Source of the DNA: a virus
Taxonomy: Duplodnaviria; Heunggongvirae; Uroviricota; Caudoviricetes
Length of the DNA stretch: 10,226 nt
IMG/VR virus record: IMGVR_UViG_2690316311_000004
Location: 1-10,226 of that record
Direction: 5' to 3' (one strand)
In this document: piece by piece, positions 1 through 10,226 of the stretch
Layout of the letters: the number at the start of each line of letters is the position of its first letter
How positions within the stretch are numbered: position 1 is the first letter of the stretch
Translations under genes and position numbers: made by a program
Notes under the pieces: model-generated
Database searches by the model: none
What the model was told of the DNA's origin: nothing
The model's input: only the letters and a program-made list of their open reading frames with translations

Positions 1-541
1 ATACGTCGTGCCCGTCTTCCTGTAACTGGTTCAGCAGATTCATCAGCAGTGAGTTCTCCGTCAGGCCGAGAACACCAGACGGCGAATGAATCAGGCTGCG
101 GTAGCCGGGCTTCAGTGGGGCGCTGTATTCTTTTTTGTCTTCCAGCTTGATCGCCTCCATAATGGCGGGCATGAAGCCTGACAAGACCTTCTCCACTTTT
201 GTTTCTTGTTGTCTTAAACGTTTCTCGCATTCAATGAAGTAGCGTCGTACCTGACGACCTTTTTCGTTACGCTCGACCATTGCTAGTTCTTTGGCTGTAT
301 CGAGGGTGAGGTGGTACTCTTTGCGGTTGTGGCCGCCTCTACCAGATGTTTGCTTTCCCAAATTGGAAAGCAAAATATAGTCTTGATTTTCAATGAATTC
401 GTATTCTGAAATGCGATTTGTAATCCATGCTGCAAACACCTTTTTAACACCTAAAAAAGCGTGCAGATCGCGGGCATTGCAAAGTAGGGCTGTTTCGTTA
501 GATATAGTGCCGTTGAATACGGGGATGAGTTGACTGGTCAT
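1..541 (-). CDS. Phage antirepressor, AntA/KilAC-type (N-terminal ~180 codons; 3' end runs off the window start)
   Basis: Minus-strand ORF with ATG at 541-539 preceded by AAGGAGG (plus 547-553) 5 nt upstream; no stop before position 1. Translation [58 protein letters not shown]...[42 protein letters not shown] fits the AntA-type antirepressor N-terminal domain as I recall it. Not in the ORF track because truncated. Confidence 0.8.
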
Positions 542-570
542 GATGACCTCCTTTGAAGTTTTAGTTAGCA

Positions 571-593
571 ATCACCAGTTAGTAGCTGGTGAT
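571..593. promoter_or_regulatory. Perfect 8-bp inverted repeat ATCACCAG-ttagtag-CTGGTGAT about 30 bp upstream of the antirepressor start
   Basis: Visible; lies in the antirepressor promoter/5' leader region on the minus strand. Binding factor unknown. Confidence 0.35.
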
Positions 594-705
594 CGGGTGT
601 CAACTAGAGCCTTCAAAGACGCTCCGGGCATATTCCCCTTTTGGGTATTGTATTACGCCTCTCCACCCGACCTTTGTACGGATGTGACTATGCCAAATTG
701 CAGGC

Positions 706-735
706 ATAAAAAAGCCGCAAAGCTATCGGGTGCGG
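706..735 (-). terminator. Possible weak terminator ending the leftward operon
   Basis: Minus-strand RNA CCGCA-(11-nt loop)-UGCGG followed by CUUUUUUAUG; short stem and long loop. Confidence 0.3.
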
Positions 736-865
736 GTGACCGCTTTGAAGTTCTAGTGCGGTCAGTATGCGATAGCTCTGGCGGCATTGTCAAATCATGC
801 GCCACTGAGTCCAGCAATCTCTGCAATACCAATAGCGAGATAATCGCGATTCGTCAGGCGTGATT

Positions 866-1114
866 TTATTGCATATGTCTTAGCTCCACTGAAGTTGTGA
901 TTTTATATGGGTTGCCTTTTACCTCAATAACACGATGAGGATCATTTTTTAGCTCTTCCGTAATCTTCCGTAATCTTCTAACAGCTGAACTTCGGTGTTT
1001 ATAACGGTAAGTTACAGTTTCTTTTCTCTGCAATACCTCATCATTGCGGTACTTAGTCAAAACCATGACGACTTCAAACCTGACGCCGTTGTGTGCAACC
1101 ATAATCTGCTTCAT
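866..1114 (-). CDS. Small basic hypothetical protein (82 aa), translationally coupled to the upstream methyltransferase
   Basis: ATG at 1114-1112 overlaps the methyltransferase TGA (ATGA overlap); GGGAG about 9 nt upstream. Product MKQIMVAHNGVRFEVVMVLTKYRNDEVLQRKETVTYRYKHRSSAVRRLRKITEELKNDPHRVIEVKGNPYKITTSVELRHMQ is K/R-rich with no family I recognise. Contains a 10-bp tandem repeat that sets the C-terminal frame. The ORF track extends it to 1234, which I consider unlikely. Confidence 0.45.
   Translation of the reverse strand: MKQIMVAHNGVRFEVVMVLTKYRNDEVLQRKETVTYRYKHRSSAVRRLRKITEELKNDPHRVIEVKGNPYKITTSVELRHMQ
955..978. repeat. Tandem repeat of the 10-mer CTTCCGTAAT (2.4 copies) inside the 866..1114 ORF
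   Basis: Directly visible: cttccgtaat at 955-964 and 965-974, then cttc at 975-978. The period is not a multiple of 3, so copy number determines the reading frame of the last ~30 codons. Confidence 0.9.
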
Positions 1115-1761
1115 GCTGCACGCTCCCGCCCCTGGTTGTCTGTTGGTGACAGCGGAGCATTGCTGAATGCATTTGTTAATCCGCCAATATCCAACGCGTA
1201 TCCAGGGTGTAGTTGCACTGCCGGGTCTTCGCACTGATTACCCCAAACATCGAAACCATGAGACGACTGGCGGGCGAACAGTTCAATGCGAGAAACATCG
1301 CCTAACAATTGCACAAGTTTTTCACGAACGATATCTGGTTTTCTTGAATGCTCAAGCCGCGGTGCGGTAAATGACTGAACGATCCCTGCATTAATGCGCG
1401 TAGGTAGTTTTCCCTTTACCGCAAACAGGCAATCTTCACTATTGGCGCGAGTCATGTGCCCCATACCCATAACCAGTTTATCTGGTTGTCGACTACCACA
1501 TTTTATCCACGTGAAGCCCTTCATGGTCATCAGACGGAATCCCCAGGCTTCAACAACTTTTAGTGCTTCGAGTGGTTGTGTTGGCACCCACCACATGGCC
1601 AACAGACAGTTTTCATCGGCCAAATCCCACACAGGAAGGCGGCAGATATCCAGCACACTCATAACCGGATATTTAAAACCGGCACCGCGATTACCATCTG
1701 CGGCTTTGTCCCGGTATACCCAGGGTGGATCTGCATAGATTAGTGTGTATTTCTTAGTCAT
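1111..1761 (-). CDS. MT-A70-family (beta-class) N6-adenine DNA methyltransferase
   Basis: 216-aa ORF with ATG at 1761-1759. N-terminal LIYADPPWVY (DPPW catalytic motif) and C-terminal RIELFARQSSHGFDVWGNQ are characteristic of the MT-A70 family as recalled. Stop overlaps the start of the downstream small ORF. Confidence 0.85.
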   Translation of the reverse strand: MTKKYTLIYADPPWVYRDKAADGNRGAGFKYPVMSVLDICRLPVWDLADENCLLAMWWVPTQPLEALKVVEAWGFRLMTMKGFTWIKCGSRQPDKLVMGMGHMTRANSEDCLFAVKGKLPTRINAGIVQSFTAPRLEHSRKPDIVREKLVQLLGDVSRIELFARQSSHGFDVWGNQCEDPAVQLHPGYALDIGGLTNAFSNAPLSPTDNQGRERAA

Positions 1762-2053
1762 AAACCACCCCGCAACATCCTATGCCGCTATAGTCGCCAC
1801 GGCGAAGGCCGTTACCTTTTGTGATACATTGGTCCCTGCGAACCGCGATCCTTGCACGCTCAACATCACCAGAAGCAACATCCATACACTGAAGCCAAAG
1901 GTGGGCGGCAATGCGGAACTGCCCTTTTTTCTCTCTTTCAATCGCGCGTTTTTCGATCTCTATCGCCGCAGGAGTAACGGCAACAACCTTTGAAGGGCTG
2001 CGCATTGAAACCTTGTTCATGTGATATTTTTCAAGTCGGCTTAACTTTCTCAC
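1754..2053 (-). CDS. Hypothetical protein; start uncertain (GTG 2053, or ATG at 2020 or 2005)
   Basis: ORF overlaps the methyltransferase start by 8 nt, suggesting co-translation. The GTG at 2053 has no good SD; the ATG at 2005 has AAGG 5 nt upstream. No recognisable domain. Confidence 0.4.
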   Translation of the reverse strand: MRKLSRLEKYHMNKVSMRSPSKVVAVTPAAIEIEKRAIEREKKGQFRIAAHLWLQCMDVASGDVERARIAVRRDQCITKGNGLRRGDYSGIGCCGVVYD

Positions 2054-2162
2054 TTAATCCAACCATCTCTGAAAATTAATGCCAGCAGATAAAGCCATGC
2101 AGAAACAGAGGCCAGGAATAAGTACCATCCTGACCATTTGCTCCAGTGCCTTAGCAGCACAC

Positions 2163-2411
2163 TCATGCCGCGTTGCTCACGGGACGATATACACGTTGCT
2201 GAACAGGAGGTTTTTTACCCTGGAACTCTGCCGGGCTTGCTGCCTGACGTTCATCAAGCCAACGCTCAACTTCATCACGGTTCCATGCGCAGCGTTTATC
2301 GGTGATATACCAGCGTTTAGGAAATTCCCCTGCGCGCTCCATACGGTCGATAGTGCTCCATGACAGTGGCACCACCGCCAGGAGTTCCTTCTTACCTAAT
2401 GCACCTTTCAT
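2163..2411 (-). CDS. AlpA-family phage transcriptional regulator / excisionase-like HTH protein
   Basis: 82-aa ORF with ATG at 2411-2409 and AGAGAGG SD 6 nt upstream. LLAVVPLSWSTIDRMERAGEFPKRWYITDKRCAWNRDEVERWLDERQA matches the AlpA/Xis-type winged-helix pattern (S-STIYR-IK-G-FP-...W...EV-.W) from memory. Confidence 0.75.
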   Translation of the reverse strand: MKGALGKKELLAVVPLSWSTIDRMERAGEFPKRWYITDKRCAWNRDEVERWLDERQAASPAEFQGKKPPVQQRVYRPVSNAA

Positions 2412-2433
2412 AAATACCTCTCTTGGTTGCAGT

Positions 2434-2452
2434 GCGGCGCGCGTGGCGCCGC
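2434..2452. other. Perfect 7-bp GC-only inverted repeat (GCGGCGC-gcgtg-GCGCCGC) between the annealing-protein and AlpA-like genes
   Basis: Visible in the sequence; no T-run follows on either strand, so it is not a canonical intrinsic terminator. Confidence 0.4.
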
Positions 2453-2460
2453 GGTGGTGG

Positions 2461-3342
2461 TTACATAGATGTTTCGTTTAATTCTTCCCGACGAACGCTG
2501 TAAACGTCGGTGGCTTTTGCCAGCAGTTCGTCATCATCTGAAAGTTTTTGTGCAATGTATTTGTAAGCCTTATCCAGTTCGGAGACAGTGCTGTAATTCA
2601 TCGCTGCGCTGGTAAAGGCCATCAGCATTTCTTCTGGATCACGGCTATCCGCTTTACGCGTTTGCTCATCAGGCTTTTTCGCTGGTTTAGCGTTGATCAG
2701 ACTGTTCATTCCCGCAGCAGTGGTCGTTTGCGGAGTAATGTCTCGCTCAACGCGCGGTGCCGTTTCCTGTAATTCGTCAGGGGTGTAAACACCGAGAAGT
2801 ACATCAGGAGCGTGCAGGCGAGCCCATCGTTTCGTGCAAAGATAGGCAAGCTGCTGGCGCGGATCCTGTTCCCACAATGGAGAGTTACGCACTCCGGCTT
2901 GCGCCATACTGATGGTAAGCTCACGGGGTTCTGCTTCTCCTTTAAGAACTGCTGACACAGTTACCGTCAGATTCGGTGATTTATCTGTTTTGCCGTTAAC
3001 ATTCGACCAGTCACCGCTCCAGCGATAATTCAGGCGTGTCGCTAGCAGGCTGGAAGAGGATACGACCGCGTTTACCAACTGTGCTTCGTAGCCTAACGTT
3101 CCGTTTACCACATGCGTTTTCTGCGCCACGGCGAAAGGATTCATTCCCCACTGTGCCGCCTGCATGGTCACCGCCAGACAATCGGCAGGTTTGCCTTCAA
3201 GATGTTTCGGTACAGTCGCTTTGCTTTGTGACATCAACTCCGCGAAACGCACCAGTTGATTCATGCCCTCCGGGCTGAAGATTGCCGCAGCAGTACCTAC
3301 AGTTGCGCCTGGTTGTGATGTGATTGCGATATCATTGCTCAT
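2461..3342 (-). CDS. Single-strand annealing recombinase, Bet (Red-beta)/RecT superfamily
   Basis: 293-aa ORF whose ATG overlaps the exonuclease stop (ATGA). Segments MQAAQWGMNPFAVAQKTHVVNGTLGYEAQL, QQLAYLCTKRWARLHAPDVLLGVY and ERDITP parallel lambda Bet (ANQYGLNPW..., KAMIQCARLAFGFAGIY, ERDITP) as I recall it. Sits directly after an exonuclease gene. Confidence 0.85.
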   Translation of the reverse strand: MSNDIAITSQPGATVGTAAAIFSPEGMNQLVRFAELMSQSKATVPKHLEGKPADCLAVTMQAAQWGMNPFAVAQKTHVVNGTLGYEAQLVNAVVSSSSLLATRLNYRWSGDWSNVNGKTDKSPNLTVTVSAVLKGEAEPRELTISMAQAGVRNSPLWEQDPRQQLAYLCTKRWARLHAPDVLLGVYTPDELQETAPRVERDITPQTTTAAGMNSLINAKPAKKPDEQTRKADSRDPEEMLMAFTSAAMNYSTVSELDKAYKYIAQKLSDDDELLAKATDVYSVRREELNETSM

Positions 3343-4160
3343 ACGTACATATCCTGTTTACGTGCCCAGTCAGGGCGTTTAATAATTTCCACTCCGCCCC
3401 ACTCATCGTTGATGCGGCATTCGTGATAGGTATTCAGATCCCGGCGGAACAGAGCGTGCCCGGCATCGACATCCGGCGCATCCAGCTCGAACACGCGTAC
3501 CGGATACCGACCACAATCAATGCTTTCGCTCACGGCAAGAAAGAAAAAACCATGTGGCTGACCAGTAACCCTCATTGCGCCTTCGCGGTACATTGCGTCC
3601 TGCACGTGGTAGCGGAACTCCTCGATGTGGCGTGCAAAACGGTCCATATCTGCAACCTTTTTCACGTCGACGATCACGTTGTGCTCGTTCAGCCATTTGT
3701 CTGGACGAATTCGGCACAACTCACCCGTATCTTCATCGTTCCAGTACATTGATGCTTCGCAGTAACCATGTGCTTCCAACATCCAGCGTGCCGCCGGGTG
3801 AGCCATTGCGCTATCACGCATCAGCTCCAGTTTTCGCCACTGCTCTGCATCAAGTACCGAAATCCCCATATCCGCTACATCACGAATAAATGCCTCTTCG
3901 TCAGCTTTACCTTGTTTTGTCCGACGATCGAATTTCGGTGAAACGATGAAGCGTTTGTCAAACTCTCCAGGTTCCAGAAGCAGACAGTGCAGAGCAGTAC
4001 CCATGTCCAGTGCAGACTTCTTCTCTTCGTCTTCCGGAGCAGCCTTCACCCATTTCAGAAGGGCAGGGTTCTTAGCCACCATATCTAGCTGCGACTTACT
4101 CACGCCGTCACCGGCGTGGTAGTCCTCGTTGCTGATATCGAAATAAATTCCCGGATTCAT
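3339..4160 (-). CDS. Exonuclease VIII-like (RecE C-terminal type) PD-(D/E)XK nuclease, recombination partner of the annealing protein
   Basis: 273-aa ORF. N-terminal GIYFDISNEDYH, a PDKW...VIVDVKKV (D...D-x-K) block and HVQDAMYREG (Q-x3-Y) fit the PD-(D/E)XK fold of prophage exodeoxyribonuclease VIII-like proteins (recalled). Coupled to ORFs on both sides by ATGA overlaps. Confidence 0.8.
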   Translation of the reverse strand: MNPGIYFDISNEDYHAGDGVSKSQLDMVAKNPALLKWVKAAPEDEEKKSALDMGTALHCLLLEPGEFDKRFIVSPKFDRRTKQGKADEEAFIRDVADMGISVLDAEQWRKLELMRDSAMAHPAARWMLEAHGYCEASMYWNDEDTGELCRIRPDKWLNEHNVIVDVKKVADMDRFARHIEEFRYHVQDAMYREGAMRVTGQPHGFFFLAVSESIDCGRYPVRVFELDAPDVDAGHALFRRDLNTYHECRINDEWGGVEIIKRPDWARKQDMYV

Positions 4161-4456
4161 GCCGCGTCCCTCTGCCCATCAAGCTGATCCGCCAGCTCCC
4201 AGCGGGCGATAATTGCCATTGCCTCTCGCCGATAGGCATCCATCAGTTCTTCGAACTCAGGGCTGTCTTTAGCAGCCTCCAGCACTTCCTGACGAACGCC
4301 TTTGCCTGTTACAACGTCAAAAGTTGAGGCCAGTTGATGAAGCCGGATACTCTCAATCAGTTCGACTTGTCGGTCATATAGCTGTTCTGACAGGCGGTAG
4401 TCCTTGTCGAATGCCAGCATGATTTTTTGAAGATTTTTCTGCTGATTAACGTTCAT
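4157..4456 (-). CDS. Hypothetical protein occupying the gam-like position upstream of the exonuclease
   Basis: ATG at 4456-4454 (MNVNQQKNLQKIM...) with GGGAGGG SD 8 nt upstream. The ORF-track start at 4471 lies inside that SD, so I prefer 4456. No confident family assignment; not obviously lambda Gam. Confidence 0.6.
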   Translation of the reverse strand: MNVNQQKNLQKIMLAFDKDYRLSEQLYDRQVELIESIRLHQLASTFDVVTGKGVRQEVLEAAKDSPEFEELMDAYRREAMAIIARWELADQLDGQRDAA

Positions 4457-4458
4457 TA

Positions 4459-4611
4459 TCAGCCCTCCCATATCTCGTTATCGTTGGCCACATCGCGAGC
4501 TTCTTTGCTGACGAAAGCCCACTTAATACCTTCCTGTAAGGTGCGGAACTTCCAGCTCATGAATCCGCATGCAGTAACGCAGTACCAACCGTTGATGATT
4601 TTCCACTGCAT
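4459..4611 (-). CDS. Small ORF (50 aa) at the kil-like first position of the leftward operon
   Basis: ATG at 4611-4609 with GAGG SD 9 nt upstream. Product MQWKIINGWYCVTACGFMSWKFRTLQEGIKWAFVSKEARDVANDNEIWEG. Its stop lies in the SD of the next gene. Absent from the ORF track, presumably under a length cut-off. Confidence 0.35.
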   Translation of the reverse strand: MQWKIINGWYCVTACGFMSWKFRTLQEGIKWAFVSKEARDVANDNEIWEG

Positions 4612-4667
4612 AACTTGTTACCTCGGCCTGTTATCGTTGAGGTAATAATTATGCGTATCTGGTTTGA

Positions 4668-4673
4668 TGTCAA
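4668..4673 (-). promoter_or_regulatory. Candidate -35 hexamer (TTGACA on the minus strand) of a pL-like leftward early promoter
   Basis: Perfect TTGACA on the minus strand about 55 nt upstream of the 4611 start. The -10 is ambiguous (CATAAT/TAATTA at about 4645-4652). An operator palindrome lies just upstream at 4693-4707. Confidence 0.35.
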
Positions 4674-4692
4674 TAGATATGAGTTAAAAAAA

Positions 4693-4707
4693 TTACCCAT
4701 TAGGTAA
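4693..4707. promoter_or_regulatory. Operator-like palindrome TTACCC-att-AGGTAA (copy 1 of 6)
   Basis: Visible palindrome, extendable to ATTACCCATTAGGTAAT (4692-4708). Sits between the repressor-gene terminator and the leftward promoter. Confidence 0.6.
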
Positions 4708-4717
4708 TCGAATAGGC

Positions 4718-4744
4718 AATAAAAAAGCCGCCTTCTGGCGGCTT
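4718..4744 (-). terminator. Intrinsic terminator of the repressor gene (minus strand)
   Basis: Minus-strand RNA reads AAGCCGCC-AGAA-GGCGGC followed by TTTTTTATT: a 6-7 bp GC stem with 4-nt loop and U-run, 20 nt downstream of the repressor stop. Confidence 0.75.
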
Positions 4745-4764
4745 ACTTACTGAAAAATATGATT

Positions 4765-5349
4765 TTATTGTTTGTTTTTTTCGTTCTGGTTGATGACAAA
4801 TTCAATGTAACTTTCGATCTTTGCTTTCTCGGTTTCGGGTAACAATGCGTAGCGCGAGCGATCATAGTTGATGGTCGCAGGGTCGTGCGGGTGAATCAGT
4901 AATTCATAGCCGTGACGCCCGAATGCGGATGCAACATTCTCCAGGGTGGAAATGGAAACGCTGACCTCATTGTTTAACAGGCGGCTGATTGTCACTTGGG
5001 CGACGCCGGATGCGCGGTGTAGTTTTCCCTGCGTTGAAAGGTCGCGGCTTTCGCTCATCCAGCGTTCCAGGTTGTGAGCCGCCAGCTGACCTATATCGCT
5101 CGGGCCGACAGGCTGAAAACCCTCCTGAGAAAGCGAGCGATCAATATCAAGCCAGTTACGGGGTTTATTGGCGGCAGCTTCAATTTTTCGTGCAACCTGG
5201 TCGCCGATAACCTTCTTGCCAAGAGCCCAGCGGTTTACCAGATTTGCCTGAGTTCCAAGTTTTTCTGCCATCCGCGTCTGAACACCATTGAATTCACGGT
5301 CGATCAAGTCGTTGAGATTTTGCCTGCGGACGTCCTGGATACTTTTCAT
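4765..5349 (-). CDS. Prophage repressor candidate with two tandem HTH (XRE/CI-type) domains and no recognisable S24 peptidase domain
   Basis: 194-aa ORF divergent from the Cro-like gene. First HTH around QTRMAEKLGTQANLVNRWALGKKVIGDQVARKI; second around LHRASGVAQVTISRLLNNEVSVSISTLENVASAFG. No Ala-Gly/Ser-Lys autocleavage module seen. Poor SD, consistent with a near-leaderless maintenance transcript. Confidence 0.8.
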   Translation of the reverse strand: MKSIQDVRRQNLNDLIDREFNGVQTRMAEKLGTQANLVNRWALGKKVIGDQVARKIEAAANKPRNWLDIDRSLSQEGFQPVGPSDIGQLAAHNLERWMSESRDLSTQGKLHRASGVAQVTISRLLNNEVSVSISTLENVASAFGRHGYELLIHPHDPATINYDRSRYALLPETEKAKIESYIEFVINQNEKNKQ

Positions 5350-5372
5350 TTTCTGGAAAATCGCCTCATATA

Positions 5373-5391
5373 TGAATCAGTAGATGATTCA
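5373..5391. promoter_or_regulatory. Unique perfect palindrome TGAATCA-gtaga-TGATTCA about 25 bp upstream of the repressor start
   Basis: 7-bp arms with 5-bp spacer, visible in the sequence. A different motif from the recurrent TTACC/GGTAA palindrome and not repeated elsewhere in the window. Confidence 0.4.
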
Positions 5392-5404
5392 ATTTAAAGC
5401 AATA

Positions 5405-5419
5405 TTACCCAACAGGTAA
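5405..5419. promoter_or_regulatory. Operator-like palindrome TTACCC-aac-AGGTAA (copy 2 of 6), OR-like region
   Basis: Visible palindrome in the divergent repressor/cro intergenic region. Confidence 0.6.
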
Positions 5420-5449
5420 ATGCACCTCATAGGTAACTATCCTTGATTT

Positions 5450-5478
5450 TTGTTACCTTATGGGTGAATATTTATTAT
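5450..5478 (+). promoter_or_regulatory. Candidate pR-like promoter for the Cro-like gene (-35 TTGTTA 5450-5455, 17-bp spacer, -10 TATTAT 5473-5478)
   Basis: Hexamers read by eye; an alternative -35 is TTGATT at 5443-5448. Operator copy 3 lies between -35 and -10. Confidence 0.4.
5453..5467. promoter_or_regulatory. Operator-like palindrome TTACCT-tat-GGGTGA (copy 3 of 6, one mismatch)
   Basis: Visible; overlaps the proposed pR spacer. Confidence 0.5.
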
Positions 5479-5503
5479 CTGAAATAAATATCAGGCAATA
5501 GCT

Positions 5504-5734
5504 ATGAGCGATAACGGACATTTCGATTTCAAAAAGCACTGGCTTGCACTTACTCCGGATGAGCGTGAAGCCTTCGCACAGGAAGCCGGAACAACGAGTC
5601 ACTATATCCAGACTCACTTAACAGGTAAGCGCAAAATGCCAGGTAAGGTATTGATGAATGGGCTTTTTAAAGCCTGTAAAACAAGACAATGGCTGCGCTC
5701 AAAAGCAGAACTGGCATACTTCTTCTACTCATGA
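5504..5734 (+). CDS. Cro-like / YdaS-like small HTH regulator
   Basis: 76-aa ORF divergent from the repressor. HTH-like segment EAFAQEAGTTSHYIQTHLTGKRKMPGKVL. Followed by an intrinsic terminator. Weak SD (AGG 8 nt upstream). Confidence 0.65.
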   Translation: MSDNGHFDFKKHWLALTPDEREAFAQEAGTTSHYIQTHLTGKRKMPGKVLMNGLFKACKTRQWLRSKAELAYFFYS

Positions 5735-5756
5735 TATCCAGCTACAACCCTCTGTA

Positions 5757-5782
5757 GACCGCCACCCGGCGGTCTTTTCATA
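5757..5782 (+). terminator. tR1-like intrinsic terminator after the Cro-like gene
   Basis: GACCGCC-accc-GGCGGTC followed by TTTTCATATCTATT: 7-bp GC-rich stem, 4-nt loop, T-rich tail. Confidence 0.65.
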
Positions 5783-5789
5783 TCTATTC

Positions 5790-5804
5790 GTACCTCAAAG
5801 GTAA
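5790..5804. promoter_or_regulatory. Operator-like palindrome GTACCT-caa-AGGTAA (copy 4 of 6, one mismatch)
   Basis: Visible; immediately downstream of the tR1-like terminator. Confidence 0.45.
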
Positions 5805-5884
5805 TAAAAAACCAAATCTGGTTGATCTTTTTTTTGTGTCAGCACAAAATGACCGTAATCCCAATACTAATAACAGGGCTTACC

Positions 5885-6085
5885 ATGGAAATCATTACAC
5901 GTATTGATGCCGCAAAGCGCGGACTTAAACGCTACTACACCGGAAAACCATGTAAGCATGGACATGACAGTGAACGCTGGGTTTACAACGGACACTGTGT
6001 TGAGTGCACCATGGAATCAAACCGTCGCATCAGGGCAGAGATTAAGCAGATCATGATTAATTCCTCCCCACAACACTCAAGCTGA
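5885..6085 (+). CDS. Small Cys/His-cluster (zinc-ribbon-like) hypothetical protein in the cII-like position
   Basis: Product MEIITRIDAAKRGLKRYYTGKPCKHGHDSERWVYNGHCVECTMESNRRIRAEIKQIMINSSPQHSS has C-x-H-G-H ... H-C-x-E-C spacing suggestive of metal binding. Start ambiguous: ATG 5885 (weak SD), ATG 5849, or the ORF-track TTG at 5822. Confidence 0.5.
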   Translation: MEIITRIDAAKRGLKRYYTGKPCKHGHDSERWVYNGHCVECTMESNRRIRAEIKQIMINSSPQHSS

Positions 6086-6100
6086 TAGCGGAGATTAATC

Positions 6101-6934
6101 ATGAGCAGACATGCAACAGATTGGGCCTGGGAGACAGATCCAGGTAGCTCATCATTAAAGCTCATACTGCTCTCGATGGCTGACAGAGCCGATGAATATA
6201 ACCTCTGCTACCCCAGCATAGAACGCCTCGTTAAAGACACTTGCCTGAATAAAAAAACCGTGCAGGCCGGGCTTATATCGCTCATGAAAATGGGGCTTAT
6301 TTCAGATACCGGAGAGAGAAAGGGAGCGACGAAAAGAGTGCGGGTTTTCTCTCTTAATATAACCAAAAACGGGAACATTAAAGGCAACCGGGAAGGGGGT
6401 AATGAACCCGAAAACGGTAATGTTACCGAAAACGGTAATGTTACCGAAAACGGGAATATACCCAAAAACGGGATGTTGAATGATCCCAAAAACGGGATGT
6501 TGAATGATCCCAAAAACGGGATCCAGAACCAGTCATATAACCAGTCATTTAACCAAGAGAGGGAGAGCAGGACAAAAAGCGGGGATTCTGTGCCTCATGA
6601 CCCCGGCGCAAACAACGCCGTGATGAATAACTTTGTTCCTCCTGGTGGGCCAGGGCAATTAGGCAAATTTGTCATGCATGAACAATGGCAACCATCAGAT
6701 GACTTTCTTCGGAAAAGCTCATTGCAGGGGATCTACCTGGACAGTCTGCCAACGGCACAGGAACTTGCAGAGTTCAGAATTTACTGGATGGCTGAGGGTA
6801 AGGCATACCATCAGGCGCAGTGGGAGCAGAAGCTGGCAAGGCGGCTGCAGATTAGCAGACAGAAGCAATCAACATTACCTGATAACAACGTTCCGCACTG
6901 GAACAGCCCTGAAGCATGGGAGGATTTCTTGTGA
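6101..6934 (+). CDS. Replication initiator (O-like): N-terminal winged-helix replication HTH domain, iteron-encoded linker, C-terminal DnaT-like domain
   Basis: 277-aa ORF with GGAG SD 8 nt upstream. N-terminus WAWETD...SSLKLILLSMADRADEYNLCYPSIERLVKDTCLNKKTVQAGLISLMKMGLIS is replication-initiator HTH-like. C-terminus GKFVMHEQWQPSDDFLRKSSL...ELAEFRIYWMAEGKAYHQAQWEQKLARRLQISR closely parallels E. coli DnaT (GKFAMYPDWQPDADFIRL...[29 protein letters not shown], recalled). Stop overlaps the P start (GTGA). Confidence 0.85.
   Translation: MSRHATDWAWETDPGSSSLKLILLSMADRADEYNLCYPSIERLVKDTCLNKKTVQAGLISLMKMGLISDTGERKGATKRVRVFSLNITKNGNIKGNREGGNEPENGNVTENGNVTENGNIPKNGMLNDPKNGMLNDPKNGIQNQSYNQSFNQERESRTKSGDSVPHDPGANNAVMNNFVPPGGPGQLGKFVMHEQWQPSDDFLRKSSLQGIYLDSLPTAQELAEFRIYWMAEGKAYHQAQWEQKLARRLQISRQKQSTLPDNNVPHWNSPEAWEDFL
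6361..6552. repeat. Origin-like iteron array inside the O-like gene
   Basis: Seven copies of a CC(C/G)AAAACGG(G) core at 6363-6373, 6407-6417, 6426-6435, 6444-6454, 6461-6472, 6485-6496 and 6509-6520, with 18-bp then 24-bp periodicity. Several are palindromic (ATCCCaaaaacGGGAT, GTTACCgaaaacGGTAA), resembling lambda ori iterons (TCCCTCAAAACGAGGGA, recalled). Followed by a tandem 12-mer CCAGTCAT(A/T)TAA x2 at 6529-6552. Confidence 0.7.
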
Positions 6935-7716
6935 ACAACGTTTTTACCGCAATACAAAACCGTGACGGAGAAGCTCTTTCTCGCATGTCAGGTTATGAGC
7001 ATCAGTACGTCAACAATGACAACGTAGTGAACATGTCAGCAGAGAGGCTTGTTGATGCCCTTTTCAAACAGTTGAAACAACTGTTTCCGGCGGCAGTGGT
7101 AACCAACCTGAAGACGCCAGAGCAGGAAGTTGCTGCAAAACAGCAGTGGATTGCTGCGTTTGCCGAAGGGGGGATCCGAACCCGTGAACAGGTTTCTGCT
7201 GGTATGCGCCACGCCCGCGCCAGTGATTCTCCGTTCTGGCCGTCGCCAGGGCAATTCATCAAGTGGTGCAAAGACAGCAAGATGGTTCTTGGCGTCACCA
7301 TTGACGATGTGATGACGGAGTTTCACCGGTACAGCAAGGAAAAAAGTTTATATCCTGGTGGTCCCGAAAGATTCCCGTGGCGGCATCCGGTTATGTACTG
7401 GGTCGTATGTGATACCCGCCGTGCAATGTATCAGCGCCAGCTTAGCGAGATAGAGGTTGAGAAACACGCGCGCAGGCTGCTCGATGATTGGGCGAAAAAG
7501 GTGGCTTCCGGACAGCAGATACCCGATCCGGTGATCAGCATACAGGCAAAGCCAGAACCCATGAGTACGCCTCCGGACACAGGGAGAGACGTTTACCATC
7601 CACCAGGGCGAAGTTTCGGGTGCATGCCTAACGCCGCCACCCTTGGGGGAATAACACCGGCGCAGTGGCTGATGGAGGAATACAGGCGAGGAAAGGCGGA
7701 AGGATTTATCAAGTAA
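6931..7716 (+). CDS. Replication protein P homologue (DnaB helicase loader), lambda P family
   Basis: From GTG 6931 (GGAGGA SD 6 nt upstream) the product VNNVFTAIQNRDGEA... aligns with lambda P MKNIAAQMVNFDREQ...; QQWIAAFAEGGIRTREQVSAGMRHARASDSPFWPSPGQFIKWCKD matches lambda P RQWVLAFRENGITTMEQVNAGMRVARRQNRPFLPSPGQFVAWCRE (recalled). The ORF-track ATG at 6916 is the alternative start. Confidence 0.9.
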   Translation: MNNVFTAIQNRDGEALSRMSGYEHQYVNNDNVVNMSAERLVDALFKQLKQLFPAAVVTNLKTPEQEVAAKQQWIAAFAEGGIRTREQVSAGMRHARASDSPFWPSPGQFIKWCKDSKMVLGVTIDDVMTEFHRYSKEKSLYPGGPERFPWRHPVMYWVVCDTRRAMYQRQLSEIEVEKHARRLLDDWAKKVASGQQIPDPVISIQAKPEPMSTPPDTGRDVYHPPGRSFGCMPNAATLGGITPAQWLMEEYRRGKAEGFIK

Positions 7717-7721
7717 TACCA

Positions 7722-7741
7722 GCGCGATAGCGCATTTTTTT
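7722..7741 (+). terminator. Weak tR2-like terminator after P
   Basis: GCGC-gata-GCGC followed by ATTTTTTT, 6 nt after the P stop. The stem is only 4 bp, so confidence is low. Confidence 0.35.
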
Positions 7742-7753
7742 ACGTTTCGATAA

Positions 7754-7768
7754 TTACCTGTTAGGTAA
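7754..7768. promoter_or_regulatory. Operator-like palindrome TTACCT-gtt-AGGTAA (copy 5 of 6; perfect, extends to ATTACCTGTTAGGTAAT)
   Basis: Visible; upstream of the candidate promoter -35 at 7788. Confidence 0.6.
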
Positions 7769-7787
7769 TAAAATATTCTAAAATCTA

Positions 7788-7816
7788 TTGATTTCGTGTC
7801 TTATGTGGTTTTTAAT
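7788..7816 (+). promoter_or_regulatory. Candidate sigma70 promoter for the DUF1064/Ea22 block (-35 TTGATT 7788-7793, 17-bp spacer, -10 TTTAAT 7811-7816)
   Basis: Hexamers read by eye; flanked by operator copies 5 (upstream) and 6 (overlapping the -10 and start region). Confidence 0.45.
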
Positions 7817-7830
7817 TACCTCAGGGGTAA
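7816..7830. promoter_or_regulatory. Operator-like palindrome TTACCT-cag-GGGTAA (copy 6 of 6)
   Basis: Visible; ends 3 nt before the ATG at 7834 and overlaps the proposed -10. Confidence 0.55.
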
Positions 7831-7833
7831 ATC

Positions 7834-8178
7834 ATGAGAAAACAGATACAGGCTCTTGGTCGACTCAAAACAGGCCAGATGAACAAAACAGAATCTGCGT
7901 ATTGCCAGCACCTTGAGCTGCGTAAACGTGCAGGAGAAATCGTCTGGTATCGATTTGAGGGTATCAAGCTTCGGTTAGCTGACAACACGTTCTATACGCC
8001 CGATTTTGCTGTGATGCTCGCCACCGGCGAGATGGAACTGCACGAAGTGAAAGGTTTCTGGACCGACGACGCCAGGGTGAAAACCAAAGTCGCCGCAGAT
8101 CAGTATCCGTTCCGAATCATCGGGGTAACGGTTAAACCAAAGAAAGCAGGTGGTGGCTGGAATATCGAAGAGTTCTGA
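7834..8178 (+). CDS. DUF1064-like phage protein (putative nuclease-fold protein)
   Basis: 114-aa ORF with AGGGG SD 6 nt upstream. YTPDF...ELHEVKGFWT resembles the D...E-x-K-type core I associate with the phage DUF1064 family; assignment from memory. Confidence 0.65.
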   Translation: MRKQIQALGRLKTGQMNKTESAYCQHLELRKRAGEIVWYRFEGIKLRLADNTFYTPDFAVMLATGEMELHEVKGFWTDDARVKTKVAADQYPFRIIGVTVKPKKAGGGWNIEEF

Positions 8179-8239
8179 ATCGACGATCTTTTTAGTTATC
8201 AATGTAATCAATAAGTTATGTGGATAAGCGAGGGTAAAG

Positions 8240-8872
8240 ATGGAAAGTAATATCAAAGGGTTAGTTGCCGCCGGGCATGAGATGGCTTCGGAACTGAAAG
8301 CAGAATGTGGTGCCGTTGATATGCGCAGTGTGGCAAAGCTGATCAGCGATTTGGCAACGCAACTGGAAGTGCAACTGGTGCGTGCTAATGCGCTGGCCGA
8401 AGACCAGCAGAAAGCGATTGAGTCAATTAAGCAGGCTGATTCGGCTGTTAAGTTGGCACACGAGAAGTTTTCGGCGCTGGCGGCGGAGAATGCGGGGCTG
8501 AAACATGCAATGGCTGTAACTCTTGAGCATGTGTCGGTCACGGATGCAGGTCAGGCCGGAGTTGCTGCAATGATTATCAACGATGCCCTGCACCACAGCG
8601 AAACTCCAGCCACCGATGCTTTTCTGGCTGAAATTCGTGCGGCGGCTCGCAACGAGGGGATTAACTATACCGCAAGCCGTCTTGCTGCTGCTTTCAACCA
8701 CGGATTTATCAATAAGTCTTTACGTGAAGTTTTCGACGTTACGCGCATGATTCTGTCAGCGAAAGAAGAGTTGGCTAATGAACCGCACCCGATTGATGGC
8801 CTGTCCGGTGAATATGCGGAGAAATCCCTTGAAGAATGGGCGGAACAGATTCGCAAAGGAGCTGACAAGTGA
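8240..8872 (+). CDS. Ea22-like (ead/Ea22-like family, tentative) phage protein, paralogue A
   Basis: 210-aa ORF with a coiled-coil-like middle (ALAAENAGLK) and a C-terminal domain (ETPATDAFLAEIRAAARNEGINYTASRLAAAFNHGFI...RMILSAKEE) shared with the ORF at 9288..10073. The family name is a tentative recollection. Confidence 0.6.
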   Translation: MESNIKGLVAAGHEMASELKAECGAVDMRSVAKLISDLATQLEVQLVRANALAEDQQKAIESIKQADSAVKLAHEKFSALAAENAGLKHAMAVTLEHVSVTDAGQAGVAAMIINDALHHSETPATDAFLAEIRAAARNEGINYTASRLAAAFNHGFINKSLREVFDVTRMILSAKEELANEPHPIDGLSGEYAEKSLEEWAEQIRKGADK

Positions 8873-9279
8873 AGAGGATGATTTTTGTGGCGGCATTGCT
8901 GACCATTACCCAACAGGCGCAGGCTTCAGCAGTTATTGTGGCATCTACCGCCGCGACCACGGCTGCTGTAGCTGCTGCGAACTCTGCGAATATCGCAAAC
9001 CAACAGTCACAGCGTGCTGCCAATGCATCAGCCAGTGTTCACCCAATCGCCATTAAGGCCAGCAAGAAAAATATAGGTTTCATAACATGCGGCAAACGTT
9101 CTGACGAGGCTGTAGGTTCACTTGGATGTACGGTATATGGGGATAGTGAGAGTAGAGAAATTCCATGGAAAACGTGGCCCGGATATGTTCTCGGATCGAA
9201 GCTCACTGCCAGCTATGAAGTAAACGCCGTATCGTTTGATCACTATAACGGCGTGGCAACGGTCTATTTTGCATATTGA
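8869..9279 (+). CDS. Small secreted/periplasmic protein with Sec-type signal peptide; function unknown
   Basis: GTG at 8869 overlaps the upstream stop (GTGA), with AAGGAG 7 nt upstream. N-terminus MKRMIFVAALLTITQQAQA has n-region KR, an 11-residue hydrophobic core and an AQA-S cleavage-like site, followed by an Ala/Thr/Ser-rich linker and a ~70-aa C-terminal domain with two Cys. Confidence 0.6.
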   Translation: MKRMIFVAALLTITQQAQASAVIVASTAATTAAVAAANSANIANQQSQRAANASASVHPIAIKASKKNIGFITCGKRSDEAVGSLGCTVYGDSESREIPWKTWPGYVLGSKLTASYEVNAVSFDHYNGVATVYFAY

Positions 9280-9287
9280 GGCTCCGC

Positions 9288-10073
9288 ATGAAATTCTCCA
9301 AATTTTCTGAGTTGGTGAATCGTATTTTGTCCAACAACCACAGCCATCGTCGCGATATGGATGTAACGATCGTTGTTCATTCGCCTGGCAGCATTGGTTC
9401 AACACCCTCAGTTGAGGTTCAGTCAATTCACGCTGGTTTTGATTGGGATTCCGGGAAAGTGCTGATTTTCCCAGCACAGCCACTGACTACGCTAACACCA
9501 GAACAGATTACTGATATTACTGATAGTGTGCGCAAAGGTCAGTCCTGGCACGCATATCAGGAATATAAGAAGCATAAAGAGCAGTTGGAAAAATTATCGA
9601 TTGAACTTGATACCGCAAAACAGCGCATTGCAGAGCTGGAGGGTAATCGCGCGGCGCTGGCTGCGGAGAATGCGAGACTGAAGGCGATATGTGAGGATCG
9701 CCGCACGTTCATTATGAATGGCGTGCAGCTTGGTTTTATCAAAGTGCCAACAGTGGAAATAGATCCAGCTCTTGAAACAATTCGTATCGCCCTATCACCA
9801 CAAAAAACCACTCCTGCGACCGACACTTTCCTGGATGAAGTGAAGACTGAAGCACGCAAGGAGGGCGCTTACTTTGTGGCGAACAGAATGCTGGCTGCTT
9901 GGGAAGCTGGTTTTATTGATGATACTGCGAAGAACGCCGCGGATATTGCCCGGATGATTCTTACCTCTACTGAGTTTATGGCTAATGCGCGGGAAGGCGA
10001 TTTTGACCGCTCATTCTCTGATGGCGTTCTCGAAGATATCGCTGACCAGCTTCGAAAAGGAGGCAAACAGTGA
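9288..10073 (+). CDS. Ea22-like (tentative) phage protein, paralogue B
   Basis: ATG at 9288 with GAGG 6 nt upstream (the ORF track uses TTG at 9276). Coiled-coil IAELEGNRAALAAENARLK and C-terminal TTPATDTFLDEVKTEARKEGAYFVANRMLAAWEAGFI...RMILTSTEF parallel paralogue A. Confidence 0.6.
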   Translation: MKFSKFSELVNRILSNNHSHRRDMDVTIVVHSPGSIGSTPSVEVQSIHAGFDWDSGKVLIFPAQPLTTLTPEQITDITDSVRKGQSWHAYQEYKKHKEQLEKLSIELDTAKQRIAELEGNRAALAAENARLKAICEDRRTFIMNGVQLGFIKVPTVEIDPALETIRIALSPQKTTPATDTFLDEVKTEARKEGAYFVANRMLAAWEAGFIDDTAKNAADIARMILTSTEFMANAREGDFDRSFSDGVLEDIADQLRKGGKQ

Positions 10074-10226
10074 GCAAGATTGACTATCAGGCACTGCGCG
10101 AGGCGGCAGAAGCAATAAAAGTCGTGGCAACGCCGCAAAAATTGCTTGCGTTTCGTATGAAAGTCACACCGCAGGTTGTGCTGGTGCTGCTGGATGAACT
10201 AGAAGCTAAAAACAAACGCATTACAG
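10070..10226 (+). CDS. Partial ORF (5' end only), hypothetical phage protein
   Basis: GTG at 10070 overlaps the upstream stop (GTGA), with AGGAGG 6 nt upstream. Reads MSKIDYQALREAAEAIKVVATPQKLLAFRMKVTPQVVLVLLDELEAKNKRIT... with no stop before the window end. Confidence 0.45.
   Translation, partial: MSKIDYQALREAAEAIKVVATPQKLLAFRMKVTPQVVLVLLDELEAKNKRIT

Follow-up and report, generated by a model that had tools for sequence, protein, structure and literature searches.

In phage P22, the sar RNA spans the ant start and is made from the opposite strand, and two repressor proteins, Arc and Mnt, are used as well. In phage P4, Briani and colleagues reportedly described in 2000 a Rho-independent terminator, t1, located between seqA and cI, whose efficiency depends on the CI RNA and which autoregulates CI. 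The icd-ant genes of the immI region of P1 and P7 are controlled by the C4 antisense RNA (RF01695, clan CL00128) and the site pairs a1/b1 and a2/b2, according to the account of Citron and Schuster 1990 that is found in the supplement of PMC2864571. The order of the elements in P1 (NC_005856) is promoter, a1 b1, a hairpin with a U run, C4, a2 b2, icd and ant. In the anti-immunity locus of N15, a small processed RNA controls the antA antirepressor by means of an IsrK-C4 pair (PMC4825925; PMC3632133), with isrK preceding C4. The Gifsy-1 locus comprises the isrK promoter, the IsrK terminator and, after readthrough, the processed RNA STnc1160, followed by orf45 and anrP (PMC4825925).

Another structured RNA, sRNA-Xcc1 (RF02221), comes from Xanthomonas campestris. 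The papers that cite Chen et al. 2011 present it as integron borne, controlled by HrpG/HrpX, trans-acting and possibly related to virulence, and papers from 2025 still treat it as a possible virulence or trans-kingdom sRNA. The sRNA-Xcc1 literature examined, in which the original description is represented by those citing papers, mentions neither antirepressor control, nor a matching upstream site, nor a likeness to C4.

Here we report that an sRNA-Xcc1 RNA lies in the leader of an antirepressor gene, in a stretch of phage DNA of 10,226 bases that was analyzed as a whole (the window). Nucleotides 793 to 539 of its minus strand very probably constitute a self-contained RNA module that holds the synthesis of Ant off in the lysogen.

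Results

The leader of the antirepressor gene contains a repeated segment

1 to 553, minus strand: antirepressor gene, with its Shine-Dalgarno (SD) sequence AAGGAGG at 553-547, its ATG at 541-539 and a coding sequence that continues past the left end of the window

The product of this gene has a Pfam AntA/AntB domain (E = 2.7e-26) and is called 'phage antirepressor Ant' in RefSeq, which has no annotation in 542-865. The module belongs to a lambdoid prophage and lies beside int, where the leftward genes end. Many Shiga-toxin phages, among them 933W, VT2-Sakai, Stx2 phage 86, P13374 and phiON-2011, have this 260-bp leader with 87-97% identity. The antirepressor described for phi24B (PMC3064807) is the product of a different ant gene, located near pR', and is not informative for this locus.

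An earlier note on this DNA had described the leader as unusually long and structured and had pointed out a 15-mer that occurs twice in it. The two copies, CTTTGAAGTTTTAGT at 551-565 (copy 1) and CTTTGAAGTTCTAGT at 743-757 (copy 2), are indeed identical at 14 of 15 positions. They were the only matches to CTTTGAAGTTYTAGT with at most two mismatches in the 10,226-base window, compared with 0.04 expected, and two matches were obtained in 0 of 200 shuffles. Copy 1 adjoins the ant SD as claimed, AAGGAGG at 553-547 sharing three nucleotides with it. The core 8-mer is found again in inverted orientation at 611-618 (sequence pair search), and the inverted repeat placed at 571-593 has its arms at 571-581 and 583-593, with a perfect 8-bp match between ATCACCAG (571-578) and CTGGTGAT (586-593). 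The minus-strand segment 530-800 folds at -98.6 kcal/mol (z = -5.8 relative to shuffles).

The earlier note had also reported that the region has no LexA box, and a search for CTGT-N8-ACAG with at most one mismatch gave no match in 541-866. LexA control, as for Gifsy/Tum-type antirepressors, was rejected on that basis. The analogy that had been drawn with P22 did not hold, as sar is an opposite-strand RNA and both the regulator and its targets lie here on the ant strand, as they do for P1 c4, N15 and P4 CI. An RNA of the sar type was rejected, given that all complementary elements are on the ant strand and that a scan of 541-866 found no plus-strand promoter-like or terminator-like site.

The leader encodes a small RNA of the sRNA-Xcc1 family

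583 to 672, minus strand: small structured RNA, RF02221 sRNA-Xcc1, found with the Rfam covariance model
672-664 with 599-591, minus strand: closing stem of the small RNA, 9 bp
660-626, minus strand: conserved hairpin 1 of the small RNA
625-606, minus strand: hairpin 2 of the small RNA, with the loop GUCUUUGAAG at 620-611
611 to 620, minus strand: hairpin-2 loop, equivalent of P1 b', predicted to pair with CUUCAAAG; it holds the inverted 8-mer 611-618
600 to 607, minus strand: junction CUAGUUGA between hairpin 2 and the closing stem, equivalent of P1 a', a second predicted pairing region
590-587, minus strand: tRNA-like ACCA tail of the small RNA
571 to 593, minus strand: tail hairpin found by inverted-repeat search, with AUCACCAG at 593-586, the loop CUACUAA and CUGGUGAU at 578-571

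The small RNA matches positions 1-87 of the 87 positions of the RF02221 model with a score of 62.9 bits (E = 9e-10), for a gathering threshold of 53. Relatives in 933W, Stx2 phage 86, 75/02 and POCJ13 score between 53 and 74.5 bits. When the whole window and the segment 520-880 were compared with Rfam at relaxed thresholds, sRNA-Xcc1 was the only credible match; those to mir-542, HCV_J750 and SNORD48 were far under threshold and were attributed to chance. The RNA was absent from the earlier note, as were the junction as a second pairing region and the terminator that follows the upstream repeat copy. In LC710660, sRNA-Xcc1 is annotated beside an antirepressor.

The structure is a three-way junction composed of the closing stem, a hairpin of the form AAUACAA...CCC-N4-GGG...GAAU and a second hairpin. 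Hairpin 1 has an almost invariant AAUACAAYACCC-N4-GGGGAAU motif. The loop of hairpin 2 is hypervariable from locus to locus, co-varies with both targets described below and is the predicted specificity determinant. In an alignment of 78 distinct sequences fitted to the model, 93% of the cells pair (68.6% in shuffles) and 395 are changed on both sides (94 in shuffles). In the same model-fitted alignment, changes on both sides affect 19 of the 23 pairs, and slid controls pair at 28-52%. MAFFT put one of six RNAs out of place, and this was dropped before our own model of the small RNA was built.

The 8-bp inverted repeat of the earlier note corresponds to the tail hairpin, which encloses the ACCA tail. 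Its arms change jointly in relatives, being ACCGCCAG/CUGGCGGU in 933W, CAACCAG/CUGGUUG in 75/02 and GUCACCAU/AUGGUGAC in L046. The median folding energy of cognate tails is -6.6 kcal/mol compared with -3.7 for chimeras between tails and downstream segments (p = 2e-10). Judged from these sequence comparisons, the tail hairpin is conserved.

The closing stem is followed by N-C-C-(A/C) in approximately 80% of the loci, the base before the RNA is a U in 42 of 73 loci, and its first base is a G in 52 of 73. In its conserved closing stem, its NCC(A/C) tail and the preferred U(-1)/G(+1), the RNA resembles a substrate excised by RNase P, an enzyme known to act on the C4 and CI RNAs (PMC5499578). The ACCA tail is predicted to be base paired within the tail hairpin, which would be an uneasy fit with the recognition of a free RCCA end by RNase P. 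In Escherichia coli EDL933, an RNA named sRNA-Xcc1 is listed as an abundant noncoding RNA, with a ribosome coverage value of 0.02 and reads of the same order as those of CsrB and the RNase P RNA (PMC5331693); they were counted over the Rfam coordinates and therefore do not prove the existence of a discrete processed RNA.

The loop and the junction of the RNA co-vary with two target sites

743 to 757, minus strand: upstream bipartite target, equivalent of P1 a1/b1, identical with repeat copy 2 and complementary to the loop and the junction
551 to 568, minus strand: downstream bipartite target, equivalent of P1 a2/b2, which holds repeat copy 1 and overlaps the SD

The upstream target consists of ACUAG (757-753), AA and CUUCAAAG (750-743) and is complementary to 8 nt of the hairpin-2 loop and 5 nt of the junction. 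The predicted energy of the duplex is -19.3 kcal/mol, a value equalled by 3 of 500 shuffled targets. In the downstream target, CUAACU (568-563) is followed by AAAA and CUUCAAAG (558-551), and the duplex with loop and junction is predicted at -16.6 kcal/mol, which 15 of 500 shuffled targets equalled. It is the 5' half of each target, ACUAG upstream and CUAACU downstream, to which the junction corresponds. The core pairing is short, with 8 nt plus 5 to 6 nt.

We looked at both flanks of the RNA in 73 unique viral loci. A complement of the loop of at least 7 nt was present between +5 and +60 downstream in 56% of them, versus 2.2% for non-cognate combinations (p = 5e-28), and between 30 and 140 nt upstream in 68%, versus 3.3% (p = 2e-32). 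Complements of the junction of at least 6 nt were found in the upstream flank of 65% of the loci (8% non-cognate, p = 4e-29) and in the downstream flank of 51% (6% non-cognate, p = 1e-22). The result was replicated with 62 unique loci from bacterial genomes, 79% of which had the upstream site versus 3.8% and 40% the downstream site versus 1.6%. Close relatives show loop/site swaps, each at both sites: CUUUGAAG goes with CUUCAAAG in the window, CUUAUUUG with CAAAUAAG in 933W, CUUGUAAG with CUUACAAG in phage 75/02 and CUUUUGUG with CACAAAAG in L046. In the relatives, the downstream site is always directly 5' of GGAG/GAGG or overlaps it, approximately 15 nt ahead of the start codon. About 50 of 62 downstream genes are of the antirepressor type, with AntA, KilA-N, P22_AR_N, Rha, Bro-N or ORF6N domains (six domain families).

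Within the search window used, a downstream site of at least 6-7 nt was not found in approximately 25-45% of the loci. The Xanthomonadales as a whole group have a co-varying upstream site only, with none at the ribosome-binding site of the next gene. Occlusion of the SD is therefore not universal in the sRNA-Xcc1 family.

The earlier note had proposed that the repeats form a multi-site operator or else an RNA structure or target. The latter was right in kind, as the sites co-vary with the loop of the small RNA. The former, in which the repeats would be DNA operators bound by a dedicated protein regulator of ant, as P22 has with Arc and Mnt, is highly improbable. It would agree with the presence of two direct 15-mers and an inverted core 8-mer, with one repeat near a promoter-like site (see below), but an operator does not predict the parallel changes of the repeats and of the loop and junction of the intervening RNA that are seen across more than 130 unique loci. 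The direct orientation of the copies is that of RNA targets, and the downstream copy lies on the SD rather than on a promoter. No Pfam DNA-binding domain is present in the flanking open reading frames (ORFs), 866-1114 on the minus and 540-863 on the plus strand, the block 221-799 moves between phages without a regulator gene, and there is no LexA box. A regulator protein encoded by the neighboring ORF 866-1114 was also rejected, as that ORF has no Pfam domain. Most likely, the repeats and the inverted repeat are not protein operators.

Another reading is that the region encodes a 107-residue protein on the plus strand, the repeats being incidental; the earlier note had named a short protein as the finding that would overturn its view. 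ORF 540-863 does exist, and a longer counterpart is annotated as 'orf43' in Stx2 phage 86 (AB255436). However, the same region is split in 933W into plus-strand ORFs of 51, 44 and 47 residues, Pfam and RefSeq provide no match and no call, respectively, and conservation tracks RNA pairing, not codons. We rejected this reading, which is hardly credible.

When the whole leader is folded at minimum energy, the loop region and the SD region are paired in cis. This raises the possibility of a purely cis-acting leader, in which the segment of hairpin 2 and the junction sequesters the SD and no trans-acting RNA is released, the sole trans factor being the short upstream leader RNA that opens the structure, as reported for IsrK on isrK-orf45-anrP. 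In the fold of 530-800, CUUUGAAGG...UAGUUG is paired with CUAACU...CUUCAAAGGAGG, an arrangement that recurs in the spurious mir-542 alignment, and the long Gifsy-1 transcript is reported not to be translated until the short IsrK activates it in trans (PMC4825925). Against this, the ends of the small RNA resemble those of an excised RNase P substrate as described above, the Gifsy-1 analogue includes a stable processed RNA of approximately 80 nt, STnc1160 (PMC4825925), P1 C4 and P4 CI are processed (PMC5499578), and EDL933 has abundant reads over the sRNA-Xcc1 region but little ribosome coverage there (PMC5331693). The Xanthomonadales loci, moreover, keep the RNA without a cis SD site. A leader that acts in cis exclusively is thus unlikely, and the cis and trans modes are compatible with each other.

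A promoter-like site and a terminator frame the upstream target

764 to 793, minus strand: promoter-like site, with -35 TTGACA at 793-788, an 18-nt spacer and -10 CATACT at 769-764, matching the consensus at 10 of 12 positions
708 to 735, minus strand: intrinsic terminator after the upstream copy, with the stem CCGCA (735-731)/UGCGG (719-715)
714 to 785, minus strand: extended hairpin GCCGCCAGAGCUAUCG/CGAUAGCUUUGCGGC, -33.8 kcal/mol, z = -5.3

From the position of the promoter-like site, we infer that transcription starts near 757. The block common to the Stx phages stops at 799, just upstream of the -35 box. Of 49 diverged loci, 28 have a promoter-like site in the same place with respect to the upstream target, compared with 1 of 49 on the reverse complement. 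Neither a scan nor inspection of 707-673 revealed a promoter-like site between the terminator and the small RNA, which is a weak negative result.

The terminator has the loop CCCGAUAGCUU, and its stem is followed by C and U6 (713-708). Among the 49 loci with an upstream site of at least 7 nt, 48 have a run of at least four T's 21 to 61 nt after it, with a predicted stem ahead of the run in nearly all of these. The arms vary and yet pair (CCGCA/UGCGG, CCAAC/GUUGG, UCAC/GUGA, CCACG/CGUGG, AUCGCA/UGCGAU), and the loop motif CCCG(A/U)(C/U)AG is conserved. The terminator loop CACCCGAU is identical to the 8-mer at 599-592, and we considered by sequence inspection whether it might be a partner of the closing stem; as its motif is constant and the closing stem is variable, it is probably not a pairing partner.

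The 5' arm of the extended hairpin overlaps the -10 box, so that transcripts initiated at the module's own promoter would lack this structure. It would form only in transcripts coming from upstream genes, where, together with U6 (713-708), it would be a strong terminator insulating the module.

Proposed mechanism

We propose that a constitutive promoter yields a leader transcript from near 757. The leader would open with ACUAG-AA-CUUCAAAG, which duplicates the ribosome-binding region of ant, and would continue into the intrinsic terminator. Readthrough would generate a transcript that contains the 90-nt three-way-junction sRNA-Xcc1 RNA, with its tRNA-like closing stem and its ACCA tail. By analogy with P1 C4 and P4 CI, the small RNA is probably excised, its 5' end being generated by RNase P. 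Its loop CUUUGAAG and its junction CUAGUUGA would pair with the site that overlaps the ant SD and thereby block translation, possibly both in cis in the unprocessed leader and in trans with the processed RNA.

The upstream copy would compete for the same loop, and its effect might go in either of two directions. It might serve as an attenuator, in that pairing would favor termination and the RNA would autoregulate its own synthesis, like P4 seqA with t1. Alternatively, it might be released as a short decoy RNA that titrates the repressor RNA and so activates ant, as with IsrK in Gifsy-1. Each phage would owe its own specificity to its variable loop and junction together with the matched sites.

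Discussion

The model would account for the silence of ant in the lysogen in spite of a constitutive-looking promoter of its own and the lack of a LexA box. In the Shiga-toxin phages that share the leader, the expression of the antirepressor matters for prophage induction and, through it, for the release of toxin. Control of an antirepressor is a new reading for the Rfam family sRNA-Xcc1. More tentatively, and with less chance of being right than wrong, sRNA-Xcc1 might be not a virulence sRNA but the central part of programmable RNA 'immunity' modules that make up a second widespread class, a sister of C4 and CI.

If this is true, the hypervariable loop and junction and the two matched sites would represent a private lock-and-key pair for each mobile element, and the terminated upstream leader would be a diffusible anti-antisense key. 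Any phage that shares the key, whether it is already resident in the cell or just entering it, could turn on the antirepressor of a different prophage, Shiga-toxin prophages included, and such key-driven induction would be an SOS-independent route. The members with only an upstream partner found in Xanthomonadales would represent an attenuator-only form of the device.

Tandem modules with different loop/site pairs occur within one phage. Together with the co-varying pairs, they may be seen as a natural set of orthogonal RNA repressor/target/decoy triplets, usable in synthetic regulation. Loop/site pairs may also help explain the separate switches of prophages in multi-prophage strains.

Comparison with known systems

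The window resembles P1 immI in the order of its elements, namely, promoter, upstream target, hairpin with U run, RNA, downstream target at the ribosome-binding site, and antirepressor. As in immI, a loop (b') and a junction (a') are complementary both to a pair at the downstream ribosome-binding site and to an upstream pair on one strand, and the gene under proposed control is that of an antirepressor (AntA domain). The bipartite pairing has the same 5'-3' order as with C4, the regulator and its targets being on one strand. The RNA topology is the same as well: both RNAs have a closing stem, a tetraloop on the first hairpin, a variable loop (b') on the second, an unpaired junction (a') and, at the end, an (A)CC tail. 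Even the P1 hairpin between b1 and c4, CCGCA...UGCGG followed by UAUUUUU, is similar to the terminator of the window. In contrast, the C4 consensus lacks the AAUACAAYACCC-N4-GGGGAAU motif of hairpin 1, and its closing stem has approximately 17 bp compared with 9 bp here. The window target is directly on the ant SD without an intervening icd-like ORF, and the host of the module is a lambdoid prophage, where it lies beside int.

The Rfam models of C4, c4-a1b1 (RF03163) and isrK (RF01394) gave no match on 520-880 at E values up to 10. The C4 model scores 68.8 bits in P1 and 78.8 bits in N15, c4-a1b1 and isrK score 51 and 35 bits in P1, and isrK scores 62 bits in N15. Conversely, our model of the window RNA found no match in the P1 or N15 loci at E values up to 1. 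Membership in the C4, c4-a1b1 and isrK families was rejected on these searches. As there is no covariance-model similarity in either direction, the likeness to C4 is established for topology and logic only, and homology is not supported.

With the IsrK-C4 pair, the window shares a short promoter-proximal RNA that ends at an intrinsic terminator and carries the sequence of the downstream target. Readthrough leads in both cases to a complementary processed RNA of approximately 80 nt, with the antirepressor gene next, although processing is presumed here. The trans-activation by the short IsrK is the best experimental precedent for a decoy role of the upstream copy. The upstream element of the window differs from isrK in that neither the isrK nor the c4-a1b1 model matches it. 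In the window group, the hairpin around the site also takes in the presumed start near 757, which would place the a1-like site at the very 5' end of the transcript; more distant loci of the Xcc1 type resemble isrK in having the a-type site on a 5' hairpin loop. The terminator loop has the CCCG(A/U)(C/U)AG motif here, and the central RNA is sRNA-Xcc1 rather than C4.

The functional layout upstream of the antisense RNA, with the promoter-like site (793-764), the target (757-743) and the stem with U6 (735-708), is that of isrK and also of seqA. In P4 immunity, the CI RNA made by RNase P pairs with seqA upstream and seqC downstream in the same transcript, and the position of t1 is that of the window terminator at 735-708. 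CI differs in that it mainly terminates the transcription of replication genes instead of covering the ribosome-binding site of an antirepressor. As with P22 sar, an RNA regulator would limit the translation of an antirepressor in a temperate phage, but all elements of the window lie on the ant strand and there is no adjacent repressor gene. Lastly, the window RNA falls in the same family as Xanthomonas sRNA-Xcc1 by the curated threshold.

Repeats of the antirepressor leader and a small RNA

The leader of the antirepressor gene (ant, start codon at 541, minus strand) had been described in an earlier note as a nested repeat region lacking a LexA box, and all the elements of that description were confirmed at their coordinates. 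The 15-mer of 551-565 and 743-757 occurs twice in the window versus 0.04 copies expected (two matches in 0/200 shuffles), its inverted 8-mer lies at 611-618 and an 8-bp inverted repeat at 571-578 / 586-593. A search of the leader found no LexA-box-like site.

On the minus strand, positions 672-583 match the Rfam family RF02221 (sRNA-Xcc1) with 62.9 bits versus a threshold of 53. This RNA is a three-way junction with the following parts.

Parts of the RNA at 672-583, minus strand
Closing stem: 9 bp
Hairpin 1: near-invariant motif AAUACAAUACCC-AAAA-GGGGAAU
Hairpin 2: 10-nt loop GUCUUUGAAG
Junction: AGUUGA
Tail: ACCAGCUA

The inverted 8-mer is the hairpin-2 loop. The direct repeats, which read ACUA(G/A)AACUUCAAAG on the ant strand, are complementary to that loop, and the downstream copy continues into AAGGAGG, the Shine-Dalgarno sequence. 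The ACCA tail and the sequence immediately 3' of the RNA together form a hairpin, seen as the 8-bp inverted repeat.

The sRNA-Xcc1-type structure was supported by an alignment in which 93% of cells pair versus 68.6% in shuffles, with two-sided changes in 395 cells versus 94, the alignment having been fitted to the model, a bias in favour of the structure. The tail is tRNA-like, with NCC in approximately 80% of loci, U at -1 in 42/73 and G at +1 in 52/73. The hairpin at 593-571 is conserved and co-varies among loci, and it is predicted to sequester ACCA, which is normally exposed in a free RNase P substrate.

Covariation of the hairpin-2 loop with two sites

With the conserved core of hairpin 1 as a pattern, which biases the sample toward members keeping that motif, we gathered 80 loci from viral contigs; a covariance model built on five phage copies found 90 instances. 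Sequences of the hairpin-2 loop are hypervariable, and every variant is matched by one complement upstream and another downstream.

Hairpin-2 loops and matching sites in two phages and two further loci
933W: loop CUUAUUUG, matching site CAAAUAAG
75/02: loop CUUGUAAG, matching site CUUACAAG
L046: loop CUUUUGUG, matching site CACAAAAG
L087: loop CACAUUAG, matching site CUAAUGUG

For a non-cognate control, loops and flanks were paired between different loci. With duplicate hairpin-2 sequences removed and kinship among loci ignored, a loop complement of at least 7 nt was present at +5 to +60 in 56% of 73 unique loci versus 2.2% of non-cognate pairs (p = 5e-28), and at -140 to -30 in 68% versus 3.3% (p = 2e-32). 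The 5' flanks of both sites have a further complement in the junction 3' of hairpin 2. Matches of 6 nt or more occur in 65% and 51% of cognate pairs versus 8% and 6% of non-cognate ones; the repeat is 15 nt long rather than 8 because of this second match. Loop covariation was reproduced in an independent set of 62 unique loci from bacterial genomes (alpha-, beta- and gammaproteobacteria and Desulfovibrionaceae). Depending on the cutoff, between roughly one quarter and almost one half of the loci lacked a clear downstream site within the range searched.

Near-identical copies of the RNA were found in the lineage from which the name sRNA-Xcc1 comes, in Xanthomonas (L133, L138, L175, L201), Rhodanobacter (L140, L150), Dyella (L155) and Luteimonas (L191). 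Over the RNA and approximately 130 nt upstream, nearly all differences between them fall in the hairpin-2 loop and in a matching 8-mer some 80 nt upstream (variants CTAGTAGC, GTACATAG, CACAGAGC, CACGTAGC, CTCATAGC, CTAAGAGC, CACACAGC and CTAGCAGC). The ribosome-binding site of the next gene has no complementary site in these loci, where co-evolution, as read from the sequences, is limited to the upstream partner.

Two copies of the RNA lie in tandem in several phages, Shigella phages 75/02 and POCJ13 among them (1542-1630 and 1004-1091 in locus L007, 1445-1530 and 909-996 in L006; also L017, L065, L014 and L130). An annotated antirepressor gene follows each copy in 75/02 and POCJ13. The differing hairpin-2 loops of tandem copies suggest separate specificities within one genome.

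Promoter-like site and terminator at the upstream copy

Judged by its surroundings in the loci compared, the upstream copy is part of a separate conserved element, laid out in the window as follows.

Upstream element, minus strand
793-788: promoter-like -35 box
769-764: promoter-like -10 box
757-743: upstream target sites
735-715: terminator stem CCGCA/UGCGG
713-708: U6 run

A T run follows the upstream copy by 21-61 nt in 48/49 loci, and in nearly all 48 it is preceded by a predicted stem whose arms vary between loci while pairing is kept. The terminator-loop motif CCCG(A/U)(C/U)AG is kept across loci, and no covariation between it and the closing stem of the RNA was found in the loci compared. 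This motif (720-730 in the window) and a CGG that immediately follows the upstream target (740-742) are conserved across some 45 very distant loci. A sigma-70-like promoter lies upstream of the upstream copy in 28/49 loci versus 1/49 on the reverse complement; where it is present, the end of the -10 box is 12-13 or 23-28 nt from the upstream site.

A 15-bp version of the hairpin (714-785, minus strand, -33.8 kcal/mol), followed by the same U6 run, is predicted to form only in transcripts from upstream genes, its 5' arm overlapping the -10 box of the promoter that the module is predicted to have. As transcripts from that promoter would lack the full hairpin, the same DNA would terminate incoming transcription strongly and transcripts of the module only weakly. 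The 15-bp hairpin probably shields the module from the leftward early operon.

Prophage setting and downstream genes

By sequence comparison, the window has an identical counterpart in a lambdoid prophage inserted beside guaA in Escherichia coli strain 2015C-4944.

Gene order of the prophage in strain 2015C-4944
guaA, then int: plus strand
<1-541: ant, minus strand
Between ant and the hypothetical gene: unannotated gap of 325 nt
866-1114: hypothetical gene, minus strand
Beyond 866-1114: MT-A70 methyltransferase, PerC-like, AlpA-like and recT/exo-type genes, minus strand

Many Shiga-toxin phages have only 221-799 in common with the window (the 5' part of ant and the leader up to the promoter-like site), and for the leader alone (541-800) identity is 87-97% in 933W, VT2-Sakai, Stx2 phage 86, P13374, phiON-2011 and others, which argues that leader and ant start behave like a mobile module. 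The PerC-family activator homologue and the AlpA-like regulator (1754-2053 and 2163-2411, minus strand) belong to the leftward gene block and are unlinked to the ant module. The hypothetical ORF contains a 10-nt tandem duplication, cttccgtaat, in about 2.3 copies (955-978).

In the loci compared, the downstream site directly abuts the Shine-Dalgarno sequence, approximately 15 nt 5' of the start codon. The domain families encoded downstream differ, yet all are of antirepressor type (AntA 8, KilA-N 12, P22_AR_N 8, Rha 8, Bro-N 8 and ORF6N 6, of 62 proteins), which argues that the module is tied to gene function and not to a single protein family. In Vibrio phage VHML it precedes a Rha-like gene, and a paper on phage APSE reports that a copy of sRNA-Xcc1 lies upstream of a gene with ORF6N.

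Proposed mechanism

The sequences themselves show family membership, structure, bipartite complementarity, two-site covariation, a terminator, a tRNA-like tail and an association with antirepressor genes; the regulatory course that follows is proposed from sequence comparison. A constitutive promoter would start transcription near 757, and the RNA would be released by processing of readthrough transcripts. Pairing of its loop and junction with 568-551, in trans and probably also in cis, would then keep ribosomes from binding. The upstream copy has a predicted energy of -19.3 kcal/mol for its duplex with the RNA, slightly stronger than that of the downstream copy (-16.6 kcal/mol). Once paired, it may promote termination, an autoregulation like that of P4 t1; alternatively, it may be released as a leader RNA of approximately 50 nt and titrate the repressor RNA, an IsrK-like activation.

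Comparison with known systems

The sRNA-Xcc1 family was already in Rfam, and in one phage record it is annotated beside the antirepressor gene. An RNA so named is listed for EDL933 as an abundant noncoding RNA with low ribosome coverage, and two 2025 papers treat sRNA-Xcc1 as a virulence-related trans-acting sRNA. The kind of system, C4/IsrK-like, is known; we rate its sRNA-Xcc1 variant as new because the passages on sRNA-Xcc1 that were searched make no link to antirepressor control, C4 or co-varying sites.

The annotated record of phage P1 has the same order: P1c4 promoter, a1, b1, hairpin, C4, a2, b2, icd and ant. The hairpin between b1 and C4 reads CCGCA...UGCGG followed by UAUUUUU, and C4 shares the topology of the window RNA, with a closing stem, a tetraloop hairpin, a variable-loop hairpin (b'), a junction (a') and a tail, CCACC. 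P1 also has a sub-threshold Rfam isrK match (35 bits versus a threshold of 50; 631-712 of its record, L128, between b1 and c4) that spans the a1/b1 region and the following hairpin and U run, suggesting that C4 is preceded by an IsrK-like terminated leader there as well. In N15, an isrK-family RNA lies directly upstream of a C4-family RNA.

In Gifsy-1, the isrK promoter yields short IsrK, which stops at a terminator, as well as a readthrough transcript from which a stable ~80-nt RNA complementary to IsrK, STnc1160, is processed; short IsrK activates in trans the translation of the transcript of orf45-anrP (antirepressor) (PMC4825925). The term 'IsrK-C4 immunity system' was applied by Barquist et al. 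to P4, P1, P7 and N15 as well as to some lambdoid prophages (PMC3632133), and C4 and P4 CI RNAs are given as RNase P substrates (PMC5499578).

Membership of the window element in the C4, c4-a1b1 or isrK families was ruled out by model searches: the three Rfam models have no match in the leader at E up to 10, and the covariance model of the window-type RNA gave no match to C4 RNA in P1 or N15. With no match in either direction, the element would work like these systems without belonging to their families, and its central RNA is a member of sRNA-Xcc1.

Follow-up and report, generated by a model that had tools for sequence, protein, structure and literature searches.

Gene organisation at the int-proximal end of the operon

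The window, by which we mean the whole 10,226-nucleotide stretch that was analysed, represents a phiV10/epsilon15-like (Uetakevirus-type) prophage next to guaA in E. coli. It is 100% identical to E. coli chromosomes in which the RefSeq annotation covers all three coding sequences considered here, in the gene order guaA-int-ant-(82-aa ORF)-MT-A70-PerC-AlpA-RecT. A sequence-only reading had described three overlapping minus-strand ORFs (1754-2053, 1111-1761 and 866-1114) as one cassette encoding a hypothetical protein, an MT-A70 adenine methyltransferase and a small basic protein. All three are present at these coordinates, in the following setting:

2163-2411, minus strand: AlpA-family regulator or excisionase-like gene (Pfam PF05930, E 3e-5; annotated in RefSeq)
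2050-2166, minus strand: 38-aa membrane-protein ORF without annotation, sharing a GTGA overlap with the PerC-family gene and an ATGA overlap with the AlpA-like gene
1754-2053, minus strand: gene for a PerC-family small regulator (99 aa, GTG start, pI 9.8)
1754-1761, minus strand: junction of the PerC-family stop and the methyltransferase start, ATGACTAA on the coding strand, with GGGGTGGTTT just before it
1111-1761, minus strand: gene for an orphan MT-A70 (beta-class) N6-adenine methyltransferase (216 aa)
1111-1114, minus strand: junction of the methyltransferase stop and the downstream start, ATGA within GGGAGCGTGCAGCATGA, which contains an SD-like GGAG
866-1114, minus strand: gene for an 82-aa basic protein, a rare cargo (ATG start, phrog_9805)
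542-865, minus strand: non-coding leader/promoter region of the ant module, the boundary of the cargo insert, outside the cassette

Direct reading of the sequence gives an overlap of 8 nt between the PerC-like and MT-A70 genes and of ATGA between the MT-A70 gene and the 82-aa ORF, and these overlaps bear out the proposal that close packing serves co-expression of the genes. A cassette is not delimited by them, however, because the chain of overlaps runs through at least five consecutive genes, of which the AlpA-like gene is the first; further upstream, exo and RecT are joined by a 4-nt overlap too. The 38-aa ORF within the chain is 95% identical to the phiV10 'membrane protein' PhiV10p35. The three genes had also been placed at the 3' end of the early left operon, which holds in so far as they occupy its int-proximal end, but not for the actual 3' end, since the ant module and int lie beyond them. 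The ant module has a promoter-like site of its own (minus strand, 793..764) in a leader whose stretch 542-800 is conserved across 382 E. coli genomes, as against 19 for the 82-aa ORF. This leader also holds the sole Rfam match, to sRNA-Xcc1 (583-672), and Rfam gave no structured RNA inside the cassette. On the coding strand, no promoter or terminator was found inside the cassette that might divide it, the counts of such signals being at the level of shuffled sequence.

Pfam matches above the gathering score support two of the three ORFs as real genes. The upstream one, previously called hypothetical, is a PerC-family regulator by Pfam (PF06069, E 6e-7, 30.1 bits against a cut-off of 22.6), by PHROG (phrog_868, 'transcriptional activator', E 6.5e-62 over the full length) and by its RefSeq name, 'PerC family transcriptional regulator'. 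An alignment of 20 homologues shows conservation of the 99-aa form from residue 1, with W53, R72, R73, C76 and the C-terminal GVVYD invariant. By its sequence the gene is a member of the PerC regulator family, its activity being predicted from this membership. Its subfamily, phrog_868, occurs in epsilon15-like phages alone; the gene is a backbone component of these and of the phiV10-like phages.

The methyltransferase matches Pfam PF05063 over the complete profile (residues 5-176 against profile positions 1-172 of 172; E 3.3e-22, 79.7 bits against a cut-off of 23.9) and phrog_359 with an E-value of 3e-120. Its catalytic motif IV, DPPW, is intact at residues 11-14 (YADPPWVY, residues 9-16), and residues 188-216 form a lineage-specific tail. 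Over residues 1-187 it is 83% identical (E 9e-124) to M.EcoPA8orf6770P, the catalytic subunit of an enzyme of the Stx2 phage phiPA8 (Gong, Chakraborty & Koudelka, NAR 2023, PMC10810198), and the two DPPW motifs align; in the PA8 enzyme, changing DPPW to APPA abolished function (PMC10810198). The intact motif, the full-length Pfam match and the identity to a functional enzyme predict that the protein is catalytically competent. A Type II methyltransferase model of PADLOC also matches (E 2.8e-77), and the gene stands alone: none of its neighbours (PerC, 82-aa ORF, ant, AlpA, RecT) is a restriction endonuclease gene, and the PD-(D/E)XK gene of the operon pairs with RecT as a recombination exonuclease. 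The cognate endonuclease that would adjoin the methyltransferase in a Type II restriction-modification system is absent, and the earlier description of the enzyme as solitary is upheld. It may serve in anti-restriction.

Probable exchange of genes at conserved junctions

The closest described relative is phiV10 (genus Uetakevirus), which is 98% identical to the window at the nucleotide level over the stretch that begins at the methyltransferase stop and includes PerC, AlpA and RecT. Its genes PhiV10p34 and PhiV10p33 encode a PerC-family activator and a DNA methyltransferase, and the 8-nt overlap between them, the methylase tail and the terminal ATGA are all as in the window. The two differ in what follows: in phiV10 the methylase is succeeded by DUF1382 (64 aa) and then int, in the window by the 82-aa ORF and the ant module. 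In epsilon15 (also Uetakevirus, with gp31 and an adenine methylase) and most other relatives, a small ORF (gp30 or DUF1317) lies between PerC and the methylase, and the order PerC-(DUF1317)-(optional gene)-methylase-small ORF-int recurs in epsilon15, SPN1S, Tyrion and a Klebsiella phage.

We compared 80 loci with an at least 98% identical methyltransferase and an identical tail, a set of close relatives rather than of 80 independent events. The gene that follows the methylase is DUF1382 in 53 of them, a metallophosphatase (Ser/Thr phosphatase) in 21 and the 82-aa ORF in 6. Whichever gene comes next, the junction corresponding to 1111-1114 is identical in 80/80 and the genes are joined at the same GCnGCATGA, with sequences diverging directly after the ATGA; diverged MT-A70 genes mostly end in GCnGCATGA as well. 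The ATGA coupling is a property of the methyltransferase's own 3' end, common to unrelated downstream genes. Nor do the three genes co-occur as a cassette, the 82-aa ORF being present in 6/80 close loci and in none of 40 diverse MT-A70 loci.

The upstream junction behaves comparably. GGGGTGGTnTATGACTAA forms the end of the PerC gene in 13 loci, and the ATG embedded in it starts MT-A70 in the window and DUF1317 in relatives; judged from these sequences, the PerC/methyltransferase junction is a portable docking sequence. The enzyme that follows PerC varies too. PerC homologues at 68% identity are succeeded by a Dam-type methylase (PF05869), a C5+Dam fusion or MT-A70, with MT-A70 in 24, Dam in 13 and C5+Dam in 4 of 42 such loci. 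We also considered whether the methylase tail varies strictly in step with the gene before it, and rejected this, as three loci with the identical tail have DndB directly upstream.

We consider it probable that the locus is the int-proximal end of a leftward early operon, made up of three independently assorting modules rather than one three-part machine, with a probable DNA-adenine methylase and an independent 82-aa protein. The first module would be the PerC-family small regulator of the phage backbone. The second would be the orphan MT-A70 enzyme, placed in a 'methyltransferase slot' whose occupant in sibling phages is an unrelated enzyme, either Dam-family or C5+Dam, and the third a rare, low-GC 82-aa cargo in a hypervariable slot otherwise holding DUF1382 or the Ser/Thr phosphatase. 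Exchange would take place at the conserved junctions, where PerC ends with GGGGTGGTnTATGACTAA and the methyltransferase gene with GGAG-N8-ATGA, and these junctions would translationally couple whichever gene arrives. Adenine methylation would keep the phage DNA modified, for protection, epigenetic control or both. Ordinary phage mosaicism, rather than a novel three-part system, is what had been taken for a three-gene cassette. Viewed as one system the trio is of minor interest, since the annotations of RefSeq and phiV10 already include PerC and the methyltransferase, and the remaining gene is an infrequent passenger. What the locus does illustrate clearly is how genes are swapped at conserved start/stop junctions, which supply the ribosome-binding site of the incoming gene.

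Pairing with PerC-domain genes and the target of the enzyme

PerC-domain genes accompany phage adenine methylases beyond the immediate relatives of the window. As the definition of pairing we took a PerC-domain gene that lies at most ~1.2 kb upstream of an N6-adenine methylase gene, in the same orientation, with more than one phage context showing it. This arrangement was found: such a gene precedes MT-A70 in 79/80 close and 13/40 diverse loci, and viewed from the PerC side, 41/42 and 71/80 loci pair with a methylase. The second context is the replication/nin region of lambdoid prophages (L100, L102, L104, L110 and L122), where PerC is sometimes fused to a wHTH domain. A comparable arrangement exists in K-12, where in CPS-53 the PerC-domain gene yfdN is directly followed by the N6-adenine methyltransferase gene yfdM; YfdN, however, has 164 aa, combines wHTH with PerC and is encoded in a replication-region setting, and YfdM represents a fragment not of MT-A70 but of a Dam-family (PF05869) enzyme. 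It is conceivable, if on balance doubtful, that PerC-domain proteins are ancestral companions of phage orphan N6-adenine methyltransferases of the MT-A70 or Dam type, as regulators or targeting partners. Were this so, PerC would parallel the non-homologous PNB-2 of phiPA8, and the window would contain the pairing in its smallest form, two genes with PerC directly coupled in translation to the enzyme. The pairing, the one lead from this locus that merits pursuit, also bears on the question whether prophage MT-A70 enzymes modify DNA unaided or rRNA together with a partner, and it could illuminate how pathogenic E. coli came by its Pch/PerC virulence regulators. PerC of EPEC and PchA-E of EHEC share their Pfam family with the window's protein, and all are small, basic and carried on horizontally acquired elements, whereas the window's subfamily, phrog_868, is restricted to epsilon15-like phages. 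The window itself carries nothing that bears on virulence regulation.

A link in regulation would account for the recurrence of PerC-domain genes upstream of two unrelated adenine methylase families in two genome contexts, of which YfdN-YfdM is one example: PerC might control expression of the methylase, in the manner of a restriction-modification controller, or its anti-silencing activity might act on methylation-sensitive promoters. Much of this signal, though, is accounted for by the shared gene order of the backbone in a single phage genus, scanning the cassette revealed no operator, promoter or GATC cluster, and full-text literature on a PerC-methyltransferase link yielded nothing relevant. 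We regard such a link as unlikely.

The phiPA8 enzyme suggests a more direct association. There, the product of the gene upstream of the methylase, PNB-2, forms a 1:1 holoenzyme with it, a C-terminal tail of ~27 residues being proposed to bind PNB-2; the partner is encoded upstream, not downstream (PMC10810198). As in phiPA8, the window's methylase lies in the left arm near int and is overlapped by its upstream gene, so that PerC occupies the position of PNB-2 and could be a partner subunit directing the enzyme to rRNA or DNA, a possibility to which the frequency of upstream PerC in the close and diverse loci and its presence in the replication/nin context would also lend weight. The comparison is limited, however, to the catalytic subunit, whose 83% identity over residues 1-187 includes MTKKYTLIYADPPW. 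The alignment ends at residue 187, where the C-terminal tails become unrelated, and the upstream partners, a wHTH protein of 143 aa (PNB-2) and the PerC-like protein of 99 aa, show no homology. Of the features of a PA8-type holoenzyme, the window accordingly has an orthologous catalytic subunit, but neither PNB-2 upstream nor the PNB-2-binding tail. A PNB-2 HMM gave no match in the window, and homology of the PerC-like ORF to PNB-2 was rejected (nothing by BLASTP, an hhalign probability of 1.8%; 1% for PNB-2 against wHTH+PerC proteins). In addition, DUF1317, DGQHR/DndB or wHTH genes intervene between PerC and the methylase in most relatives, the same PerC subfamily also pairs with Dam-family and C5+Dam enzymes, 27/40 diverse MT-A70 loci have no PerC gene, and the characterised PerC/Pch proteins are regulators, namely anti-H-NS activators of LEE1/ler (Fukui et al. 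2016, PMC4764244). A partner role for PerC appears distinctly improbable in the light of these observations.

We hold the same low expectation for a second proposal derived from phiPA8, that the enzyme is primarily a 16S rRNA methyltransferase tuning spontaneous prophage induction and not a DNA methylase. It draws on the closeness of the catalytic cores, on the preference of the PA8 enzyme for 16S rRNA in the presence of PNB-2 and its reported effects on prophage induction and virulence (PMC10810198), and on the solved structures closest to the window's protein, which are MT-A70 family proteins and include METTL3, an RNA m6A enzyme. The rRNA preference, however, required PNB-2, which the window lacks, the tail proposed to bind PNB-2 is replaced, and the modified 16S rRNA base was never identified (PMC10810198). 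Moreover, M.EcoGV, an enzyme of Stx2 prophages that is highly similar to the PA8 enzyme according to Gong et al. (PMC10810198), is listed with GATC specificity and methylates GATC in DNA, and classical DNA methylases occupy the same slot in sibling phages.

It is this last point, the presence of Dam-family or C5+Dam enzymes in the slot of sibling phages, that leads us to favour a generic role as DNA-adenine methylase, probably at GATC. Phage orphan Dam-type methyltransferases (PF05869, e.g. M.EcoVT2Dam) fill the equivalent position between PerC and int in sibling prophages and have GATC as their expected specificity, although they belong to a fold family unrelated to the circularly permuted MT-A70 type of the window. 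We infer that the window's protein methylates adenine in DNA, probably at GATC-like sites as reported for the related M.EcoGV. Against this stand the weak activity of the 83% identical PA8 homologue on DNA when alone in vitro and its turn to 16S rRNA with PNB-2 (PMC10810198), and replacement by other methylase families in one slot fits plain cargo turnover as well as functional equivalence. The number of GATC sites (37, against ~39 expected) shows neither depletion nor clustering that would point to the specificity of the methylase.

The 82-aa cargo gene

The product of the last gene is basic, as described earlier, with a pI of 10.3 and 18 K+R against 9 D+E, and its ORF has a GC content of 39%, compared with 49-50% in its neighbours. 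The earlier statement that it has no recognisable family stands, its match being limited to PHROG 9805 (annotated as unknown function) with nothing significant in Pfam, NCBIfam or PADLOC. The ORF is present in 19/5,426 E. coli genomes, and a word-indexed search returned a single cluster at 90% identity. An exhaustive HMMER search added one real homologue, one fragment and two apparently spurious matches to repeat proteins. The homologue, P0003, is the sole diverged one (52% identity, gap-free) and sits in an int-linked element without a recognised methyltransferase. Of the checks that the sequence-only reading had proposed for the two small proteins, family searches placed the upstream one in the PerC family, and structure prediction gave the 82-aa protein a confidently predicted bb-a-bb fold (AF2, pLDDT 83.3) for which neither a significant fold match nor a nucleic-acid-binding fold was detected. 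The gap-free homologue together with this model argues for a real gene rather than a chance ORF.

An earlier suggestion cast the 82-aa protein as a subunit that sets the specificity or target of the methyltransferase, or as its dedicated regulator, the three genes forming an anti-defence or epigenetic module. In favour of this are the ATGA overlap with its shared SD-like GGAG, the basic character of the protein and the frequent need of MT-A70 enzymes for partners (PMC10810198). It is nonetheless very improbable and already largely refuted by the comparative data, since 74/80 loci have an unrelated gene joined at this very junction to the enzyme with the identical tail, base composition marks the ORF as foreign, its 19 genomes compare with 874 that match some part of a PerC-methyltransferase query, P0003 has no recognised methyltransferase neighbour, a nucleic-acid-binding fold was not detected, and the partner in phiPA8 is the upstream gene. 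The 82-aa protein more plausibly acts independently of the MT-A70 enzyme, as an accessory product of the 'moron' type. A relationship to DUF1382, the gene that follows the methylase elsewhere, was considered as well and discarded, there being no similarity between the two. Variants of the 82-aa ORF differ by two synonymous and six non-synonymous codon changes, a pattern that does not clearly signal purifying selection.

A PerC-family gene and an orphan methyltransferase in a leftward operon

Megablast places the window among phiV10/epsilon15-like (Uetakevirus-type) phages and prophages, and the gene arrangement at the locus is already known from prophages: a PerC regulator and an orphan MT-A70 methylase have a rare passenger gene alongside. 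The three ORFs of the proposed cassette are present in the sequence as first described, with an 8-nt overlap between PerC and MT-A70 (ATGACTAA on the coding strand) and an ATGA overlap between MT-A70 and the small ORF, both read from the window sequence. RefSeq annotates all three CDS in an E. coli chromosome 100% identical to the window.

1754-2053, minus: PerC-like ORF, the upstream gene, 99 aa, GTG start
1111-1761, minus: MT-A70 gene, 216 aa
866-1114, minus: small ORF, 82 aa
2050-2166, minus: unannotated 38-aa membrane ORF, 95% identical to phiV10 p35 (PhiV10p35)

The upstream gene had been called hypothetical, but it belongs to the PerC family, scoring 30.1 bits against Pfam PF06069 (cut-off 22.6) and matching phrog_868 over its full length. 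In an alignment with 20 homologues (62-85% identity), conservation begins at residue 1, in support of the GTG start and a length of 99 aa, and every sequence ends in GVVYD. The methyltransferase matches the entire MT-A70 profile, with DPPW at residues 11-14, and its nearest solved structures are MT-A70 family proteins and METTL3. As no endonuclease gene flanks it, the enzyme is an orphan, in agreement with the sequence-only reading.

The gene order in E. coli 2015C-4944 runs guaA, int, ant, 82-aa gene, MT-A70, PerC, HTH/AlpA gene, followed by RecT, a PD-(D/E)XK exonuclease, small ORFs, the repressor and the rightward replication genes. The three genes therefore lie at the distal end of a leftward operon; their placement at the 3' end of the early left operon holds to that extent, but the ant module and int lie farther on. 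Overlaps are not peculiar to these genes, because the 38-aa ORF overlaps both the AlpA-like gene (ATGA) and PerC (GTGA), and exo and RecT, farther upstream, share 4 nt. On the coding strand, no promoter or terminator signal was found that would divide the cassette, the Rfam scan gave no match inside it (the sole match lies outside), and the GATC frequency is at the expected level. The 38-aa ORF, which RefSeq leaves unannotated in the identical chromosome, encodes a predicted membrane protein; a single database protein, P0094, fuses it with PerC.

Variable genes downstream of the methyltransferase

Co-oriented flanking ORFs were extracted from a close set of 80 viral loci, with a methyltransferase ≥98% identical to that of the window, and from a diverse set of 40 genomic loci (55-91% identical). 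In the close set, 76 of 80 loci have the PerC ORF directly upstream, overlapping by 8 nt. The downstream position holds DUF1382 (64 aa) at 53 loci, a gene for a calcineurin-like phosphatase of 219 aa at 21 and the 82-aa ORF at 6. All three share a start ATG inside GGGAGCGTGC(A/T)GCATGA, immediately after which their sequences part, and diverged MT-A70 genes of other genera mostly end in GCnGCATGA, overlapping unrelated genes. Since unrelated genes share the junction, ATGA with its SD-like GGAG is a property of the methyltransferase 3' end and no mark of partnership; other genes use it at 74 of the 80 close loci. The same applies to the other overlap: PerC genes terminate in GGGGTGGTnTATGACTAA at all loci examined, and because the ATG within it starts MT-A70 in the window and DUF1317 in relatives, this overlap is likewise no sign of partnership.

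The 82-aa ORF is a genuine gene, though a rare one, carried as cargo. It has 39% GC against 49-50% in its neighbours and was found in one phage record and in 19 E. coli genomes out of the 5,426 complete ones. Its product forms one cluster at 90% identity; the variants of the ORF show 6 non-synonymous and 2 synonymous codon differences, which give no clear signature of constraint. It is basic, as described earlier (computed pI 10.3), and the statement that it has no recognisable family stands, PHROG 9805, its sole family match, carrying no functional annotation. AlphaFold, given three sequences, predicts a beta-hairpin, a helix and two strands (pLDDT 83.3), with residues 1-11 disordered. An exhaustive search returned one further true homologue, P0003 (72 aa, 52% identity, gap-free), which lies in another integrase-linked element, 3' of a 353-aa protein without a Pfam match; no methyltransferase was recognised in that element. 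Comparison across loci speaks strongly against a methylase-subunit role, and the suggested specificity or targeting subunit is not borne out, as other genes take its place at 74/80 close loci and P0003 has no recognised methyltransferase beside it.

Within the ORF, 954-978 is a perfect 10-nt tandem repeat of 2.5 copies (GAAGATTACG on the coding strand) encoding RRLRKITEE. Adding or losing one unit would put the reading frame out; the six related loci showed no variation in copy number.

Recurrent pairing of PerC with adenine methylases

PerC homologues at 62-68% identity lie in the same backbone, with a Dam-family gene (PF05869), a C5+Dam fusion or MT-A70 between PerC and int (13, 4 and 24 of 42 viral loci, respectively; none in 1). 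That classical DNA methylases replace it speaks for a generic role of the window enzyme in DNA-adenine methylation. Epsilon15, SPN1S, Tyrion and a Klebsiella phage have the order PerC, small ORF (gp30 or DUF1317), methylase, small ORFs, int, sometimes with a DGQHR/DndB or wHTH gene before the methylase; the direct PerC/methylase overlap in the window is derived, through loss of DUF1317. The gene directly upstream of these methylases often encodes a nucleic-acid-binding protein. A DndB/DGQHR gene (PF14072, ~330-367 aa) stands between PerC and MT-A70, overlapping the latter by 4 nt, in comparison loci L056, L075, L076 and L091 and in SPN1S (L257 3120-4115), and Tyrion has a 75-aa wHTH gene at that site.

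With a PerC HMM, a co-oriented PerC-domain gene was detected upstream in 79 of 80 close loci, and 13 of 40 diverse loci have one when L100, whose PerC is recognised by Pfam and PHROGs only, is counted; as many sampled loci are close relatives, the pairing counts exceed the number of independent events. In L100, L102, L104, L110 and L122 the pair lies 3' of replication genes and 5' of RusA, a context other than the left arm, and some of the PerC domains carry a wHTH fused at the N-terminus. In K-12 CPS-53, yfdN (wHTH+PerC) is directly followed by yfdM, a Dam-family fragment, and a Dam-family gene comes next in 71 of 80 YfdN-like loci.

A precedent for a methylase partner comes from the Stx2 phage phiPA8, whose MT-A70 enzyme M.EcoPA8orf6770P increases spontaneous induction and virulence, is only weakly active by itself, and binds PNB-2, encoded directly upstream, in a 1:1 complex that prefers 16S rRNA; the authors suggest that its last 27 residues may bind PNB-2, and the similar M.EcoGV methylates GATC upon over-production (Gong et al., PMC10810198). 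M.EcoGV is listed as GATC-specific and carried on an Stx2 prophage (Forde et al.). The window enzyme is 83% identical to M.EcoPA8orf6770P over residues 1-187, but the tails differ beyond, and the downstream genes, DUF1382 in phiPA8 and the 82-aa ORF here, are unrelated. A specific complex between PerC and the methylase would fit the recurrence of PerC upstream of MT-A70 genes in two contexts. We nevertheless consider it improbable, as genes often intervene between the two, the methylase family beside PerC varies, PerC is missing at 27 of the 40 diverse MT-A70 loci, PerC is unrelated to PNB-2 (BLASTP, profile comparison), and the established role of Pch proteins is anti-H-NS regulation (Fukui et al. 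2016, PMC4764244). A literature search found no description of a PerC-adenine methylase linkage, and this recurrent pairing is the only part of the locus worth follow-up.

Other features of the window

Immediately 5' of the ant gene, the unannotated stretch 542-800 shows conservation across 382 of the 5,426 complete E. coli genomes, O157:H7 and O104:H4 among them. Within it lie a match to Rfam sRNA-Xcc1 (RF02221; 583-672, minus; 62.9 bits against a gathering score of 53, E 9e-10) and a sigma-70-like promoter (793..764, minus). The stretch has the appearance of a structured leader or an sRNA moving with ant modules. A 107-aa plus-strand ORF overlying this region (540-863; phrog_38841, E 3e-56), absent from RefSeq, is probably a spurious call that reached PHROGs.

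Inside the DnaT-like/O-like replication gene (6101-6934), adjacent tandem arrays at 6398-6555 (18 nt x 4.1, 24 nt x 2.6 and 12 nt x 2.4) encode NGNVTE and PKNGMLND repeats and resemble the iteron-type origin repeats within lambda O. Two nearby plus-strand ORFs, 8240-8872 (210 aa) and 9276-10073 (265 aa), are paralogous in their C-terminal parts, where some 140 residues align at 35% identity (E 1e-18).

Follow-up and report, generated by a model that had tools for sequence, protein, structure and literature searches.

A small open reading frame (ORF) of an Escherichia coli prophage contains a perfect tandem repeat with a unit of 10 nt, a length that is not divisible by three, so that the number of copies sets the frame in which the rest of the gene is read. 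Such an arrangement raises the question of what the repeat represents. It could be the scar of a recent duplication that altered the C-terminus of the protein, or a slipped-strand switch between long and short forms, as a preliminary description of the sequence had proposed, or else a fortuitous array at which whole units are gained and lost by mutation.

A frame-setting repeat in a small early prophage gene

The window, by which we mean the whole 10,226-nt stretch of DNA that was analysed, is identical to part of a phiV10/epsilon15-like prophage located beside guaA in E. coli 2015C-4944. The order of genes in this prophage is RecT, AlpA-like, PerC-like, MT-A70, small ORF, Ant and integrase (Table 1). 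The small ORF adjoins the MT-A70 methyltransferase gene on its downstream side, where the preliminary description had placed it, and the two genes share a 4-nt overlap (ATGA). This overlap, in which the ATG of the small ORF runs into the TGA of the gene directly upstream, suggests translational coupling.

Table 1. Features of the repeat locus in window coordinates, and alleles of the repeat
Feature	Position	Strand	Sequence, residues or evidence
82-aa ORF, phrog_9805, RefSeq WP_000809680.1 'hypothetical protein'	866..1114	(-)	ORF call, annotation
MT-A70 family DNA methyltransferase gene	1111..1761	(-)	PF05063, E 3e-22
Perfect 10-nt tandem repeat, 2.5 units	954..978	(-)	coding strand GAAGATTACG GAAGATTACG GAAGA; encodes R46-E54 (RRLRKITEE)
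Natural +/-10-bp variants	954..978		site is the repeat in the small ORF
Polymorphic base, unit 1, codon 47 2nd position	975	(-)	G = Arg (window), A = Lys (ancestral-like), C = Thr
Polymorphic base, unit 2, codon 52 1st position	961	(-)	A = Thr (window), G = Ala (ancestral-like)
Allele K47/A52			GAAAATTACG GAAGATTGCG GAAGA; 13/15 matches
Allele K47/T52			GAAAATTACG GAAGATTACG GAAGA; 14/15 matches
Allele T47/T52			GAACATTACG GAAGATTACG GAAGA; 14/15 matches
Allele R47/T52 (window)			GAAGATTACG GAAGATTACG GAAGA; 15/15 matches

The product of the small ORF matches phrog_9805 from end to end (residues 1-82 on profile positions 1-82/82, E 6.1e-58) and phrog_7046 weakly (E 7e-4), and lambdoid as well as phiV10-like prophages encode homologues in their early regions. 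It is an early phage protein, small in size and accessory in nature. A comparison with Pfam returned nothing significant (best E 0.09), and in the literature on phiV10 and the methyltransferase we found no mention of the small ORF. An AlphaFold2 model computed on the family alignment (mean pLDDT 86) has strands at residues 13-23 and 26-38, a helix at 41-56, and further strands at 62-64 and 70-80. The predicted fold is beta-beta-alpha-beta-beta, with the repeat inside the single helix. Fold searches with this model gave nothing usable against the PDB (best E about 1) and nothing significant against BFVD (best E 0.016, uncharacterised proteins).

Tandem Repeats Finder reports the array at 954-978 with period 10, 2.5 copies, 100% matches and a score of 50. 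Read in the orientation of the window, the unit is TCTTCCGTAA, present in 2.5 perfect tandem copies; this is the same array that had been described beforehand as 2.4 copies of CTTCCGTAAT at 955-978. The repeat is beyond chance expectation, because none of 300 first-order Markov simulations of the window contained a perfect run reaching its 15 matched positions (periods 4-30). In silico translation with two copies gives the 82-aa protein reading through RRLRKITEELKNDPHRV, with one copy a 51-aa protein that stops after RRLRKS, and with three copies a 60-aa protein that stops after RRLRKITEDYGRAKK. The first two of these products reproduce the frame arithmetic of the preliminary description.

In the majority of phiV10-like prophages, the place behind the MT-A70 gene that the small ORF takes in the window (about 866-1114) is occupied by a different gene. 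About 520 of the 541 E. coli records match the query at its methyltransferase end only, and these records carry a DUF1382 protein or a Ser/Thr phosphatase in its stead. The slot is an accessory-gene exchange site. The beginning of the ORF also differs among prophages: some alleles have a 27-nt insertion after codon 4, which adds SKFNCVHMN and leads to a 91-aa annotation (L044 601-876; P0005, P0007, P0008). The conserved core of the family begins only at about residue 12, and thus prophages differ in the real start codon of the gene and in how it joins the methyltransferase gene. Beyond the other end of the ORF, no intrinsic terminator was detected, and a 323-bp unannotated gap (window 543-865) separates it from the ant gene. 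A promoter-like site in this gap (minus strand 793-764, 10/12 match) could drive ant, and a 107-aa plus-strand ORF at 540-863 is probably spurious.

Age of the reading frame and origin of the repeat

The two-copy length is found in 19/19 complete E. coli genomes that carry the gene, in phage HEMP4 and in 12/12 viral or metagenome contigs, and both the length and the frame are common to all diverged alleles. In a word-indexed protein search the 82-aa query returned a single cluster; more distant relatives surfaced only by an exhaustive HMMER search and by tblastn against phages. The HMMER search, which covered 1.84 billion representatives, identified a 72-aa homologue (P0019) with 52% identity (E 1e-14) that aligns to residues 13-81 of the window protein with no gap. 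Across the repeat the window protein reads AVRRLRKITEELKND and P0019 reads AVKKFGQIAEVIKND, and the C-terminal motif VKGNPxKxxxSVELR is common to both. At the DNA level the corresponding site of P0019 is AAAAGTTTGGGCAAATTGCGGAAGT, with 7/15 period-10 matches against 15/15 in the window. The still more distant PhiR49_2 subfamily of 64 aa (phrog_7046; about 33% identity, pairwise BLASTP E 8e-9) is homologous, in an unchanged frame, on either side of the repeat site; the alignment has a gap of 8 residues immediately following E53/E54. In the family alignment, residues that are invariant or nearly so lie upstream of the repeat (E14, T20, Y22, N24, R37, Y38, K39, R41, A44), within it (E53) and downstream of it (G67, P69, K71, E77).

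Substitution rates estimated against P0019 by the Nei-Gojobori method differ along the gene. For residues 55-81 dN/dS is about 0.29 and in the N-terminal part pN is 0.25 against a pS of 0.78, while the nine repeat-encoded codons have a dN/dS of about 0.9. These values indicate purifying selection on the C-terminal part of the 82-aa protein and mark the repeat-encoded segment as its least constrained part. Since homologues conserve the frame and selection acts on what it encodes, the 82-aa frame is old and the repeat is no duplication scar.

The opposite scenario, in which a recent 10-bp duplication shifted the frame and made a new C-terminus while the 51-aa form is ancestral, had been put forward in the preliminary description. 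A perfect non-triplet tandem repeat does resemble the scar of a duplication, and the one-copy form does reach a stop immediately. Nevertheless, this scenario is refuted: P0019 aligns across the site without a gap, has an equal number of codons there and lacks the DNA repeat; conservation in the 33%-identical subfamily extends to either side of the site and includes the four downstream residues in the same frame; the low dN/dS applies to the very part that would have to be new; the phrog_9805 profile has 82 positions; and one-copy alleles, described below, are rare and nested within two-copy lineages. The preliminary description had also proposed to ask which frame is conserved among homologues, and the answer is the two-copy frame, down to 33% identity.

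An 85-aa relative of P0019 in the sister subfamily (P0022) has a C-terminus that diverges abruptly after NPCKYV; judging from its sequence, it is probably another frameshifted allele.

Several alleles of the repeat itself exist (Table 1). Lysine is present at position 47 in all outgroups and alanine at position 52 in the sister subfamily, and the perfect repeat is therefore derived. The alleles indicate that perfection arose via two point substitutions (at 975 and 961) in a segment of constant length, with matches increasing from 13/15 to 14/15 to 15/15. Each derived substitution raised the identity between the two units: G at 975 makes unit 1 identical to unit 2, and A at 961 makes unit 2 identical to unit 1. 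That both substitutions raised perfection may be due to chance, to selection, or to templated mutagenesis by which a quasi-repeat is corrected.

Between the K47/A52 allele and the window allele, three of the eight substitutions over 261 nt fall in or beside the 25-nt repeat (953, 961, 975), and position 975 occurs in three states (G, A, C). This clustering fits the weak constraint on the repeat codons (dN/dS about 0.9), and templated mutagenesis could also be behind it.

A different possibility is that the direct repeat is a functional site at the DNA or RNA level, bound by a protein or forming a structured RNA, that happens to lie within coding sequence. With a period of 10 bp the motifs would face the same side of the helix, and the repeat is located upstream of the ant gene. 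However, common alleles have only an imperfect version of the repeat, and homologues lack it. No second occurrence of the 10-mer was found in the window when up to 1 mismatch was accepted, and local RNA at the repeat folds no better than shuffled sequence (z = +0.7). We consider such a role extremely unlikely and rejected it on these grounds, namely that the motif is unique in the window, that the z-score is unremarkable and that relatives have the repeat in imperfect form or lack it.

Gain and loss of single units in natural populations

To detect variation in copy number, the amino-acid sequences expected from slippage were looked up as exact matches in a protein collection of about 15 billion entries. 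Both are present there, the 51-aa form as P0016 and the 60-aa form as P0017. Seven contigs have the one-copy product and five the three-copy product, and ten loci were returned. The DNA of six of these (L016-L021) has exactly 1.5 units, GAAGATTACGGAAGAG, and that of the other four (L022-L025) exactly 3.5 units, with the flanks unchanged. Exact one-copy and three-copy alleles therefore exist, so the finding that would have counted against the preliminary description, exactly two copies in all homologues, is not what nature offers. For the two-copy product the index has 1,849 blocks, which is a lower bound; variants thus make up about 0.6% or less of occurrences in public E. coli assemblies and the two-copy form about 99.4%, as counted in contigs and index blocks rather than in independent lineages.

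The variants are spread over several genetic backgrounds. Over 1.65 kb of flanking sequence, the one-unit loci L016-L019 resemble the window (2-5 SNPs), L021 resembles the two-copy locus L002 (0 SNPs) and L020 is distinct (about 29 SNPs). By the same comparison of flanks, the three-unit loci L022 and L023 are L002-like, L024 is window-like and L025 is distinct. Losses are accordingly found in at least three backgrounds and gains in at least three. In a neighbour-joining (NJ) tree built with the repeat itself removed, variant loci occupy tips and are scattered among the two-copy loci, and they differ in their neighbouring RecT/exonuclease recombination modules. The differing flanks, modules and positions in the tree argue that the variants are not one clone; at least six independent events lie behind them, probably about eight.

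Several of these events are very recent. The three-unit locus L022 and the two-unit locus L033 have 0 mismatches over 10,183 bp and differ by one 10-bp gap. Likewise, the three-unit locus L023 has 0 substitutions over 6,081 bp relative to the two-unit loci L002 and L033, the 10-bp insertion being the only difference. Three further variants (L017, L019, L024) are 4-5 substitutions away from the window over 6 kb.

Both L022 (from ERZ1673732, on a 228,072-bp contig) and L033 (from ERZ28586675, on a 228,022-bp scaffold) come from metagenomes and apparently represent the same E. coli region. Possibly one strain was sampled on two occasions, each time in another repeat state.

The 0-unit and 4-unit products of the perfect allele are absent from the collection of about 15 billion proteins, and none of more than 40 loci has a tract longer than 3.5 units. 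Flank-anchored, variable-gap scans of DNA returned two-copy loci only (12/12) in viral and metagenome collections and 0 matches in both scans of GTDB-representative contigs. By themselves, these scans would have wrongly pointed to no variation.

Draft and metagenome assemblies (Logan, ENA) are the source of every variant, and none is found in the 19 complete RefSeq genomes, as would be the case if they were artefacts of sequencing or assembly and the repeat were biologically stable. We regard this explanation as very unlikely. At a frequency of 0.6%, 0 variants among 19 genomes is the expectation. The variants stem from at least 10 samples, among them SRR28786136, SRR3578947, SRR5886022, ERR10854060, SRR8541475, SRR12495199 and ERR4421080, and from at least three assembly pipelines, to judge by how the contigs are named (k141_, NODE_, Logan, scaffold), and they are exact whole-unit changes in otherwise identical sequence. 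Moreover, arrays of 25 bp and 35 bp are short compared with the k-mers of assemblers, so that collapse or expansion in the assembly graph would not be expected.

Gain and loss depend on the perfection of the repeat. Imperfect alleles are common (K47/A52 in 1,018 blocks, T47 in 676 blocks), and a search of the protein collection for the slippage products of the K47/A52 (13/15) and T47 (14/15) alleles, covering those of the main protein variants of these alleles only, gave 0/1,694 blocks. The contrast between 12/1,861 for the perfect and 0/1,694 for the imperfect alleles has a Fisher p of 5.5e-4, in which blocks are not independent lineages. As far as these sequences tell, one-unit gain and loss is restricted to the perfect-repeat allele.

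A mutational hotspot or an evolved switch

The meaning of these variants depends on what they do to the protein. Both the 51-aa and the 60-aa forms are without the end of the helix, strands 62-64 and 70-80, and residues G67, P69, K71 and E77. With the conserved C-terminal strands and residues lost, the slipped forms are likely null; on the predicted structure and the conservation of the family, we take both to be most likely null alleles. A nonsense allele at R41 (CGA to TGA) occurs on the T47 allele in two assemblies (L040, L041, 1501-1623) and is the one type of null allele besides slippage among the subset of variants enumerated. Its existence shows that the small ORF is dispensable in lysogens.

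One reading of such variants is that the site is a contingency locus, in which the repeat is kept for reversible switching of the early protein between ON (2 units) and OFF (1 or 3 units) as a form of bet-hedging for the prophage or its lysogens. Contingency loci are known from Haemophilus, Neisseria and Campylobacter, with tetranucleotide to heptanucleotide and homopolymer tracts, and include methyltransferase 'phasevarions'. The prophage site is like them in that the copy number of an intragenic repeat sets the frame and natural polymorphism occurs in both directions: the unit is non-triplet, the tract is inside an ORF, and gain and loss alleles are both recurrent in nature. In addition, the perfect allele is derived and yet the commonest (1,849 blocks against 1,018 and 676), and both derived substitutions raised the perfection of the repeat.

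Despite these similarities, we consider an evolved contingency locus quite unlikely. Contingency loci often have 6 to more than 20 units, high switching rates and broad distributions of copy number among isolates, whereas the prophage tract, at 2.5 units, is much shorter than known phase-variable tracts and is in a single state in 99.4% of occurrences. Of the features that define the class, the site has a copy number that sets the frame but neither a long tract nor broad copy-number polymorphism. The variants are at the tips of the tree, 0-5 SNPs from their two-copy relatives; a return from the one-copy state would rest on 5 nt of homology only; and the 4-copy and 0-copy forms were not found in the protein collection. 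The site also differs from phasevarions in that the repeat is in a small hypothetical gene beside the methyltransferase gene and not inside the methyltransferase gene itself. Thus the slipped-strand switch proposed in the preliminary description holds in one part, since exact one-unit losses and gains do recur in independent backgrounds, and fails in the other, since their rarity (about 0.6%), their position at the tips, the tract of 2.5 units and the null-looking products leave an evolved switch unsupported.

A related scenario is a young contingency locus, in which low-frequency and partly reversible switching of the phage early protein has itself come under selection after the two perfecting substitutions. 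We judge this to be decidedly unlikely as well. If it were true, the early protein might, for example, impose a cost on the lysogen, be toxic to it or be targeted by host defence.

Rarity, position at the tips, the 2.5-unit tract and null-looking products all favour a mutational hotspot over an evolved ON/OFF switch. We therefore consider it likely that the array is a fortuitous perfect repeat which has turned into a slippage hotspot, that its variants are null and that no evolved switch is involved. Under this hotspot explanation, point substitutions in a weakly constrained helix segment of conserved length, within an old small phage early protein, would have produced the perfect repeat, and its perfection would have made the site a hotspot of replication slippage. 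Nascent and template strands would re-pair one 10-nt unit out of register via 15 nt of homology, and such mispairing would remove exactly 10 bp, leaving 1.5 units, or add exactly 10 bp, making 3.5 units. Either change would shift the frame, giving the 51-aa and 60-aa products that are most likely null. The slipped alleles would keep recurring but stay rare (about 0.6%) and recent through mutation-selection balance or drift in a dispensable accessory prophage gene. The sequences show the repeat, the exact one-unit alleles, their recurrence across backgrounds, their restriction to the perfect allele and the ancestry of the two-copy frame; we infer slippage as the mechanism, and likewise that the shortened proteins do not function and that switching has no adaptive role. 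A loop of 10 nt is probably beyond the range of MutHLS mismatch repair, which would help a two-unit tract to reach a detectable frequency.

The closest known parallel is the (CTGG)3 tract of lacI, a spontaneous frameshift hotspot of E. coli attributed to Streisinger slippage (Farabaugh et al. 1978, as summarised in PMC12606429); PMC8233506 is a further source cited for slippage hotspots of the lacI type. Both sites are short, perfect, non-triplet tandem repeats in coding sequence (PMC12606429), both undergo exact one-unit loss and gain that recur at one site and produce frameshifted null alleles, most likely so in the prophage, and neither seems to involve an evolved switching function. They differ in architecture, the prophage unit being 10 nt in 2.5 copies and the lacI unit 4 nt in 3 copies, and in the kind of evidence, which is natural population genomics for the prophage and a laboratory mutation spectrum for lacI. 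The prophage site has the features of a hotspot of this type: a perfect repeat of at least 2 units, whole-unit changes, recurrence and dependence on perfection. It is a further instance of a well-known kind of mutational hotspot, here in a conserved prophage gene.

Taken alone, one more slippage hotspot is a modest finding. The locus nevertheless provides a natural case in which 2.5 units of 10 nt suffice for detectable, recurrent gain and loss across thousands of assemblies. As slippage alleles are seen only after point mutations had perfected the repeat, it documents the birth of a hypermutable site, and it offers a baseline for weighing claims of 'phase variation' made from sequence only. 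For annotation it carries a warning: where draft assemblies show a 51-aa or 60-aa form, this is the 82-aa gene with a frameshift and no gene of its own.

Elsewhere in the window, a cluster of tandem repeats at 6398-6555 comprises 4.1 copies of 18 bp (6398-6471), 2.6 perfect copies of 24 bp (6461-6522) and 2.4 copies of 12 bp (6527-6555). By transfer of coordinates to NZ_CP027390.1, this cluster is inside a replication gene annotated as 'DnaT-like ssDNA-binding domain'. By analogy with lambda O, these repeats look like the iterons of a phage replication origin located within the initiator gene.

Follow-up and report, generated by a model that had tools for sequence, protein, structure and literature searches.

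Dispersed palindromes as probable operators of the Rep immunity repressor in a phiV10/ε15-type prophage

The immunity region

The window, that is, the whole stretch of 10,226 nucleotides that was analysed, belongs on sequence comparison to an Escherichia coli prophage of the phiV10/ε15 type (Uetakevirus). The prophage lies at guaA, the locus reported for ZX5 as well, and over 3.8 kb the window is 97-98% identical in nucleotide sequence to phiV10, PAS61 and phiv142-3. The features that matter here are collected in Table 1.

Table 1. Genes, predicted transcription signals and putative operators of the window
Feature	Position	Strand	Remarks
Antirepressor (Ant) gene	1..541	-	N-terminal 180 codons of 218 aa, cut by window edge; assigned by homology
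PL-proximal putative operator GTTATCGTTGAGGTAAT	4630..4646 (core 4631-4645)	.	1 core mismatch
Predicted leftward early promoter (PL analogue)	4645..4673	-	TTGACA-17-AATTAT, 10/12 consensus matches
PL-distal putative operator ATTACCCATTAGGTAAT	4692..4708	.	perfect 17-bp palindrome, centre about -62
Predicted intrinsic terminator 3' of repressor gene	4725..4744	-	phiV10 record annotates a terminator there
Immunity repressor Rep, 194 aa	4765..5349	-	full-length SPC32H Rep homologue
OR site a, putative operator ATTACCCAACAGGTAAA	5404..5420	.	closest to repressor gene; syntenic in all relatives
OR site b, degenerate, core GCACCTCATAGGTAA	5421..5437	.	2 mismatches; 17 bp from site a
Predicted rightward early promoter (PR analogue) for cro-like gene	5450..5478	+	TTGTTA-17-TATTAT
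OR site c, core TTACCTTATGGGTGA	5452..5468	.	1 mismatch; overlaps PR -35 hexamer and spacer
Cro-like small HTH regulator, 76 aa	5504..5734	+	PHROG 35 'transcriptional repressor', E=6e-13
Predicted intrinsic terminator after cro-like gene	5756..5775	+	annotated terminator in phiV10
Single putative operator CGTACCTCAAAGGTAAT	5789..5805	.	1 core mismatch
Candidate promoter TTGATC-17-CAAAAT	5822..5850	+	inferred by eye; not called by scan tool
Distal putative operator of resolvase-gene promoter, ATTACCTGTTAGGTAAT	7753..7769	.	perfect 17-bp palindrome
Candidate resolvase-gene promoter TTGATT-17-TTTAAT	7788..7816	+	read by eye; PL-like layout
Proximal putative operator ATTACCTCAGGGGTAAA	7815..7831	.	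overlaps -10 hexamer and start site
DUF1064 protein, putative Holliday-junction resolvase	7834..8178	+	Pfam DUF1064; PHROG 190 'Holliday junction resolvase', E=7e-43

Rep aligns over its full length with chain 5D50_A (residues 1-190, E=4e-42). It is 100% identical to the Rep of phiV10 and of ZX5, and 43% identical to the crystallised Rep of Salmonella phage SPC32H. Its Pfam matches are solely to HTH families, with a weak YdaS-type match at residues 21-61 and an HTH_3 match at residues 106-147, and the S24 (LexA-like) autocleavage domain is absent from the 194-residue protein by the same Pfam search. The terminator downstream of its gene separates that gene from PL. On the other side lies the cro-like gene, the product of which possibly shares the operators of Rep.

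The product of the antirepressor gene, which is annotated 'phage antirepressor Ant' in NZ_CP027390.1, matches the PHROG anti-repressor Ant family (E=4e-67), and its C-terminal residues 137-213 match the SPC32H Ant chain 5D50_E (E=4.6e-14). A second antirepressor, of the BRO-N type, is found near the tail-fibre gene of the same prophage. The tail-fibre gene and the BRO-N ant operon diverge there, and the DNA between them, which lies beyond the window, contains a perfect LexA box, TACTGTATGTTTATACAGTA (positions 5466-5481 of locus L108); no recognisable LexA box precedes the ant copy that the window includes. Published accounts of SPC32H describe a Rep that is uncleaved and is freed when the antirepressor Ant binds its C-terminal part, host LexA keeping Ant synthesis off until DNA is damaged.

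A palindrome confined to intergenic DNA

Earlier scrutiny of the window's letters, which we shall call the sequence-only reading, had singled out a 15-bp palindrome present in six copies. Searched over the entire window as TTACCYNNNRGGTAA with up to two mismatches, the pattern is matched nine times, against 0.63 expected, while 200 dinucleotide-preserving shuffles gave a maximum of three matches, in line with the claim that its recurrence goes beyond chance. All six copies are recovered, four of them perfect (4693-4707, 5405-5419, 7754-7768 and 7816-7830) and two with a single mismatch (5453-5467 and 5790-5804), and the two said to extend to 17 bp are perfect at that length (ATTACCCATTAGGTAAT at 4692-4708, ATTACCTGTTAGGTAAT at 7753-7769). 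In an unbiased search of the window for perfect 5+5 palindromes with any spacer, TTACC-N5-GGTAA ranks first. The consensus of the sites is aTTACC-N5-GGTAAt, with W at the centre; compared with the 17-mer ATTACC-N5-GGTAAT, two sites are perfect and six others have one to four mismatches. Intergenic DNA makes up 1142 nt (11.2%) of the window, and yet it holds every one of the seven sites with at most one core mismatch (P about 2e-7), so that the restriction to intergenic DNA put forward at the outset is borne out.

Two degenerate copies had escaped that reading. One, at 4631-4645 (TTATCGTTGAGGTAA), lies 62 bp from the 4693 site and the other, at 5422-5436 (GCACCTCATAGGTAA), 17 bp from the 5405 site. 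We judge both by synteny to be real sites, because the relatives have good sites at the same offsets: phiV10, ZX5 and Tyrion each have a perfect syntenic counterpart of the first, 62 bp from their distal site, and a perfect site stands at the 17-bp offset in ε15, SPN1S, the Klebsiella phages and Citrobacter prophages. The two-mismatch match at 5614-5628, within the cro-like coding sequence, is probably due to chance.

The sites form four clusters in the window, at PL, at OR and ahead of the 5885 and 7834 genes, and each cluster is adjoined by promoter-like or terminator-like elements, as had been noticed before. Over the complete prophage, about 16 sites are spread across at least nine intergenic regions, including those ahead of the terminase, portal, tail-fibre and lysis genes. 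The three loci originally proposed were therefore an under-count, and dispersal of this kind is already annotated for ε15.

Several putative operators overlap σ70-type promoters. In the leftward promoter, the PL-proximal site takes in the final 2 nt of the -10 hexamer together with the predicted start site; the -35 hexamer and spacing of this promoter are kept in an alignment of six genomes. Before the resolvase gene, the proximal site lies 62 bp from the distal one and 3 nt ahead of the ATG at 7834; this gene would be the first of a unit placed under the 7753-7831 operator pair. An alignment of six genomes displays a conserved ctaTTGA -35 element at a fixed distance in the promoter proposed there (7788..7816). 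The scan tool rejected this promoter for its non-canonical TTTAAT, with T at position 2 of the -10 hexamer, and called instead an alternative at 7747-7774, which overlaps the distal operator. As for the single operator at 5789..5805, its centre falls at about -60 from the candidate promoter of the 5885 gene and the replication genes.

Conservation among relatives

The same intergenic positions are occupied in phiV10, ε15, ZX5, Tyrion, SPN1S and two Klebsiella phages, with 9-18 sites each: a PL pair, an OR triplet, and sites upstream of the replication, resolvase, terminase, portal, tail-fibre and lysis units. Offsets between sites are conserved as well (62, about 712-724, 17/30-48, about 337 and 62 bp). 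As cases in point, OR sites a and c are likewise 48 bp apart in phiV10, ZX5, Tyrion and several prophages, and the operator before the 5885 gene keeps its 337-bp offset from site c in phiV10, ZX5 and Tyrion. In 16 of 18 genomes there are exactly two operator pairs 61-63 bp apart. That 62-bp pairs bracket two σ70-type promoters in nearly all relatives may be an undescribed detail.

A motif search of the prophage and of related genomes finds the palindrome beside a full-length Rep homologue (43-100% identity) in 18 of 18 genomes or loci, at a density of 2-12 perfect cores per 10 kb. The phages that carry it come from at least nine host genera, namely Escherichia, Salmonella, Enterobacter, Klebsiella, Citrobacter, Serratia, Erwinia, Superficieibacter and Scandinavium. 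It is absent from five loci with only remote N-terminal similarity to Rep and a different helix. No change of specificity was found anywhere among the members of the Rep family examined, and the evidence is thus one of co-occurrence, not of true co-variation.

Which protein reads the palindromes

Taken together, the comparisons make it very probable that the palindromes are operators of Rep (4765..5349, minus strand), the repressor of a temperate podovirus of the phiV10/ε15 type that has inserted at guaA. The assignment to the prophage immunity repressor made by the sequence-only reading is well supported in this respect, by identity with the 17-mer annotated in ε15, by the adjacent homologue of SPC32H Rep and by the family-wide association. 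Were the motif the site of a host transcription factor, enriched in the prophage by chance, the chromosome should tell, and we found nothing in favour of this idea. A 175-kb sample, made up of E. coli K-12 and flanking host chromosome, contains one perfect core and five cores with at most one mismatch, the former amounting to 0.057 per 10 kb, a count near chance; phage DNA has 8-11 perfect cores in about 40 kb. With a motif about 40-fold rarer in this 175-kb sample of E. coli chromosome than in the prophage, and one that follows the phage across nine host genera, the probability of a host site is close to nil.

It could also be that the sites are bound mainly or solely by the Cro-like protein. 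Relatives share 76-100% identity in this regulator, which has a match to a PHROG 'transcriptional repressor' family, and its HTH-like stretch AGTTSHYIQTHLTG is invariant among them, in parallel with invariant operators; it is as conserved as Rep, and sequence alone does not separate the two as binder. Furthermore, lambdoid Cro and CI share operators. However, sites ahead of late units (terminase, portal, tail fibre, lysis) suit a repressor that maintains lysogeny, not an early lytic regulator, and the ε15 record labels its sites as repressor sites. Overexpression of the ZX5 repressor, identical to Rep, was sufficient to silence lysis genes, cutting transcript levels of both endolysin and holin by over 99.9% (PMC9782041), and PMC9638917, as a secondary source, reports that the SPC32H Rep tetramer binds palindromic sites, to which the dimer binds weakly. 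Exclusive or dominant binding by the Cro-like protein is accordingly improbable; likely, Rep and the Cro-like protein share some sites, which is compatible with Rep being the main reader.

Less probable still is the recognition mode proposed along with the first description of the palindrome, in which a single Rep monomer would contact both half-sites, with the N-terminal HTH reading one of them and the second HTH the other. Pfam does detect two HTH-type regions, and the phiV10 record also mentions two HTH motifs in its repressor. Yet, because each site is a true dyad, two identical reading heads are called for, and the third helices of the two regions are unrelated (QANLVNRW and VAQVTISRLL). 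Among homologues of 43-100% identity with the same half-site, the N-terminal helix (N-L-[VI]-[NS]-R-W) hardly changes, whereas the second HTH-like helix varies (VAQVTISRLLNN in the window, IGPATVNRIMKA in ε15) where the half-sites do not. In SPC32H Rep, residues 92-198 crystallised as a tetramer (PDB 5D4Z); PMC9986798 assigns them to the dimerisation and tetramerisation/Ant-binding domains and places the DNA-binding domain at the N-terminus. The weak DNA binding of dimeric Rep just mentioned, with the tetramer as the binding form, speaks in the same direction. By analogy, Rep of the window would comprise an N-terminal HTH domain that binds DNA, a middle HTH-like domain for dimerisation and a C-terminal domain for tetramerisation and Ant binding, and monomeric recognition finds no support.

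A possible mode of repression

With Rep as the reader, two identical N-terminal domains would contact the two TTACC half-sites, which are separated by one helical turn. Both PL and the resolvase-gene promoter have a proximal site that spans -8 to +9, the occupation of which would block RNA polymerase. The distal site lies exactly 62 bp further upstream, at about six helical turns and on the same face, and may be bound by the other DNA-binding pair of the same tetramer, which would clamp the promoter in a small loop. Counting against such a clamp, a 62-bp loop is very tight. At OR, the three sites between rep and the cro-like gene would shut PR and probably autoregulate rep, and some of the Rep sites probably serve the Cro-like protein as well. 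Finally, with sites before the replication, terminase, portal, tail-fibre and lysis units, one repressor could silence each unit directly, and this direct silencing would replace an antitermination cascade.

Comparison with known systems

The repressor-binding sites of Salmonella phage ε15 were reportedly described by Kropinski et al. in 2007. The ε15 record (AY150271.2) has seven 'protein_bind: repressor, lysogeny' features, maybe of computational origin, all of which read ATTACC-N5-GGTAAT. The window sites have the identical consensus, and their positions correspond by synteny to those of ε15, both on the left side of the repressor gene and ahead of the resolvase, terminase, portal-operon and tailspike genes, with 62-bp pairs in both phages, although the ε15 repressor is just 43% identical to Rep of the window. 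The operator system is in this sense ordinary and already known, its sites being annotated in ε15 and the structure of its repressor family solved. Our scan of ε15 also finds sites that its record leaves out, namely the three at OR and the proximal one at the resolvase gene, and the phiV10 record, 97% identical to the window, annotates no operators.

The Rep-Ant switch of SPC32H is said to have been worked out by Kim and Ryu in 2013 and by Kim et al. in 2016. The window has its counterparts, a full-length Rep homologue without autocleavage domain and an Ant homologue. As to LexA, a box stands beside the BRO-N ant operon of the prophage, whereas none is recognisable at the ant copy of the window. 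SPN1S, which has the same operators, encodes a Rep to which the crystallised protein can be aligned from end to end (E=1e-130; PDB 5D50, 5D4Z). The antirepressors differ, Ant of SPC32H having 86 aa whereas those considered here are longer fusions (218 aa, and the BRO-N type).

The resemblance to λ CI and Cro is one of layout: divergent repressor and cro-like genes with three operators between them, a second operator cluster that controls a leftward recombination operon, 17-bp dyad operators, which HTH dimers read in λ, and a repressor forming higher-order oligomers. In contrast to λ, Rep of the window has no S24 autocleavage domain, and induction would, by analogy with SPC32H, proceed through an antirepressor. 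Operators occupy at least nine loci, late genes included, instead of the two (OL and OR) of λ; the pairs that bracket promoters are 62 bp apart, whereas adjacent λ sites are 23-24 bp apart; and no N-type or Q-type cascade is evident in the prophage.

The structural mechanism of Rep repression 'has not been extensively characterized', in the words of PMC9986798. The same paper likens SPC32H Rep to the TetDloop repressors, which have an N-terminal DNA-binding domain, a C-terminal tetramerisation domain and an antirepressor partner. Rco of plasmid pLS20, a tetrameric DNA-looping protein with a TetDloop domain, offers an analogy here, and the paired operators of the window would fit a looping mode.

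Genomic context

At 97-98% identity, the window matches Escherichia phage phiV10 and its relatives (genus Uetakevirus, with Salmonella ε15 as type phage); prophages of several E. coli chromosomes match it at 100%. This prophage type was matched in 564 of 5426 complete E. coli genomes (about 10%), including O157/O26-type strains, and in strain 2015C-4944 it is found at the guaA 3' end, as has been reported for phage ZX5.

Genes, early promoters and operator copies in the window
Feature	Position	Strand	Remark
ant (partial)	1-541	-	
Methyltransferase	1111-1761	-	
PerC-like activator	1754-2053	-	
AlpA-like regulator	2163-2411	-	
recT	2461-3342	-	
Exonuclease	3339-4160	-	
Small gene	4157-4456	-	
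Small gene	4459-4611	-	
Operator	4631-4645		degenerate
PL, leftward early promoter	4645-4673	-	
Operator	4693-4707		perfect; 17-bp palindrome 4692-4708
Repressor (Rep)	4765-5349	-	
Operator	5405-5419		perfect
Operator	5422-5436		degenerate
PR, rightward early promoter	5450-5478	+	
Operator	5453-5467		one mismatch
cro-like	5504-5734	+	
Operator	5790-5804		one mismatch
Small gene	5885-6085	+	
DnaT-like initiator	6101-6934	+	
P-like	6931-7716	+	
Operator	7754-7768		perfect; 17-bp palindrome 7753-7769
Resolvase-gene promoter	7788-7816	+	
Operator	7816-7830		perfect
DUF1064 resolvase	7834-8178	+	

Two features of the replication region deserve mention. The DnaT-like gene holds seven copies of CC[GA]AAAACGG (6363-6520), arranged in tandem units of 18 bp and 24 bp, which by analogy with λ O are probably origin iterons inside the initiator gene. 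Two of these units contain GGTAATGTTACC (6416-6427, 6434-6445), that is, operator half-sites facing outward, and create TTACC-N6-GGTAA at 6423-6438. Further on, the promoter-operator module upstream of the resolvase gene is conserved up to the ATG, while phiV10, SPN1S, Kp4865-1 and this prophage continue with DUF1064, and ε15 (35987-36451) and Tyrion (37345-37809) with a RuvC-type resolvase gene. DUF1064 and RuvC are functional analogues, exchanged at a mosaic joint that falls exactly on the start codon.

A palindrome restricted to intergenic DNA

A search of the window for TTACCYNNNRGGTAA with at most two mismatches returned nine sites against 0.63 expected, and no shuffle gave more than three. 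When perfect 5+5 palindromes were enumerated without bias and regardless of spacer, TTACC-N5-GGTAA ranked at the top. The sequence-only reading had listed six intergenic copies of this palindrome, two of them extending to 17 bp, and had considered their recurrence to be beyond chance; this description is correct. Four of the six copies are perfect and two have one mismatch, and both extensions are perfect palindromes. With gene boundaries taken from the RefSeq annotation of an identical E. coli chromosome, intergenic DNA makes up 1142 nt of the window (11.2%), and it contains every one of the seven sites that have no more than one core mismatch (P ~ 2e-7). Two degenerate copies absent from that list prove to be genuine by their synteny in relatives. 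A match at 5614-5628, with two mismatches, was rejected as an operator: it lies within the cro-like coding sequence, where the DNA is conserved for coding reasons, and is probably there by chance. The copies had also been assigned to three loci, which must be corrected to four in the window and at least nine in the prophage, and such dispersal is not new.

Indeed, the GenBank record of ε15 holds seven features labelled 'protein_bind, repressor, lysogeny', all of them ATTACC-N5-GGTAAT, found on the left side of the repressor gene and in front of the resolvase, terminase and tailspike genes and of the portal operon. Operators are not annotated in the phiV10 reference record or in the RefSeq prophages, and a full-text literature search for the motif letters found nothing relevant. 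Scanning phiV10, ε15, ZX5, Tyrion, SPN1S and two Klebsiella phages gave 9-18 sites per genome, in the same places throughout. Two sites 18 bp apart precede terS, and the portal operon and the lysis cassette each have a single site in front; others occupy the divergent ant/tail-fibre region. The leftward promoter and the resolvase gene each come with a pair spaced by 62 bp, the latter pair lying upstream of the gene. Between rep and cro there are two or three sites, and one more follows about 337 bp beyond these. The remainder of the prophage under study has the same layout, with about 16 operator sites per prophage.

Several observations accompany this map. At the locus of the prophage under study (L007), terS (L007 27442-28116; phiV10 41-715) is annotated such that its 5' end includes the paired operators at 27488 and 27506. 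In ε15, ZX5 and Tyrion, terS is annotated as starting just past the pair, so that the start codon of phiV10 and RefSeq is probably misplaced, about 80 nt too far upstream. Upstream of int, every scanned genome has an operator-like TTACCTTAAAGGTAT(A) with the same single mismatch (L007 14147-14161, phiV10 26870-26884); either Rep would bind it weakly and thereby control int, or attP function would account for its conservation. A second conserved motif, (C)ATATGTGGTT, occurs 40-50 bp downstream of the Rep operator ahead of the portal operon, tail-fibre gene and lysis cassette (phiV10: 3309, 20922, 24740; ε15: 2989, 24752, 35954; Tyrion: 4026, 26456), and is followed after 7-10 nt by a -10-like hexamer. 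Its lysis-cassette version is palindromic (AACCATATATGGTT), and a copy sits in the spacer of the resolvase-gene promoter (window 7801-7810). It may be a late-promoter or activator element; the window encodes a PerC-like activator.

Association with the Rep family

Full-length Rep homologues were found in 18 genomes or loci, at 43-100% identity, from Escherichia, Salmonella, Enterobacter, Klebsiella, Citrobacter, Serratia, Erwinia, Superficieibacter and Scandinavium, and the motif is present in every one of these, with a density of 2-12 perfect cores per 10 kb. That the palindrome might instead belong to a host factor is rejected on a 175-kb sample of the E. coli chromosome, where a single perfect core was present (0.057 per 10 kb). 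The motif is absent from five loci with remote N-terminal similarity only and a different helix; distant homologues of the N-terminal domain (Paraburkholderia, Hydrogenovibrio, Thiomicrospira) have neither the motif nor an alternative recurrent palindrome, which is weak negative evidence. Together with the repressor-binding annotation of the ε15 sites, the association with the 18 homologues argues strongly for the earlier proposal that these palindromes are the immunity operators of the prophage.

The comparison of motif and repressor type that had been suggested as a check yields strict co-occurrence, and no change of specificity, hence no true co-variation, was seen. TTACC-N5-GGTAA is retained next to Rep variants whose predicted recognition helix reads NLVSRW, NLINRW or NLISRW. 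A natural swap of specificity was sought, and the Klebsiella phages sharing only the P/DUF1064 segment by DNA have the same Rep family and the same motif; an IMG/VR scan with the Rep alignment gave 80 loci, all 99-100% identical and hence uninformative on co-variation. Judging from these genomes, the operator half-site has not changed among repressors that are as little as 43% identical, nor among at least nine host genera, perhaps as a consequence of operators being scattered over at least nine transcription units. If this is the explanation, the immunity specificity of this phage group would need to evolve via the pairing of the Rep C-terminus with Ant, the antirepressor, and not via operator specificity.

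Repressor and antirepressor

The Pfam matches of Rep (194 amino acids) are of the HTH type only, and an S24 protease domain is missing. Salmonella phage SPC32H has a crystallised repressor (5D50_A) to which the protein aligns along its entire length (E=4e-42); this crystallised repressor is matched full-length by the SPN1S repressor (E=1e-130), and SPN1S carries the same operators. A secondary source assigns to SPC32H Rep a DNA-binding domain at the N-terminus, a dimerisation domain in the middle and, at the C-terminus, a domain for tetramerisation and Ant binding (PMC9986798); according to another, the tetramer binds palindromic sites, the dimer does so weakly, and tetrameric Ant disassembles Rep (PMC9638917). 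When the ZX5 repressor was overexpressed, the transcripts of endolysin and holin fell by over 99.9% (PMC9782041). Rep of the window is 100% identical to this protein, and also identical to the phiV10 repressor.

It had been suggested that a single Rep chain with two HTH domains might contact both half-sites. The data lend this no support: the sites are exact dyads, yet the two helices show no sequence relationship; with an invariant operator, it is the N-terminal helix that is conserved and the second one that varies; finally, residues 92-198 have published roles in oligomerisation. With half-sites one helical turn apart on a true dyad, a single operator would rather be read by two identical N-terminal HTH domains.

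The C-terminus of the window Ant matches SPC32H Ant (5D50_E, E=4.6e-14). A perfect LexA box is present in the BRO-N ant/tail-fibre region of the same prophage; the window has none at up to three mismatches to the 20-mer, nor any CTGT-N8-ACAG. The leader and promoter region of the window ant lacks both a LexA box and a Rep operator, so that this gene, which adjoins int, appears to be under other control than the BRO-N ant near the tail-fibre gene. Its leader holds an 8+7+8 palindrome, ATCACCAGTTAGTAGCTGGTGAT, at 571-593 (30-52 nt upstream of the start codon at 541 on the minus strand), and a strong σ70-like promoter, TTGACA-18-CATACT, lies about 220 nt upstream of the start codon (764-793).

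Promoters bracketed by operators

Six aligned genomes show one layout for both PL and the resolvase-gene promoter: the distal operator is separated by 18 nt from TTGAnn, and this by 17 nt from a -10 hexamer, the final two bases of which open the proximal 17-mer. This overlap places the proximal site at about -8 to +9 and the distal centre at about -62. Operator spacing of 61-63 bp (62 bp centre-to-centre) occurs exactly twice in 16 of the 18 relatives, and is kept whether the downstream gene is DUF1064 or RuvC. A promoter called by scanning over the distal operator (7747-7774) was not preferred, because PL shows no counterpart to this promoter and conservation favours the bracketed TTGAnn-17-(-10) layout. 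We infer that one Rep tetramer could hold both paired sites, clamping the promoter in a very small loop. The Rep homologue of a Serratia prophage (L106; 54% identity, helix NLISRW) keeps TTACC-N5-GGTAA with no 62-bp pairs, its spacings being 18 and 75 bp, and would constitute a natural variant for testing this clamp model.

Of the OR sites between rep and the cro-like gene, c shares sequence with the -35 hexamer and the spacer of PR. The two directly adjoining sites, a and b, probably serve in autoregulation of rep. The 5790 site is of the distal type, at about -60 from a candidate promoter of the replication genes, a unit where a mere half-site is left at the proximal position. Terminators follow the rep, cro-like and P-like genes and would split the early region into units, each directly repressed.

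Relation to known switches

The significance of this work is mainly one of annotation. Transfer of the ε15 operator model yields a map of repressor-controlled promoters, useful for the engineering of phiV10-based reporter phages or for predicting cross-immunity. It also sets sequence constraints (strict dyad, 62-bp pairs, abutting 17-bp sites) on repression by tetrameric SPC32H-type Rep, which is incompletely characterised. Two points, the invariant promoter-bracketing 62-bp pairs with their possible clamp and the genus-wide freezing of operator specificity, might be undescribed, a suggestion that we make only tentatively. The system itself is the known Rep-Ant switch of the ε15/SPC32H type, and not a new kind.

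Follow-up and report, generated by a model that had tools for sequence, protein, structure and literature searches.

An SPC32H-type repressor (Rep), a small antirepressor (Ant) triggered by the SOS response and an accessory AntA-type antirepressor make up the model that we favour, with a probability of about 0.8, for the immunity region of an E. coli prophage. The window, which is the whole stretch of 10,226 nucleotides that was analysed, was 100% identical in sequence to NZ_CP027390.1, where the prophage occupies the guaA-yfgI interval from int through the lysis genes. The prophage is intact, phiV10/epsilon15-like (Uetakevirus) and integrated at guaA in E. coli; its early/immunity region makes up the window. 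In the proposed mechanism, Rep would consist of four parts, an N-terminal HTH domain for DNA binding, a flexible linker, a dimerisation domain of XRE fold and a C-terminal tetramerisation/Ant-binding domain, and would be unable to cleave itself. DNA damage would cause LexA cleavage and, by the SPC32H route, derepression of the 85-aa ant gene ~33 kb from the window; the small Ant would then bind Rep, and Rep would leave the DNA. A C4-like antisense RNA and a leader would shut off translation of the AntA-type gene, with LexA uninvolved.

Domain architecture of Rep and its homologues

The rep gene (4765..5349, minus strand, stop codon included) was identified as an ORF of 194 aa and by homology. 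The sequence-only reading of this DNA had noted two HTH-like segments in the ORF, and Pfam, PHROG and AlphaFold2 all agreed with it. Pfam HTH_3 matched aa 106–147 (E=1.2e-9), and YdaS_toxin, a Cro-like HTH, gave a sub-threshold match to aa 21–61 (E=3e-4, 21 bits, with a cut-off of 30 bits). Separate matches to PHROG repressor families were obtained for aa 1–76 and aa 98–191. The AlphaFold2 model, built on an alignment of 45 sequences (mean pLDDT 78), was all-helical and showed the helix pairs H24–31/H35–43 and H107–114/H118–125, with aa 74–84 as a disordered linker.

The N-terminal HTH DNA-binding domain (DBD; aa 1–70; 5140..5349, minus strand) was delimited by the AlphaFold2 helices and by 54% identity with the SPC32H DBD. 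It is followed by an XRE/HTH_3-fold middle domain (MDD; aa 89–155; 4885..5085, minus strand), supported by the HTH_3 match and a match to 5D4Z, and by a C-terminal tetramerisation/Ant-binding domain (CAD, 'TetDloop'; aa 156–194; 4768..4884, minus strand) with 46% identity to the SPC32H CAD. N36, R40 and W41 in the DBD were invariant among 45 homologues, as was F184, which aligned with Phe190 of SPC32H Rep, a tetramer-interface residue (PMC9986798). The DNA-binding role of the N-terminal domain is given in PMC9986798, which cites Kim et al. 2016. The 'second HTH' of the sequence-only reading was borne out as a fold, but in the solved homologue, SPC32H Rep, this middle domain is a dimerisation domain and not a second DNA reader (PMC9986798). 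When the two HTH segments were aligned with each other by BLASTP, zero similarity was found, which ruled out a recent internal duplication as their origin.

Searching with phmmer gave a full-length match of Rep to PDB 5D50_A, 'Repressor' (aa 1–190, E=4e-42). The top Foldseek matches for the Rep model were 5D50 and 5D4Z, and the latter (SPC32H Rep 92–198) matched the middle domain by both sequence and fold. These structures, published in 2016, belong to the Rep–Ant antirepression system of Salmonella phage SPC32H (Kim & Ryu 2013, J Virol; Kim et al. 2016, PNAS). Identity with SPC32H Rep was 42% overall and lowest in the MDD (33%). The protein was 100% identical to phiV10 gp40 and to vB_EcoP_ZX5 ORF21, and the O26 RM10386 prophage carries the identical protein; the GenBank note of phiV10 gp40 already reads 'two helix-turn-helix motifs'. 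Over-expression of the ZX5 ORF21 repressor abolishes free phage (PMC9782041). Judged by these homologies, Rep belongs to the SPC32H Rep family and is the prophage's master repressor.

The absence of an S24 peptidase domain, claimed earlier from the letters of the sequence, was upheld. Pfam gave no Peptidase_S24 match in Rep at E<=0.1, the all-helical AlphaFold2 model contained no beta-rich domain, and the Rep sequence contained no Ala-Gly or Cys-Gly dipeptide. The best 50 PDB matches listed by Foldseek for Rep were all Rep-family or HTH-containing proteins. A degenerate peptidase fold was therefore rejected, as none was given by Pfam, the model or the Foldseek matches listed; where the HMM and structure comparisons set a second HTH against a degenerate peptidase, an HTH_3 fold was found and a peptidase fold was absent. 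These results leave very little room for inactivation of Rep through a cryptic or degenerate peptidase fold, whether by RecA-stimulated autocleavage or by another protease, and we regard this idea as extremely improbable. Its sole argument is that the sequence would also be compatible with a separate protease acting on Rep. SPC32H Rep itself is reportedly uncleaved. In this family, according to PMC7380047 (citing Kim & Ryu 2013), Rep is inactivated by a LexA-controlled antirepressor through protein–protein interaction; SPC32H Rep/Ant antirepression is also treated in PMC9638917 and PMC9986798.

Operators, the small Ant and LexA boxes

The palindrome TTACC-N5-GGTAA was enriched in the window (12 occurrences versus 2.9 expected) and in the prophage locus L003 (16 versus 0.8 expected), and 13/15 of the operators within the prophage were intergenic (binomial P=4e-12). 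The rep gene is followed by an intrinsic terminator (4725..4744, minus strand; a GC-rich 8-bp stem, then a T run), which is also marked in the phiV10 annotation. Divergent from rep lies a cro-like gene of 76 aa (5504..5734, plus strand; phrog_35 'transcriptional repressor', 5.6e-13), with a terminator 3′ of it at 5756–5775. The OR region (5405..5478) carries an exact operator at 5405–5419, one with 2 mismatches at 5422–5436 and one with 1 mismatch at 5453–5467, the last inside the spacer of a rightward promoter-like site (TTGTTA-17-TATTAT; 5450–5478, plus strand). In the OL region (4631..4707), the palindromes TTATCGTTGAGGTAA (4631–4645) and TTACCCATTAGGTAA (4693–4707) flank the promoter-like site of the leftward early operon (TTGACA-17-AATTAT; 4673–4645, minus strand). 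An operator-like palindrome precedes the replication genes (5790..5804), and two exact ones precede a DUF1064 gene (7754–7768 and 7816–7830). Outside the window, another palindrome lies between ant and the tailspike gene. SPC32H has the same TTACC-N5-GGTAA triplet between rep and cro, as well as palindromes at OL and upstream of ant, its operator sequence being taken from motif enrichment and not from a published footprint.

From this distribution we infer that Rep binds TTACC-N5-GGTAA at three sites in OR and two in OL, and also in front of nearly all the other transcription units that the prophage contains. At the promoter of the AntA-type gene (antA), no Rep operator was found within 2 mismatches, and control of that promoter by Rep was rejected on this ground; read-through into antA from the leftward operon is possible. 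A repressor divergent from cro, placed between the early operons and served by multiple OL/OR operators, is also a feature of lambda CI/LexA-type systems. Unlike those, Rep has no S24 domain or cleavage dipeptide, and it is expected to oligomerise by means of another kind of C-terminal module (PMC9986798).

Some 33 kb away from the window, the prophage encodes a small Ant of 85 aa (L003 37387–37644, minus strand), which matched PDB 5D50_E, 'Anti-repressor protein', with E=2e-46 and was 86.7% identical to SPC32H Ant, both being proteins of 85–86 aa. A near-consensus LexA box, TACTGTATGTTTATACAGTA, precedes the gene by 20 bp. The box scored 27.5 with a position weight matrix (PWM) made from 21 E. 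coli SOS boxes, which equals the best training boxes (the weakest scored 12.9). LexA boxes were also found ahead of ant in SPC32H (25.4), strain 447 (27.8) and phiV10 (25.5). A strict CTGT-N8-ACAG scan of the whole prophage returned three exact matches, only the small-ant one being good; the match upstream of a gp49-family gene (L003 18515) was rejected with a PWM score of 10.6, and the third, which follows the capsid gene, was discarded as GC-rich. The sequence-only reading had found no LexA box upstream of the AntA-type gene. The PWM found nothing in that interval (542–865) either, and over the whole window its best score was 9.9, below the weakest training box, confirming the earlier statement.

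Rep and small Ant were found together in 35/36 phage records. The immunity region was present in 541/5426 complete E. coli genomes (about 10%) and the ant locus in 531 E. coli genomes, the two loci having been tallied separately, so that their co-occurrence in E. coli is read from genome counts. Binding of Ant by Rep is extrapolated from SPC32H (Rep 42% and Ant 87% identical) and would be expected here. The homology and the LexA box make the small Ant, and not the AntA-type gene, the likely SOS trigger. The earlier prediction of antirepressor-mediated induction was correct as to kind, with Rep belonging to the antirepressor-inactivated SPC32H family, but mistaken or incomplete as to partner and control, which point to the small, LexA-boxed Ant outside the window.

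The AntA-type gene and its upstream RNA

The AntA-type gene (2..541, minus strand) is cut by the window start, which leaves aa 1–180 of 218. It begins, as had been stated, at 541 (ATG 541–539) and is preceded by the Shine–Dalgarno sequence (SD) GGAGG at 551–547, five nt upstream of the ATG. Pfam AntA (PF08346) matched aa 22–92 of its product (E=2.7e-26). From about aa 137, a domain resembling SPC32H Ant follows, and aa 137–213 matched PDB 5D50_E (E=4.6e-14) and shared 42% identity with the small Ant of the same prophage. The gene is an accessory mosaic paralogue, made up of a P1-type AntA N-domain and an Ant-like C-domain. No Pfam family covers the Ant fold. A protein-database search with the Ant-like domain gave 27 clusters, mostly stand-alone forms of ~95 aa; 18 positions were invariant when the small Ant was compared with the 'Ant2' forms, both fused and stand-alone, and a natural Ant/Ant2 chimera was found (P0105). 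A sister BRO-N-Ant gene sits next to the small ant in the prophage.

ZX5 ORF4 ends in the same 80 aa as the AntA-type protein. Over-expression of ORF4 antagonised the identical Rep and reduced both lysogeny and rep mRNA (PMC9782041); these data come from a GST-tagged BRO-N fusion, over-expressed as a whole, and record its net effect, direct or indirect. Because its C-domain is an Ant homologue and identical to the ZX5 ORF4 C-terminus, the AntA-type protein is a credible second Rep antagonist, and it probably also binds Rep. The Ant-like domain could instead be a mere oligomerisation module, or be aimed at a repressor other than Rep, as in cross-talk with a resident prophage or a superinfecting phage; we consider this unlikely, although it deserves weight. 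The small Ant of SPC32H is a tetramer (PMC9638917), and such a fold could be put to use again in self-assembly; the 42% identity to the small Ant is low; and O157 lambdoid prophages also carry the AntA N-domain and its upstream RNA module, there together with a C-terminus that is unrelated. Cross-talk between Salmonella antirepressors is documented as well, in PMC7380047 (citing Lemire 2011). This explanation has to contend with ZX5 ORF4, whose identical 80 aa accompanied reduced lysogeny and rep mRNA with an identical Rep, and with the invariant positions and the natural chimera described above. We retain the reading of the AntA-type protein as a probable Rep antagonist.

Upstream of the gene, a C4-like structured RNA (583..672, minus strand) matched Rfam sRNA-Xcc1 (RF02221) over the full model length, scoring 62.9 bits where the gathering threshold is 53 (E=9e-10); the gathering score of the C4 model was not passed, and sRNA-Xcc1 is a family that carries no demonstrated antisense role. 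Its shape is C4-like, with two hairpins and a long outer stem that is followed by ACCA. The loop of hairpin 2, CUUUGAAG, was complementary to the 8-nt sequence CUUCAAAG in the ribosome-binding region of antA (558–551, minus strand), a putative antisense target that shares one base with the SD and forms with it an element at 547..558. The loop was also complementary to an identical 8-mer at 750–743. Pairing of the C4-like RNA with the SD in cis appeared in the MFE fold (z=-5.1).

The leader (708..793) contains a promoter-like site (TTGACA-18-CATACT; 793–764, minus strand), a 5′ hairpin with ACUAGAACUUCAAA in its loop, similar to an 'a1b1' target copy (763–738, minus strand), and a terminator-like hairpin followed by U6 (735–708, minus strand). 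This architecture parallels that of isrK/a1b1 upstream of C4 in the prophage locus L003 and in the related loci L007, L008 and L009, where true Rfam C4 and isrK matches were found upstream of the sister genes (BRO-N-Ant in L003). Loop and target differ in sequence elsewhere and are still complementary (ACGCCAA/UUGGCGU in L003 and AGACCAA/UUGGUCU in L007). An sRNA-Xcc1-type element was also present upstream of an O157 lambdoid AntA gene. RNAduplex analysis of the C4-like RNA against its flanks gave long, uninformative duplexes, and the result in strain 447 was non-significant (8/100 shuffles); the evidence for pairing therefore rests on the contiguous loop/target 8-mers, their complementary counterparts in the related loci and the cis fold. 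On this evidence we infer that the C4-like antisense RNA and the leader control the AntA-type gene by occluding the SD. The 41 nt that separate the RNA from the ATG contained no obvious coupled icd/orf45-like ORF. An ORF at 540–863 (plus strand) with a phrog_38841 match was considered spurious; it overlies the RNA leader on the opposite strand.

With translational silencing and without LexA control, the AntA-type gene would be a second-tier or anti-immunity antirepressor and not the SOS trigger. The proposal that the protein from 541 is the very antirepressor that induces the prophage seems improbable to us. Its Ant-like C-terminal domain, the push toward lysis by the identical domain in ZX5 ORF4 and the lack of a cleavage module in Rep all agree with that role, but they are offset by the window's lack of a LexA box and by the small Ant of the same prophage, which is conserved and lies behind a consensus LexA box. 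The AntA-type mRNA is moreover predicted to be translationally closed. The gene was found in the immunity context in about 19/541 E. coli genomes with the immunity region, and it is missing from SPC32H as well as from phiV10 and the O26 RM10386 prophage; all three have a Rep of the SPC32H family, and in the latter two Rep is the identical protein. An accessory role for the AntA-type gene, beside the small Ant as trigger, is hence preferred.

A wider proposal, which we put forward tentatively and hold to be somewhat less probable than not, is a three-input network acting on one uncleavable Rep, through the LexA-gated small Ant, AntA-Ant and BRO-N-Ant. The fusions would share a portable Rep-binding domain with interchangeable N-domains, each under its own C4/IsrK-type riboregulator of distinct loop specificity. 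If this were true, the fusions would give SOS-independent induction, commitment feedback after derepression or superinfection anti-immunity, and the Ant fold would be a module spread by shuffling, overlooked so far because the fusions are missing from SPC32H and Pfam has no family for it.

Relation to known immunity systems

An uncleavable Rep with a LexA-controlled Ant is an already published mechanism. SPC32H belongs to the same genus, Uetakevirus, and shares full-length Rep homology, the DBD-MDD-CAD layout, the highly similar Ant with a LexA box immediately upstream, and TTACC-N5-GGTAA at OR, OL and ant. It differs in the moderate identity of Rep and in having neither AntA-Ant nor BRO-N-Ant, both of which occur in the present prophage with a diverged Ant-like C-domain and C4-type RNAs upstream. 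SPC32H has been studied experimentally, whereas the prophage described here is known from sequence alone. The route from SOS through LexA and an antirepressor to an uncleavable repressor is likewise shared with Gifsy-1/-3, Fels-1 and 186 Tum (PMC7380047), which use other families of antirepressor and repressor; the AntA-type gene differs from their antirepressor genes in having no LexA box.

The AntA-type gene resembles P1 immI and Gifsy-1. In P1/P7 immI, the c4 antisense RNA controls ant (Citron & Schuster 1990, as cited in PMC7313666), and in the isrK-orf45-anrP region of Gifsy-1, the anrP mRNA is transcribed but translationally closed (PMC4825925), as is predicted for the AntA-type mRNA of the window. 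An AntA-family N-domain, an upstream structured RNA with a loop complementary to the ribosome-binding region and a second target copy further upstream are common to these systems. The window differs in that its RNA fits sRNA-Xcc1 and not the C4 model, in that no icd/orf45-like coupled upstream ORF was seen at antA, and in the C-terminal effector domain, which is SPC32H-Ant-like, unlike that of P1 Ant and AnrP. These combinations suggest that phages of the present kind join P1-like immI control to SPC32H-like SOS control.

Among the closest relatives, phiV10 and ZX5 share the identical Rep and carry isrK and C4 before the BRO-N gene. phiV10 has DUF1382 instead of AntA in the int-proximal slot, and its BRO-N protein lacks the Ant-like domain; in ZX5 ORF4, the N-domain is BRO-N and not AntA. 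The ZX5 authors drew no connection from ORF4 to SPC32H Ant or to LexA, and the small Ant kept the label 'hypothetical' in their work (PMC9782041). A modest new point, drawn from sequence comparison, is that the proteins of these prophages named 'antirepressor Ant' and 'BRO-N' end in a domain homologous to the structurally characterised Ant and lie behind C4-type riboregulators. This domain offers a concrete, testable reason for the anti-repressor behaviour of ZX5 ORF4.

The main value of these results is the correct annotation of rep and small ant in E. coli genomes; in those with the immunity region, Rep is labelled only 'helix-turn-helix domain-containing protein' and small ant 'hypothetical'. 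The hosts include many O26, O103 and O157 STEC strains with several prophages and, because many hosts carry several, antirepressor cross-talk could, speculatively, affect their co-induction.

Organization of the prophage and the repressor

The window is 100% identical to a segment of E. coli 2015C-4944 (NZ_CP027390.1, 5395907-5406132) and of several other STEC chromosomes, and it belongs to a prophage of about 40 kb located between guaA and yfgI. The prophage carries an integrase, a leftward early operon, a divergent repressor/cro pair, O/P-like replication genes, podovirus structural genes, a tailspike and a lysis cassette. On the minus strand, the window encodes an AntA-type protein (2-541), an 82-aa protein, an MT-A70 methylase, PerC-like and AlpA-like proteins, RecT, a PD-(D/E)XK exonuclease, two small proteins and the repressor; cro-like, 66-aa, DnaT/O-like, lambda-P-like, DUF1064 and ead-like genes lie on the plus strand. 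At 96-98% identity, the immunity segment (4600-5850) is shared with phiV10, TL-2011b, vB_EcoP_ZX5 (ZX5) and other Uetakevirus (epsilon15-like) members, and 541 of the 5426 complete E. coli genomes carry it.

Several features of the early region were recorded alongside. RecT (293 aa) and the exonuclease (273 aa) are encoded by separate overlapping genes (2461-4160, minus strand), where phiV10 has one fused 'recET' CDS. The leftward operon of this prophage, which is common in STEC, includes a homologue of PerC-family transcriptional activators (1754-2053, minus strand; Pfam 6e-7). PerC-like proteins activate LEE genes in EPEC and EHEC. Three adjoining tandem-repeat arrays with periods of 18, 24 and 12 (6398-6555) lie within the DnaT/O-like replication gene, encode NGNVTE/KNGMLNDP peptide repeats and resemble origin iterons inside an initiator gene, as in lambda O.

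The repressor, Rep, is a 194-aa protein encoded at 4765..5349 on the minus strand. Two HTH-like segments and the lack of an S24 autocleavage module had been proposed from the sequence alone, and both were confirmed. Residues 106-147 matched Pfam HTH_3 (1.2e-9), residues 21-61 resembled the Cro-like HTH YdaS_toxin below the Pfam threshold, and the two halves were matched separately by PHROG repressor families, with no detectable similarity between the two segments when compared with each other. The AlphaFold2 model (45 homologues, mean pLDDT 78) is all helix: four helices form the N-terminal HTH domain, aa 74-84 are a disordered linker, five helices make up an XRE-like domain, and a short helix (aa 164-168) precedes the final one (aa 172-193). 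In Foldseek comparison of the model with the PDB, Rep structures ranked first, followed by XRE-type HTH proteins (SinR, DdrO, P22 C2 and ClgR), and a peptidase fold was absent among the matches listed. Neither a Pfam match to Peptidase_S24 nor an Ala-Gly or Cys-Gly dipeptide was found in Rep. The two-HTH observation is not new, because the phiV10 GenBank record annotates the identical gp40 as 'putative transcriptional repressor; two helix-turn-helix motifs'.

The PDB sequence search gave a full-length match of Rep (residues 1-190) to 5D50 chain A 'Repressor' (E=4e-42) and a match to 5D4Z, entries titled crystal structure of the Rep-Ant complex and of the repressor from a Salmonella-temperate phage. 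The matched gene was identified by tblastn as rep of phage SPC32H, with 41.8% identity overall and 54, 33 and 46% in the DBD, MDD and CAD, respectively. PMC9986798 divides SPC32H Rep into three domains: the N-terminal one binds DNA (DBD), the middle one dimerises (MDD) and the C-terminal one, also called 'TetDloop', mediates tetramerisation and Ant binding (CAD). By analogy with this layout, the 'second HTH' of Rep is best read as the MDD, an HTH_3 fold serving dimerisation and not a second DNA reader (role from PMC9986798). The present Rep is an uncharacterised family member, 42% identical to a solved protein and identical to annotated phage proteins; the repressor was known before, as was the principle. 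Overexpression of the identical ZX5 protein eliminated free phage and lowered lysis-gene mRNA by 99.97-99.99% (PMC9782041), supporting a master-repressor role of Rep.

Candidate operators

With up to 2 mismatches allowed, TTACC-N5-GGTAA palindromes number 12 in the window, against 2.9 expected (12 reached in 0 of 200 shuffles); with up to 1 mismatch, the 48-kb locus has 16, against 0.8 expected. Thirteen of 15 sites in the prophage are intergenic, although intergenic sequence makes up 9.4% of the span (binomial P=4e-12). The rep-cro interval contains sites at 5405, 5422 and 5453, the last inside the spacer of a rightward promoter-like site; others lie at the leftward promoter (4631 and 4693), ahead of the replication genes (5790) and ahead of the DUF1064 unit (7754 and 7816). 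Elsewhere in the prophage, sites precede int, the portal operon, the holin, the genes downstream of ant and the tailspike/ant divergent region. SPC32H carries the same motif three times at OR, three times at OL and once upstream of ant. Three Rep residues that are invariant in 45 homologues, N36, R40 and W41, map in the model to helix H35-43, the second of the N-terminal HTH pair, or next to it. We infer that the palindromes are candidate Rep operators through which Rep would directly control most transcription units. The motif shared by SPC32H and the present prophage raises possible cross-immunity between Salmonella and E. coli phages.

The palindrome precedes almost every transcription unit of the prophage (window 4631-7830; 2546-41004 of L003, the locus holding the whole prophage). 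This suggests many promoters under direct control of one repressor, replacing an antitermination cascade. The family matches of the scanned ORFs and the prophage's RefSeq annotation included no N- or Q-like gene.

The small Ant and its LexA box

An 85-aa protein annotated as 'hypothetical' is encoded in the same prophage about 33 kb from the window (L003 37387-37644, minus strand). This small Ant matched 5D50 chain E 'Anti-repressor protein' (E=2e-46) and is 86.7% identical to SPC32H Ant. A LexA box, TACTGTATGTTTATACAGTA, lies 20 bp upstream of its start. On a matrix (PWM) trained on 21 SOS boxes of E. coli, the weakest of which scores 12.9, it reached 27.5, equal to the best training boxes; the boxes before ant scored 25.4 in SPC32H, 27.8 in strain 447 and 25.5 in phiV10. 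An exact CTGT-N8-ACAG (GGCTGTACGGGTTTACAGCA; L003 18515-18534) also lies 68 bp upstream of a lone minus-strand gp49-family gene in the terminase-portal interval, but it is probably not a LexA site, with a PWM score of only 10.6.

Among the 36 phage records that contain a full-length Rep homologue, 35 also encode Ant, and no phage record with Ant and without Rep was found. Among the E. coli genomes, the ant locus was found in 531 and the immunity region in 541. The small Ant with its LexA box is the putative SOS input of the prophage, outside the window. Two reports state that SPC32H Rep binds DNA as a tetramer that the tetrameric antirepressor Ant takes apart (PMC9638917), and that Ant is made after LexA self-cleavage (PMC7380047, citing Kim & Ryu 2013). 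With tetramer binding, Ant-mediated disassembly, LexA control of ant and the ZX5 overexpression phenotypes taken from the literature on homologues, Rep would repress the lytic promoters via TTACC-N5-GGTAA, and SOS would lead through LexA cleavage and small Ant synthesis to Rep release. The proposed antirepressor-mediated induction would therefore hold in kind, given the homology of Rep and Ant to the SPC32H pair, but with the small Ant and not the AntA-type protein as the conserved partner.

Proposed RNA control and the Ant-like domain of the AntA-type gene

The AntA-type gene starts at 541 (minus strand) behind the SD GGAGG, as had been read from the sequence, and the reported lack of an upstream LexA box was upheld (best PWM score in the window 9.9, weakest training box 12.9). 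No Rep operator was found at its promoter within 2 mismatches. Its 324-bp upstream spacer (542-865) has a near-identical counterpart ahead of an AntA gene carried by an O157:H7 lambdoid prophage (L006 3697-4451), where the same sRNA-Xcc1-type element, leader and N-domain are joined to an unrelated C-terminus. The N-domain and leader thus move together, and the sRNA-Xcc1-type riboregulator/leader with the AntA N-domain forms a mobile module grafted with different effector domains.

Rfam assigned 583-672 (minus strand) to sRNA-Xcc1 (RF02221; 62.9 bits, gathering score 53, E=9e-10, full model) and not to the C4 model. Its shape is that of a C4 antisense RNA: a long outer stem encloses two hairpins, with ACCA as the tail. 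The loop of the second hairpin, CUUUGAAG, is perfectly complementary to CUUCAAAG (558-551), an 8-mer that shares one base with the SD. A further copy of this 8-mer is found at 750-743 within a 5' hairpin loop, the hairpin being placed between a promoter-like TTGACA-18-CATACT and a terminator-like hairpin with U6. In the MFE fold of the full leader, the loop is paired in cis to the SD (-80.6 kcal/mol, z=-5.1, 0 of 200 shuffles as stable).

Genuine Rfam matches to isrK plus C4 precede each of the BRO-N-Ant genes of this prophage and ZX5, the AntA-Ant gene of strain 447 and phiV10 gp23, whose BRO-N product lacks the Ant-like domain. The loops of the C4-preceded sister genes (CCACUUAG) match their own RBS regions (CUAAGUGG-AG), and a second pairing varies between loci with complementarity kept (ACGCCAA/UUGGCGU in one, AGACCAA/UUGGUCU in the other). 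These matches and pairs support riboregulation of the AntA-type gene. The arrangement is that of P1/P7 immI, with ant blocked by c4 RNA (Citron & Schuster 1990, as cited in PMC7313666), and of Gifsy-1 isrK-orf45-anrP, where mRNA is made and stays untranslated until IsrK acts in trans (PMC4825925). We infer riboregulation of the AntA-type gene, with expression off by default and its own promoter under neither LexA nor Rep control. A 107-aa plus-strand ORF (540-863; phrog_38841, 2.9e-56), antisense to the sRNA and leader with an ATG overlapping the AntA-type start, is probably a propagated spurious gene call.

The proposed pairing of Rep with the AntA-type protein fails on co-occurrence alone. 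A segment comprising the AntA gene, the region ahead of it and the neighbouring gene was found (at least 80% coverage) in only 19 E. coli genomes, and the int-proximal slot is variable, holding a DUF1382 gene in phiV10 and a Ser/Thr phosphatase gene in the O26 RM10386 prophage, which shares the present immunity region at 100% identity. The AntA-type gene is an accessory paralogue and not the conserved trigger. The pairing is favoured, however, by the C-terminus of the protein (218 aa in the complete prophage): residues 137-213 are homologous to SPC32H Ant (PDB 5D50_E, E=4.6e-14) and 42% identical to the small Ant. The last 80 residues are 100% identical to the C-termini of ZX5 ORF4 and of the BRO-N protein encoded directly downstream of the small ant. 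These C-terminal 'Ant2' domains also occur as stand-alone proteins of about 95 aa in Klebsiella, Raoultella and E. coli, and the alignment of small Ants with 'Ant2' domains, including one natural chimera of both types, retains 18 invariant positions. In strain 447, an AntA-Ant fusion occupies the BRO-N slot directly downstream of the small ant. Three Ant-domain proteins are encoded in the present prophage, whereas SPC32H has only the small one; no Pfam family covering the domain was found. Kim & Ryu 2013 reportedly describes 'numerous potential Ant homologues'. The link to an Ant-like domain in the AntA-type protein was not found stated in the accessible literature, and such fusions may already be noted in that paper.

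Upon overexpression of ZX5 ORF4 (BRO-N 'anti-repressor'), lysogens fell from 10^9 to 10^6 and rep mRNA dropped by 75%; the paper assigns this activity to no particular domain and mentions neither SPC32H nor LexA (PMC9782041). Through its C-terminal domain, the AntA-type protein plausibly antagonises Rep, at roughly even odds. AntA-Ant and BRO-N-Ant would then add RNA-gated antirepression, possibly as commitment feedback after derepression, SOS-independent induction or superinfection anti-immunity.

The BRO-N-Ant gene (L003 36361-37386, window-equivalent 32361-33386), outside the window and directly downstream of the small ant, is preceded by isrK (37228-37304) and C4 (37120-37203) matches and an operator palindrome (37341-37355; all L003 coordinates), and with these elements ahead of it this second Ant-domain gene appears to be subject to both Rep repression and RNA gating. 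A 299-bp direct repeat (96.7% identity; L003 3862-4160 and 36338-36633, same orientation, 32 kb apart) spans the common 3' ends of AntA-Ant and BRO-N-Ant, with window 1-160 belonging to the first copy; recombination between the copies would delete most of the prophage.

Follow-up and report, generated by a model that had tools for sequence, protein, structure and literature searches.

The window, a 10,226-nucleotide stretch of viral DNA (Caudoviricetes; IMG/VR record IMGVR_UViG_2690316311_000004), probably carries the replication origin of a phiV10/epsilon15-type E. coli prophage inside the prophage's own initiator gene. Judged from the sequence, the chance that this origin consists of an iteron array at 6360-6522 together with a block of 12-mers at 6526-6561 is put at about 75%. 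The repeats exist, co-occur with the N-terminal domain (N-domain) of the initiator across hosts, are conserved at the DNA level and vary in copy number. A lambda-type origin inside the initiator gene had been proposed in an earlier note on this DNA, and the comparative tests, which all agree, allow the same to be inferred. The design is most likely a variant of the known lambda type and not a new kind of system. Literature searches found no paper on the origin of phiV10 or epsilon15 or on iterons of HTH_36 initiators, and no experimental report for this N-domain family.

The initiator gene (6101-6934, plus strand, from the open reading frame list) encodes a protein of 277 amino acids with an N-terminal HTH_36 domain, a linker encoded by the repeats and a C-terminal DnaT-like ssDNA-binding domain. 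Pfam places HTH_36 at aa 18-67 (E 1.9e-10) and the family named 'DnaT DNA-binding domain' at aa 190-258 (E 1.2e-15); neither Pfam nor NCBIfam gives a match to a Rep_3 or WH1-WH2 initiator domain. The protein matches PHROG 1032, 'replication initiation protein' (E 2e-110), and RefSeq names the identical gene 'DnaT-like ssDNA-binding domain-containing protein'. The N-terminal DNA-binding region (aa 1-87; 6101-6361, plus strand) is the putative reader of the iterons. Homology to the C-terminal domain of E. coli DnaT extends over the C-terminal 85 residues (E ~1e-20; PDB 9zbt, 6aep and 4ou6), the DnaT-like region (aa 186-271; 6656-6913, plus strand) matching DnaT chains 9zbt_D, 6aep_A and 4ou6_A in a phmmer search of PDB with E-values of 7e-21 to 5e-20. 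NCBIfam PRK02854 (DnaT) matches partially, in the C-domain only, at 85 bits, below the 201-bit cut-off. The likeness to DnaT is confined to this domain, the window protein having a sequence-specific HTH domain at its N-terminus and being encoded in a phage initiator/loader module. A single-sequence structure model of the full initiator is uninformative (mean pLDDT 36.8). The second gene of the module encodes a lambda-P-family helicase loader (6931-7716, plus strand, RefSeq start; Pfam Phage_lambda_P, E 1.7e-56; PHROG 109, 'P-like helicase loader'), and its GTG start overlaps the initiator stop codon (GTGA). The pair lies in the prophage early-right operon, downstream of repressor, cro-like and cII-like genes, and near the repressor, RecT and terminase genes.

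The array contains seven same-strand cores, CC(C/G/A)AAAACGG, within 6363-6519, spaced at 45, 18, 18, 18, 24 and 24 bp. The pattern CCSAAAACGG, with at most one mismatch, has 8 matches in the 10.2-kb window, seven of them on the plus strand (6363, 6408, 6426, 6444, 6462, 6486 and 6510); shuffled windows contain 1.4 on average and none of 200 shuffles reaches 8. Tandem Repeats Finder reports an array at 6398-6471 (period 18, 4.1 copies, 85% matches) and another at 6461-6522 (period 24, 2.6 copies, 100% matches). The seven iteron-like units described earlier inside the initiator gene are thus confirmed by both approaches. Read as 16-bp sites on the plus strand, they begin with the distal unit 1 (6360-6375, TAACC-AAAAAC-GGGAA), which stands 45 bp before unit 2, with a decayed unit inside the gap. 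The 18-bp series comprises unit 2 (6405-6420, AACCC-GAAAAC-GGTAA), unit 3 (6423-6438, TTACC-GAAAAC-GGTAA) and unit 4 (6441-6456, TTACC-GAAAAC-GGGAA, symmetric at 4 of 5 arm positions). Unit 5 (6459-6474, TACCC-AAAAAC-GGGAT) opens the 24-bp series, which continues with unit 6 (6483-6498, ATCCC-AAAAAC-GGGAT) and with unit 7 (6507-6522, ATCCC-AAAAAC-GGGAT), proximal to the 12-mers. Both periods named in the earlier note are therefore present, but unit 1 stands apart from them. Units 3, 6 and 7 are perfect 5-6-5 palindromes; the note's "several" palindromes thus amount to three of seven, the other four units having only 2-4 of 5 arm positions symmetric. One and the same 12-bp core underlies the 18-bp and 24-bp periods, which differ in the length of the repeat unit, and the further suggestion of two initiator-binding registers finds support in no relative and no statistic.

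The 16-mer of unit 6 is also found in Superficieibacter and Phaseolibacter prophages. Within the 277-aa initiator, the array sits between aa 87 and aa 141, that is, between the two domains, and it encodes the repetitive peptide ...TKNGNIKGNREGGNEPENGNVTENGNVTENGNIPKNGMLNDPKNGMLNDPKNGIQNQSYNQSFNQ..., as had been described. Since the repeats also specify a flexible linker between the domains, the sequence serves two purposes. An Rfam search of the array gave no match. Terminator-like hairpins on the minus strand at 6433-6512 were rejected as a by-product of adjacent palindromic arms. Matches of the unit sequences to papillomavirus E2 sites and to primers in full-text literature were treated as coincidence, the former arising because ACCGAAAACGGT is an E2 site.

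Three tandem 12-mers, GAACCAGTCATA, TAACCAGTCATT and TAACCAAGAGAG, occupy 6526-6561 on the plus strand, the first beginning 3 bp past the last iteron unit. Tandem Repeats Finder detects them with a period of 12 (6527-6555, 2.4 copies, 94% matches); the tandem 12-mer had been noticed before, and the phase given here fits it better. Compared across the family, these 12-mers read as the window's version of a family-wide block of GAAYC-headed 12/13-mers. In 25 of 35 loci, GAAYC repeats spaced 10-14 bp apart follow directly on the final iteron, beginning 3 bp beyond it; 81.9 kb of flanking DNA contains 2 such pairs. For the window alone, a strict GAAYC-N8-RAAYC scan is not above chance, the support for its 12-mers coming from Tandem Repeats Finder and the family comparison and not from that strict pattern. 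The block, with a GC content of ~35%, is a candidate site for opening or loading. It falls in the 60-mer, starting at 6497, that has the lowest stability in the initiator gene; ranked against all windows of the 10-kb stretch, this 60-mer is only among the least stable 8%. A strong AT-rich unwinding tract was looked for by the array and not found. No DnaA boxes occur near the array, and the two matches in the window, at 1503 and 8219, are at chance level. The lambda origin is likewise not known to need a DnaA box.

The HTH_36-type initiator family has 3,775 members; it comprises 567 clusters at 50% identity (E <= 1e-10) and is spread over Gamma-, Beta- and Alphaproteobacteria and Desulfovibrionaceae. 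Across hosts the N-domain and the array occur together. Relatives of the N-domain from Vibrio, Acinetobacter, Burkholderia, Proteus and Desulfovibrionaceae carry a similar array right after the domain in nearly all cases, whatever the C-domain, and across 35 array-bearing relatives the N-domain is 39-87% identical. Prophage loci from other species, found by profile search of genome contigs with a 4-sequence alignment, nearly all possess an array (n=27); the exceptions are L099, L118 and L113, the contig of the last ending too soon to show one. At least three matching peptide motifs within aa 81-190 are found in 91 of 120 diverse 50%-cluster representatives. Exchanges of domains are seen in both directions. 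The N-domain and array are kept while the C-domain is swapped for a lambda-O C-terminus in Edno5 and for Phg_2220_C in EPP-1, and Acinetobacter phages combine the same N-domain type and array with unknown C-domains followed by a DnaB-like helicase. Enterobacter phage Tyrion, conversely, has the DnaT-like C-domain and an 80%-identical P gene with an unrelated N-domain, and its initiator lacks the array. These counts overstate independence, as many of the loci compared are related to one another, those of Acinetobacter especially.

The number of units changes over short distances. Near-identical prophages possess 4-9 cores, with both 18-bp and 24-bp units varying, so expansion and contraction are real; the copy-number comparison across related prophages that the earlier note had called for thus bears out its suggestion of a recent expansion. 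Constraint seems weaker on the 18-bp units than on the 24-bp units. In 44 distinct close relatives of the same length, retained after one out-of-register sequence had been filtered out, third-position polymorphism is nil across the equivalent of 6459-6559. Third-codon sites are variable at 0 of 34 in the proximal units and 12-mers and at 33 of 210 in the rest of the gene (Fisher p = 0.0065), and in the N-domain region 17 of 20 variable sites are third codon positions. Unequal exchange homogenises tandem coding repeats. The third-codon test is weakened accordingly, as homogenisation could also lower polymorphism in the proximal units.

The repeats might be taken for nothing other than a slippage-prone, low-complexity protein linker, devoid of any DNA function. 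Such a linker would account for every unit being in frame, for copy number changing in whole codons (steps of 18 or 24 bp, i.e., 6 or 8 aa, along with interleaved duplications), for the tolerance of many single amino-acid variants, and for the lack of a confident fold for this segment in the single-sequence structure model, which is uninformative overall. It is nevertheless quite improbable, as the nucleotides are conserved and the residues are not. Before the A/T centre stands an NCC codon (ACC or TCC) in 22 cases and a CCN codon other than CCC in only 4, which indicates that the CC dinucleotide is kept and not proline; the centre itself encodes N, I or F, which are radical changes, yet it remains A/T-rich. 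The flanks show dyad symmetry, with complementary positions in 151 of 315 cells where shuffling gives 108 +/- 8 (151 is reached in 0 of 5000 shuffles), and pairing at all three of the flank positions is seen in 19% of sites but in 4.3% of control sites. Arm types vary by lineage with symmetry kept, as in ATCCC/GGGAT, GTTCC/GGAAC, GTACC/GGTAC and GTGCC/GGCAC; this symmetry is partial, and a perfect 5-6-5 site is missing in about half of the relatives. The GAAYC repeats fall in all three codon registers, synonymous variation is absent from the proximal block, and the array follows the N-domain across phyla and vanishes when that domain is replaced. On these comparisons, conservation of the array is at the level of DNA and not of residues.

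A DNA function other than origin firing has also to be weighed. The array could bind the initiator for control (titration, handcuffing, incompatibility or autoregulation), while unwinding and helicase loading take place elsewhere, for example in the very AT-rich intergenic region at ~7720-7830 after the P gene. The array region is only mildly unstable, and intergenic 7734-7800, far less stable, is the least stable DNA of the window; the number of copies varies greatly and constraint on the distal units seems relaxed, which would suit a regulatory role, and some Stx-phage iterons are bound only weakly in vitro, though these are still required for replication (PMC7466680). This account is nonetheless unlikely. 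The palindromes at 7754-7830 belong to a different family, TTACC-N5-GGTAA, and look like repressor operators, because the same family sits at two operator-like regions flanking the repressor gene. The conserved GAAYC block keeps a fixed distance of 3 bp to the last unit and has the look of the other half of a composite origin, and the annotated origins of lambda and P22 occupy the corresponding position inside their initiator genes. The operator family bears also on the idea that the 18-bp units, TTACC-GAAAAC-GGTAA, are weak phage repressor or Cro sites that couple immunity to origin use. Their arm sequence is identical to that of the window's seven operator-like TTACC-N5-GGTAA palindromes; however, the spacer is 6 bp and not 5, the arms vary between near-identical prophages (gene position 325 is A or C, 318 is T or G), and the perfect match occurs in one unit only. 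With three free arm positions, the odds of a chance coincidence are ~1 in 64. Repressor or Cro binding at these units is therefore very improbable.

The origin reading is strengthened by comparison with lambda ori and its O and P proteins. In both, the iterons lie mid initiator gene, between N-terminal DNA-binding and C-terminal domains; the P-family loader gene comes directly after the initiator, and the module is located downstream of cro-like and cII-like genes. The resemblance of the units to lambda iterons that had been pointed out is real at the sequence level, both having an A-tract centre and dyad symmetry, which in the window is perfect in three of the seven units (lambda ATCCCTC-AAAAC-GAGGGAT, window ATCCC-AAAAAC-GGGAT). 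Lambda iterons have been shown experimentally to be bound by O dimers. The window units are 16 bp and not 19 bp long, and are tandem duplicates in one reading frame, whereas the lambda spacings of 20, 24 and 23 bp put the iterons in different frames; the window has a block of GAACC/TAACC 12-mers where lambda has a strongly AT-rich tract. Seven units do exceed the four of lambda, as had been remarked, but such a number is not unusual, the Stx phages 933W and P27 having six (PMC7466680).

The initiator had been called O-like, which is true of its layout but not of its domains, the N-domain being HTH_36 and not Phage_rep_O, and the C-domain DnaT-like and not the lambda O C-terminus. Pfam PF04492 (Phage_rep_O) is matched by lambda O (E 6e-36) and by P22 gp18 (E 7e-38), whereas the window initiator does not match it. 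BLASTP of the N-domain against lambda O returned nothing meaningful, and two hhalign profile comparisons gave E-values of 0.013 and 0.005 with probabilities of only 3-7%; direct homology to lambda O is not claimed on results as weak as these. The register of the weak hhalign alignment puts the first iteron directly after the wing in both proteins. A link between the N-domains is suggested by phrog_678 and phrog_345, which the window initiator and lambda O both match via their N-terminal parts, and by a published HHpred result that assigns the lambda O N-terminus to HTH_36 (PMC5509034). The families of the lambda-O C-terminus, phrog_277 and phrog_2357, are matched by Edno5 but not by the window initiator.

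In P22 the origin is annotated inside the initiator gene, gene 18, which is followed by gene 12. The P22 iterons read TTTACC-AGATC-GGTAAA, their arms agreeing in sequence with those of the 18-bp unit of the window, and the last P22 unit reads TTTACCGAATCAGTCAAAC, which shares GAATCAGTCA with the 12-mers of the family. P22 differs in that gp18 is a true Phage_rep_O member, the next gene encodes a DnaB-type helicase and not P, and its iterons have a 5-bp spacer. Initiator sites in direct arrays beside short 12/13-bp opening repeats are also a property of iteron plasmids (RK2, pPS10, F and others) and of oriC with its unwinding-element 13-mers, and Rep proteins are reported also to bind one strand of such repeats (PMC4081077). 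Unlike these plasmids, the window possesses no Rep_3 or WH1-WH2 initiator, its putative origin lies inside coding sequence and its 12-mers are not AT-rich.

A mechanism may be proposed from these features. The HTH_36 winged-helix N-domain, probably as dimers, would bind the 16-bp units xxxCC-(A/T-rich 6)-GGxxx, of which the three 24-bp-spaced units adjoining the 12-mers would be essential and the 18-bp units accessory. The DNA may be bent and stressed both by the A5 tracts at the centres of the units and by the bound initiator, and the duplex would open in the adjacent GAACC/TAACC 12-mer block, in place of the strongly AT-rich tract of lambda. The DnaT-like C-domain could then hold ssDNA, dock the P-like protein carrying host DnaB, or both, with the helicase being loaded at the opened block.

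The domain architecture of the protein pair matches that of DopC/DopE, described by Brezellec et al. (2017, PMC5509034) as a lambdoid O/P pair that was domesticated in Cellvibrionales and in some Oceanospirillales; there, too, a protein with HTH_36 and the DnaT C-terminal domain is encoded directly upstream of a lambda-P-family protein. The authors of that study found no iterons in dopC and concluded that its origin role had been lost, and they took the DnaT_C domain to stand in for features of lambda O in the domesticated gene (PMC5509034). The window pair differs in being located in a prophage with a full iteron array, and not on the chromosome without iterons; its place in a prophage operon, together with that array, makes it a phage form and not DopCE itself. 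It shows that the DnaT_C domain already occurs in phage initiators.

A wider proposal is put forward tentatively, at somewhat under even odds. A composite origin, made up of dyad-symmetric CC-(A/T)6-GG iterons, a fixed 3-bp gap and two or three GAAYC-headed 12/13-mers, may be common to HTH_36-type phage and prophage initiators whatever their C-domain or helicase partner. The GAAYC block might be a conserved, sequence-specific element for opening or loading that the initiator or a host factor reads as ssDNA, and not merely AT-rich DNA; and the phiV10-type HTH_36-DnaT_C/P module might be the phage form from which DopC/DopE was domesticated, with loss of the iterons. Such a composite of iterons and GAAYC repeats was not found described as such in the literature.

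A likely origin is now placed for the phiV10/epsilon15 (Uetakevirus) group, for which none is annotated in the records inspected. The arrangement of CC-(A/T)6-GG units followed by GAAYC 12/13-mers supplies a testable rule for finding origins of initiators that share this N-domain but differ in their helicase-recruiting domains. DopC/DopE, proposed as a third type of bacterial helicase matchmaker, gains an iteron-bearing phage counterpart, which bears on the route of its domestication and on the role of the DnaT-like domain. The polymorphism in unit copy number provides natural variants for studying the effects of iteron number and spacing on initiation. Among 5426 complete E. coli genomes, 424 (~8%) possess a homologue of the window initiator gene.

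The window comes from a Uetakevirus prophage of the phiV10/epsilon15 type. E. coli 2015C-4944 holds a gene 100% identical to its initiator gene, phiV10 and related phages share 96-97.5% identity with it over the initiator-P region, and homologues of the initiator gene are found in 424 of 5426 complete E. coli genomes. The initiator (277 aa; 6101-6934, plus strand), identified as an open reading frame, contains a Pfam HTH_36 domain (aa 18-67) in its N-terminal part, hereafter the N-domain, and a Pfam DnaT DNA-binding domain (aa 190-258) in its C-terminal part, the C-domain; solved E. coli DnaT structures match its C-terminal 85 residues with E of about 1e-20. Its stop codon is overlapped by the GTG start of a lambda P family gene (6931-7716, plus strand). 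Upstream of the initiator are a cI-like repressor gene (4765-5349, minus strand), a cro-like gene and a small gene in the cII position, and this order of repressor, cro-like gene, cII-position gene, initiator and P is that of a lambdoid early-right operon.

The repeats claimed within the initiator gene by an earlier note exist, with small corrections only. Tandem Repeats Finder detected arrays with periods of 18 bp (6398-6471), 24 bp (6461-6522, 100% matches) and 12 bp (6527-6555). The core CCSAAAACGG, with at most one mismatch, occurs seven times on the plus strand from 6363 to 6519, against 1.4 copies expected per whole window from shuffles. The spacing described as 18 bp then 24 bp holds from the second unit onwards (18, 18, 18, 24 and 24 bp), but the first gap is 45 bp. 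Three of the units are perfect palindromes of the 16-bp form xxxCC-N6-GGxxx, namely TTACC-GAAAAC-GGTAA at 6423 and ATCCC-AAAAAC-GGGAT at 6483 and 6507, while the other four are only partly symmetric. The noted resemblance to lambda ori iterons is real, since the lambda iteron reads ATCCCTC-AAAAC-GAGGGAT beside the ATCCC-AAAAAC-GGGAT of the window. Three 12-mers, best phased as GAACCAGTCATA, TAACCAGTCATT and TAACCAAGAGAG, start 3 bp past unit 7. An apparent decayed unit, AACC-GGGAAG-GGGGTAA, lies at 6385-6400, within the 45-bp interval from unit 1 to unit 2; this region (gene positions 290-300) is the array's most polymorphic spot in close relatives.

Relatives were compared at three distances: near-identical prophages, diverged N-domains and a reverse domain swap. 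Protein variants of near-identical prophages differ almost entirely in repeat number. Exact cores were counted in 78 parsed loci of 80 fetched from IMG/VR and number 4-9 per locus, so that the suggested comparison of iteron copy number reveals both 18-bp and 24-bp units expanding and contracting. The commonest array (55 loci) has six cores spaced at 45, 18, 18, 24 and 24 bp, and the seven-core form of the window was seen once. Among 44 distinct initiator genes of the same length, 17 of the 20 variable sites in the N-domain are at third codon positions. No third position varies in the three 24-bp units and the 12-mers (0/34), compared with 33/210 in the rest of the gene (Fisher p = 0.0065), a result taken as supportive rather than decisive because repeat homogenisation could contribute. 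The distal array is the most variable part (8/27 third positions).

Diverged N-domains (33-87% identity) were drawn from Vibrio, Edwardsiella, Acinetobacter and Burkholderia phages, PPompW prophages and 27 prophage loci in other species. A similar array begins directly past the N-domain in nearly all of them; among the 27 loci, L099 and L118 have no array, and the contig of L113 stops short of its expected start. The C-domains of array-bearing relatives differ: a lambda-O C-terminus, with P, in Edno5; Phg_2220_C in EPP-1; a DnaT-like domain in PPompW; and, in the Acinetobacter phages, a domain of no assigned family followed by a DnaB-like helicase. Conversely, in Enterobacter phage Tyrion (L123) the DnaT-like C-domain is shared and the P gene is 80% identical, but the N-domain is unrelated and the initiator gene has no such array. 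By these comparisons, the array follows the N-domain rather than the C-domain or the loader, the pattern predicted if it is the N-domain that reads it. The Tyrion initiator linker carries a 7-bp tandem, GGATCAG x3 (GGATCAGGGATCAGGGATCAGGGA, 757-783), possibly a repeat element belonging to this initiator itself. In Edwardsiella phage Edno5 (L004), the initiator at 1501-2343 is a natural hybrid that joins a window-type N-domain, iterons (ATCCCAAAATTGGGAT) and GAAYC repeats to the right-hand ori sequence and C-terminal domain of lambda O, with a P gene. The recombination joint is near 1900-1960, just past the 12/13-mers; a joint at such a position is a classic lambdoid module boundary. In Vibrio phage H8 (L003, 1501-1968), the gene is truncated within the array, compared with its sibling H20.

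Two or three repeats headed by GAAYC, 10-14 bp apart (mostly 12 or 13), are found 3 bp past the last unit in 25 of 35 loci, whereas 81.9 kb of flanking sequence contains only 2 such pairs. A 13-bp period shifts the frame, and one DNA motif is therefore read in all three codon registers (in Acinetobacter, for example, cGG AAT C.., aaG AAC C.. and GAA TCT), which points to conservation at the DNA level. The window itself, with one GAACC and two TAACC heads at a 12-bp period, fails the strict GAAYC pair test, but its block has the family's position and 3-bp distance. In two distant relatives, L114 (Methylophilaceae) and L116 (a Methylobacter MAG), the frame stops directly past the GAAYC repeats (about 1201-1620), and N-domain and array therefore form a separate short ORF. 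A GAAYC block is absent from lambda and present in Stx2 phage Min27, in its HTH_36-type O. In the annotated origin within P22 gene 18 (L122, 353-497), the iterons read TTTACC-AGATC-GGTAAA, with the same arms as unit 3 in the window, and the last iteron, TTTACCGAATCAGTCAAAC, includes GAATCAGTCA, as in the 12/13-mers of the HTH_36 initiator family. This likeness may reflect common descent of the origins that Phage_rep_O and HTH_36 initiators serve.

These comparisons support the array as a probable initiator-binding origin within the initiator gene. As in lambda, it lies inside the initiator gene with P downstream, which bears out the layout first proposed. In lambda, O dimers bind the iterons and the adjoining duplex opens, and in vitro only those iterons closest to the AT-rich tract are required (PMC7466680). 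By analogy, the N-domain would bind the units, A5 tracts together with bound protein would distort the DNA, the 12-mer block would open, and the DnaT-like domain and the P-like protein would bring in DnaB. The stronger constraint on units 5-7 fits the lambda need for tract-proximal iterons. Unlike lambda, the candidate origin in the window contains no strong AT-rich tract; the gene's least stable 60-mer starts at 6497 and is unremarkable within the window. Speculatively, a single-strand-binding DnaT-like domain and sequence-specific 12-mers may offset this lack.

That the array encodes a protein linker and nothing more is very improbable, as patterns of conservation at the nucleotide level contradict it. 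The codon preceding the A/T-rich centre is ACC or TCC 22 times and CCA, CCG or CCT 4 times, so that the CC dinucleotide is conserved and not proline. Centres among relatives (AAAAAC, AAAATT, AAATTT, AATTTT) switch the encoded residue between N, I and F and retain A/T content. The three positions flanking CC...GG are complementary in 151 of 315 cells, against 108 +/- 8 in shuffled data (0/5000 shuffles as high), and all three pair at 19% of sites compared with 4.3% of control sites. Array regions are 3.4-fold enriched in perfect 5+5 inverted repeats spaced by 6 bp, and arms vary by lineage with symmetry retained (ATCCC/GGGAT, GTTCC/GGAAC, GTACC/GGTAC, GTGCC/GGCAC, GTCCC/GGGAC), although symmetry is incomplete, with perfect 5-6-5 sites lacking in roughly half of the relatives.

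A somewhat less improbable, still doubtful, alternative is that the array is a control element and initiation occurs elsewhere. The obvious other site, the AT-rich intergenic region 7720-7830, instead carries palindromes of a different family, TTACC-N5-GGTAA, which also marks operator-like regions on either side of the repressor gene. This 15-bp palindrome (at most one mismatch) occurs 7 times in the window against 0.18 expected, a count reached by 0 of 200 shuffles: left of the repressor gene (4631-4645, 4693-4707), between the repressor and cro-like genes (5405-5419, 5453-5467), past the cro-like gene (5790-5804), and in the spacer past P (7754-7768, 7816-7830) around a promoter-like site at 7747-7774. 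These are probably operators for the phage repressor and Cro, and the two past P would form a third region under such control, downstream of the replication genes. Their arms match those of an 18-bp iteron unit, but the 18-bp units are unlikely repressor sites, given their spacer of 6 bp rather than 5 and their polymorphic arms.

The initiator is not a member of the Pfam O family to which lambda O belongs; BLASTP of the N-domain against lambda O gave nothing meaningful, and hhalign gave weak matches (E 0.013 and 0.005, probability 3-7%). The PHROG families common to both proteins, with the HHpred placement of the lambda O N-terminus in HTH_36 (PMC5509034), suggest common ancestry. DopC (HTH_36 + DnaT_C) and DopE (P-like) are described as domesticated phage genes without iterons (PMC5509034). 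The window shows this architecture in a phage pair that has iterons, and the DnaT-like domain was thus probably already in a phage initiator before domestication. In a literature search that stopped short of older subscription papers and phage replication-module reviews, we found no published phiV10 or epsilon15 origin and no account of the iteron and GAAYC layout in the HTH_36 initiator family. We tentatively propose, at somewhat less than even odds, that a family-wide composite origin with a sequence-specific GAAYC block was hitherto unrecognised and that DopCE derives from the phage module seen in the window.

On the minus strand of the array (6433-6512), three hairpins with trailing T runs resemble terminators. 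They result from pairing between neighbouring palindromic units, right arm of one to left arm of the following one, with the A5 centre appearing as a run of T. The hairpins are probably a by-product of the array, and could block antisense transcription into the origin. The unit at 6423-6438, TTACCGAAAACGGTAA, includes a perfect papillomavirus E2 binding site (ACCGN4CGGT), treated as coincidence. Finally, among the early-left genes of the prophage, 583-672 on the minus strand matches the Rfam family sRNA-Xcc1 (RF02221), scoring 62.9 bits where the gathering score is 53 (E 9e-10).

Follow-up and report, generated by a model that had tools for sequence, protein, structure and literature searches.

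Comparative sequence evidence supports the view that the DNA behind the replication gene P of this phage carries a repressor-controlled early promoter, here called P3, within the standard epsilon15/phiV10-like layout, a reading that we hold with moderate confidence. The window, by which we mean the whole stretch of 10,226 nucleotides that was analyzed, is the early region of a phiV10/epsilon15-like (Uetakevirus) prophage. Between P and a DUF1064 gene, two operator palindromes, Oa and Ob, bracket the sequence TTGATT-17-TTTAAT, and Ob lies over the -10 hexamer and predicted start, with each element where an earlier note on this DNA had placed it (Table 1). P3 is probably a real, functional promoter under repressor control, judging from motifs and comparison with relatives, and the likely benefit of the cassette is that the early genes on the right can be shut off by the repressor as a unit of their own.

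Table 1. Features of the early region, in coordinates of the window
Feature	Position	Strand	Sequence or composition	Basis
PL cassette	4631..4707	-	operator (4693-4707), 19 nt, TTGACA (4673-4668), 17 nt, AATTAT (4650-4645), second operator (4645-4631)	
Terminator of repressor gene, preceding the PL cassette	4744-4725	-		
Repressor gene, product presumed to bind Oa and Ob	4765..5349	-	194 aa	
OR region	5405..5467	.	three operators (5405, 5422 weak, 5453) and rightward promoter	motif scan
Operator and promoter-like sequence behind the cro-like gene	5790..5850	+	imperfect operator (5790-5804), ACCAAATCTGGTTG, TTGATC (5822-5827), 17 nt, CAAAAT (5845-5850)	10.1 bits
P stop codon	7714-7716			sequence
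Terminator-like element	7722..7741	+	GCGC-GATA-GCGC hairpin (7722-7733), A, T7 (7735-7741)	fold, conservation
Oa	7753..7769 (core 7754-7768)	.	ATTACCTGTTAGGTAAT, ATTACC-TGTTA-GGTAAT, perfect 17-bp palindrome	exact motif match
A/T-rich stretch between Oa and -35	7769..7787	+	TAAAATATTCTAAAATCTA	length 19 nt
-35-like hexamer	7788..7793	+	TTGATT, inside conserved CTATTGA	conservation, PL offset
Spacer, 17 nt	7794..7810	+	carries conserved motif TTATGTGGTT (7801-7810)	conservation
-10-like hexamer	7811..7816	+	TTTAAT	5/6 consensus bases, T instead of A at -11
Ob	7815..7831 (core 7816-7830)	.	ATTACCTCAGGGGTAAA, ATTACC-TCAGG-GGTAAA	exact core match
DUF1064 ribosome-binding site	7823..7827	+	AGGGG, within Ob	read from sequence
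DUF1064 gene, first of unit	7834..8178	+		Pfam PF06356, PHROG 190
Eae-like gene, gene for a 136-aa protein, Ead/Ea22-like gene	8240..10073	+		ORFs, PHROG families, phiV10 annotation

Operators and the presumed repressor

The cores of Oa and Ob are perfect copies of TTACC-N5-GGTAA, the same motif as at OR and OL, as the earlier note had recognized. With up to one mismatch allowed, this palindrome occurs at seven sites in the window versus 0.18 expected, and none of 200 shuffled sequences gave seven. The remaining matches lie at 4631 and 4693 (PL), at 5405, 5453 and, more weakly, 5422 (OR), and at 5790, behind the cro-like gene. The repressor encoded in the same element is a full-length homolog of SPC32H Rep (E = 4e-42 versus PDB 5D50), and its N-terminal DNA-binding region, including NLVNRW, is unchanged among relatives. 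The half-sites are common to the Rep homologs found (40 phage records and 11 genome loci), six enterobacterial prophages carrying TTACC/GGTAA; around distant homologs of the N-terminal domain in Paraburkholderia, Hydrogenovibrio and Thiomicrospira (L017-L021), whose context looks unrelated, we found no comparable repeated palindromes. From the match to the OR/OL motif, the repressor gene in the same element and the conservation of orthologous sites, we infer that Oa and Ob are operators to which an SPC32H-type Rep would bind.

The same palindrome is present at OL, OR and the junction downstream of P in SPC32H, SPN1S and epsilon15, with the same 62-bp spacing. The epsilon15 GenBank record marks the ortholog of Oa as a protein_bind feature, "repressor," as it does six other sites; at this junction it marks neither Ob nor a promoter. 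The arrangement had been put forward as a departure from lambda. Epsilon15-like podophages instead have this layout as a rule, and of its parts the upstream operator was already annotated; what is added here for epsilon15-type records is the unmarked Ob and the candidate promoter. A literature search with the operator sequence returned unrelated primers only, and no experimental start-site or binding data were found in a search that, for epsilon15 and SPC32H, covered database annotation and secondary descriptions. The ZX5 paper reports four predicted promoters and gives neither operators nor positions.

Nor is P3 simply a "third" operator-flanked promoter, as it had been counted. An operator behind the terminator of the cro-like gene is followed by a promoter-like sequence (5790-5850), possibly a further promoter by its sequence, whose hexamer-to-hexamer spacing varies among relatives. 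The phiV10 genome has 14 repressor sites versus 1.26 expected, and intergenic DNA, which makes up 6.5% of the genome, holds 12 of them (P = 4.5e-13). They precede almost every transcription unit, so that the P3 sites are one set among many.

Terminator-like and promoter-like elements behind P

The weak terminator proposed behind P would correspond to a GCGC stem of four G-C pairs with a U7 tract behind it. A folding energy of -7.4 kcal/mol (z = -1.7) marks it as weak, and our terminator scanner, which required at least five pairs in the stem, missed it for having only four. GCGC-N4-GCGC and the run of seven T residues are kept in 16 of 16 relatives, and the phiV10 record describes the hairpin behind P as a putative terminator.

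The proposal that a sigma-70 promoter follows is supported by the -35, the spacer and the register with PL, but not by the -10, and the hexamers match the consensus only moderately. The features looked for were a -35 with at least four of six consensus bases, a spacer of 16 to 18 nt and a -10 in which -11 is A and -7 is T. TTGATT, which is also the -35 of PR, has four of the six bases and is followed by 17 nt. The -10 has T at -11, a position at which A is nearly universal in sigma-70 hexamers, and this is why P3 was absent from the promoter scan of the window. A crude position-weight score of our own ranks P3 among the best 0.09% of positions in the window, and four of the seven best plus-strand matches touch operators. 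The Salmonella and Klebsiella relatives have the -10 TAAATT, with A at -11, behind an 18-nt spacer; SPN1S passes the scanner, and its 2.9-kb immunity region contains only four promoter-like sites, three of which are PL, PR and P3. In view of the T at -11, we treat the activity of P3 as predicted. Two further candidates were rejected: TCGATA-16-TAAAAT (7747-7774), the -35 of which relatives do not keep, and a minus-strand match, AAGACA-16-TAGAAT (7802..7775), which is not conserved either.

Placed from the position of the -10, transcription would start near 7823. The predicted leader is only ~11 nt long, beginning at the ribosome-binding site and ending at the DUF1064 start codon (ATG at 7834). 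With respect to this start, the center of Oa lies ~62 bp upstream and Ob spans about -8 to +9, with the ribosome-binding site inside it; the last T of TTTAAT doubles as the first base of the Ob core. The A/T-rich stretch downstream of Oa is possibly UP-element-like in sequence.

Conservation and likeness to PL

The comparison set consisted of 16 related phage or prophage loci, from E. coli, Salmonella, Enterobacter, Klebsiella, Citrobacter, Erwinia, Superficieibacter and Scandinavium; 11 non-redundant relatives and 10 distinct E. coli copies were also used. An operator pair is found at the P/DUF1064 junction in all 16 loci, 62 bp apart in 15 and 61 bp apart in one, and at PL in all 16, 61 to 63 bp apart. 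Among relatives the half-sites are 100% identical and the central 5 bp about 50% identical. Within the E. coli copies, which are related and mosaic and thus not independent samples, none of 20 half-site positions varies versus 7 of 10 central positions (p = 6e-5), and the core from -35 to -10 varies at 1 of 28 positions versus 13 of 31 in neighboring non-operator intergenic DNA (p = 4.5e-4). TTTAAT is unchanged in this species, and the core is identical even beside DUF1064 alleles of 75 to 78% identity. Across genera, 7 of 11 hexamer columns are conserved versus 14 of 36 in the remaining DNA between the operators, a nonsignificant difference (p = 0.14), so deep conservation does not single out the promoter. 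TATTGA and the TGG of the spacer are unchanged in the 11 non-redundant relatives, TAAAAT after Oa is kept in most, and the distance from Oa to the -35 is 19 nt in all, as at PL.

The cassette is retained while its neighbors are exchanged, P or a DnaT-like gene lying upstream and DUF1064 or RuvC downstream. In the window a lambda-P-type replication gene is paired with DUF1064, annotated in phage families as a Holliday junction resolvase, whereas epsilon15 has a DnaT-like gene alone and RuvC; a RuvC-type resolvase replaces DUF1064 behind the same cassette in some relatives. Prophages with the cassette are common: it is present in 542 of 5,426 complete E. coli genomes and also occurs in Salmonella, Klebsiella, Enterobacter and Citrobacter.

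P3 and PL align without gaps through the operator, 19 nt, CTATTGA and the 17-nt spacer. TTTAAT is in register with the AATTAT of PL, and in both cassettes the last T of the -10 opens the second operator. This likeness could simply date from a duplication, with no selection for promoter activity needed to preserve it, and one explanation for the cassette builds on that possibility: Oa and Ob would bind the repressor solely as a roadblock or insulator, the promoter-like sequence being an inactive relic of PL. The sites would back up the weak terminator, keeping stray transcription in the lysogen from the resolvase, Ea22-like and regulator genes, and lytic expression of the block would come by read-through from PR. 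Operators do sit behind terminators after the repressor gene (at PL), the cro-like gene (5790) and P, and in phiV10, epsilon15 and Tyrion one lies immediately ahead of terS, where no promoter is evident; a weak terminator makes read-through plausible, and the missing A at -11 and the very short leader of P3 point the same way. Such a role, however, needs no upstream operator fixed 19 nt from a -35. It also sits poorly with TATTGA and -10 positions that do not change across genera, with a core from -35 to -10 that hardly varies within E. coli while adjacent DNA does, and with the better -10 of relatives, TAAATT, which passes the scan. We regard this explanation as unlikely. The earlier proposal that the block is an independently repressed unit is the best reading because of the motif shared with OR and OL, the fixed spacing and the register-perfect paralog at PL, with a promoter whose activity is predicted.

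The conservation pattern also bears on whether the palindromes act as RNA, forming hairpins for antitermination (nut/boxB-like) or processing or masking the DUF1064 ribosome-binding site. Each could give a stem of 5 to 6 bp closed by a loop of 5 nt, dimensions that match lambda boxB. The ribosome-binding site does lie inside Ob, and Oa and Ob could pair with each other on RNA (-18.2 kcal/mol). But the loops vary freely and the stems never change, leaving neither compensatory changes in the stem nor a conserved loop of the kind expected for nut/boxB, and the fold (z = -1.75) is no better than that of shuffled sequences. The motif recurs ahead of promoters as well as in regions with divergent promoters. 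Rfam has no family at the cassette, its sole match in the window lying elsewhere, and no N-like protein family was recognized among the small early proteins of the phage. We consider a role as RNA highly improbable.

Possible modes of repression and regulatory setting

Under repressor control of P3, the weak terminator behind P would partly insulate the downstream block from rightward transcription, and sigma-70 polymerase would restart at TTGATT-17-TTTAAT. The transcript would cover the resolvase-type gene DUF1064 and the Eae/Ea22-like genes and, where the genome is complete, would also take in a predicted transcriptional regulator with which the arm ends. In phiV10 the block runs on to such a regulator, likewise predicted, which closes the early right arm; phiV10 p55 matches PHROG 536, "transcriptional regulator," and searches of Pfam, NCBIfam and PDB gave no sequence match for it. 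In the lysogen, the repressor would occupy both operators. Occupancy of Ob would block the -10 and start site, and Oa, six helical turns away, would most likely engage the other DNA-binding unit of that tetramer, so that the two sites would be filled cooperatively and the promoter enclosed in a small loop, as predicted at PL. Bound repressor would also obstruct polymerase reading through the weak terminator. Induction, which in relatives proceeds via Ant, an antirepressor under LexA control, would release PL, PR and P3 at the same time.

This scheme draws on published accounts of related proteins. According to these, SPC32H Rep binds DNA as a tetramer, with crystal contacts that hint at octamers, and its tetramerization domain has been compared to those of DNA-looping regulators, including Rco. 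The repressor of a studied relative is described there as inactivated by an antirepressor rather than cleaved by RecA, and Ant of relatives as LexA controlled. One paper states that how this repressor represses genes has not been extensively characterized.

Looping over longer distances had also been suggested. Three operator clusters (4631-4707, 5405-5467 and 7753-7831) and a repressor whose homolog is described as a tetramer provide the elements of lambda-type looping, and Oa and Ob might mainly pair with OR or OL, 2.3 to 3.1 kb away, strengthening repression of PR and PL in the manner of lambda OL-OR loops and leaving local promoter control secondary. The possible octamers of the homolog would suit such contacts, and the perfect, presumably high-affinity sites of the cassette stand beside one imperfect site in OR. 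The distance to OR ranges from 1.5 to 3.3 kb among relatives, variation that kilobase-scale loops tolerate. Yet the fixed pairing at 61 to 62 bp and the promoter-like content, both as at PL, call for a local function, and similar sites across the genome, up to 20 kb away, better fit local control of each unit. We give a mainly long-range role little credence. Since the spacing of 61 to 62 bp is conserved as at PL and the SPC32H homolog is tetrameric, a local loop comes first, and a 62-bp loop is more likely than one of 2.3 kb.

A local loop of this kind may be likened to LacI O1-O3, GalR, Rco and PrgX, in which a tetrameric repressor acts on two operators a few helical turns apart that flank or overlap a promoter; the 62 bp between centers at P3 falls among the shortest distances known for such loops. 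The two operators of Rco, from plasmid pLS20, are separated by 75 bp, and PrgX of pCF10 is described as looping two operators as a tetramer. The phage repressor is unrelated to the LacI, GalR and PrgX proteins, the proposed similarity to Rco being the exception. It is a structurally unusual tetramer whose mode of repression is said to be poorly characterized. The geometry shared by PL and P3, in which a promoter-like sequence lies between two operators spaced by 62 bp, offers a concrete model of how a tetramer could shut a promoter.

Lambda provides the natural comparison. CI acts there on divergent early promoters through multiple palindromic operators, and its oligomers bridge separate operators (OL-OR looping); expression of the genes beyond P depends on N-antiterminated read-through from PR, and these genes have no operator-controlled promoter of their own. 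The present phage is like lambda in its divergent early promoters, multiple palindromic operators and oligomeric repressor, and unlike it in the separate operator-bracketed promoter-like sequence behind P, in the antirepressor that takes the place of RecA cleavage in the studied relative and in sites spread over the whole genome. Separate, directly repressed promoters could be how a phage without recognizable N- or Q-type antiterminators expresses successive gene blocks. The cassette is a sensible and unsurprising design and introduces no new regulatory principle.

Two other systems also have repressor sites outside the main switch. Mycobacteriophage L5 has "stoperators," asymmetric repressor sites that act in one orientation within transcribed regions, and the OFR operator of coliphage HK022 lies downstream of cro. 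Similarly, the sites described here occupy many short intergenic regions, among them the one that follows the cro-like gene (5790), and some lie behind terminators; such positions fit a block to elongating polymerase. Unlike the asymmetric stoperators, however, they are symmetric palindromes and bracket promoter-like sequences.

The spacer of P3 raises the question of a second factor. In phiV10, epsilon15 and Tyrion its motif recurs 3' of repressor sites that precede genes for the head, tail fibre and lysis, and again behind the cro-like gene; it also lies in the PL spacer of some relatives. A second protein bound at TATGTGGTT, for instance the cro-like protein or a late regulator, might set the timing of expression of the block in place of plain sigma-70 recognition. 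The spacer is unusually conserved, and phiV10 has seven matches to the motif versus 1.35 expected; the cro-like helix-turn-helix is distantly similar to the N-terminal domain of the repressor (27% over 41 residues, pairwise E = 0.004). Its position relative to the -10, though, differs between sites, a generic ACC-N6-GGT is not enriched, and no protein is known to bind the motif. As the main account of the cassette, a second factor seems to us improbable; it would be compatible with, and additional to, control by the repressor.

More broadly, and tentatively, the phage may have no lambda-style switch at all. The repressor may act directly across the genome, keeping nearly all transcription units closed, through terminator-operator-promoter-operator cassettes (PL, the one behind the cro-like gene and P3) and through single sites before head, tail-fibre, lysis, integrase and terminase genes. 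The second motif (~CCATATRTGGTT), conserved, palindrome-like and in or beside the same promoters, may mark the regulon of a second phage regulator that orders timing once the antirepressor has removed Rep. Candidates for this role are the cro-like protein and the regulator that ends the P3-driven block; if it is the latter, late gene expression would be gated by P3.

Two readings of the spacer motif were set aside. Treated as a generic palindrome, it recurs only in its A/T-centered version. The copy at P3 does not fit a DnaA-box or IHF reading; only the phiV10 copy between DUF1064 and the next gene reads as a DnaA box (TGTGGATAA).

Elements at the junction between P and the DUF1064 gene

Between 4400 and 8300, sequence comparison gave 97% identity to Escherichia phage phiV10 and other members of Uetakevirus, the epsilon15-like temperate podophages. 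Since the window is of Uetakevirus type, its proper reference is epsilon15, phiV10, and SPC32H, and the comparison with lambda holds as analogy only. The 18- and 24-bp direct repeats (e.g., ATGTTACCGAAAACGGTA) at 6353-6564, within the DnaT/O-like replication gene, are most likely replication-origin iterons. On the minus strand of the prophage left arm, Rfam sRNA-Xcc1 (RF02221) matched at 583-672 with 62.9 bits (E = 9e-10; gathering score, 53).

The earlier note had described, downstream of the lambda-P-like gene P, a weak terminator and a plausible sigma-70 promoter bracketed by two operator copies, and these elements are in place. The terminator, a GCGC-GATA-GCGC hairpin followed by seven T, is weak (-7.4 kcal/mol; z = -1.7 in folding against shuffles) and carries a putative-terminator annotation in phiV10. 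Behind it lie a perfect 17-bp palindrome, ATTACCTGTTAGGTAAT (Oa); the hexamers of the candidate promoter, TTGATT and TTTAAT with a 17-nt spacer (P3); and a downstream operator copy, ATTACCTCAGGGGTAAA (Ob), which overlaps the -10 and start region and holds the ribosome-binding site of the DUF1064 gene. The observation is confirmed, and its interpretation is supported in part.

Features of the early region and of related phage genomes (window positions unless a genome is named; L022 and L001 are phiV10 comparison loci)
Feature	Position	Remark
Leftward operon	4611 downwards	
Operators flanking the leftward promoter	4631, 4693	motif match
Repressor gene	4765-5349	minus strand
Operators in the divergent promoter region	5405, 5453, weaker 5422	motif match
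cro-like gene	5504-5734	
Operator after the cro-like gene's terminator	5790	motif match
Small gene	5885-6085	
DnaT/O-like replication gene	6101-6934	putative iterons inside
Lambda-P-like gene	6916-7716	
Hairpin and seven T	7722-7741	
Oa	7753-7769	
P3 -35 hexamer	7788-7793	TTGATT
P3 -10 hexamer	7811-7816	TTTAAT
Ob	7815-7831	
DUF1064 gene	7834-8178	ATG at 7834; "Holliday junction resolvase" in phage family libraries
Eae-like and Ead/Ea22-like genes	beyond DUF1064 gene	
Repressor-type palindromes outside the window, phiV10 (L022)	87, 105, 3252, 20497, 20877, 24692, 26870	
Second motif, phiV10 (L022, L001)	3310, 20923, 24741, 35118, 35533	
Second motif, epsilon15	2990, 24753, 35955	

Operators and their presumed repressor

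The palindrome TTACC-N5-GGTAA, with at most one mismatch, occurs seven times in the window against 0.18 expected, a number that 0 of 200 shuffles reached. The window's repressor is a full-length homologue of SPC32H Rep (PDB 5D50, E = 4e-42). Relatives down to 42% overall identity keep its N-terminal DNA-binding region, NLVNRW included, unchanged, which agrees with the single set of half-sites common to all relatives in 16 loci from E. coli, Salmonella, Enterobacter, Klebsiella, Citrobacter, Erwinia, Superficieibacter, and Scandinavium. Each locus has two or three sites at the leftward early promoter PL, three at OR (the operator cluster of the divergent promoter region), and usually one imperfect site after the cro-like gene; all 16 have two perfect sites, 61 to 62 bp apart, directly upstream of a resolvase-type gene.

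Between genomes the half-sites are invariant and the central five bases about 50% identical; among ten distinct E. coli copies, variable positions number 0 of 20 in half-sites versus 7 of 10 in centres (p = 6e-5). This pattern of fixed half-sites around a free centre marks a site recognized by a symmetric protein dimer and not an RNA hairpin whose loop matters. A role of the palindromes at the RNA level is unlikely: the loops vary, compensatory changes are absent from the stems, shuffled sequences fold as well, and the same motif is found in untranscribed positions upstream of promoters. The epsilon15 GenBank record marks seven such sites as "repressor" binding, the Oa orthologue among them, and has no labels for Ob, the OR sites, or any promoter at this junction. 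On the sequence evidence, the operators are real and part of a known but little-studied repressor system, one of the two being already annotated in epsilon15.

A candidate repressor-controlled promoter

The best evidence for a promoter between Oa and Ob is comparison with PL. Read in the direction of transcription, both start with an operator and 19 nt; there follow CTATTGACA in PL and CTATTGATT in P3, then a 17-nt spacer and a -10 hexamer (AATTAT in PL, TTTAAT in P3) whose last T doubles as the first base of the second operator, which in P3 is Ob. Of the 10 genomes compared, 9 give a gap-free alignment of the two. The exception is Klebsiella phage Kp4865-1, where a 63-bp spacing of the PL pair shifts PL by one base. 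From the -35 through the second operator, PL and P3 of Enterobacter phage Tyrion are nearly identical. PL lies directly behind the repressor gene's terminator, as P3 lies behind the hairpin after P. Among relatives the cassette is kept while its neighbors swap, with a P- or DnaT-type replication gene upstream and a DUF1064 or RuvC-type resolvase downstream. Part of its interest is that it is very common among E. coli genomes (542 of 5,426 complete ones).

A crude position-weight score, built from consensus frequencies, gave P3 9.0 bits (top 0.09% of window positions), PL 12.2, the rightward early promoter PR 11.5, and a candidate behind the cro-like gene 10.1. In 2.9 kb of Salmonella phage SPN1S the scanner lists no more than four promoter-like sites, and PL, PR, and the orthologue of P3 (TTGAAA-18-TAAATT) account for three of them. 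Within E. coli, variable positions number 1 of 28 from -35 to -10 versus 13 of 31 in neighboring non-operator intergenic DNA (p = 4.5e-4), although this and the half-site comparison overstate independence because the sampled sequences are related and mosaic; the core is identical even beside a DUF1064 allele of only 75 to 78% identity. Across genera, conservation covers the whole cassette, and hexamer columns show no significant excess over other inter-operator columns (7 of 11 versus 14 of 36; p = 0.14).

Almost all sigma-70 promoters have an A at -11. The TTTAAT of the window and its E. coli clade lacks it, and for this reason P3 is missing from the promoter scan of the window; shifting the register to TTAATT or TAATTA brings no improvement. 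From the predicted start near 7823, the leader would be about 11 nt long and open with the ribosome-binding site, which is unusual but not impossible. A search of database annotations and secondary literature found no transcript mapping for the region. We regard P3 as a well-supported, unproven promoter with a suboptimal -10 in the window. The proposal of an independently repressed unit beyond P is supported by the operators and the PL-like geometry, with P3 as its candidate promoter.

The main rival is that the operators act purely as a roadblock to polymerase; other operators stand behind terminators past the cro-like gene and immediately ahead of terS, the latter with no apparent promoter. 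Long-range looping between the junction operators and OR, also raised earlier, may occur but leaves the local geometry unexplained.

With P3 as a promoter, repressor in a lysogen would fill Ob, hiding the -10 and start site, and Oa too. The homologous SPC32H Rep reportedly acts on DNA as a tetramer whose DNA-binding pairs each form across dimers, and an antirepressor, not cleavage, inactivates it. Its tetramerization domain has been compared with those of regulators that loop DNA, among them Rco of pLS20, whose bridged operators are 75 bp apart. Operator spacing of 61 to 63 bp (about six helical turns) is kept at both PL and P3, and Oa keeps a constant distance from the -35, which a promoter alone would not demand. 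From the tetrameric homologue, the spacing, and this fixed distance, we infer that one tetramer probably binds Oa and Ob cooperatively, with the promoter closed off in the small loop between them. The geometry common to PL and P3 also makes it possible to test directly how the tetrameric repressor works, a further part of the interest. Bound repressor would also halt polymerase leaking past the weak terminator. In complete relatives the last gene of the block behind P3, at the far end of the early right arm, codes for a predicted transcriptional regulator (PHROG 536), so P3 may, speculatively, gate later expression too.

Repressor sites elsewhere and a second motif

An extra repressor-controlled promoter or operator inside an early operon is an arrangement known in temperate phages (HK022 OFR, phage 186 flanking sites, L5 stoperators). 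P3 is not unique and not simply the "third" promoter of the earlier note: a similar unit follows the cro-like gene. There an imperfect operator (GTACCTCAAAGGTAA) right behind the strong cro-like terminator precedes TTGATC-17-CAAAAT and then a degenerate half-site, TGACC. The unit (5790-5850) is conserved in most relatives, with differing hexamer spacing, and is possibly a further repressor-controlled promoter, for the replication genes.

The complete phiV10 genome holds 14 sites against 1.26 expected, 12 of them within the intergenic 6.5% of the genome (P = 4.5e-13). The other two, 87 and 105, lie just inside annotated terS (41-715), whose start codon is probably annotated too far upstream, since terS of epsilon15 and Tyrion starts just downstream of the equivalent sites. 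In these three phages, sites lie ahead of the genes for terminase, head, tail fibre, lysis, and integrase. In phiV10, palindromes of this type are also present in the divergent region, beside a LexA box (CTGTATAAATACACAG, approximately 20826). The repressor appears, from site positions, to touch nearly every transcription unit. At approximately 20480-20525 of phiV10, between the Bro-N gene and a small Ant-like (antirepressor-like) gene, a repressor-type palindrome is nested in a longer perfect palindrome, GGAGTGCTTATATTTACC-TTTGC-GGTAAATATAAGCACTCC, which could be a bidirectional terminator plus operator.

In a prophage remnant of E. coli MLI109 (NZ_CP117008.1, 1417462-1425586; locus L027), the repressor and cro-like genes are gone together with most of P, and in their place stand a transposon of the Tn3 family and a pemIK toxin-antitoxin pair. 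With the P3 cassette and downstream genes intact, it is a natural repressor-less copy.

A second motif, approximately CC(A/G)TAT(A/G)TGGTT with palindromic core CCATATATGG, sits within the P3 spacer (7801-7810). Further copies adjoin the post-cro operator (5811-5824, overlapping TTGATC) and, in some relatives including Tyrion, fall inside the PL spacer; just upstream of the repressor gene start stands a related palindrome, TCATATATGA (5366-5375). The motif occurs seven times in phiV10 against 1.35 expected, and it is found 46 to 58 nt downstream of the repressor sites ahead of the late head, tail-fibre, and lysis blocks. One candidate for its binder is the cro-like protein (76 aa), which matched no Pfam family but matches PHROG 35, "transcriptional repressor"; its helix-turn-helix region is weakly alignable to the repressor N-terminal domain (27% over 41 residues), with a different recognition helix.

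Follow-up and report, generated by a model that had tools for sequence, protein, structure and literature searches.

A PHROG 8805 family gene in the early region of a tailed-phage genome encodes a small, predicted exported protein and behaves as mobile cargo

The gene at 8869..9279 and its neighbours

The window, by which we mean the whole stretch of DNA that was analysed, comprises 10,226 nucleotides of a Caudoviricetes genome (IMG/VR record IMGVR_UViG_2690316311_000004, positions 1 to 10,226). On its + strand, a CDS at 8869..9279 encodes a 136-residue precursor of a predicted exported protein of the PHROG 8805 family, with a GTG start and a TGA stop at 9277-9279. Reading the sequence revealed a Shine-Dalgarno motif, AAGGAG (8856..8861, + strand), 7 nt upstream of the start codon, and PGAP calls the identical CDS (WP_032346211.1, hypothetical protein). 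The aaggag-N7-GTGAAGA context is also present in pAPEC201603 and phage Av-05, and the GTGAAGA part of it is common to the prophage, the phage-plasmid, Av-05, and T1-like phages; GTG is also the commonest start among IMG/VR family loci with an assigned start (28 GTG versus 10 ATG). An alternative start at ATG 8878 was rejected, as the sole Shine-Dalgarno-like sequence abuts that ATG and initiation there would delete the basic n-region found in all relatives, K2 being invariant among the close ones. The GTG (8869-8871) overlaps the TGA (8870-8872) of the upstream ORF as GTGA, from which an earlier note on this DNA had proposed translational coupling; this overlap was confirmed and recurs in T1-like phages, but it is not universal: Av-05 instead shows a gap of 65 nt, and an ATG or another form of overlap is used elsewhere in the family.

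The upstream ORF (8240..8872, + strand; 210 residues; phrog_614/368/492), whose stop overlaps the start described above, encodes a coiled coil and a C-terminal module, C1. Downstream lies an ORF of 261 residues (9288..10073, + strand), which PHROG matches and paralogy divide into an N-domain (phrog_6026), a coiled coil, and a C-terminal module paralogous to C1; the module shared by the two products covers ~130 residues at 35% identity (E 1e-18). The C-terminal half of the upstream product is 59% identical over 107 residues to that of a PF13935 (Ead_Ea22) protein in L006, and in other records PGAP gives the equivalent neighbours the name "ead/Ea22-like." Neither flanking ORF matched the PF13935 or NCBIfam Ea22 models, or the sequence of the lambda Ea22 structure in the PDB. 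The earlier description of the gene as lying between two Ea22-like paralogues therefore holds for the shared C-terminal module, which a Pfam Ead_Ea22 protein has as well, but not for membership of the Ea22 models themselves. The phrog_6026 N-domain is also encoded downstream of the PHROG 8805 gene in pAPEC201603 and Av-05. We rejected an obligate partnership between the two, as the N-domain gene follows DUF4752 where the PHROG 8805 gene is absent and is itself absent beside the family gene in T1-like phages, Mu-like phages, and P0076-type plasmids.

Family membership, distribution, and mobility

The product of ORF 8869..9279 matches phrog_8805 with an E value of 2.7e-84, residues 1-136 aligning on profile positions 1-136; PHROG 8805 is thus the family of this gene, and it is one without a characterised member. 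(Near-)identical proteins in NCBI and UniRef are named "hypothetical protein" or "Prophage exported protein." The family is small, and its hosts are almost only Enterobacterales, through phages and prophages. Five unrelated kinds of phage, some temperate and others strictly lytic, carry it, namely lambdoid prophages, P1-like phage-plasmids, Mu-like phages, T1-like phages, and the lytic myovirus Av-05. Pfam, NCBIfam, PADLOC, and PDB sequence searches returned no match for the product, PADLOC-DB HMMs at E<=1 matched neither this ORF nor its two neighbours nor three distant relatives, a BFVD structure search recovered the family's own member as its sole match, and a literature search by accession numbers and PHROG identifier found nothing. 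Long repetitive eukaryotic proteins retrieved by the exhaustive search (P0063, P0065, P0069, and P0072) were discarded as spurious repeat matches. Among species-representative genomes, a single family locus, 99% identical, was seen in an "Actinomycetes" metagenome-assembled genome; mis-binning is the probable explanation, not a wider host range.

Because the family has no named domain, is rare, being found in just 64 of 5426 E. coli genomes and 5 of 50,697 phage records, and includes a few truncated or frameshifted copies (P0051 and P0055), we considered whether the ORF might be a chance reading frame or a decaying, functionless remnant. The comparative data already contradict such a reading, which we regard as extremely improbable: even at ~35% identity the whole length is conserved and Cys, Gly, and aromatic residues stay invariant, the Shine-Dalgarno motif and start are conserved, AlphaFold gives a confident fold, the family spans its five unrelated phage types, and pairwise dN/dS stays below 1 (0.16-0.73, from few sites). 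Relatives at only 34 to 40% identity have the n-region and h-region, the two Cys, and a cleavage-type site with A at -1 and a small residue at -3, so these features of the ORF go beyond chance. ORF 8869..9279 is almost certainly a real gene.

Several observations indicate that this gene moves on its own. A 99% match to a P1-like phage-plasmid spans 8474 to 9682, consistent with a 1.2-kb cassette exchanged with the prophage, and a 31-nt direct repeat lies at either end: the left copy (8472..8502, + strand), which codes for ..AALAAENAGLK.., is 90% identical to the right copy (9652..9682, + strand), where the phage-plasmid match ends. In comparison with the prophage of E. coli VR50, a gene-sized divergence island was seen at 8851..9335; identity in 100-nt bins was 85 to 94% within the island and 97 to 100% elsewhere over 5854-10090, with the exception of one repeat-region bin. 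In a VR50-type comparison, dS was 0.24 in the ORF and 0.014 in the upstream gene. Allelic replacement through recombination explains this island. DUF4752 is found as alternative cargo in the same slot. The repeats, the island, and the alternative cargo support the earlier suggestion of an accessory gene, and on this comparative evidence the gene behaves as single-gene mobile cargo. Since the pairwise dN/dS values (0.24-0.73) rest on few sites and are never clearly above 1 in the C-terminal domain, they do not demonstrate diversifying selection.

Predicted export and the C-terminal domain

Residues 1-19 (8869..8925, + strand) form a predicted signal peptide, identified from Hessa hydrophobicity and conservation, in which MKR, MIFVAALLTIT, and QQAQA supply the basic n-region, hydrophobic h-region, and polar c-region of a Sec precursor and AQA-S the predicted signal peptidase I site. 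The h-region of a Sec/signal peptidase I precursor was taken as 7-15 hydrophobic residues, and the -3/-1 site was called by a rule-based check for small uncharged residues; the core here has 11 residues and a Hessa sum of -1.77. The remaining 16 of the 17 genes in the window have N-terminal Hessa sums of at least +1.7, none with a TM-like 19-mer, leaving this product as the only one with a hydrophobic N-terminus. All 37 aligned relatives have a K or R, a hydrophobic core of 11-16 residues, and an A at -1, even though the residues themselves diverge; residue -3 is A, V, T, S, or G in every one, and the cleavage-type site falls at positions 18-23. Residues 1-30 of the product contain no Cys, and the sequence shows neither a lipobox Cys nor a twin-arginine (RR) motif. 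A few relatives have a Cys close to the signal peptide, but it is unconserved among the 37 aligned, which gives no family lipobox. A signal peptide had been recorded independently by those who deposited phage KLB16, and the T1-like homologues consist of a signal peptide, a short linker, and the domain, with nothing more. Taken together, it is very likely that the product is exported by Sec and places its domain in the periplasm, with predicted cleavage by signal peptidase I after AQA19. The layout that the earlier note had read from the sequence, a Sec signal peptide with an AQA-S site, was confirmed as a prediction and is kept by distant relatives in the five unrelated phage types; its remark that an exported-type protein sits among cytoplasmic early genes was borne out as well.

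The predicted cleavage site is followed by a low-complexity spacer, residues 20-68 (8926..9072, + strand), rich in Ala, Thr, Asn, and Gln and agreeing with the Ala/Thr/Ser-rich linker described previously. AlphaFold draws the spacer as a helix with low confidence; in P1-like alleles its length varies through AAAT repeats, and in T1-like and Mu-like relatives it is missing or swapped for Pro-containing or charged sequence. A helix unbroken across residues 3-55, an Ala-rich 19-mer of borderline Kyte-Doolittle hydrophobicity (1.65), and basic residues C-terminal to the Ala-rich stretch raise the alternative that the protein stays in the inner membrane, either through an uncleaved signal anchor, from which the spacer would extend the domain into the periplasm, or through a helical hairpin made up of the signal peptide and the Ala-rich stretch, with the C-terminal domain then on the cytoplasmic side; a spacer whose length is made polymorphic by repeats would also be sensible for a tethered domain. 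However, the best 19-mer of the spacer has a Hessa sum of +2.81, and in a SAR/TM segment test the Ala-rich stretch at residues 20-38 was too weakly hydrophobic for membrane integration (Hessa +2.81); at about +2.8 it is therefore not TM-like, and the first hydrophobic core is just 11 residues long. The A-x-A-type site is found in 37/37 members, several of which have K or R at -2, within the would-be anchor, and the Ala-rich stretch is lacking altogether in T1-like and Mu-like members. In addition, the helix is predicted at low pLDDT (55-78), and an invariant Cys pair suits an oxidising compartment. We regard retention in the inner membrane as improbable and favour a cleaved, soluble periplasmic protein.

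Residues 69-136 (9073..9276, + strand) are modelled by AlphaFold as a compact, aromatic-rich alpha/beta domain with the order b-b-b-b-a-b-b, ending in ...ATVYFAY. The structure prediction called for in the earlier note thus gave a confident compact fold (pLDDT 89.4, pTM 0.76), and its ~70-residue domain with two Cys proved to be ~68 residues long, both Cys being invariant in the 37 relatives. The full set of invariant domain residues in the 37 aligned sequences is G70, T73, C74, G75, C87, P104, Y116, D124, T131, Y133, F134, and Y136. Cys74 (9088-9090) and Cys87 (9127-9129) bound a 12-residue loop (9088..9129, + strand), which a disulfide between them would probably close. Alignment entropy is concentrated in two loops, residues 76-82 and 88-97, so that the Cys-loop is among the variable parts. 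The C-terminal ..YFAY was considered as an outer membrane protein beta-signal or a DegS-activating C-terminus; this idea was rejected, as several members carry 1-5 residues beyond the motif and the terminal strand is part of the modelled folded sheet.

Probable timing of expression and possible role

ORF 8869..9279 belongs to the early-right operon, in which O/P-like replication genes and a DUF1064 gene precede it, and no promoter-like or terminator-like site was predicted on the + strand between 7775 and 9279. The family gene is also carried by strictly lytic phages (Av-05 and T1-like), and in Mu-like phages it lies in the early region, between a gp11-like gene and gemA. Early lytic expression of ORF 8869..9279 is likely. 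Its position in the early-right operon means that the product is probably made in lytic growth and not in the lysogen, which narrows the types of exclusion to be considered; if expression is confined to lytic growth, the gene could not protect a lysogen.

The best analogue for a possible mode of action is T4 Spackle (gp61.3), a small, early, Sec-exported phage protein that acts in periplasmic superinfection exclusion by binding and inhibiting the gp5 tail lysozyme of the incoming phage (PMC7677548, PMC7650644). A Sec-type signal peptide is common to both, but the product of ORF 8869..9279 showed no sequence or fold similarity to gp61.3. Cor of T1/phi80 is a small exported phage protein that acts at the envelope to protect an infected cell or a lysogen. 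T5 Llp is likewise a small exported phage protein guarding the cell at the envelope (PMC9586334). Llp and Cor are lipobox Cys lipoproteins that target one receptor, FhuA, whereas PHROG 8805 proteins have no conserved lipobox and the receptors of their carriers differ. The phages that carry the family in fact use very different receptors, which argues against a receptor-specific blocker. Pfam, NCBIfam, and PADLOC searches found no homology of the product to a characterised superinfection exclusion (Sie) protein, lysozyme inhibitor, or defence or anti-defence protein. Superinfection exclusion, surface modification, and host interaction, which the earlier note had put forward, are kept here as candidate roles. 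The divergence island, the variation in two loops, the cassette exchange at 99% identity, and the alternative DUF4752 cargo nevertheless lend the locus an arms-race flavour that we counted for the role.

Our best explanation of the locus as a whole, to which we give somewhat less than an even chance, is that the gene encodes a moron-like, exported, periplasmic binder of the lytic cycle, preferably with an exclusion-type role. The gene would be an accessory, moron-like one, transcribed with the early-right operon and translated from a GTG with a good Shine-Dalgarno motif that overlaps the upstream stop. Sec would export the 136-residue precursor, and signal peptidase I would remove its first 19 residues, up to and including AQA19, delivering to the periplasm a protein of ~117 residues, the Ala-rich spacer followed by the 68-residue alpha/beta domain. 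The mature protein would then act as a periplasmic binder on an envelope component during lytic growth; in the version that we prefer, it would work as a superinfection-exclusion factor such as T4 Spackle does, shielding the infected cell against other phages or against damage to the envelope. The conserved half (residues 98-136 and strand 1) may serve as a scaffold or common contact, with specificity perhaps set by the variable Cys-loop and hairpin (76-97). Exclusion or protection by binding of an envelope or incoming-phage component, argued here from analogy, is a tentative proposal that may well not hold.

A small, predicted periplasmic protein made before lysis might instead regulate lysis or cell-wall turnover, as an antiholin-like partner in the way of T4 RI or as an inhibitor of a phage or host peptidoglycan hydrolase. 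Ivy (PF08816) and MliC/PliC are small periplasmic proteins, as predicted for PHROG 8805. Ivy presents a disulfide-bounded loop, and the Cys-loop presumed here would be similar in kind; one homologue, in a Cronobacter element, has an Ivy gene 1.7 kb away. That proximity was seen just once, however, and at none of the loci examined is the family gene in a lysis cassette. Nor did Pfam searches link the family to Ivy, to MliC/PliC, or to any lysis protein (28 members searched at E<=10 for Ivy and MliC/PliC), and there was no structural match to Ivy or MliC/PliC; we consider a lysis regulator very unlikely.

The DUF1471/YhcN proteins (BhsA, YahO, SrfN, and YdgH) are periplasmic and Enterobacterales-specific. 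Following a structural lead, we considered whether PHROG 8805 might be a highly diverged, phage-borne relative or mimic of these proteins, or of an RcsF-like fold, that binds envelope polysaccharide or tunes host envelope-stress or capsule signalling and does not block phages. The DUF1471 fold has been reported to be similar to that of RcsF (PMC4092069). DUF1471 proteins are chromosomal and stress- or biofilm-regulated, with a longer helix and no conserved Cys pair (PMC4092069), whereas PHROG 8805 proteins are phage-borne and have an invariant pair. The DUF1471 sheet order is 2-4-3-1 with a long helix on top. A relationship to DUF1471 was not supported, given noise-range scores, the lack of a Pfam match (none to PF07338 at E<=1 for this product or at E<=10 for 28 members), and an hhalign probability of 0.65%. 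PHROG 8805 resembles the RcsF signalling domain in having a flexible linker followed by a small alpha/beta domain with a disulfide, presumed in our case; the relationship was rejected at an hhalign probability of 1%. We judge a role of this kind unlikely.

A broader proposal, which we consider rather improbable, is that the family represents a new class of periplasmic effector whose small, disulfide-looped domain is common to lambdoid, P1-like, Mu-like, T1-like, and rV5-like phages of Enterobacterales and binds a conserved envelope component of these hosts. It might do so as an RcsF/DUF1471-type decoy that rewires signalling for envelope stress or capsule, or it might generally inhibit a step of phage DNA entry in the periplasm, with the Cys-loop and hairpin setting allele-specific targets. 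Were the targets allele-specific in this way, the gene-sized allelic replacement would be explained.

The product is already in the databases as a hypothetical protein, and nothing found here contradicts current expectations. A compact, confidently modelled, Enterobacterales-centred protein that occurs in temperate and lytic phages of five types and is swapped as a single gene points to a portable lytic-cycle function. Phages use small exported proteins of early infection, among other means, to remodel or protect the envelope, and the targets are known for very few of these proteins; the periplasmic partner of the PHROG 8805 protein could thus expose a new mechanism of exclusion or of envelope manipulation.

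A conserved gene with a Sec-type leader

The gene at 8869-9279 (plus strand) is real and conserved. It has a GTG start, 136 codons and a TGA stop; the GTG (8869-8871) overlaps the TGA of the upstream ORF (8870-8872) by two bases, and an AAGGAG lies on the same strand at 8856-8861, 7 nt 5' of the start. The identical CDS is present in the PGAP annotation of a 100%-identical E. coli chromosome (WP_032346211.1, "hypothetical protein"). The GTG start is supported because the context aaggag-N7-GTGAAGA is also found in a phage-plasmid and in Av-05, because the family gene of T1-like phages has a GTGA overlap with a different, unrelated upstream gene (a methylase), and because GTG predominates among the IMG/VR family loci with an assigned start. 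The protein begins MKR-MIFVAALLTIT-QQAQA, with the cleavage-like site falling before the following S, then runs through an Ala/Thr/Asn/Gln-rich stretch to a final segment of ~68 residues with Cys at 74 and 87. An earlier note had described this gene at exactly these coordinates, with its GTG start, its GTGA overlap with the upstream gene, a Sec signal peptide, an AQA-S site, a low-complexity linker and a two-Cys C-terminal part; gene, layout and position are all as it stated.

Hydrophobicity was scored on the Hessa biological scale. The 11-residue core of the leader scores -1.77, whereas in the remaining 16 window genes even the best N-terminal 11-mer scores at least +1.7 and none of these genes encodes a TM-like 19-mer; on sequence grounds, the protein is apparently the only envelope-directed product in the window. 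The case for export rests on signal-peptide rules and comparison, using 37 aligned members, the most divergent of them at ~34% identity. All 37 have K/R among the first residues, a hydrophobic core of 11-16 residues, and A at -1 with A/V/T/S/G at -3, at positions 18-23; the signal-peptide residues themselves vary widely while the layout stays. Neither a conserved lipobox nor a twin-arginine motif was found in the alignment, both Cys are invariant in it, which matches the expectation for a periplasmic disulfide, and the homologue of phage KLB16 was deposited as having a signal peptide. The alignment shows a conserved leader of predicted Sec/SPase I type, and this strong comparative evidence supports export; the earlier note's interpretation is partly supported, on this point.

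The protein could instead be tethered to the membrane, with an uncleaved leader or the Ala-rich stretch after the cleavage site as anchor. That stretch is weakly hydrophobic (best 19-mer: Kyte-Doolittle 1.65, Hessa +2.8) and is absent from the T1-like and Mu-like members, so a second membrane span is disfavoured; K or R at -2 in several members fits a c-region, not a longer membrane anchor, and we regard a tethered topology as quite improbable. The T1-like proteins consist of a signal peptide, a Pro/charged linker of ~25 residues and the domain, with nothing more. In P0076-type alleles of P1-like plasmids (IMG/VR loci L062, L063, L064 and L066; protein P0092), the length of the Ala-rich stretch varies by AAAT/AAAT-like repeats, giving proteins of 133-150 aa, the behaviour expected of a spacer.

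Fold and distribution of the family

Structure prediction of the C-terminal domain, which the earlier note had proposed, gave a confident AlphaFold2 model from a 28-sequence alignment (pLDDT 89.4, pTM 0.76). The model shows a predicted folded domain carrying the invariant Cys pair, with four strands followed by a helix and a C-terminal hairpin; modelling of the full-length protein drew residues 3-55 as one low-confidence helix. DUF1471 proteins are Enterobacterales-specific, periplasmic and similar in size, which makes them an attractive lead, and their fold is reported to resemble RcsF (PMC4092069). On a DUF1471-like fold, the role would be in envelope signalling or polysaccharide binding. 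However, the relationship fails every sequence test (no match of PF07338 to 28 members at E<=10; hhalign probability 0.65%), and such a role is unlikely. RcsF against the family gave an hhalign probability of 1%, and the only match in a BFVD search was the family's own member, so the domain is assigned to none of these folds.

The full length of the protein matches PHROG 8805 (E 2.7e-84; function category "unknown"), and searches of Pfam, NCBIfam, PADLOC and PDB sequences returned no match; the names given in databases are "hypothetical protein" and "Prophage exported protein". An exhaustive phmmer search with the C-terminal 80 residues against 1.84 billion cluster representatives (E<=0.001) gave 16 proteins; ~10 of these are genuine relatives, all small (71-134 aa), and the long repetitive proteins among the matches were rejected as spurious. 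The family is present in 5 of 50,697 phage records, at 60 loci in 2.9 million IMG/VR contigs and at 67 places (20 on plasmids) in 64 of 5426 complete E. coli genomes. The sole match among 185,579 species-representative genomes was one 3.2-kb contig of an "Actinomycetes" MAG (JAFAFN010000164.1), 99% identical to the E. coli allele and most likely a mis-binned enterobacterial phage contig.

The family is thus rare, yet spread over very different Enterobacterales phages: lambdoid prophages (the window and E. coli VR50), ~90-kb P1-like phage-plasmids, the lytic myovirus Av-05 (Vequintavirinae), ~45-kb phages of Klebsiella and E. coli, Mu-like phages (between a gp11-like gene and gemA) and a Cronobacter element of ~85 kb. 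In the ~45-kb phages, which we take to be T1-like, the gene lies directly 3' of a C-5 methylase gene, a few small genes before the terminase gene. Very small hydrophobic proteins (57-71 aa) are encoded after it (L004 2748-2963 and 3079-3252; L005 2722-2928), one with a TM domain and signal peptide in the depositors' annotation, forming a small cluster of envelope-directed products immediately before the terminase gene. In the Cronobacter element (L010 7140-7592), the family member lies 1.7 kb upstream of an Ivy (inhibitor of vertebrate lysozyme) domain gene, so that this accessory region encodes two small exported proteins.

Operon position and exchange of the gene

A prophage integrated beside guaA in E. 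coli 2015C-4944 matches the window at 100% identity over at least 7834-10073, and its PGAP gene names were transferred. The minus-strand block encodes an MT-A70 methyltransferase, a PerC-family regulator, an HTH protein, RecT, a PD-(D/E)XK nuclease and a cI-like repressor; the plus-strand block encodes a cro-like protein, DnaT-like and P-like replication proteins, DUF1064, a 210-aa ORF, the exported protein and a 261-aa ORF. Beyond the window end, the 2015C-4944 prophage continues with an Ea22-like gene, DUF551, ASCH and terminase. The gene therefore lies in the early-right operon, after replication and before packaging genes. From this position, and because prediction gave no promoter-like or terminator-like site for the plus strand from 7775 to 9279, we infer that it is co-transcribed with early lytic genes and silent in the lysogen. 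In the early-left region, the PerC-family gene (1754-2053, minus strand) adjoins the methyltransferase gene, and an Rfam match to sRNA-Xcc1 (RF02221; 583-672, minus strand; 62.9 bits, gathering score 53) lies at the left window end, near the antirepressor and methyltransferase region.

The description of the flanking ORFs as Ea22-like paralogues was partly right. They share a C-terminal module of ~130 aa (35% identity, E 1e-18) that is also the C-terminal half of a Pfam Ead_Ea22-matching protein in a P1-like plasmid (59% identity), but neither matched PF13935, the NCBIfam Ea22 models or the lambda Ea22 C-terminal domain in PDB; they are mosaic relatives with modules in common. A 31-nt direct repeat (8472-8502 and 9652-9682; copies 90% identical) sits in the coiled-coil-coding parts of both (..AALAAENAGLK..). 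The 1.2-kb block between the copies (8474-9682) comprises the C-half of the upstream ORF, the gene and the N-half of its downstream neighbour. It shares 99% identity with the P1-like phage-plasmid pAPEC201603 and looks like a cassette swapped by recombination inside the conserved coil segment. The repeat itself resembles a recombination linker through which Ea22-like genes would trade modules and cargo; crossing-over between its two copies would remove the gene and fuse its neighbours.

Compared with the VR50 prophage in 100-nt bins over 5854-10090, the window shows 97-100% identity with two exceptions. One is an island at 8851-9335 (85-94% identity); together with a dS of 0.24 in the gene against 0.014 in the gene immediately upstream, it indicates gene-sized allelic replacement. 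The other is bin 6354-6453 (82%), a repeat region inside the DnaT-like replication gene (6101-6934); it coincides with a stretch encoding repetitive NGNVTENGN / PKNGMLND, possibly the site of origin iterons that vary in copy number. In the slot between the same flanking modules, a DUF4752 gene replaces this one in other E. coli prophages and in P1-like plasmids (L014 2467-2757, L015 1898-2188), so the slot is polymorphic for cargo, and parts of the flanking genes are found in 1511 of the 5426 E. coli genomes versus 64 for the gene. Variation within the protein peaks at residues 56-68, in the Cys-bounded loop (76-82) and in the next hairpin (88-97), with residues 98-136 nearly invariant. Pairwise dN/dS overall is 0.16-0.73, which shows purifying selection with fairly relaxed constraint; positive selection is not claimed. 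The gene travels as single-gene cargo through the early regions of temperate and strictly lytic phages.

Possible roles

Since lytic phages retain the gene and it lies in early operons, its benefit should fall in the lytic cycle. The precursor would be produced early in lytic growth, exported and cleaved at AQA-S, and the mature protein of ~117 aa, presumably soluble and periplasmic with one disulfide, would bind a component of the envelope or of an incoming phage. Functionally, the nearest precedent is T4 Spackle, which is made early, reaches the periplasm by Sec export and blocks the tail lysozyme of superinfecting phage (PMC7677548, PMC7650644), and by this analogy a role in exclusion or protection is a tentative possibility; regulation of lysis or of the cell wall by the protein is very doubtful. 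Phages carrying the family use different receptors. This spread and the lack of a lipobox make a Cor- or Llp-type blocker of one specific receptor less likely.

Small exported phage accessory proteins are a well-known class; this member is already listed as PHROG 8805, and a specialist is unlikely to find its features very surprising. Its cross-phage distribution, its cassette structure and the replacement of alleles on the scale of one gene make a reasonable case for a simple expression and phage-panel experiment.
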